Below are positions 1-30,805 of a DNA stretch of 30,805 bases, in pieces; the first letter of the stretch is position 1, and each line of letters opens with the position of its first letter. The notes below the pieces were generated by a model. That model was not told the origin of the DNA and did not search any database. It saw only the letters and a program-made list of their open reading frames with translations. The stretch lies in the IMG/VR virus record IMGVR_UViG_3300017909_002289, positions 1 through 30,805 of that record. One strand, written 5' to 3'. The translations under genes were made by a program, and so were the position numbers. The stretch comes from a virus. Taxonomy: Duplodnaviria; Caudoviricetes.

Positions 1-15
1 GGAATTGTACACGGA

Positions 16-951
16 ATGAGAGAGGCTAATACTAATATAACTACCAACTCCAGTTCAATCACAGCTAATAATACTATTTCAGATACTTTTGGAAGTTATG
101 CTAATTCAACTTTTGCTACCGACACTAATCTTAATACGGTACAAGATAACGTAGCTACCAACACTACTACTATTACAAATAACAAAACTATTTCAGATAC
201 TTTTGGAAGTTATGCTAATTCAACTTTTGCTACTGATACTAACCTTAACACGGTACAAGACAATGTAACTACTAACGCATCCTCTATTACAGCTAATAAA
301 ACTATTTTAGATACTTTTGGTACTTATGCGAACTCAACATTTGCAACTTCTAGTGGTATAGTAGTAGAAGGTTCAGGAGGAGTGATTGACGGAGTTACTG
401 CAAACATTGTATTTGGGTCAGGACTCAGTGCTACTGCAACAGGAACTTCGAATACAGTCACAGTAACAGCAACAAGTGTTGAGATAGCTTATTCTTATTC
501 TTCTCAGGTGTTTGTAGCAACTGGGTCAGCTAATACTTTTGCAATGTCAAGAAGTGTGTCTAACGCTACAAATATGTTTGTTGCTATTGACGGATTATTA
601 CAAACTCCAGAAGATGATTATTTTGTGAGTGGATCTACACTAACTATTGCAAATACTACACCTATCTCAGCAAATACAGAAATTGAAGCTAGATATATAT
701 TAAGTTCTACTTCCACTTCTAATCTACAAAATGACATCTTTAGCGCGACAGGATCAGCTAATACCTTTACACTTTCTACTACCCCAACAGACTCTAGCTC
801 TATCATGGTTGTAGTTGGCGGCGTATTACAATCTCCTGCAGCTCCTTCTAACAACTATATCGTTTCTGGAACAACGTTAACTCTTAACAATACAGCGGCT
901 GTTTCGAGCGGTACAGTTGTATCAGTACGACACCTACCAGCGACTTCATAA
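16..951 (+). CDS. Virion fibre/structural protein, probably 5'-truncated
   Basis: Frame is open from base 1, so the true start may lie upstream. T/N/S-rich 38-aa repeats are followed by two copies of a ~65-aa beta domain (FxATGSANTF...VxxxGxLQxP...YxVSGxTLT) typical of phage virion proteins. Confidence 0.7.
   Translation: MREANTNITTNSSSITANNTISDTFGSYANSTFATDTNLNTVQDNVATNTTTITNNKTISDTFGSYANSTFATDTNLNTVQDNVTTNASSITANKTILDTFGTYANSTFATSSGIVVEGSGGVIDGVTANIVFGSGLSATATGTSNTVTVTATSVEIAYSYSSQVFVATGSANTFAMSRSVSNATNMFVAIDGLLQTPEDDYFVSGSTLTIANTTPISANTEIEARYILSSTSTSNLQNDIFSATGSANTFTLSTTPTDSSSIMVVVGGVLQSPAAPSNNYIVSGTTLTLNNTAAVSSGTVVSVRHLPATS
34..348 (+). repeat. Tandem 114-nt (38-aa) coding repeat, about 2.8 copies
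   Basis: Unit TISDTFGSYANSTFATDTNLNTVQDNVxTNxxxITxNK starts at 73, 187 and 301. The first 47 nt of copies 1 and 2 are identical, and later differences are mostly synonymous. Confidence 0.95.
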
Positions 952-964
952 TTTATATTTCTTC

Positions 965-993
965 TTGACTACTTTAAAAATTTAAGATATAAT
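965..993 (+). promoter_or_regulatory. Sigma70-type promoter for the oxygenase cluster
   Basis: TTGACT (965-970), 17 nt spacer, TATAAT (988-993), in an intergenic gap. SD-like AGGGGG precedes ATG 1027. Confidence 0.85.
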
Positions 994-1026
994 TTGAGTA
1001 TACTCTAATAAAGGGGGAAATGTATT

Positions 1027-1797
1027 ATGAGTTCAATTGCTGAAATGTTTCAGAATCAAAAATATGTAGTTTTTAATGATGTAATCAGTCATGAGGTAGC
1101 TTCCCTTATGACTGATTATTTGTTTGTAAAAAAAGAAGCTGGATTGTTAGTACCGCCTGTTAGTTTAGGGGGCGATGATCAACAATGTCCACTATCCTGG
1201 TCTATTTATGGAGATCCGTTATTTGACACATTACTTGCTAGACTAGCTCCAAAGTTAAGTGATATGATTGGGGTTCAGCTAATCCCAGCGTACACTTATT
1301 CACGAATCTATCAAAATGGAGAAGAGTTAAAATATCATAAAGATAGGCCTTCATGTGAAATTTCAGGCACTTTAACTTTAGGTAGAAAGCAAGGTGAGTC
1401 TATTTGGCCTATCTATGTAGGTAAAGACGATAACGACACTGTAGGTAAAAAAATAGATTTAGATGTGGGAGAGATGTTACTGTATAGAGGATGTGATGTT
1501 CCTCATTGGAGACCTGTTTATCGAGGAGAGTGGCAAGCTCAAGTATTTGTTCATTATGTAGACGCAAATGGTCCTTACGCCCAAGAGTGTAAATTTGATG
1601 GCCGTCCTACACTAGGCATACCAAAAGGAGGAATTCCTAGAGATAGAGAAGTAGGAGTAATGCATCAAGAGAGAAATGTTCAACAAACTCAACAACTAGA
1701 AAAGCCGTGGTTAAAAACTCAAGAAGAAGCATTGATGAGTTCTAGACCATCAGGCAGACCTCTTCCAGATAAATTTGAATTTAAGGTAGGTGAATAA
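1027..1797 (+). CDS. 2OG-Fe(II) oxygenase superfamily protein
   Basis: YSRIY...LKYHKDRPSCEIS (HxD), distal His in VPHWR, QVFVHYVD. About 55-aa low-complexity C-terminal extension. Confidence 0.88.
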   Translation: MSSIAEMFQNQKYVVFNDVISHEVASLMTDYLFVKKEAGLLVPPVSLGGDDQQCPLSWSIYGDPLFDTLLARLAPKLSDMIGVQLIPAYTYSRIYQNGEELKYHKDRPSCEISGTLTLGRKQGESIWPIYVGKDDNDTVGKKIDLDVGEMLLYRGCDVPHWRPVYRGEWQAQVFVHYVDANGPYAQECKFDGRPTLGIPKGGIPRDREVGVMHQERNVQQTQQLEKPWLKTQEEALMSSRPSGRPLPDKFEFKVGE

Positions 1798-2411
1798 TGG
1801 CAAAGTTTATGGCTCCAAGACAACGTCCAAGAACTCCAGGATTTGTTGTGCATACAAGAGAACACTCTAAAAAAGAATTGTATTTTACTCCTGATGAGTG
1901 TGACTGGGTTATTAACTATGGACAAAAAGAGTATCCAGAATTTGCTTCTGTTGGAGAAAACGGAGGAGAGGTTCGTAGAGAGACTCGTGATGTCTATGTA
2001 AGAAATGTTTTTATGAATGAACAAACTAATGGTTTATTCGAAAAAATGATGTTTATTGCAGATGTAACTAATCAAAATCACTTTGACTTTGAGATTGCAG
2101 GTATTATGCACGGGCTACAACTACTAGAATATACTAGTCACGAAACCAAACAACATTATGATTGGCATATAGATGTAGGAGGAGGCTCTTCTTACGGAAG
2201 AAAAATTTCTATGGTAGTTCAACTATCAGATCCAAATGATTATGAAGGGGGAGATTTGCAAGTTGATGAAGGTCAGCCTGTAAGTATGCCTAAAGAACGA
2301 GGAGCAGTTATTCTCTTTCCAAGTTATATGAGACACAGAGTTATGCCTGTTACTAAAGGAACTCGTTGGTCTCTAGTTATTTGGGTTCAAGGGTATACAC
2401 ATTTCAGATAA
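1797..2411 (+). CDS. 2OG-Fe(II) oxygenase, PKHD/prolyl-hydroxylase-like
   Basis: YDWHID (HxD), RKISMVVQLSDPNDYEGGDL, FPSYMRHRVMPVTKGTRWSLVIW (distal His and 2OG-binding Arg). TAATG coupling to the upstream gene. Confidence 0.93.
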   Translation: MAKFMAPRQRPRTPGFVVHTREHSKKELYFTPDECDWVINYGQKEYPEFASVGENGGEVRRETRDVYVRNVFMNEQTNGLFEKMMFIADVTNQNHFDFEIAGIMHGLQLLEYTSHETKQHYDWHIDVGGGSSYGRKISMVVQLSDPNDYEGGDLQVDEGQPVSMPKERGAVILFPSYMRHRVMPVTKGTRWSLVIWVQGYTHFR

Positions 2412-2992
2412 TGAATCACCTAGAGTTTAAAGAAGATATTTTGTCTGTTCCTATATGGGGCGTACAAATTAACGATGAAAATAGTTCTTTTAACCAGGAG
2501 CTAATTAATTTCAGCTACTGGTTGAAAGATAATACTGAAGGAAAGCAACGATCTAATAAGTTAGGCTGGCAGAGCACTGATTCTCTATTTCAAGAATATG
2601 CTGATTTTCTAAAACCTCTTATTGATCCTATTTCAACTCTTTGCAACGATATTGTTAAAGATCACAGTGAACGTATTAGCGCACCTGTGTCTGTAGATTC
2701 TATGTGGTTAAACATTAATCCTCAGTATTCTTATAACGCTCATCATGTACATAGTGGTACGTTAAGTGGCGTATATTGGATATCAACTCCAGAAAACTCA
2801 GGAAGATTAGTTTTAGTAAATCCTGCGGGTAGATCAGAGGCCAGTAGAATTAGAGTTAAAAATTATGGTTTGACTCCAACTCCAGGAGCATGTATAATAT
2901 TTCCATCATGGTTAGAACATTATGTGGAACCAAATGAAAATACAAAGGATAGACTATCTATTAGTTTTAATATAAGTGAGGGGACTTTATGA
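2411..2992 (+). CDS. Putative 2OG-Fe(II) oxygenase, TIGR02466-like
   Basis: RSNxxGWQS, MWLNIN, HVHSGTLSGVYW (HxH), IFPSWLEHYVEPN, RLSISFN. Start moved from 2366 to the in-frame ATG 2411 (TAATG overlap). Confidence 0.9.
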   Translation: MNHLEFKEDILSVPIWGVQINDENSSFNQELINFSYWLKDNTEGKQRSNKLGWQSTDSLFQEYADFLKPLIDPISTLCNDIVKDHSERISAPVSVDSMWLNINPQYSYNAHHVHSGTLSGVYWISTPENSGRLVLVNPAGRSEASRIRVKNYGLTPTPGACIIFPSWLEHYVEPNENTKDRLSISFNISEGTL

Positions 2993-3888
2993 GCGAAATT
3001 ACAATTAAAAAAGAAAATAAACAAGATTTAGTCGATGTTGCAGAAGAAGCAAGAGGAAAATCTATTGCTGAAGTCTTCATGGCAACTAACTTAGCAGAAG
3101 TAAAAAGTTTTGGTGGATTAACAATCGCTGAAAATGCAAAAAAAGTTGATTTAGCTATTGCAAATGTTGCAGAAACAGAAAGAATTTGGAACCGTTCTCA
3201 TTCACAATGGACATGGAGACATATTAATTTAAGTTATGCAGCTCCTATGAAAAATCTTCGTCAAGTAAGCGCTGAGATGACTCGTAAAAGAGAAGCGCTA
3301 GAAGAAGCTAAGTGGAACTACTTAAAAAACGAAATTAAGCTTAAACAAAAAGAAGACAGATTAGCCAAAGAAAAAGACCCACTAAAATCTCAATTAATTG
3401 AGATTGATATAGCCCAGCTAAAAAGTGGTATGGCTAATGGAATGAAATACGTAGAAGGAGCAATGAAAGACGTATTGACTCTTTCTAACTTGTATGATGA
3501 TTTAAAAGATAAATTTAGTGATTATACTGAAGAGGATTTTGAAAAAGAAGAAGCACGTTCTCATCTTAAAAGAAGCATGGTCCAATGTTTAAGAGATGTA
3601 AGACAGTCTGGACGTATTACTAAGGGAGAGCAAGAGTATTTAGAGCAGATAGGAGTTAATCCTGGAAAAATTACTTTAGATATGCTTGCATATTTAGAAT
3701 ATGAACAAAAAATCGAAGATTACACTGTTAAACCTATGTATGAGTTTTTAGACGATATGTGTACTAAGCTTCTTGACCAGCTTCAGGTTGATAAAGTCAG
3801 AATGGAGCTACAAGGACTAAGAGATCATTATGACAGTGATGCACTATTTTTAACTGATGAATCTAACGATAATTCAGAGGAGAATTAA
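2989..3888 (+). CDS. Hypothetical alpha-helical/coiled-coil protein
   Basis: 299-aa ORF with ATGA overlap and GAGGGG SD. E/K/L-rich heptad region. No family recognised. Confidence 0.8.
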   Translation: MSEITIKKENKQDLVDVAEEARGKSIAEVFMATNLAEVKSFGGLTIAENAKKVDLAIANVAETERIWNRSHSQWTWRHINLSYAAPMKNLRQVSAEMTRKREALEEAKWNYLKNEIKLKQKEDRLAKEKDPLKSQLIEIDIAQLKSGMANGMKYVEGAMKDVLTLSNLYDDLKDKFSDYTEEDFEKEEARSHLKRSMVQCLRDVRQSGRITKGEQEYLEQIGVNPGKITLDMLAYLEYEQKIEDYTVKPMYEFLDDMCTKLLDQLQVDKVRMELQGLRDHYDSDALFLTDESNDNSEEN

Positions 3889-3889
3889 C

Positions 3890-4219
3890 ATGATTGTAGA
3901 ATACAAATTACATAAACTAAGAGCACGCTCTGATAATAAAATTACCCCTATTTGGATTGATGAAGGAGGTCACTGGTATAACTCTGCTGATCACACTTAT
4001 GTAGGATGCATAAGTGATAGTGTAGAGTATTATATTCCTAGCTCTTTAACAAAGTTTACTAAAGATACTTTTAGAACAAGAATCACAACTATGCACGCTG
4101 CCTCTACGTTTCAAAAAGATGATCCTGATAATGTAGGTGATACGATTGACATGACTGAAGCAGAAGTAATTACAATGGCTGATGATTGGTGGGACGCTCA
4201 AGTAGCTGCTGGTTATTAA
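3890..4219 (+). CDS. Hypothetical protein
   Basis: In-frame ATG 3890 just after the upstream stop, with GAGGAG SD. 109 aa with an aromatic-rich motif (PIWIDEGGHWY). Confidence 0.75.
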   Translation: MIVEYKLHKLRARSDNKITPIWIDEGGHWYNSADHTYVGCISDSVEYYIPSSLTKFTKDTFRTRITTMHAASTFQKDDPDNVGDTIDMTEAEVITMADDWWDAQVAAGY

Positions 4220-4252
4220 TTAAAACTTGAGGGGGAGTTTTGGAGAAAATGA

Positions 4253-4552
4253 ATGAGTGCCGAAAGAGAATTAGATCAGCTTCAAAAGGACGTAGAAACT
4301 CTCCACGAAAGAACACAAGAAACAAAACGTGAGTTATCTACGCACGAAGCTGTGTGCGCAGAGCGCTATGAAAAAATGATGGAGAATTTTGAAAGATTAC
4401 AAGAACAAATTCAGTATACTTTTGAAGAAGTTCAAGATCTAAAAATTTTAGCCACCCAAGGTAGATCAAGTTTAAAAACTTTGATCTTCTTGGGTATGTT
4501 TGTTGCAGGTGTTACAAGTTTTATCTATACAGTGTTAAACATGATTAGATAA
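4253..4552 (+). CDS. Coiled-coil protein with C-terminal transmembrane helix (holin/XhlA-like candidate)
   Basis: N-terminal heptads with HEAVCAERY, then hydrophobic LIFLGMFVAGVTSFIYTVL. GGAG SD. Confidence 0.6.
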   Translation: MSAERELDQLQKDVETLHERTQETKRELSTHEAVCAERYEKMMENFERLQEQIQYTFEEVQDLKILATQGRSSLKTLIFLGMFVAGVTSFIYTVLNMIR

Positions 4553-5827
4553 ATGACAGAAGAAGATAAATTTTTCAAAATTAATCTAGAAAAACTTTTG
4601 CGCAAAGTTCCAATGGTTAATCAACTTGATTTAAAGTTGAATGAAAGCCAATGGGGAATGGTAGAAGGTCTAGAGTCTCACCGTTTTTGGGTACACATTT
4701 CTGCTAGAAGAACAGGTAAATCATACGCAGCAGCTATTTTAGCTTTTGCAAAACTTTTAGAGCCTGGTACACAGGTAATGGTAGTAGCTCCTAACTTCTC
4801 TCTATCTTCAATTATCTGGGACTATACTACACAAATCATTCGCGACTTACAATTAGAAACCGATCGCTTTAATCAAAAAGATAAAGTTATTAGACTTGTA
4901 AATGGTAGTACTTTTAGACTATTATCAGCTAACAACAGAGATAGTTTAATCGGTAGAGCTGCTAATTTATTGATAGTAGATGAGGCAGCGATTATTCCTA
5001 ATGACGAATATTTTACAAGAGATTTAAGACCTGCACTTTCCACCTTTCCAGACTCTAGATGTTTATGGATCTCTACTCCTAGAGGAAAAGGTAATTATCT
5101 ATATGAGTACTATTTAAGAGGACAAGATCCTGAATTTGAACAATGGGGAAGTACTAGATTTACTTGGAGAGCTAATCCTTTATTAAATCAAGAAGATATT
5201 GAAGAAGCTCGTAGGAGTATGAGTAAAAACCTATTCGGACAAGAGTATGAGTGTGATTGGGTAACTCTAGAAGGAAAAATCTATAATATAGACGAAGATA
5301 GGCATCTAAGACAAGTAGAAGAAATTAATCCTGGAGATTACAGATATGAATTTTTAGGAGGCTTAGATATTGGTTACAGAGATGAAACAGCTTTCGTAGT
5401 AATAGCAAAAGATAGTGATGAAAATTTCTATGTGGTTGATGAGTATGTAGCAAAAGAAGGTACTACCTCTACTCATGCAGAACACATAAAAGAAATAGCA
5501 GATAGATGGGATATAGATACTATTTACATCGATTCTGCCGCCCAACAAACAAAAGCAGATTTAGCTTATGATTACGATATTTATTGTGAAAACGCGCAAA
5601 AAAGCGTTAATGACGGTATCTTAGCTATACAAAATTTAGTTGATAATGATAAAATAGTATTTGATATAGATAATGCTAGACACTCTTTTGATTCTATTGC
5701 TGCTTATAGATGGAATGAACGAACAGAAAAACAAAAGCCTGTACATGATTGGACATCTCACTGTTGCGATGCAATAAGATATGCCATTTATTCTAACCTA
5801 AGAGGTCAGGTCAGTATTTATGCTTAA
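4553..5827 (+). CDS. terL: Terminase large subunit
   Basis: Walker A ARRTGKS, Walker B LLIVDEAA, coupling motif ISTP, nuclease GLDIG and HCCDAIRY. Confidence 0.97.
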   Translation: MTEEDKFFKINLEKLLRKVPMVNQLDLKLNESQWGMVEGLESHRFWVHISARRTGKSYAAAILAFAKLLEPGTQVMVVAPNFSLSSIIWDYTTQIIRDLQLETDRFNQKDKVIRLVNGSTFRLLSANNRDSLIGRAANLLIVDEAAIIPNDEYFTRDLRPALSTFPDSRCLWISTPRGKGNYLYEYYLRGQDPEFEQWGSTRFTWRANPLLNQEDIEEARRSMSKNLFGQEYECDWVTLEGKIYNIDEDRHLRQVEEINPGDYRYEFLGGLDIGYRDETAFVVIAKDSDENFYVVDEYVAKEGTTSTHAEHIKEIADRWDIDTIYIDSAAQQTKADLAYDYDIYCENAQKSVNDGILAIQNLVDNDKIVFDIDNARHSFDSIAAYRWNERTEKQKPVHDWTSHCCDAIRYAIYSNLRGQVSIYA

Positions 5828-6194
5828 AAGAATACCTATAAAATATATTAGAGATTATATTAAAAAAGAGTATAAATATGACGAATGTTGTTATATCTGT
5901 GGTTCTAAAGACAAATTAGAACTACATCACATATACTCTATTTCTGAACTGTTTCATCGGTGGTGTAAAGAAAATAAAATTGACAAAATAGAAGATGTAG
6001 AGTACATTAAAAGTATAAGAGTTAAATTTAAAGAAGATTATCATACTTATTTAACTAGTGATAATTTATATACGTTATGTAGTTATCATCATGGATTATT
6101 GCACAACTTATATGGACAAGTTTACCCTATATCTTATGATAAGAAGATTGTAAACTGGATAAATATTCAAAAAGAGAAACACAATGGCATTTAA
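5820..6194 (+). CDS. HNH endonuclease, T5-type nicking/packaging-associated nuclease
   Basis: CYICG...LELHH...TLCSYHHGLLH. Lies between terL and portal, as the T5 nicking endonuclease gene does. Confidence 0.88.
   Translation: MLKRIPIKYIRDYIKKEYKYDECCYICGSKDKLELHHIYSISELFHRWCKENKIDKIEDVEYIKSIRVKFKEDYHTYLTSDNLYTLCSYHHGLLHNLYGQVYPISYDKKIVNWINIQKEKHNGI
5980..6008 (+). promoter_or_regulatory. Possible internal sigma70 promoter upstream of portal
   Basis: TTGACA (5980-5985), 17 nt, TACATT (6003-6008), with an upstream A-tract. Could be chance in AT-rich DNA. Confidence 0.45.
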
Positions 6195-7413
6195 AGATTG
6201 GATAGTAGAAAAACTCAATCCAGCACAACCGTTTATAGCAGCTCAAGATCCCTACAATTTGCCAGAGTCAATTGTAGAGTTTGAATCTGCATATCGGGAA
6301 ATTGAGATTGTTCACAGGTCTATTGAAGTTATTGTAAATGCAGCAACTAGCGTGCCTCTAATAGTAGAAGGAGGTGCAGCTAAAAAACTTCACAAAATTA
6401 TGAACGCCAAACCTAATCCTTTTGAGGATAGAGTACGTTTGTTCAGAAGGGCAATTTTAGATTTTTATCTTGACGGTAATGCATTTTTTTATTATGATAA
6501 AGAGAACGGTGGATTGTATTTACTTCCCGCGAACGACGTAGAAGTGGTTGCCGATTCAAAAACTTTTGTTAGTCATTACAACTATTTAATTCACAATGCT
6601 ACAACTGATTACTTTGGTTTCGGACAACGCCAAACTACAAAACAAGAAAGAATCACATTTACTCCTGACGAAGTAATACATGTAAAATCTGATAATGAAG
6701 ATAGTATTTTTAGAGGAGTTAGTAGATTAAAGAACCTGGAAAGACTCTTTGAGCTGTACTATCAGATGACAGAATTTCAAAGATTGTTCTTTAAAAATAA
6801 TGCTGTTCCGGGATTAGTTTTACAAACTGATAATGTATTAAGCCCTAAAGTAAAAGAAAGACTATTAGAGGCTTGGAGATCAAATTATTCCTCGCTGTTT
6901 AAAGGAGCTAGAAATCCAGCTATTTTAGATGGTGGTTTGAAAATTGATAGATTTTCTAACATCAACTTTACTGAACTAGATTTTGAAAACTCAATTGAAA
7001 GAATCCAGCAAGATATTGCAAAATCAATTGGAGTTCCTTATGTGTTGTTAAAAAGTGGAAACAACGCAAACATAGCAGCTAACGAAGTATTATTTTATAA
7101 TCATACAGTAATACCTTTGTTAAATTTATTTTGTAGTGCTTTTTCTCATTATTTCAATGGTGGGGTAGTCATAAGGCCAGATAAAACTTCTATTTCTGCA
7201 CTACAGCCTGATAACAAAACGCAAGCGATGTATTATTCAACATTAGTTAATACTGGAATTATTACAGTTAACGAAGCTAGATCAGGACTCGGATTCGAAG
7301 ATTTAGAAGGTGAAGAAAATAATCAGATTAGAATACCTCAGAATATAACTGGAAGCGCTGTTAACCCAGGCATCGGAGGAAGACCTGAAGACTCAGGCGC
7401 TAGCGAAGAGTAA
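6184..7413 (+). CDS. Portal protein (HK97 family, T5 pb7-like)
   Basis: MAFKDWIVEKLNP N-terminus, KPNPF, LDGNAF, ILDGGLK, GNNANI, LVNTGIITVNEAR, IRIPQNITGSA and GGRP closely resemble the T5 portal as I recall it. Confidence 0.96.
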   Translation: MAFKDWIVEKLNPAQPFIAAQDPYNLPESIVEFESAYREIEIVHRSIEVIVNAATSVPLIVEGGAAKKLHKIMNAKPNPFEDRVRLFRRAILDFYLDGNAFFYYDKENGGLYLLPANDVEVVADSKTFVSHYNYLIHNATTDYFGFGQRQTTKQERITFTPDEVIHVKSDNEDSIFRGVSRLKNLERLFELYYQMTEFQRLFFKNNAVPGLVLQTDNVLSPKVKERLLEAWRSNYSSLFKGARNPAILDGGLKIDRFSNINFTELDFENSIERIQQDIAKSIGVPYVLLKSGNNANIAANEVLFYNHTVIPLLNLFCSAFSHYFNGGVVIRPDKTSISALQPDNKTQAMYYSTLVNTGIITVNEARSGLGFEDLEGEENNQIRIPQNITGSAVNPGIGGRPEDSGASEE

Positions 7414-7423
7414 AGGATAAATA

Positions 7424-10219
7424 ATGGAAAAAACATTTTATTTAAACAGTAATTTTGAAACTAAAAGACTAGGTAAGTCTGCAGGATTAAAAATTGCAGG
7501 TTATGCTAATACTACAGATAAGGACAGGGTAGGAGACGTAGTTACCGCCAAGGCTTGGGCTAAAGGTGTAGAAAACTACAGAAAAAACCCTGTTTTATTA
7601 TATCAACATAAACATGACCAGCCTATTGGAAAAGTAGATAAAGTTACTGTTGACAGAAAAGGGATTTACGTCGATGCCATTGTGAGTGAGGCAGCTGAAA
7701 AACTTCATGGAGTACAAACACTTATTAAAGACGGTGCTTTAAAAAGTTTTTCAGTAGGTTTCAGAGTTAAAGACGGTAATTATGACGAAAAAACAGATTC
7801 TATGACTATCACAGACGTAGAATTACTAGAGATCAGTGTGGTTAGCGTTCCTGCTAATCAAAACTCCCTCTTTAGTATCAGAAAAAGTTTTGATGGAGAT
7901 TCTGACTATGAGAACTTTGTTAAAAACTTTAAAACAGAAGAAAGTGAGGAAGAAATGGATACAGAAGATACCCTTGTCGAAGAGAAGTCTGAAGCCATTT
8001 CTGAAACAGAAGTTGTTGAAACTGTAGAAACTACAGAGACGATTGAAGTTGAAGAAAAAGCTGAAGAAGGTTCTTCAAACGAAGATCTCACTGAAGAAGA
8101 AAAAGCAACAGAAGCAGAAGAGTCTACTGAAGAAATTGCTGAAGAGACTAAGACTGTGGAAAAGGAAACAACTTTAGAACTTTCTGATGAAGAGGAAGAG
8201 CTAGAGGAAACCGATCCTATGGAGCCGATTCCTTTTGTAAATCTATTGTCTGCCGAAACTTCTTCATTGAATACTGGCTCCTTTGTAAAATACGAAGGAA
8301 AAAGATTTAAAATTACTAAAATTGCTACTGCCGAATCTCCAAATTTTAAATTTTTAGAGGTTGACGTAAACGGAAAATCAGTAGATAATATAGATACAAT
8401 AAATGCAGAAGAAATTGCTGTTGTTAATACTTGGGATATTGATACTAAATACGATATTCATGTTATCAATACAAAAACTCCAAGGTTGACAGATTCAATT
8501 AGAGAACAGATTAAATCAAACTATAGTGATTCTAATACTGCAACCGAGCAATATTTATTCCAGTTAAAGAACGATGAAAATATTGCAGAAAACTATGAAA
8601 ACCAAGAAAAACTTAATAAAATCCTTAATTTAAAATCAAGTGGGGATGACTGGTCAGATTCAGACTATGTTTTCGCAAACTATTTAAATTCAATGATTTC
8701 AGAACTTAAGAAAACAAATCAAAATGATCAAAGAGATCTTGCCCTTAAGTTACACGGGCATGCGATTATCGAAGAAAAGGAGAAAGACGATATGGCTACT
8801 CAAACTGCAGGTGATGTGCTAACAATTGACACTGGCGCAACCGAAAATAAATCAGCAGAAGCTAAAGCCGCCACTATTGAGGTACAAGAGCCTAGAGTGG
8901 CCGAATTAGTTGAAAAAACTGGTGAAGCTATTATGGCTGAAGCAGATGCTAAAGATAGACAAGAGCTTGTTCAAGAGAAAGCAGCTTATACCCCTCGTGA
9001 GAGCGAGGCAGTTGCCGAACTTAAAGCTCAAATGGAAAAATACCGTGAAGAGATTGCTGCTCTTCAGAACAGCAAAATGGTATTCCAAGAGTCTCAGCGT
9101 AAAGAAAACCCATATTCTGAGAAGGAAATGGCTAACGCTGTGATGCTTGGTTATGCTCTTGGTAAGCGCGATCCTATGGATACCTCTTATGGTAACCGTA
9201 TGAAAGCTATTGTCCAGTCTGGACATGGAGAGAACTTTATTTCTAACTTCTCTACCAATATTTATGAAGAAATGCAGCAGCAGCTAGTTGTTGCACCAAT
9301 GTTCCAGCGCTTGAGTGTGGATGCAAAAACTTTCCGTATTCCGGTTGCTGATGAAGATAACGGTGGAACCTCTGCGTCTTCTGATGACGTTGCACAGTTC
9401 GCTTCTGGAACTTATGCATCTGGTATTGCAGACGCCACTAACGTGCCGAATTCTTACCAGAATAAAATTAAGTCTGTAGACTTAACTCCGCATAAGTTTA
9501 TGACTTCAACTCATATTGCTAAGGACGAAGAAGAAGATACCATTCTTCCTCTTATCGACTTCCTACGTGCTTCTACGACTCGTCGTATTGCCCGTGCTAT
9601 CGATAAAGCGATCCTTCGTGGTAACGGCGCTTTAAGTGGCTTTAATGCTAACTCTGATCAGTCGCTTACTACTGGTGGTACTGGATTCCGTTCTGTGATT
9701 ACTGGTATTACTAAGCTTGCTAACGCAGCCGCTCTTGAGCAGCAGACTGGTAGCTCGTCTACTAAAGCCGCTCCTGCTGAGATTGCTGACGCTCGCGCAA
9801 CTCTTGGTAAGTATGGTCTCCAGCTTGGCGATCAGCTAGTACTTATCACTTCTGTTGAGGGTTATAACTCTCTTGTAGCTGAAAGTGATTTCCGTACTGT
9901 TGATAAGTTTGGACCTAACGCTACTTACTTAACTGGTGCTCTTGGCGCTATCTACGGAATTCCTGTTGTTATCTCTGAGTTCATGGATAACGTAGGTACT
10001 ACTCATAACGTTCTTGCATCTCTCGTCTATAAGCCAGGATTCGTCATTGGTGAAAGACGTGGAATGGAAATTGAGAGCGAGTATGAGCCACGCCAGCAGG
10101 TTACTGCAATGTATATGTCAACTCGCTTTGACTTCAAGGCAATGACAACTGCAGGAACCGCTTCGTCGCCGACCTTGAGCAGCACGTATTCATTCGCGTG
10201 TAATATCTCAGCTGGTTAA
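7424..10219 (+). CDS. Prohead protease - insertion - major capsid protein fusion (HK97 fold)
   Basis: Residues 1-155 form an HK97-type protease (IAGYAN, LLYQH, SFSVGF, LLEISVVSVPAN). An acidic linker and a ~190-aa insert follow. The C-terminal ~475 aa is capsid (coiled-coil delta domain, IARAIDKAILRGNG, GAIYGIPVVISE, RFDF). Confidence 0.93.
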   Translation: MEKTFYLNSNFETKRLGKSAGLKIAGYANTTDKDRVGDVVTAKAWAKGVENYRKNPVLLYQHKHDQPIGKVDKVTVDRKGIYVDAIVSEAAEKLHGVQTLIKDGALKSFSVGFRVKDGNYDEKTDSMTITDVELLEISVVSVPANQNSLFSIRKSFDGDSDYENFVKNFKTEESEEEMDTEDTLVEEKSEAISETEVVETVETTETIEVEEKAEEGSSNEDLTEEEKATEAEESTEEIAEETKTVEKETTLELSDEEEELEETDPMEPIPFVNLLSAETSSLNTGSFVKYEGKRFKITKIATAESPNFKFLEVDVNGKSVDNIDTINAEEIAVVNTWDIDTKYDIHVINTKTPRLTDSIREQIKSNYSDSNTATEQYLFQLKNDENIAENYENQEKLNKILNLKSSGDDWSDSDYVFANYLNSMISELKKTNQNDQRDLALKLHGHAIIEEKEKDDMATQTAGDVLTIDTGATENKSAEAKAATIEVQEPRVAELVEKTGEAIMAEADAKDRQELVQEKAAYTPRESEAVAELKAQMEKYREEIAALQNSKMVFQESQRKENPYSEKEMANAVMLGYALGKRDPMDTSYGNRMKAIVQSGHGENFISNFSTNIYEEMQQQLVVAPMFQRLSVDAKTFRIPVADEDNGGTSASSDDVAQFASGTYASGIADATNVPNSYQNKIKSVDLTPHKFMTSTHIAKDEEEDTILPLIDFLRASTTRRIARAIDKAILRGNGALSGFNANSDQSLTTGGTGFRSVITGITKLANAAALEQQTGSSSTKAAPAEIADARATLGKYGLQLGDQLVLITSVEGYNSLVAESDFRTVDKFGPNATYLTGALGAIYGIPVVISEFMDNVGTTHNVLASLVYKPGFVIGERRGMEIESEYEPRQQVTAMYMSTRFDFKAMTTAGTASSPTLSSTYSFACNISAG
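8361..8389 (+). promoter_or_regulatory. Possible internal promoter upstream of the nested capsid start
   Basis: TTGACG (8361-8366), 17 nt, GATAAT (8384-8389), about 400 nt before ATG 8792. Confidence 0.35.
8792..10219 (+). CDS. Major capsid protein from nested in-frame start (475 aa)
   Basis: AAGGAG (8777-8782) lies 9 nt before the in-frame ATG 8792 (M457). Codon usage shifts downstream (more CGT, CTT, TTC, AAC). Size is similar to a stand-alone T5-like capsid precursor. Confidence 0.75.
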   Translation: MATQTAGDVLTIDTGATENKSAEAKAATIEVQEPRVAELVEKTGEAIMAEADAKDRQELVQEKAAYTPRESEAVAELKAQMEKYREEIAALQNSKMVFQESQRKENPYSEKEMANAVMLGYALGKRDPMDTSYGNRMKAIVQSGHGENFISNFSTNIYEEMQQQLVVAPMFQRLSVDAKTFRIPVADEDNGGTSASSDDVAQFASGTYASGIADATNVPNSYQNKIKSVDLTPHKFMTSTHIAKDEEEDTILPLIDFLRASTTRRIARAIDKAILRGNGALSGFNANSDQSLTTGGTGFRSVITGITKLANAAALEQQTGSSSTKAAPAEIADARATLGKYGLQLGDQLVLITSVEGYNSLVAESDFRTVDKFGPNATYLTGALGAIYGIPVVISEFMDNVGTTHNVLASLVYKPGFVIGERRGMEIESEYEPRQQVTAMYMSTRFDFKAMTTAGTASSPTLSSTYSFACNISAG

Positions 10220-10259
10220 TATATAATACCTATATAATAAACCAGGCGTTTAATACAAC

Positions 10260-10290
10260 AGGGCAGGTGTTCAACGCCTGCCCTATTTTA
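10260..10290 (+). terminator. Intrinsic terminator after capsid gene
   Basis: AGGGCAGGTGT-TCA-ACGCCTGCCCT is an 11-bp GC-rich stem (one G-U), followed by ATTTTA. Confidence 0.8.
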
Positions 10291-10307
10291 CTAATAAGGA
10301 GAGTAAT

Positions 10308-10541
10308 ATGGCAAAAGTTGATCCTATTGAGAGATTATTATCCATTGATGATTATCAAGAATTTATTTTAACCTTAGATTCTTACTCTGTTAATCACGAT
10401 GAGATGAAAAAGCTTTGGAAAGAAAGAAGAAGTCCAGAAGTAAAGCCTAAAGTAGCTAATAGGTCTATGGAAGGAATGTTTTCTAAAAAGAAAGTTGTAA
10501 CTGAAACAACAGTATCAAAGGCTGGTACGGAAGAGGAGTAA
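10308..10541 (+). CDS. Hypothetical small protein downstream of capsid
   Basis: 77 aa with strong AAGGAG SD. Fills the gap between the terminator and the adaptor gene. Confidence 0.75.
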   Translation: MAKVDPIERLLSIDDYQEFILTLDSYSVNHDEMKKLWKERRSPEVKPKVANRSMEGMFSKKKVVTETTVSKAGTEEE

Positions 10542-10544
10542 AAA

Positions 10545-11861
10545 ATGGCTCAACCTGTGACAGTACCGTATGTACAACTAGGAGAAGTAAAAGAATATTT
10601 ACAAATTAACAGTACTACTTACGATACTCGTTTAAGTAACTTAATATCTTACGCTTGTTCTGTAGTAGAAAGTTATGTAGGTAGAGAAATTAAAAGTAAT
10701 GTTTATTCAGAAGTTTTTGATGGGGGTACGTCACAAGTTTTTGTTTCTAGATTGCCTTTGAATGGTGTAAAAAGTATTACAGAATTTGATGGAGAAAGTC
10801 ACAAAACTTTAATTGGACCTAGCTCAGATGGTTCTTTAGTAGGAGATGATTTTCAAAAATCTTCAGTAAGCTCTTCAGCGGCTTTAAGAACTAGAAGAAA
10901 AAAGTTTGGAGAGAGTTCGGCTTATTTTAACGGGTCATCATTTGTATCTATCTCTGATCCAGAGTCTGATAATCCTAAATTTGATTTTCAAACGGATGAT
11001 TTTACTATAGAAGGATTTTTCAGGTTTGAAGACTTATCTAACACTAAAACAATGGTTTCACGAGGAGATGCTAATACAAAAATTGAATTAGGGTATGATC
11101 CATATTTAGGTGTTAATTTTAGAGCAGTAAACTCTGATACAGAGACTGTAAATGTTAGTCATTTTACTAGTACATCTTCTACTTCGAGTTTTTATACAGC
11201 AAATGCTAATAATTTTCAACATTATGCTATTGCTAGACAAGATAATAGCTTAAGATTATTTATTGATGGTTCTTTAGTAAAAACACAAACAAATTCTAAC
11301 ACACTGCCTACTATTGCAAGTAATGTTAATATGTTAATCGGCAAATCGGATGTGACAGGTAGTGAAAATTATTTTAAGGGTTATGTAGACGAGTTTAGAG
11401 TGACTATTGATGCTAAATATACAGCATCTTTTACAGCACCTACCACAGCACACGCTACTGACGAGAACACAGTAGTGTTATTACACATGAATGGAAAAAA
11501 TGGAACTACAGCAGTAAAAGACGATTGTAGAACATTACCTGAGTTCGTTTGGAATTCTGAAACTGGAGGAGTAAAAAGATATACTTCAGGAGTTGAAGGG
11601 GTAGCTAGTATTTCTGTTATTCCAGAAACTATTTTTAGAAACTATCCTAGAGGTGTTAAAATAACCTATGATGGAGGATTTACTAATATTCCGCGTGATA
11701 TTAAAGTAGCTACTCTAGATTATATCAAAATACTTCATAAACAAACTCAAGAAAATGCTGGGTTCTCACTTAGCGGAGAGAGCAGTAAACAGCATGTTTT
11801 AAGTGCTAATTTCCCTCCTCATATTCGCAGAGTTCTTGAAATGTATAGAGTGGTGATATAA
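10545..11861 (+). CDS. Head-tail adaptor (head completion) protein with inserted LamG/ConA-like domain
   Basis: N-terminal YVQLGEVKEYLQI...YDTRLSNLI...VESYVGR and C-terminal VKITYDGGF..IPRDIKVA...PHIRRVLEMYR are adaptor motifs. The middle DFTIEGFF...HYAIAR...LFIDG...FKGYVDEFRVT is LamG-like. Confidence 0.85.
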   Translation: MAQPVTVPYVQLGEVKEYLQINSTTYDTRLSNLISYACSVVESYVGREIKSNVYSEVFDGGTSQVFVSRLPLNGVKSITEFDGESHKTLIGPSSDGSLVGDDFQKSSVSSSAALRTRRKKFGESSAYFNGSSFVSISDPESDNPKFDFQTDDFTIEGFFRFEDLSNTKTMVSRGDANTKIELGYDPYLGVNFRAVNSDTETVNVSHFTSTSSTSSFYTANANNFQHYAIARQDNSLRLFIDGSLVKTQTNSNTLPTIASNVNMLIGKSDVTGSENYFKGYVDEFRVTIDAKYTASFTAPTTAHATDENTVVLLHMNGKNGTTAVKDDCRTLPEFVWNSETGGVKRYTSGVEGVASISVIPETIFRNYPRGVKITYDGGFTNIPRDIKVATLDYIKILHKQTQENAGFSLSGESSKQHVLSANFPPHIRRVLEMYRVVI

Positions 11862-13171
11862 TGCCTATAGTGGCTTACTCTATTACAGTAACTGATCCCG
11901 AATTAGTAAAAAACTATACAGGACTACTTCAATCTGTTGGTAAGCTAAAAGCCACAGGAAAAGGAGTAAAAAGAAGTGAGAAATTTTGGGGTGATGCTAT
12001 TGAACAAAGTCTTGCTAAGTACTATGGCGGTAGAGTCTCGCAACAAGCTGAAAAAAACGTAGCCGCTGTACCTGACTTAGAGATTACCAGTCCAAGAGTG
12101 GCTGAAGCATTAGCTAGGGCTTTTGGGACAACTGCTGATGATGTTCTAACTCCAGAAGTTAAAGCAAAAAGAGGAGGCTCTCCCGGATCTACCATTGGAC
12201 AAAGAGCTTATTCTGCTTTTGGAGAAGGATTTTTAGATCAATTAAAGTTATTAGCTAAACAAGCAGAAGAAGAAGGACTATTAAAGGGCGATAAAGATTT
12301 TGGGAAAAAAGGGAAAAATACTTTTGATGTAAATAATCCTGAAGAAGTTTTAAAAGCAGTTAGATCAAAAATAGGAGGAAGAGGGTTTTTTGATTTAATA
12401 GCTAAACACGATCCTGATCTACATAAAGCTTTTTATAATAAGGCTAAAAATTTATTAATCTCAAAAGCTAATATCGTAAAAGGAAAAGTAACTTCTGTAG
12501 ATGTTATTAATATTTACTTTCCTTTTAAGAATTTTACTTCTCCGCCTTTTACTACTGAATTAAAAGGAAAAGGAAAGTCTGCCGGTATTCAATATAATTT
12601 AGGGGATGCTTTTGAAAAAGATTTATACACTCAGTTAGCAGATACTGCCCCTCCTATAATTGCAAAGTCTACTGAAGAGTTTGGAAAAATTCTTGATTCT
12701 ATTGGAGGTAAACGAAAAATGACTTCCAAAGATTTTGCAGGAGTAGGTCCTTTAGATTATGAAATTGTTTTTGGAGTTCCTACTGGAGGTAGTATTCCAA
12801 GACTGAATACAAGAGTTAAAAGAGGTAATGTTAAAAGAAGAGAATTAGTTAGAGACACTTCTCAGTTTATTTCTTCTGCGCAACTTACTACGATATTAAG
12901 AACAAGAATACAAGATAAAATGCCTACAGTGGGAGAGCCTAATCCTACCGAAGGATTAAAATATAGAACTGGACGTTTTGTAAACGCTTTACAGTTTATG
13001 GTAGATTACAGAAAAGCTTTAATTTCGTATTATGCGGAACCTCCTGTGGATGAATATTTTGACAAGTTTCATAGGCGCCCTTATGCAGTAGGTCAACGAC
13101 TAATTAGACCTACGATTAGGCAAACTGTTCAAGAATTATTCGGAAGGCAGTTTAAAATTATTAAGACTTGA
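11861..13171 (+). CDS. Neck / tail-completion protein (T5 p143 position), enlarged N-terminus
   Basis: Synteny between adaptor and tail terminator. Basic protein with C-terminal LKYRTGRF...RLIRPTIRQ motif typical of this family. Confidence 0.6.
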   Translation: MPIVAYSITVTDPELVKNYTGLLQSVGKLKATGKGVKRSEKFWGDAIEQSLAKYYGGRVSQQAEKNVAAVPDLEITSPRVAEALARAFGTTADDVLTPEVKAKRGGSPGSTIGQRAYSAFGEGFLDQLKLLAKQAEEEGLLKGDKDFGKKGKNTFDVNNPEEVLKAVRSKIGGRGFFDLIAKHDPDLHKAFYNKAKNLLISKANIVKGKVTSVDVINIYFPFKNFTSPPFTTELKGKGKSAGIQYNLGDAFEKDLYTQLADTAPPIIAKSTEEFGKILDSIGGKRKMTSKDFAGVGPLDYEIVFGVPTGGSIPRLNTRVKRGNVKRRELVRDTSQFISSAQLTTILRTRIQDKMPTVGEPNPTEGLKYRTGRFVNALQFMVDYRKALISYYAEPPVDEYFDKFHRRPYAVGQRLIRPTIRQTVQELFGRQFKIIKT

Positions 13172-13211
13172 AAAAATTTAATTTGCCAGAACTAGATTAA
13201 GGTGCTATACT
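13171..13211 (+). promoter_or_regulatory. T5-style strong promoter for tail genes
   Basis: A-tract AAAAAATTTAA, TTGCCA (13183-13188), 17 nt, extended -10 TGcTATACT (13203-13211), in an intergenic gap. Confidence 0.75.
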
Positions 13212-13215
13212 AATA

Positions 13216-13668
13216 ATGTCGAATCAAAGAAGAAACATAATTAATCACATTCTTACAAATTTAAAACTTATAGATGGTTCTATTTCATCCTTAAATTCGA
13301 ATTATACTTTTCAGAATAACGCTTTTAACAATGTCTTTAGAAAAGTTAAATTTTTAGATGAAGTAAATGATTTTCCATCAGTATTTTTTCAAGTTGGAGA
13401 AGAAGTTAGGGTATATAACACTTCAGGTAATACCACGGGTTTGATACCGCTAACTCTTCGAATATATGTCAATGATGAGGAATCTTCTGGCAGTTTAGAT
13501 AGTTTAATACAAGATATAGAACACGTTATTTATAATTTAGATACTGGAGTATATAATATACGTGACATGACAATCTCTAGTGTGGATACTGACGAAGGCT
13601 TAGTAAAACCATACGGAATTGGTGAAATAGAAATACTAATCGAATACGAATTAGATATAGAAAATTAA
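13216..13668 (+). CDS. Tail terminator protein (T5 p142-like)
   Basis: 150 aa, acidic. NVFRKVKFLDEVNDFPSV, LIQDIEHVI, VDTDEGLVKPYGIGEI. Lies immediately before the tail tube gene. Confidence 0.85.
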   Translation: MSNQRRNIINHILTNLKLIDGSISSLNSNYTFQNNAFNNVFRKVKFLDEVNDFPSVFFQVGEEVRVYNTSGNTTGLIPLTLRIYVNDEESSGSLDSLIQDIEHVIYNLDTGVYNIRDMTISSVDTDEGLVKPYGIGEIEILIEYELDIEN

Positions 13669-13679
13669 GGAGTTAAAAA

Positions 13680-14978
13680 ATGGCAGGTACTCAGCTTAAC
13701 CTACAAAGAAATACTAAAGTCTTTTATTCTATTAAAGACTTAAGTCTCAGTGCCACCACAGCCGCGGATCTCACCCCACAAAATACTTGGAGAGTGGAAG
13801 TGTTGGCTGGGTACGCACTATCTGCTGACTCTGCGGTTCAAGATATTACTTCTTTAGAATCAGGTCTTGACCCAGATAGAAGCGTTCAGCGCTTTAATAC
13901 AGCAAGAAACCCCGTGGAATGGAATTTTCAGACATACTTACGTCCGACAGGGGCGGAACAAAACAGTGGTTCTACTGGCGTAGCACAGACAGGAAACACA
14001 AAACCGGTAGCAGACTGGTATTTATGGCAAGCTCTAGTTAGTAACACTAAGCCTGCTAGTTCAAATGGTGGTGAGCAATCAGTTTGGGCATATGATTCAA
14101 CAACAGATTCGGGTAAGTTAGCATCTGCTAATACAGCTGCTACAGCTAATACCCACTCTACTCGTTCTAACTTTGCTATTGCACAAGAAAATCATATGTA
14201 TTTCAAACTTGATAACCTAGTTTACCAAGTTAAAAAAGCTATTGTCAATACTGGAGAGATTGATGCTTCAGTTGATGGTATTGCAACCACTACTTGGAGT
14301 GGTTTTGGAACTGAGATGGTAGAACTTACTGGAGCAGCTAGAGACAAAGCTATTGCAGTATTTGGAGGTGTAGGAAACGACGGTTCTACTGTAACTCCTA
14401 ACGCTAGTATTAGTATGGATGCTACTTCTTCTCACCATCCTTATGCTACTATGAATGTTAATGGATCTACCTATACTGTTGACTTTATTAAGAACCGTTT
14501 AAGTTCTATTTCAATCAGTCACCAAGGTAGTGCTGCAGAAACTGCAAACCTTTACTCTTTCCCTGTTACTGGACTAAGCTTCAGCTATTCTAATGATGTT
14601 ACATACTTAACACCTGAAGAATTAGCAGCATTGAATACTCCAATTGGTCAGTTTACAGGATCTAGAACAGTCACAGGTTCGTTTACTGCTTACTTAAGAT
14701 CAGCGTCTGAAAGCTCTACTCGTGCTAACTCAGCGCAGTTCTTGAATAAAGTGGTTAATGACTCTAGAGTTTCGCACGCTTCTACTAGCTCGGCAAATAT
14801 TCAAATTGGCGGTGGAACAGCTCCGTTCTTCCATATCAATATGCCAGCTGTGCAGTTTAACTTCCCGGTTCATCAAATTGATGATGTTCTTGGAATGTCT
14901 GTTGACTTCCTTGCCCAGGAAGGAACCAGAGGCTCTGGCGACGAAATTCAGTTCTTCGTAAAGAGTGACAATAACTAA
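13680..14978 (+). CDS. Major tail tube protein (T5 pb6-like)
   Basis: LNLQRNTKVFYS...QDITSLESG..PDRSVQRFNTARNPVEWNFQTYLRP resembles the pb6 N-terminus. AAGGAG SD. No C-terminal Ig domain evident. Confidence 0.9.
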   Translation: MAGTQLNLQRNTKVFYSIKDLSLSATTAADLTPQNTWRVEVLAGYALSADSAVQDITSLESGLDPDRSVQRFNTARNPVEWNFQTYLRPTGAEQNSGSTGVAQTGNTKPVADWYLWQALVSNTKPASSNGGEQSVWAYDSTTDSGKLASANTAATANTHSTRSNFAIAQENHMYFKLDNLVYQVKKAIVNTGEIDASVDGIATTTWSGFGTEMVELTGAARDKAIAVFGGVGNDGSTVTPNASISMDATSSHHPYATMNVNGSTYTVDFIKNRLSSISISHQGSAAETANLYSFPVTGLSFSYSNDVTYLTPEELAALNTPIGQFTGSRTVTGSFTAYLRSASESSTRANSAQFLNKVVNDSRVSHASTSSANIQIGGGTAPFFHINMPAVQFNFPVHQIDDVLGMSVDFLAQEGTRGSGDEIQFFVKSDNN

Positions 14979-15091
14979 ATGAAAATTATCTGAGGGGGAT
15001 AATACGTTTTCATGTGGGTGTTCATCATGAGCAAAAGCAAGCTTCCCCCTCAGCTTTGCCTAAGCTAATATATGATGGACACCCTTTTTTT
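14979..15091 (+). ncRNA. Putative structured cis-regulatory RNA: hairpin plus long terminator stem with loop-loop complementarity
   Basis: Stem 14985-14990/14998-15003 (extended by 14979-14984/15008-15013). 13-bp stem 15016-15028/15072-15084 followed by T7. Inner stem 15039-15043/15052-15056. CTGAGGGGGA (14990-14999) is the exact complement of TCCCCCTCAG (15044-15053). Confidence 0.65.
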
Positions 15092-15118
15092 ATACTAACA
15101 ACCTAAGAGGGGAGTAAT

Positions 15119-15550
15119 ATGAGTAAAATTTCAAAATTAATTGCAACTGAAACTATTACAGAAGTAGAGTATCCTGATATTGAAGGGTTTGTAATTAATG
15201 TTGCATACTTAACAAGAGAAGATTTAGTAAAAATTAGGAATCAAAGCCTAAGCTATAAGTTCAATAAACGCACTCGTCAAAGAGAAGAAGAAATTGATCA
15301 AGACAAGTTTTTAGAGGCTTATACTAAAAAAGCTATTAGAGGTTGGAAAGGTTTGAAAATGAAACACCTTCCTAACTTACTTCCTGTAGATTTAACAGGG
15401 GCTAATTTAGAAGAGGTTATTCCTTATACAGAGGAGGAAGCCCTAGACCTAATTAAATCTTCTACAGTTTTTGATCAGTTTATTACAGATTGCATGAGTG
15501 ATTTTGAGCAGTTCTCAGTAACCAAGAAAAAAAAAAAAAAAAAAAACTAA
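15119..15550 (+). CDS. Tail assembly chaperone (gpG-like)
   Basis: Lies between tail tube and tape measure. IRGWKGL motif. Ends in slippery A AAA AAC TAA. Confidence 0.88.
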   Translation: MSKISKLIATETITEVEYPDIEGFVINVAYLTREDLVKIRNQSLSYKFNKRTRQREEEIDQDKFLEAYTKKAIRGWKGLKMKHLPNLLPVDLTGANLEEVIPYTEEEALDLIKSSTVFDQFITDCMSDFEQFSVTKKKKKKKN

Positions 15551-15588
15551 TTAAGTACCTTCAAACTAATTTTGCAGGAGGAGGTATT
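15527..15588 (+). promoter_or_regulatory. Programmed -1 frameshift signal (A20 run, A_AAA_AAC, downstream hairpin)
   Basis: The -1 frame is open from 15547 into ORF 15610-15915. A 9-bp stem AGTACCTTC (15554-15562)/GGAGGTATT (15580-15588) begins 6 nt after the heptamer. Confidence 0.85.
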
Positions 15589-15915
15589 ACTAAAGAACAA
15601 TACTGGTTAATGGCAGAACAAATGGGTTGGGAAGATTTTGATGACGAGCCTATTGACCCTGCCGACTTATCTTTAGAAGCACAACAAGCTTTAGTTCTTA
15701 TGAATATCTTACCTGATAAAATAGAAGGTATGAATGGTGTTTGGTTAGGAAAAGAATACTCAGGGTTGTCTGACATTTTAACTATTTATCAAATGGTTAA
15801 TTGGAGAGATACCTTTGATATGTTACAGGTATGTATTCAGCAGTATTCTAAGTTTTACGATGAAAAACGCAAACAAGAAGAACGTAAAGCGAAAGCTGGT
15901 TCTAAGTTTAAATAG
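15547..15915 (+). CDS. Tail assembly chaperone frameshift extension (gpT-like part of gpGT)
   Basis: LIKYLQTNFAGGGITKEQYWL runs in frame into MAEQMGWE. ATG 15610 has no properly spaced SD. Confidence 0.82.
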   Translation, partial: LIKYLQTNFAGGGITKEQYWLMAEQMGWEDFDDEPIDPADLSLEAQQALVLMNILPDKIEGMNGVWLGKEYSGLSDILTIYQMVNWRDTFDMLQVCIQQYSKFYDEKRKQEERKAKAGSKFK

Positions 15916-15923
15916 GATGTATA

Positions 15924-18900
15924 ATGGCAACTAGACTTAATAAAGTAAAAATACAAGCAGAAACCTCTGGGTTTGATAAAGCCACTAAACAAACTAATCA
16001 ACTAAGTCAAGCTCAAGAAAGATCAACTAGATCAACTCAAAACTTAGGAAAAGCTTCTGCTGCTACAGGTAGACAGTTTGCGGCACAGGCTTCTGGGTTA
16101 GGAGGTTTTGTTGCTGCCTACGCTGGTGCCGCTGCTAACATTTTTGCTGTCCAGCAAGCTTTTTCGGCTTTGGCTCGTGCTTCTCAGGTCGAGACAACTA
16201 TTCGAGGTACTAGAGCATTAGCTGCTGAAATTGGCTTAAGTGGTGACGCCATTATTTCTAAACTGCAAGAAGTCACACAAGGACAGTTAACAGTAGCTGA
16301 AGCTGCGCAAAATGCTAACATTGCACTATCTGCAGGATTTAACACTGATCAAATAGCTGATCTTACAGAGGTAGCAACTAGAGCGTCTAAAGCTTTGGGT
16401 AGAAACTTAACCGAATCTCTACAAAGAGTATTTCGTGGTGCTATTAAGCTTGAGCCAGAACTATTAGACGAAATTGGTATTTTTACTCGTATCGAACCTG
16501 CTGTTGAAAAATATGCAGCATCCTTAAATAGAAGTGTTAGTTCCTTAACACAATTTGAGCGTAGACAGGCTTTTGCTACGGCAGTTATTGATGAAGGTCA
16601 AAGAAAATTCTCTGAAATTGACTTATCTTCTCGTAGCGCTCAAAAATCTCTTGAACAACTTTCCGCAAAATTCTTAGACTTAGCTACTAAAGTTGGTATA
16701 GCTGCTGCTAACTTTATTGAGCCTTTTGTATCTTTCTTATCAAAAGATTTTGGTAATACTCTTTTAGTATTGGGAGGAATCGGTACTTTAGTATTTAAAG
16801 GACTTGCACAACAAGTAGCTCAATTCACTGCCACTGCAACTACAGGATTAGCAAAGACTATGGGAGGATTAGAAAACTTCTCAAGAAGACTTGCTGGAAC
16901 TACTGAAAGATTTACTCAAGCTACTGCACAAGCACAAGGAGCTGCAGGAGCTTTTACTGGTATGGGAGCTTTTGCAGGAAGAAGAGAAGTAGCATCAGCG
17001 GCTACAGAAGCTAAAAGAAATGTTATGACAGGCTCTTTAGGATCTGTCGCAGAAGTAAAAGCGGCAAGAGAAGCATTAAAACTCCAGATAGCAGAAGAGC
17101 GAGCTTTTCAATCAGCTGTAAGAGATAGTAATAGAACTCTTGAACAAAAAACTGCAGCATTAGAAAAATCAAGAGGCAGAACTAAAGCATTAGTTGGCAC
17201 TATTAGAGAATTAGCTGTAGCAGAAAAACAAGCAGGGTTAGGTGCTAGATTTATGGCAAAAGCTGCTACTGTCGCTACAACAAGTATAACGGTGTTTGGA
17301 AACGCCATATCAGTAGTGTTATCAAAACTAAATTTAATCTTTTTTGCCGTAACTACCTTACAAGGAATTTTTCAACTGTTTGGAATTGATGCTTTAGGAA
17401 TTGTTATTGAAAAATTTAAGTCTTTAGGTGAAGAAAACAGAAAGACTGAAGCAGGATTTAACAGCTTAGTGTCTGCAGTTACAAAAGCAAATAAAGCTAT
17501 GCTTGAAGCGGCTGGTATTAATGCTAAACAATACGCTGATGGTGTAAGAAAATCTATAGAAAACACTGTCGGTCTTAATCAAGAACTCAGCGGAACTCAG
17601 AAATTTTTAAACAAATTTATTTTAGGAGATAAAACTAAGTTTGAAGTCAAGACCACTGATGCAGTGAGAGGATTAAAGCAACTACAATTAGCTCTTGAAG
17701 TTACTAAAGAGTTAGTGGACAAAGGCACTATATCACAAGAAGAAGGTGCCGTTAAAATTTCTCAATATGAAGATGCTATTAAAATAACCGAAAAAGGCTT
17801 AGAAAGATATTCTTATACTTTAGGTGTTGTCGCTGAGATGACAGGACTAACTGGAAAACAAACTGCTGCAGCCTTTGAGCAATTAAAAAAAGCAGGAGAT
17901 CTTAGAGAAGTAAATGGTCAGATTGTGTTATTTAATACCGCATTAGGTAAAATAGGAGAGGGAGGAACCGCTCAATTTGGCTCATTAGAGACACAAATAC
18001 TAGCAGCCACTACTAAAGCGAGTAATTTAACAACTAGTTTTGCAGATGCTTTTGATGCAGGATCAACAAATGCTGAAAAAGCTTCAAAAACTCTTTTAGG
18101 CTTAAATAATATCTTAGACGAATTAAATGAGCTACAAAAAAACGCAGGAGGAAATAACCAAGCGTTAGCTGATGCTATTAACGTTGTAACTTTTGAGCGC
18201 AATAAACAAAATAATACGACCAAAGAATTGGTAGCTACAGAAAAGCAGCTTCTAACCTTACGAAAAGCGTTTAGCAAAGAAATTAAAGCAGTTGATGATG
18301 CAGTCTCTTCAGGATTAGTAGGGATTGATGGTTCTATCGCCATCAACGCTTTAGAAAAAAGAGTCAACTTAAGTAAGATTTTAAATAAAGATTTAACCGC
18401 TTATAATGATTTGTTAGAGCGAGAAAAAGAAAAACTAGTAGATATAAATAATCTTAATCAGACTGATGCAGAAATCCAAAAAAGAGGAGAAGCTGCTTTA
18501 AAGGCTCAAATAGGCATATTAATACAGATGCCAGAACTTCTTGAAAAAACAAGGCTTGAAGAAGAAAAAAGAACTAGAGCAATTAATGCTCAGACAAGGT
18601 CTTTAGAACTACAAAGCAACTTATTAGCAGCTCAAGAAAAGTTAGCACAAAATAAACAAGCTCAAGATCTTTTAGCAATAGACAACAAAAGATTAGAGAT
18701 TGCACAAAAAAGATTAGACTTAATTAACATTAATACTGCAGAATTAGGAAGGCAGCGAAAAGTAGCAATTGATCTACTCAAACTTGAACAAGATCGAGAT
18801 AAGACTACCAGAGCTATTCAAAAGGCTCAAATAGAAAGCGCACAAGCTAGTGCTTCTGCTGATGATCAAAAAGCTCTATTAATGGCACAAATGAAAGTAG

Positions 18901-20726
18901 CTAAAGAAGCTAACTCTAGCTCACAAAGACAATTAGCAGCTAGACTTAATTTATTAAATGTAGAATTTGAAAACGAACAAAATGCTCTTGCAAGAAGAAA
19001 AGATATTGCTGAATTTGAAAAGAACGCAAAAATAGCTGAACTGAATGATAGAAAAAAGCTGCTTGAGATAGAAAACGCAAGTATTAATACTAGGGTAGAA
19101 GAGCTTAAAAATGCTTTTCGTAGAGAGTATGATGAGGTGATTGCTCCTAGAATTGCGATAGAGGATCGTAAAAGAGATTTAGACGCTGCTAATTTGGTGC
19201 TTCAACTAGAACAAGCAGAGGCACAAAGACAAATTAATATTGATAGAATTAATATCAATGAAGAAAATAAAAAAGCAGAGATGACTATACTAAGAGCTAA
19301 GTATGAACTTTTAGCTGAAGATGCTAGAATAGCGCAAGATGCTTTAAATGCAAGAGGTAAGTTACAAGAGAAAGAGGCTAAGATTTTAAATGGCATTTTA
19401 GAAGCTCTTGGAATAGAACAAAAGATAAAGTTTGAATCAGTTGGAGACTTTGATTTTGCAAAAGATATTGGTGCCAGATTTATTAAATTTGCTGATGATG
19501 CTGATACAAAGCTTTCTGCAAACTTCCAAAAACAAAGAGACCTTGCGGATCGTCAGTCTAAAATTACTACCGATGATATTCAAAATAGGTTAGATATTCA
19601 TAACACTATAACAGGATTACTTGAAGAAGAAAGAAGACTAGACGAACAAATAAGAACTGCTGGTTTAAACGCTAGTGTTCAAGAACTCAGAGACCAACAA
19701 GCCTTAAACAGACAAAAAATTAGTAATATAGCTGGACAAATTGGTCTTGAAGAAGAGCTATTTAAGAAAATAATGAATCAACTTGATCAAGAGGGTCAAT
19801 TAGCTTTATTAAATCATCTAGAGAAGGTAAGACAGACAAAAGTAGAATATGATACTTTAGAAAATCTAGCAGCATCTTTACAAAACAAAATAGGCGGAAC
19901 TTTAACAGAATCAGTTAACAGTTTCTTTGATGCTATTAGTCAAGGTACTTTAACTACTAGAACTTTCAGAGACGGAGTTAATGATTTATTTATCAGTATT
20001 CTTGGAGATATTAGACAATCCTTTATCGATGAGTTAATAAACAACCCTATTAAAGACTTAGTTAAAGATTTTGTTCAAGATAAGGTAAAACCAGCTGTTG
20101 GCGATCTATTCAAGAAAAAATCAGCAGATGGTTCAGCTGCTTTAACAGGTGCGACTGTCGATCCTGGATTAGCAAAGGGTCAAACAGGAATAATCGAGTC
20201 AAAAGGAGCAGAGATCACCTCTGGCATTTCTAATATTATGGCAAATGTTAAAGGAACGACTATTGCTGCCTTTGGCGGGGTACTAGCAGCTACAGGCAAC
20301 TTCAAAACTGCAATCATTGCTGCTTTTGTAGAAATGTTTGTTCGTATCATGGCAGAAAAAGCTGCTACTGCGTTTGCTCTAGCGGCTTCTGGAGGAGAAA
20401 TTGGTAGATATGGAGCAGTTCAACGCTTTGCAAAAGGCGGTCCAGTAAATAAATTACGTGATAGAGTTCCTGCATTGCTTGAGCCTGGTGAGTTTGTAAT
20501 TCGTAAACCTGCTGCAAAAGCTATTGGAGGTTCTGCTTTAAATCAGCTTAACGCTACAGGTAAAATGAATTCTAATCCTAATGTAACAGTTAATGTTCAA
20601 AATAATGGTACTCCTCAAGAAGTTGAGACTAGCACTGTTCGTAATGATATGGGTCAGCTCGTAATTGACCTAGTTGTAAAAGATATTCAAAATAATGGTA
20701 GAGTAAGAAAGGCAATGAGAGGTTAA
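15924..20726 (+). CDS. Tape measure protein
   Basis: 1600 aa, Ala-rich/coiled-coil with hydrophobic segments. T5 pb2-like N-terminus (AAYAGAAANIFAVQQAF, KLEPELLDEIGI). C-terminal FAKGG...VPALLEPGEFVI motif. Confidence 0.96.
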   Translation: MATRLNKVKIQAETSGFDKATKQTNQLSQAQERSTRSTQNLGKASAATGRQFAAQASGLGGFVAAYAGAAANIFAVQQAFSALARASQVETTIRGTRALAAEIGLSGDAIISKLQEVTQGQLTVAEAAQNANIALSAGFNTDQIADLTEVATRASKALGRNLTESLQRVFRGAIKLEPELLDEIGIFTRIEPAVEKYAASLNRSVSSLTQFERRQAFATAVIDEGQRKFSEIDLSSRSAQKSLEQLSAKFLDLATKVGIAAANFIEPFVSFLSKDFGNTLLVLGGIGTLVFKGLAQQVAQFTATATTGLAKTMGGLENFSRRLAGTTERFTQATAQAQGAAGAFTGMGAFAGRREVASAATEAKRNVMTGSLGSVAEVKAAREALKLQIAEERAFQSAVRDSNRTLEQKTAALEKSRGRTKALVGTIRELAVAEKQAGLGARFMAKAATVATTSITVFGNAISVVLSKLNLIFFAVTTLQGIFQLFGIDALGIVIEKFKSLGEENRKTEAGFNSLVSAVTKANKAMLEAAGINAKQYADGVRKSIENTVGLNQELSGTQKFLNKFILGDKTKFEVKTTDAVRGLKQLQLALEVTKELVDKGTISQEEGAVKISQYEDAIKITEKGLERYSYTLGVVAEMTGLTGKQTAAAFEQLKKAGDLREVNGQIVLFNTALGKIGEGGTAQFGSLETQILAATTKASNLTTSFADAFDAGSTNAEKASKTLLGLNNILDELNELQKNAGGNNQALADAINVVTFERNKQNNTTKELVATEKQLLTLRKAFSKEIKAVDDAVSSGLVGIDGSIAINALEKRVNLSKILNKDLTAYNDLLEREKEKLVDINNLNQTDAEIQKRGEAALKAQIGILIQMPELLEKTRLEEEKRTRAINAQTRSLELQSNLLAAQEKLAQNKQAQDLLAIDNKRLEIAQKRLDLININTAELGRQRKVAIDLLKLEQDRDKTTRAIQKAQIESAQASASADDQKALLMAQMKVAKEANSSSQRQLAARLNLLNVEFENEQNALARRKDIAEFEKNAKIAELNDRKKLLEIENASINTRVEELKNAFRREYDEVIAPRIAIEDRKRDLDAANLVLQLEQAEAQRQINIDRININEENKKAEMTILRAKYELLAEDARIAQDALNARGKLQEKEAKILNGILEALGIEQKIKFESVGDFDFAKDIGARFIKFADDADTKLSANFQKQRDLADRQSKITTDDIQNRLDIHNTITGLLEEERRLDEQIRTAGLNASVQELRDQQALNRQKISNIAGQIGLEEELFKKIMNQLDQEGQLALLNHLEKVRQTKVEYDTLENLAASLQNKIGGTLTESVNSFFDAISQGTLTTRTFRDGVNDLFISILGDIRQSFIDELINNPIKDLVKDFVQDKVKPAVGDLFKKKSADGSAALTGATVDPGLAKGQTGIIESKGAEITSGISNIMANVKGTTIAAFGGVLAATGNFKTAIIAAFVEMFVRIMAEKAATAFALAASGGEIGRYGAVQRFAKGGPVNKLRDRVPALLEPGEFVIRKPAAKAIGGSALNQLNATGKMNSNPNVTVNVQNNGTPQEVETSTVRNDMGQLVIDLVVKDIQNNGRVRKAMRG

Positions 20727-20728
20727 TC

Positions 20729-21739
20729 ATGGCAAGAAAAAGATACCCAAACGATGCAACATTTAATCCTCTGTTAATTCCTGCTCTTTCAAGAATTACG
20801 TATACAGCAGGAGGTTCACAAACTAGCTTTAATCTATCTGAAGCCGCAGAAAAAGTCGGTGAGGTAGTGGCTGTCCTTGATGGTATCCCTCAATCAACAG
20901 ATACTTATTCCTTAAGTAATACTAATACTCTAAATGCTAGTTTAAAAAATACAATAACCTTTAATGATGCTCCTGCTTCTGGAGTTACTGTTGAGCTTAG
21001 AGTAATTAGAATTCCTCCGTCCTTTGAAATTTTAAGGTCATTTCCTGACGTAAAATCAATTACATATTCTGGTTCTAATGTTACAGTGAGTGGTAATAGT
21101 TACGTTATTGATGGAAGTCAGCTTAATTTTGCGCTTCCTGAGAATAGTCTTGTAGATGTAAAAGATGATTTAATTGTTACTATTGGTGGTATTACACAGA
21201 ATCAAGATCAGTATACTTTTCCTTCTCCTACTCTTGGAAAACAAGGTATCAAGATAGGCTCTGATGCTGCAGGAACTATTCCTTTTTCTAACACTACTGT
21301 AGCTCCTACCGCTGGAATTAATACTTTATCTATTACTTCTTTTAATAAGGATGAGGTAATTACTAGATTAGACTCTATGGCTGACAAGAAACCAGATCGT
21401 TCTGGTATTCAAACTAATCAACAGTTTAACTATGAGCGAGCAGAGATGCAAGCAGGATACGAAAAACGTAGACTAATAAGTCGTAGACCAAAAAGAACAT
21501 TTTCTATTCAGTATACTAATGTAACAGGCCTAGTTAAATCAGCTATCGAGGAGTTTTATCGTGCTAGATCAGGTGGATTTGAATCATTCTTATTTGAGTT
21601 AACTCATATTAATGAGCCAGGCACCGTTACAACGCGCTTTGAAGGTCCTTTAAATATAACTCAAGTATTATCTGCCGGTACAAATCCAATAGATAATTTT
21701 TATACAATTAGCTTTGATTTACAAGAGGTCTTTGATTAA
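20729..21739 (+). CDS. Distal tail protein (lambda gpM-like) with N-terminal accessory domains
   Basis: The C-terminal ~110 aa (AGYEKRR...PKRTFSIQY...IEEFYRARSGGFESFLF...ISFDLQEVF) is gpM-like. The N-terminus has two copies of the beta domain seen in ORF 16-951. Confidence 0.8.
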   Translation: MARKRYPNDATFNPLLIPALSRITYTAGGSQTSFNLSEAAEKVGEVVAVLDGIPQSTDTYSLSNTNTLNASLKNTITFNDAPASGVTVELRVIRIPPSFEILRSFPDVKSITYSGSNVTVSGNSYVIDGSQLNFALPENSLVDVKDDLIVTIGGITQNQDQYTFPSPTLGKQGIKIGSDAAGTIPFSNTTVAPTAGINTLSITSFNKDEVITRLDSMADKKPDRSGIQTNQQFNYERAEMQAGYEKRRLISRRPKRTFSIQYTNVTGLVKSAIEEFYRARSGGFESFLFELTHINEPGTVTTRFEGPLNITQVLSAGTNPIDNFYTISFDLQEVFD

Positions 21740-23274
21740 TGTCAACTCGTGCATATGATTATACTTTAACTCTTACAGGCGGTAACTTAGACAATTATTT
21801 TAAAGATAATGTTGTCGTTGGTAGTTCTACAGCAACTGAAGGTAGAATTGTAGCTGTAGATAAATCTAATAGTCAGATAAAAGTAAAAGTAGCAAATTCG
21901 TTACACAACTTTTCTTCTGGAGAATCTGTTAGTATCCAATCTGTAGTAACTACAGGAGGAGACACTAGCTTAGCCTTTGGAGACTCAACTTTTTCTACTC
22001 CTCAATATAGCTCTACTACAAGTTCCTCTAGTAGAAGTATTTCTTCTATTGAATTAAGTGGTTTTTCTACTTTTAAAAATGCTACTGAACAATCTCCTAT
22101 TGTTAGGCTGCTCTCTATCTATTATCCTGGAGAGTTTTATCCCCCAAATAAAAACGGTAACCCTTCAAACGCTGGAGAGGGATTAGCTTGGCCTGTTGGA
22201 TTTCCTTACTATTTTGCATCTGTTCAAGGAGATGTATTATCTGATTTAGAGTATAGAGCACACCATGATGGAAATGAATATTTAGTTTATCCTATTAATT
22301 TTGGAGGCACTGATATCTCTACTGACGGTAGAGTAAATCAAACTACTGTTGAGATATCTAACTTTGATAACTTAATAGCATCAATAGTAGAAGATCCCTA
22401 TATTTCTGGTAATAATACAAGTAATTCTGTATATGCAACAGTTGGAGGTCAAATTGTAGCTAACATTGATCCGCGAACAGTGCCAGGAACAACAAGTAAT
22501 CCAGACGGTTTGAATTATGATCAAACTGTTGTAGATGGAGTCTACGCAGGTATTTCTAACTCTGCTTTTACATATGCTCAGACTCAAGCCGTAAATGGTA
22601 CGTGGAAACAGTCTAAACAAGATTCAAGAGATTTGTTAGGAGGAGTCGTTGAAGTAAAAACAACCTTTGCTAGTTGTCTTGATTATTGGCCAGAATATAG
22701 TACTGTAAGAGATAGCAGAGCAAACGTAGTTGAGGTATACTCTTCGTTACCATATAGGGTAGGAGATAATGTAATTGTTTCTGGTAGTTCTACTAAACAC
22801 TCTATCGTAAAAGAAGTAAGAGGCAACTTCCTACAACTTGAGAACAGTATTAGTACAGTAATAGGAGATAAACTATTTATTGTTAATCCTTCTAGAGATC
22901 CTCATGCCTATGTAGAAGATGTTTTTAGAATTGAATCTTTAACAGGTCTAAATTCTTTAGTTGCTTCTTTTAGTTTAACAAACTGGCTTGAGTATTTTAA
23001 ATTTGTATTACCTAAACGAAGATTTTATAAAAACACTTGTCAATGGGTGTATAAAGGAGAAGAGTGTCAGTATCCAGAAAACGGAACAGGATCAATTCCA
23101 GGATATCCAACAGGAAAAACAAAAACAGCAAATGGATTTTTTACTATTAATAATGCAACAACATCAGATCAAAGCGAAGATGTATGTGCAAAGAACTATG
23201 AAGCTTGTAGTTTAAGAAATAATCAAGTACATTTTGGGGGATTTATTGCAACAGGAAGAACTATACCAAAATAA
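21739..23274 (+). CDS. Tail tip protein L (lambda gpL-like, Fe-S binding), enlarged
   Basis: YLVYPI...TTVEISN, DLLGGVVEVKTTFASCLD, LPKRRFYKNTCQWVYKGEEC...CAKNYEACSLR...FGGF, carrying the CX8C...CX6C cysteines. Confidence 0.9.
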   Translation: MSTRAYDYTLTLTGGNLDNYFKDNVVVGSSTATEGRIVAVDKSNSQIKVKVANSLHNFSSGESVSIQSVVTTGGDTSLAFGDSTFSTPQYSSTTSSSSRSISSIELSGFSTFKNATEQSPIVRLLSIYYPGEFYPPNKNGNPSNAGEGLAWPVGFPYYFASVQGDVLSDLEYRAHHDGNEYLVYPINFGGTDISTDGRVNQTTVEISNFDNLIASIVEDPYISGNNTSNSVYATVGGQIVANIDPRTVPGTTSNPDGLNYDQTVVDGVYAGISNSAFTYAQTQAVNGTWKQSKQDSRDLLGGVVEVKTTFASCLDYWPEYSTVRDSRANVVEVYSSLPYRVGDNVIVSGSSTKHSIVKEVRGNFLQLENSISTVIGDKLFIVNPSRDPHAYVEDVFRIESLTGLNSLVASFSLTNWLEYFKFVLPKRRFYKNTCQWVYKGEECQYPENGTGSIPGYPTGKTKTANGFFTINNATTSDQSEDVCAKNYEACSLRNNQVHFGGFIATGRTIPK

Positions 23275-23296
23275 CTATGAAAAAGCTTTGGCAACT

Positions 23297-23731
23297 ATGC
23301 CAGACTGGATCACTACATATTTAGGTATTCCATATCGTCACTTAGGTGATGATTTAGAAAGAGGAATAGATTGCGGTAATTTGTGCGCACGAGTTTTAAA
23401 AGATCAAGTGGGAGAAGATATACCGTTAAAAACATATGATGTTTGTGATATTGTAGAAGAAGATTGGTACAGAAAAACTCATCAACGCTGGTTTGAAGAA
23501 ACATTTAAAAATATAGAAAATGGTTTTATAGAGATTGACAATTTACAGCCGTTTGATATAATATTAATGAGTATAGGAAGTTCAAACATTACTAATCACT
23601 GCGCTTTGTATATTGGTAATAATAAGATGCTGCAGACAATGGTTGATCATACGTCTTGGATAGCTCCGTATGGTAAATGGTACAAAAGATATACAGTGGG
23701 GAAGTATAGATGGAAAAACTTACAGTTTTAA
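23297..23731 (+). CDS. NlpC/P60 peptidase (corresponds to the C-terminal domain of lambda gpK)
   Basis: YLGIPYRHLG...GIDCGNL (catalytic Cys), NHCALYIGNNKMLQ (His). Start uncertain, with ATG 23297 preferred over 23234. Confidence 0.9.
   Translation: MPDWITTYLGIPYRHLGDDLERGIDCGNLCARVLKDQVGEDIPLKTYDVCDIVEEDWYRKTHQRWFEETFKNIENGFIEIDNLQPFDIILMSIGSSNITNHCALYIGNNKMLQTMVDHTSWIAPYGKWYKRYTVGKYRWKNLQF
23535..23562 (+). promoter_or_regulatory. Consensus sigma70 promoter inside the NlpC/P60 gene
   Basis: TTGACA (23535-23540), 16 nt, TATAAT (23557-23562), with extended -10 TG at 23554-23555. Confidence 0.6.
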
Positions 23732-24075
23732 AAGAGGAGTTTAAAAAACACTCACTAGAAGAGTATCCTAAAGAGTGTTGTGGTATTATTACTAAAGACT
23801 TTGAATATATTCCTTGTAAAAACATAAGTAGTGATCCAATAAATACTTTTGTTTTAGACCCTGTTGCTTTAATTACTTACGAAGATGATTGTTGGGGAGT
23901 ATTTCATTCTCATCCTGATGAAGAACCTACTCCTTCTATTTTAGACGGTAAAAAAATAGCTAATAATGAGTTAAAATACTTAGTTGGGTGGGATGATAAT
24001 ATATTTATGTACTGGTTTGATGAGTCTATTCAAAGCACTAGATTTAAAAGACTACAGGAAGACATGTTACAATGA
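23710..24075 (+). CDS. JAB/MPN metalloprotease (corresponds to the N-terminal domain of lambda gpK)
   Basis: YPKECCG (Glu), PCKNIS, and an intact JAMM motif HSHPxxxxxPSxxD. Confidence 0.92.
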   Translation: MEKLTVLKEEFKKHSLEEYPKECCGIITKDFEYIPCKNISSDPINTFVLDPVALITYEDDCWGVFHSHPDEEPTPSILDGKKIANNELKYLVGWDDNIFMYWFDESIQSTRFKRLQEDMLQ

Positions 24076-24740
24076 AAATTAAGTTAAAATTTCACAAAAC
24101 ACTATTAAAGTATACAGATGAAGTAAGAGATGTGACTTTTGATGTCACAACTTATGGACAACTAATTTCAGCTATTGAAGCCTCATTTCCTAAGTTAAAA
24201 AGCATTATAAAACAGATAAAAAATAGACAAACAACTGATAATTTTAGCTTAGTTGATTTAGATAAAGAACGAGTTTTGACTTTTAACGACTACATGAGTA
24301 AAAAGATTCGTTCTGTAAATCTTTGTTTGTCGCCTATAGTAGCTGGAGGAAAATCCAATTTAGAAACTGCTATTCTCGCAACGGCTTTAATAGTAGCCTC
24401 TTTTTACATACCAGGAAGTGCAGAAATAGCGGGGATAGCTCTTAACCAGGTAGTGTTTACTGTAGGTGTTACAATGTTGACCAGTGCTGTAACTGCTGAG
24501 TTAATGAAGCCCCCTAAGAAAGATGGCACAGATGAAGAAGCTAGAGAAAATGATGCTTTTGGGGCGTTACAACACACTATTGCTTCTGGCACTCCTATTC
24601 CGCTTGTGTATGGAAGACATAGAGTGGCAGGTCAATTTTTAAGTGGGGAGATAAGAACTCTAGAAAAGCCACCTCAAAGAAAGAATCAATCTAATATAAT
24701 GAAAGACATATTTAAATCAAGTTATGGAAGTTTATTTTAA
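24072..24740 (+). CDS. Tail assembly protein I (lambda gpI-like, ubiquitin-like N-terminus)
   Basis: Beta-grasp-like N-terminus ending PIVAGG, a hydrophobic segment, and GTPIPLVYGRHRVAGQFLS. Confidence 0.9.
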   Translation: MKIKLKFHKTLLKYTDEVRDVTFDVTTYGQLISAIEASFPKLKSIIKQIKNRQTTDNFSLVDLDKERVLTFNDYMSKKIRSVNLCLSPIVAGGKSNLETAILATALIVASFYIPGSAEIAGIALNQVVFTVGVTMLTSAVTAELMKPPKKDGTDEEARENDAFGALQHTIASGTPIPLVYGRHRVAGQFLSGEIRTLEKPPQRKNQSNIMKDIFKSSYGSLF

Positions 24741-24743
24741 ACA

Positions 24744-27299
24744 ATGAAAGTATTTGAAGTAAGTGGGAACAAGGGTGGAAAAGGAGGAGGAGGAGGTTCT
24801 CCGATAGAGACAGAAAATAATCTGTTCTCTCAGGACCTAATGCTGCTTTCTACAGGGGTTAGTGAGGGACCTGTTTATCGCATTAATCCTAATGATATTA
24901 GTGATATTGAGATAAATGAATCTGTTGTAACTGACTTTATTGATGAAGATACGGGAAAGATGAAAGCCGACAAGTTTATCTATGTTAGTAGAAATGGAAC
25001 GGTAAATCAGTCAGCATTACCAGTTTTTGGAGAAGAAACTTCGCAAAGCCAGGCTTTTGCATCACCTGTTGTACTTAAAAATGGAAACTTAAACGGAGTA
25101 CCAGCGACAAAAGTGTCTCTACAGCCTACCTCTGCTTTTGCTTGGGAAGCATTACGTTTTAAGTTTTTAGTCTCTCAACTTGCAAAGATGGATGAAGAAG
25201 GAAATGTTTTTGAGTATCAGGTTGGTATTAAAATCACAGTATTTAAGAGTGATGGCGTAACGCCTGCTGCTGATCCTGTGAGAAAAACTATTAGTGGTAA
25301 GACAAACGTTCCTTATAAGTTTGACGTAGAAGTTAACATAGTAGAGTACGATTCTGATGGTTATAGATTTACAATTGAAAAGACTACATCAGATAGCAGC
25401 AGTAGTAGAGTTCAAGATACGATAGCTGTTGTGTCTTGGCAGGAAATTGACCATGACCCAGTAGCTTATCCTAGAACTGCTGTAGTAAGCTATGCTTTAG
25501 AAGCTCATAATACTTACACAGGTAATATCCCAAGATTTACCTCAATGGTAAAAGGGTTAGTAGTTAAAGTACCTTCTAATTATGATCAACCTATTTTACA
25601 AAATGAAGAAATAGATTGGAGAGAGATTGAAGTACCTGCTTCTGGAGACTTTGCGTATTCTTACACAGGGTATAGACAGACTAGTACAGGATCTACACTA
25701 AAATATTCTCAACCTGTTATCTATAGAGGAGTATGGGATGGTTCTTTCGTATACTCTTGGACGCAAAATCCTGTTTGGATACTTTATGACTTACTAACAA
25801 ACGATTCGTATGGGTTAGGAATAAACGAAGAAAATATTGATAAATACAAGTTTTATGAGGCTGCTCAATATTGTGATGCGTGTGACGCAATTACAGGTAA
25901 ATTTATTGGAGTAAATGGAAGAGCTGATGGAGGTTATAGATATAAACCAAGAACTTACTTTACTTCTGCTAGACAAAAACTTGATGGATTAGCTGCTGGC
26001 ACTGAAATAAAAGAAAGACGTTTTACTTGGGATGGTATTATTGCTAATAGAAATCAAGGATTTGAAATTATTGAAAAAATTTGTGCTACTATTAGAGCTA
26101 CCTTAATTTATACTCCTAACGGATTATCTATAAATATGGATAAACCTAATGAAGTACCCTCTGTAATATTTAATGAGACTAATATTTTAAAAGATAGTTT
26201 TACTATATCTGGCACTCCAGAGACAGGTCAACTAACAGGAGTAGAAGTATCTTTTGTTGATCCTAATAATCATTTTAAAAGAGAGTCTATTAAAATAGAC
26301 GATGATAAAGCTCTAAGAGAGCGAAATATGATAGAGAATATAGCCTCTGTTGATTTGTTTGGGGTCACTAGAAGAAGTCAAGCTATGAGGTATGCTCAAT
26401 ATCTTTTAGCTAGTAATAAATTTCAAAGAAGATTTATTACATTCGGTACTGATATAAGCGCTCTAGACTTAATTCCTGGAGATGTAGTAGCAGTTCAACA
26501 AAGACAGAGTGGCACTAGTTGGGGGTACGGAGGAAAAATTAGAGCTAACACTACTGTAGGAACAAGTAATGTTTACTTGGAGCATTTTTCTAGCCCCGCA
26601 ATAACAAATAATGCTATTACTGCTAATACGTTACCGATAGCTTTACGAATTACAAAATTAGACAGAGATACTACCGACTTATATTTATTATCTAATGTTA
26701 ACTTTTCTTCTGGAACAACTGCATATGTAAAAAACATTCATAAAGGGACTTATTCTAATGGAGAAAACTATCAAGTTACTGAAGTAGCCAATCAAAATGT
26801 TTCTGCTGGTTTAGATTTTATAGATTTTGTAGCTGAAAAAAGATTTAATGTATCTACTAAAACTTTTGATGCTTTCTCTAGTTTTGACGCTAATACTCAA
26901 CCTGTAAGAGGAGATATCTGGAATTATGGAGAAGTTAATCCTTCAGATTTTTACGGAAGCACTACAGATAAGTTATTTAAGGTTACACAGGTTAAAAGAG
27001 ATAGCACTGAGGTTGTAAAAATAGATGCTGTTGAATACATTTCTAATGTGTATATAGACTCTGAAACAAGCATTGCTTATATGCCAGTGCAGTATAAATC
27101 TACCTTTAGCCCTTTAAAACCTCCAGTAGCTCCTAATATTGATCTAGATTTAATAGTGAGGAAAAATGCAGATGGAAGTGTTAGATATGATTTAGATGTA
27201 TCAGACGCTACGAATATGACAGATTATCCAATTGAAGTAAATACTGAATTTGAAATGGCTAAACCTGATGGCTTTTCAGAAATAGAAGGAATTAACTAA
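24744..27299 (+). CDS. Central tail tip / baseplate hub protein (lambda gpJ N-terminal part)
   Basis: KGGKGGGG.PIETENNLFS, SEGP, YPRTAVV, VKVPSNYD, GVWDGSF...WTQNPVWILYDLLTN..YGLG, AQYCD, GVTRRSQAMR. Confidence 0.93.
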   Translation: MKVFEVSGNKGGKGGGGGSPIETENNLFSQDLMLLSTGVSEGPVYRINPNDISDIEINESVVTDFIDEDTGKMKADKFIYVSRNGTVNQSALPVFGEETSQSQAFASPVVLKNGNLNGVPATKVSLQPTSAFAWEALRFKFLVSQLAKMDEEGNVFEYQVGIKITVFKSDGVTPAADPVRKTISGKTNVPYKFDVEVNIVEYDSDGYRFTIEKTTSDSSSSRVQDTIAVVSWQEIDHDPVAYPRTAVVSYALEAHNTYTGNIPRFTSMVKGLVVKVPSNYDQPILQNEEIDWREIEVPASGDFAYSYTGYRQTSTGSTLKYSQPVIYRGVWDGSFVYSWTQNPVWILYDLLTNDSYGLGINEENIDKYKFYEAAQYCDACDAITGKFIGVNGRADGGYRYKPRTYFTSARQKLDGLAAGTEIKERRFTWDGIIANRNQGFEIIEKICATIRATLIYTPNGLSINMDKPNEVPSVIFNETNILKDSFTISGTPETGQLTGVEVSFVDPNNHFKRESIKIDDDKALRERNMIENIASVDLFGVTRRSQAMRYAQYLLASNKFQRRFITFGTDISALDLIPGDVVAVQQRQSGTSWGYGGKIRANTTVGTSNVYLEHFSSPAITNNAITANTLPIALRITKLDRDTTDLYLLSNVNFSSGTTAYVKNIHKGTYSNGENYQVTEVANQNVSAGLDFIDFVAEKRFNVSTKTFDAFSSFDANTQPVRGDIWNYGEVNPSDFYGSTTDKLFKVTQVKRDSTEVVKIDAVEYISNVYIDSETSIAYMPVQYKSTFSPLKPPVAPNIDLDLIVRKNADGSVRYDLDVSDATNMTDYPIEVNTEFEMAKPDGFSEIEGIN

Positions 27300-30200
27300 T
27301 GGCAGTTTTAAATTTTACACTAGCAAATGTTGAACCTTTTACTAACTCTGAAACTGCTGTTTTATTCGGTAAAAATGGTTTTGCGACAACTATTGGAGAG
27401 ATTAAACTTTTATGTGACTCTTTTAGTATTGTTGGTTCTAGAATTAGATTCAGTGTTGATAAACTAGACAATGCGTTTGATAAAAACTTCAATAAACATG
27501 TACTAGCAGTAAACGATGTTTCTTTATTTCCTAACAGAATCAGAGGAGAAGACTTTTTAGCTTTTCCAATTAATGAAAAAGACGCTGATAATTTTACAGA
27601 AAACTTTAGTGCTTTTAGAGCCAAAACTACACAGTACACAGCACAAATATTAGGCTATGATACTACTGTTGGTGCTGGGTTTATTGAAATTGAAAATACC
27701 ACTTCTTTAGGAGGTTCTTTAGCTGATAAACTACCTGCTCCTCCTTTTTATGTTAGTATTAATCAATTAGTAGAAAAAAATCTAACGGCTAATAATTCTG
27801 TTTATATAGCTGGTAATACTAGAAAAGTTGTTAGAGAAAATTCTGTTATAGGTATTAGTTCTGCTGCTTTTAATCAACCTATTGGAGTAGTGCCACAAGA
27901 TAGTTCTTTCATTAAGGTCTTTGTAGATGGACTTGAAGATACTACATTTTCGCACTCATCAGGAGATAAGCATGTTACTATTGACTTAAATAGTTTTCAA
28001 ATTCCTGGTTCAGAGTTTCCTGCTGAAAAAGTACGCACTGAAGTATTACACTATAGTCCTCCTTTAATTGAAAAAGGAGACAATATCTCTGTTTTAAGTG
28101 GTAACGTATATGCTATTGCAAATGTTACGTATGATCCTGCAGACGGTAGCTACAATGCTGCTTTAACTGCAAACACAGTTTATAGAGTTACTTTAGCTTC
28201 GGCTCCTAGAGCTAATATTACTGGTTTTACAGCTACAAATATATCTGAAAATCCTATAGGTACTATTTCTAATGTAACTGCGACATCAGGATCAAAAGGG
28301 ACACTAAGCTTTGGCTATGATGCTACTACATACCCTGGATCTTTTAATTTATCTAATACAGTTGGGTACTCTTTAAGTTCATCTTCTGATTTTGAAGATT
28401 TATCTTTTGGGTCAACAGGTCAAAGAATAATAAAAGATGTTCCTACTGGGTTAACAGTTGTTAGAGCAAGAAATGTAAATACTGGTAGAAGGAGAAGTCC
28501 TTATAGCACAAAAGCGGTTTTTGTTAGAGACATTCCAATACCAAGAGTACAAAATTTAGAAGTTACTGAGTCTTTATTTATTGATGTTAATAGAGGTGTG
28601 TCTATTCGAGTAACTATTAAGTTTGATAAAATTAACTTCAAAGACGTAACTGATTACGAAATTGCTTATAGATTACAAGGCTCTACTAGAACTACTGCCG
28701 CAGACGATAAAAATATTATTACTAATTTAACTAATTTTAATGTAGTTAAAATACCGAACAATACTTCTTCAACAGAGGATGGCGTTGAAAAAATTAGTTT
28801 TACGATTAATAACTTAGATAGAGGCCCAAGAAATAATCCAAATAAGATTTTAATAAGAGTAACTCCTCTTAACGGAGATATTAGAGGTACTCCGATTAAT
28901 CAATCAGTCACTCTTTTTGGTAAAAGAACTGCTCCTTTGGCTCCAAAAAATTTCCAAGTCGGCCAAATATTAGATAATTTAGTGTTTGTTTGGCAACTAG
29001 TAAGAGATGCTTCTGGTAGTTTAAGAGATTTAGATTTAGAAAAAGTAGAGATAAGAAGAGTCTCTGAAACTGTAGATATTAGCGATCCAGAAGTCTTGCA
29101 ACAAAAGTTTTCTGCAGCAACCCTATTAACAACTGTTCCTGCCCCTGCTAGCACCGCCAGTATTCCTTGTCCAACATTTTTACAATCTACTTATATGGTA
29201 CAAGCGATTGATACTAGTGGTAATAAAAGTGAAGTTGTAGGGGTAGTATTTACCCCATCAAAACCTGCAGATTTACATACTTTTAAAGCCTATAGTGAAG
29301 ATAATCCTGAGTTAGATTTTGCAACTGATTATAGAGGGTCTTCTCTAACAAACGCTAACGAAGCAGAAGAAGCCTTTCACGGAAACTATCCCAGTCAAAA
29401 TAACAGGACTGGAGGTCTTTCCATAGATAGTATCGTGCATGCTGAGACTTCAACTGCTATTGATAATGCAAACGGTTTTGCTAGTGGTTGGGCCTCTGTA
29501 GTTGATCTAACTGATTTGCAAGCCAGTTCTAATGCTACTTATGTCACCCAAGTTAGAGATGTAGGATCTTTAGTAAGAGGTAAGGTGCTTGTAGATATAG
29601 TAGGAGAGCCTTTTAGTAATAGACGTTGGTTTGGTGAATACGCAACAGTTACCTCTAGCTCTACCGAGACATCTAATTTTGCAAACGTACTAGTAGATAG
29701 AAACGTGTCTGGAGTTATTGGTAACCCTACTGCTAATGGTATCGGTAGATATTTACAAATAGAATCTCCTCATGGAGTATTAGATAGTGGAGAATCGACT
29801 GTTATATATGATTCATTAATTAATAAAACTCTTACGTCACAAGGCGGTTCCGATTCTTTAGACTTAACAACTACTCTTACTGCTGCAGGATTTACAGGAT
29901 CAGTTTATGCAGTTTGGAATCCAGGTCAGTTTGCAACTGATATTTCTAACGCTAATTCGTTTGCGCTTATTGCTGGTATTTCTAATGCAAATGCAATTGT
30001 ATTAGGGCAAGCTCATTTTGCAAATGGTAATCCTATTAAAGATTCTGCTGGTAGATTAGCTCACGAAACAGGGGCAGATCACTCAGTTACTAACGCAATG
30101 CCTAATTTAACTACTGTAGCTTCTAGTTACAATCTTGTAAATCTTAATCAGTTTAACGATGATTTAGAATCGACTTTTGCAGGTGTTGACCCTACTATAG

Positions 30201-30667
30201 TTAATCAGAATATTCAAGTTAGATATGCAACCTCTGATCCTTTTTACGCTAATAGTAATGTTAATCCAGGGATATTCGCTACAAATACTCTAACTCCTGA
30301 TGGATTTGTAGATCCCGCAGGATTTGATAAGGACTTTAGATATTTTCAAGTAAGATTAAACATAGAAAATTTCCAAGAGGGTATTGCTGATTATAATCTT
30401 AACACCTTTAGATATACAGTAGATTTAAAAGATAAAATATTTGTAAGAACAATTACTGTGGGAACTGAGAATTTTAATATTGATTACTCAAGCGCTAGTT
30501 TTCAAGCTGCGCCTTTTGTAAATGGTCAAGTAGTCAATGCTGCCGCTGGTTCTTATACAATTGTTATGAGAAGTATAACAACCACTAGCTGTACAGTAAG
30601 TCTTTATGACGATACAGGGGCAGTGGTTACTGGTAAACAAATACAGTTTGAAGCCAGAGGAATTTAA
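27299..30667 (+). CDS. Tail tip fibre protein with FN3-like domains (gpJ C-terminal part / T5 pb4-like position)
   Basis: TAATG-coupled to the hub gene. FN3-type segments PRVQNLEV...YEIAYR...IRVTPLNG and PLAPKNF...VFVW...VEIRR...YMVQAIDTSGNKS. C-terminal FRYFQVRL and EARGI. Confidence 0.8.
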   Translation: MAVLNFTLANVEPFTNSETAVLFGKNGFATTIGEIKLLCDSFSIVGSRIRFSVDKLDNAFDKNFNKHVLAVNDVSLFPNRIRGEDFLAFPINEKDADNFTENFSAFRAKTTQYTAQILGYDTTVGAGFIEIENTTSLGGSLADKLPAPPFYVSINQLVEKNLTANNSVYIAGNTRKVVRENSVIGISSAAFNQPIGVVPQDSSFIKVFVDGLEDTTFSHSSGDKHVTIDLNSFQIPGSEFPAEKVRTEVLHYSPPLIEKGDNISVLSGNVYAIANVTYDPADGSYNAALTANTVYRVTLASAPRANITGFTATNISENPIGTISNVTATSGSKGTLSFGYDATTYPGSFNLSNTVGYSLSSSSDFEDLSFGSTGQRIIKDVPTGLTVVRARNVNTGRRRSPYSTKAVFVRDIPIPRVQNLEVTESLFIDVNRGVSIRVTIKFDKINFKDVTDYEIAYRLQGSTRTTAADDKNIITNLTNFNVVKIPNNTSSTEDGVEKISFTINNLDRGPRNNPNKILIRVTPLNGDIRGTPINQSVTLFGKRTAPLAPKNFQVGQILDNLVFVWQLVRDASGSLRDLDLEKVEIRRVSETVDISDPEVLQQKFSAATLLTTVPAPASTASIPCPTFLQSTYMVQAIDTSGNKSEVVGVVFTPSKPADLHTFKAYSEDNPELDFATDYRGSSLTNANEAEEAFHGNYPSQNNRTGGLSIDSIVHAETSTAIDNANGFASGWASVVDLTDLQASSNATYVTQVRDVGSLVRGKVLVDIVGEPFSNRRWFGEYATVTSSSTETSNFANVLVDRNVSGVIGNPTANGIGRYLQIESPHGVLDSGESTVIYDSLINKTLTSQGGSDSLDLTTTLTAAGFTGSVYAVWNPGQFATDISNANSFALIAGISNANAIVLGQAHFANGNPIKDSAGRLAHETGADHSVTNAMPNLTTVASSYNLVNLNQFNDDLESTFAGVDPTIVNQNIQVRYATSDPFYANSNVNPGIFATNTLTPDGFVDPAGFDKDFRYFQVRLNIENFQEGIADYNLNTFRYTVDLKDKIFVRTITVGTENFNIDYSSASFQAAPFVNGQVVNAAAGSYTIVMRSITTTSCTVSLYDDTGAVVTGKQIQFEARGI

Positions 30668-30682
30668 TTAAGGAGAAAATAA

Positions 30683-30805
30683 ATGAGTAACGAACAATTT
30701 TTATTGCCTGCCTTTTCTCGAACAGTTGCTCTATCAAGAAATGATTTTAATACTAGTTTTAGAGCAGTAAGTAGACACTTTTACGGAGAAGAGCAACCTT
30801 TAGGA
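30683..30805 (+). CDS. Next tail-region gene, truncated by window end
   Basis: AAGGAG (30670-30675) precedes ATG 30683. The frame MSNEQFLLPAFSRTVALSRNDFNTSFRAVSRHFYGEEQPLG is open to the end. Confidence 0.75.
   Translation, partial: MSNEQFLLPAFSRTVALSRNDFNTSFRAVSRHFYGEEQPLG

Follow-up and report, generated by a model that had tools for sequence, protein, structure and literature searches.

Results

Genomic context of the tube-chaperone gap

The window, as we call the whole stretch of 30,805 nucleotides analysed here, is a virus record of 30.8 kb whose structural operon is T5-like and has the order terminase, portal, protease-capsid, tail terminator, tail tube, chaperone, second chaperone frame and tape measure (Table 1). 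The major tail proteins of cultured T5-like phages closest to the window tube protein share about 29% identity with it. In six cultured T5-like phages a minor-tail or baseplate-tube gene directly follows the tube gene and the gap is absent, in keeping with the statement of an earlier note on this DNA that the slot holds a protein gene in T5 (p140), which is missing here. In the window, the tube and chaperone genes are separated by positions 14979–15118, which contain the RNA element that is the subject of this study. The chaperone gene ends in a conserved slippery motif, A AAA AAC UAA, that terminates most homologues, and from this motif and the G/GT arrangement of lambda we infer that the second chaperone frame is reached by -1 frameshifting.

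Table 1. Coordinates of the tail genes and of the RNA element in the window.
Feature	Position	Strand	Remarks
Tail tube (major tail) protein gene, T5 pb6-like, 432 aa	13680–14978	+	phrog_3575, E 7e-46; Shine-Dalgarno sequence (SD) AAGGAG
Hairpin P1, weak, AU-rich, beginning at the tube stop codon	14979–15013	+	top stem 14985–14990/14998–15003
P1 loop UGAGGGG, SD-like; putative decoy and kissing partner	14991–14997	+	GAGGGG in the first 45 nt of 123/123 distinct gaps
P2, 5´ strand of the 13-bp base stem	15016–15028	+	fits RNase III consensus; predicted cut after 15028
Apical arm: P3, internal loop, P4, A-rich 3´ bulge	15029–15071	+	P3 15030–15032/15064–15066; P4 15037–15042/15053–15059; bulge 15067–15071
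P4 loop UUCCCCCUCA, anti-SD-like	15043–15052	+	complementary to P1 loop and chaperone SD
P2, 3´ strand	15072–15084	+	predicted RNase III cut before 15074
U7 tract, terminator-like tail in the lineage of the window	15085–15091	+	
Chaperone SD GAGGGG	15107–15112	+	complementary to P4 loop; 6 nt before the ATG at 15119
Tail assembly chaperone gene (G-type), 143 aa	15119–15550	+	phrog_313, E 5e-9; ATG at 15119
Second chaperone frame (T-type)	15610–15915	+	phrog_3914, E 3.5e-6
Tape measure protein gene, 1600 aa	15924–20726	+	phrog_3779, E 7e-40

Several other features of the operon were observed. Ahead of the chaperone stop the window has a run of about 21 A (15526–15546), and the equally long stretch at this place in the near-identical record L001 is A-rich but mixed; the run is probably an assembly or polishing artefact. 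On the 3´ side of the slippery motif, most of 51 representatives show a hairpin (15541–15586 in the window) with the anti-SD- and SD-like arms ACCUYC and GGAGGU. The chaperone frame has 147–156 codons, against about 143, in seven loci (L038, L059, L110, L113, L152, L246 and L252), and there the stop consequently no longer lies directly after the slippery site. A single ORF of 931 aa (7424–10219) encodes a fusion of prohead protease and major capsid protein, these being separate genes in the annotated T5-like isolates compared, and three 2OG-Fe(II) oxygenase-like genes are clustered upstream of the terminase gene (1027–2992). The starts at 1027 and 2989 have G-rich SDs that could also pair with the C-rich P4 loop (C-loop). 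An extended -10 promoter-like site (13183–13218; 10/12 matches) ends 4 nt before the ATG of the tail-terminator gene, which lacks a clear SD; this start is possibly leaderless, with the promoter-like site also driving the tube gene, and promoter matches overall are at chance level. At the other end of the operon, lambda-like tail tip genes (20729–24740; minor tail phrog_18, phrog_30, phrog_32 and central fibre J) stand behind the T5-like tube and chaperone genes.

Anatomy of the element

The gap contains GAGGGG at 14992 and 15107 and CCCCTC once, at 15046. Positions 14990–14999 are the exact reverse complement of 15044–15053, and P2 comprises 13 bp with one G·U pair, encloses 43 nt and is followed directly by T7. 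The positions stated in the earlier note are all correct. Homologues revise its picture of the two loops. The inner hairpin loop is TCCCCCTC in the minimum free energy fold and is instead a 9–11-nt loop of the form NNN-CCCCUCA in the homologues, and the 10-nt complement is exact but does not consist of loop bases throughout: its ends run into the tops of both stems, such that about 7–8 bp at most would form loop to loop. The P1 loop has 7 nt in the window and is an 8-nt Y-UGAGGGG in the homologues. In both hairpins the complementary bases lie on the 3´ side of the loop, which is the geometry of kissing complexes.

When the gap was shuffled 5000 times with its dinucleotides preserved, 56 of the shuffles also contained a 10-nt complement, and the fold z-score of the window gap is -2.2. 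These values are only modestly beyond chance, and the argument therefore depends on the comparative data. Three other public runs yielded contigs that span the element. Among the 55 representatives described below, P1 has a mean predicted energy of -3.2 kcal/mol, P2 measures 11–15 bp with a mode of 13 (30/55), and the linker between them is variable. Other candidate features were rejected: a small ORF behind the P1 loop (G-loop) has, by eye, no conserved start codon after it, a sigma-70 promoter in the gap amounts to a 9/12 match on the minus strand, which is chance level, and a long stem in record G001 that was thought to be intergenic is inside the portal gene.

Conservation and covariation

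Loci were gathered by protein-anchored scans and one DNA-pattern scan, the locus searches covering the best 80 of 349, 233 and 353 matches. The 343 loci examined are redundant, the same contig often having been fetched repeatedly. Both genes with a gap of 100–200 nt were found in 294 of them, representing 123 distinct gaps; the other 49 had no match to one of the genes, being truncated loci or six chance pattern matches. All 294 gap-spanning loci have the element, down to a tube protein identity of about 48%, and the sampled identities include nothing between this value and 29%. GAGGGG early and CCCCTC later in the gap are present in 293 of the 294, and the remaining locus, L278, keeps the pairing through G·U; it is also the sole exception among the distinct gaps, of which 122 of 123 have CCCCTC. 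The loop-to-loop complement to which the earlier note had drawn attention is thus conserved in homologues. L278 and a further locus, L279, lie with the element on 5-kb contigs in a Melainabacteria MAG and a SAR86 MAG; these contigs are probably binned phage fragments and so of no use as host evidence.

Representatives were taken at under 90% identity, 44 and then 55 in number, with 18 of them under 75%. Covariation was scored on a plain MAFFT alignment of the 44, using the structure of one member without fitting it to the others. Both-side changes occur in 27 of 35 stem pairs, with a covariation score of 0.41 vs. 0.20 for shuffled and 0.12–0.15 for slid partners. By stem, both-side changes affect 7/7 pairs of P1, 12/13 of P2 and 4/4 of each of P3 and P4, for which just 73–78% of cells pair on the unfitted alignment. 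RNAalifold independently recovers P1 and P2. A covariance model (R1) retrieved 13 homologues outside its training set at E < 1e-8 and one strong copy per record in five long records, where the next best match had E 0.007; this weak second match (G004:C1:4261-4347, belonging to L285; 23.5 bits) lies far from tail genes. In cultured T5-like phages R1 gave nothing significant, with no match better than E 0.24.

Of the 68 matches in the DNA-pattern scan, 62 adjoin a tube or chaperone gene; the other six, which are without tail genes, were considered as other contexts for the element and rejected, as none fits the model. The pattern includes the invariant loops and is blind to variants with swapped loops. 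Searches for relatives beyond the sampled set were negative: no pattern fit for use could be derived from an alignment of 25–45% identical tube proteins, and a query with one single protein had no match. When the gap was compared by blastn with 50,697 phage records, there were just four short matches (E 2–5). On this comparative evidence, the element is a real conserved structured RNA of 120–160 nt in uncultured T5-like phages, and its universal core is the loop pair together with P2. Stem covariation and loop retention bear out the suspicion, raised from the window alone, that more than a plain terminator is encoded here.

Pairing between the two loops

Except in the one G·U variant, the loop sequences GAGGGG and CCCCUC do not vary, and none of the seven core loop-loop pairs has a both-side change among the 44 representatives; pairing there rests on invariance. 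The eighth pair varies. Among 122 gaps it is G-C in 77, A-U in 28, G·U in 12 and mismatched in 5, and its A/G state changes eight times on a tree of tube plus chaperone proteins. In independent pairs, with four rows of other letters left out of 121, the two sides changed the same way in 3.2 of 5 and in opposite ways in 0.0, against 0.5–0.7 the same way in slid controls; the sign test (p 0.125–0.25) is underpowered, five pairs being unable to reach significance. The base in the eighth pair also closes P1, which leaves the top of P1 open to invasion. We consider it likely that the two loops kiss.

Energy predictions rank the extended decoy duplex above the SD duplex in 53 of 55 representatives. 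When growing prefixes of the RNA were folded with nested pairs only, a duplex of the G-run and the C-run was predicted to dominate from the emergence of the C-run until P2 closes some 30–34 nt later (P ~0.9, in 45–53 of the 55). A kiss that coexists with the closed stems would be a pseudoknot and lies outside such nested folding.

P2 as a terminator and as a candidate RNase III site

The U-run after P2 has at least 5 U in 23 of 55 representatives, at least 4 in 40 and at most 3 in 15. An attenuator built on the T7 tract, as the earlier note had imagined, is accordingly not supported as a general feature. Its remark that a plain terminator is insufficient agrees with the conservation data, with the proviso that the window does have a GC-rich stem and U7 and that the tract is lineage-specific. 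Another site in the window resembles a conventional terminator, in contrast to the tail element: on the 3´ side of the capsid gene (10220–10307) an AU-rich hairpin is accompanied by a GC-rich one of 11 bp whose tail is a short run of U (10260–10284).

P2 also fits a published weak consensus for RNase III (available text of PMC4357697). In the best-scoring register, chosen alike for real and shuffled stems, the mean score is 12.4/16 vs. 8.0 for shuffled pairs, and the fit reaches p<=0.05 in 42 of 55 representatives and in 13 of the 18 sequences under 75% alike. The P2 score is the top of 61 hairpins in G001 and the third of 52 in G002. All 55 stems have at least 11 bp, the helix minimum given for the Escherichia coli enzyme in the sections consulted of PMC1540722. 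The junction of P2 with P3 is where cuts would be expected (after 15028 and before 15074), releasing a self-folding arm of 42–52 nt. Such a route through an RNase III-type base stem, which the first reading of the window did not see, would give its suggestion of a processed small RNA a concrete, if predicted, form.

Several observations temper the prediction. P2 changes are nearly all transitions, and the RNase III match may thus be largely inherited. By E. coli rules, which may not be those of the host enzyme, the proximal box reads mixed: under a putative mapping of its positions onto the consensus, position 2 is A-U in 41/55, but position 4 is C-G in 35/55. The pair beside the predicted cut is C-G in 35 of 55, and C-G at this place is reported as a catalytic antideterminant that lowers cutting by the E. 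coli enzyme 7–14-fold (PMC1540722, as far as the text used extends). In vivo, RNase III sites have no strong consensus (PMC8708148, in the part consulted). A phage-encoded RNase III was found in 0 of 5 records searched. The contigs of four RNA runs fall for the most part within the tube gene, and none covers the element; assembled contigs show neither RNA ends nor levels, and these runs are therefore no evidence either way.

Complementarity to the chaperone SD

The SDs of the two genes differ in kind. All 43 homologous tube gene starts have AGGAG, and the chaperone starts have GAGGG in 31 of 40 and AGGAG in 0 of 40 (the script missed four of 44 starts). GAGGG was found at 0 of 121 other gene starts in the same loci, and genome-wide at 10/197 and 4/131 starts, or 3–5%, which is approximate since starts were called at the first ATG. 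The chaperone SD matches the C-loop over 5–6 nt in 43 of 55 representatives and over just GAGG or AGG (3–4 nt) in the other 12. The complementarity of CCCCTC to this SD, proposed in the earlier note, therefore holds as a specific match.

Switching at the SD, one form that the RNA switch inferred in the same note could take, fares less evenly as a universal feature. The match in 43 of 55 speaks for it; against it stand the 12 weak matches, in which the loops stay fixed all the same, and the absence of covariation between SD and loop, the next base being A in all 29 cases, 21 of them mismatching. The SD is moreover just 6–10 nt from the end of P2 in 25 of 55, a distance that probably does not allow contact with the apical loop as long as P2 stays closed. 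With the 5´ strand of P2 removed, the loop-SD helix is predicted at > 0.5 in 25 of 55.

Discussion

With structure and complementarities established by comparison, we infer cleavage, SD occlusion and the trigger in the following scheme from sequence. The reading that we favour, tentatively and as something a little short of probable, is that the junction element ends the tube message, by termination or by RNase III depending on lineage, and parks its anti-SD loop on the decoy loop. Once transcribed, the C-loop would pair with the upstream G-loop. P2 would close next and so end the tube mRNA, through intrinsic termination where a U-tract follows, as in the window, or alternatively through cleavage by host RNase III where P2 meets P3. 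Protection of the tube mRNA at its 3´ end would fall to the kissed loops, and with the C-loop held on the decoy the chaperone SD would stay open. If the decoy became unavailable, or if cleavage freed the 42–52-nt arm, the C-loop would pair with the chaperone SD and translation of chaperone and tape measure would decrease. The element is in this way likely to set the output of tube vs. chaperone and tape measure.

The strongest competitor, in itself rather unlikely, confines the function to the 3´ end: the kiss and P2 would together make a compact knot, shielding the tube mRNA once it has been terminated or cut, and the chaperone SD would match the C-loop only incidentally. This would account for loops that are invariant even where the SD match is weak, for the lack of covariation of the SD and for its closeness to P2. 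A deep clade of nine fits as well, having a U-run of at least 4 in 9/9 and an SD match in just 2/9; its RNase III score is weak too, with a mean of 6.9 that is lowered by registers mis-set in some rows, and both weaknesses count against the favoured scheme. Single RNase III cuts that leave protective 3´ hairpins are described (PMC3867540, in the text available). What a protective knot does not explain is why the loops keep SD and anti-SD sequence instead of covarying freely, nor why the chaperone SD is of the GAGGG type in 43 of 55 representatives vs. none of the neighbouring starts and a few percent genome-wide.

A bolder version of the favoured scheme, unlikely as it stands, is that host RNase III excises an anti-SD hairpin of about 45 nt that is sponged by the decoy loop after the tube stop, with the free arm silencing the chaperone and tape-measure genes in proportion to the use of tube mRNA. 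If true, tail assembly would have its stoichiometry set by a device made of RNA alone, acting in series with the G/GT frameshift.

Translation of the tube gene could itself be the signal. In a ribosome-sensing attenuator or translational-coupling relay, the ribosome finishing the tube gene would open or mask P1 and thereby alter capture of the C-loop and, with it, read-through or chaperone initiation. The G-run lies 8–24 nt (median 13) after the tube stop, P1 is weak, both its 5´ strand and the flank of the C-loop are possible partners for its 3´ strand, and up to the closing of P2 the intermediate predicted is the long-range duplex. We nevertheless regard such a relay as decidedly unlikely: the U-run is short in the 15 representatives noted above, the long-range duplex shares no bases with P2 and is thus not a classical antiterminator, holding the stop codon and 7 nt unpaired barely alters the predicted profile, and the distance from the tube stop varies three-fold.

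More doubtful still is an independent RNA or protein-binding platform, in which an excised 45-nt antisense hairpin acts in trans on G-rich SDs or copies are joined loop to loop, as molecules of phi29 pRNA are joined between copies. The predicted cuts would release an arm that folds by itself, GAGGG or AGGGG stands upstream of 15 ORFs in G001, the chaperone among them, and by a geometric estimate an intramolecular kiss needs a sharp bend, with 14–30 nt from the G-run to P2. Against action in trans or as a multimer, five records have one copy per genome, no protein partner was found, and the element always occupies the same cis slot, the six pattern matches away from tube and chaperone genes being off-model. 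Finally, an ordinary terminator hairpin with chance complementarity, for all the GC-rich stem and U7 of the window and a U-run of at least 4 in 40 of 55, is essentially refuted by the conservation data, since each of the 123 distinct gaps keeps both loops even though the stems change in sequence, and many have no U-tract.

From a single operon, a long-tailed phage has to make tube subunits in large number, chaperone in a fixed quantity and tape-measure molecules in small number, and the chaperone frameshift is the familiar control. In the literature searched, as far as the accessible text goes, a step-down of output after the tube gene is poorly described. The element offers a compact, alignable RNA at precisely this step in a widespread uncultured T5-like clade, and the predictions at base level (cut sites after 15028 and before 15074, loop swaps, SD swap) are testable without the phage. 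The logic of decoy and anti-SD, if true, would bring the antisense design of temperate-phage immunity into virion assembly; in any case the element would be a new RNA family.

Comparison with known systems

The earlier note recognised no named RNA family, and a model search of the Rfam/Infernal type agrees, giving no family at gathering score (best E 2.4 for window positions 14700–15400; best E 0.16, to miRNA models, for five homologous loci; none for the whole window). No description of the element was found in the open literature searched, in so far as its text was accessible. Unnamed candidates of intergenic IMG/VR origin were reported by Fremin et al. 2023 (PMC10690425), ten of them upstream of Phage_TAC families; the four of the ten compared, by their descriptions, measure 37–91 nt and have other predicted hosts, and that source, available in part, may hold an unnamed match. 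The window chaperone passes no Pfam TAC cut-off. We regard the element as an RNA without a described family.

Intrinsic terminators after major structural genes of phages share the GC-rich stem and U-tract seen in the window, where a plain one follows the capsid gene (10260–10284). The element differs from them by a structured interior of 43 nt, by invariant complementary loops and by the short U-run of some representatives. T7 R1.1-type sites are likewise intergenic phage hairpins with a consensus helix of 11–13 bp that ends at a bulge or internal loop, and a single cut in them may leave a protective 3´ structure (PMC1540722, PMC3867540, PMC8708148 and PMC4357697, each in the portion consulted). 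Here the base stem corresponds to the consensus helix, whereas the arm displays an anti-SD loop that is invariant and has its partner upstream, the pair by the cut is mostly C-G, and cleavage is a prediction.

Two RNAs of temperate and satellite phages come closer in logic. In the C4 RNA of P1 and P7, as set out in the available text of PMC5320573, a structured phage RNA is released from a longer transcript by cutting, and a loop of it blocks a ribosome-binding site; a loop complementary to such a site over at least 5 nt is also what 43 of 55 representatives have here. C4 is described there as an immunity RNA of about 77 nt, cut by RNase P, with three stem-loops and pairing loops a´ and b´, whereas the element has two hairpins and a single C-rich pairing loop, which caps a bulged arm; its stem is of the RNase III type, it includes a decoy loop, it lies in a tail operon rather than an immunity locus and it has no C4 match in Rfam. 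The CI RNA of satellite phage P4 is a processed segment that controls downstream genes and has complementary sites both upstream and downstream in the same transcript, seqA and seqC (PMC4825925, in the part consulted). The same arrangement was found here, with an upstream match in 123 of 123 distinct gaps and a downstream match of at least 5 nt in 43 of 55. P4 CI differs in acting in immunity, by premature termination, according to the same text; the present element belongs to a structural operon, its upstream target is a hairpin loop and its processing is predicted, and with its place in the tail operon of a T5-like phage and no Rfam match it shows no P4-like immunity locus or homology. By analogy, then, the element would work like P4 CI and P1 C4, but it belongs to neither.
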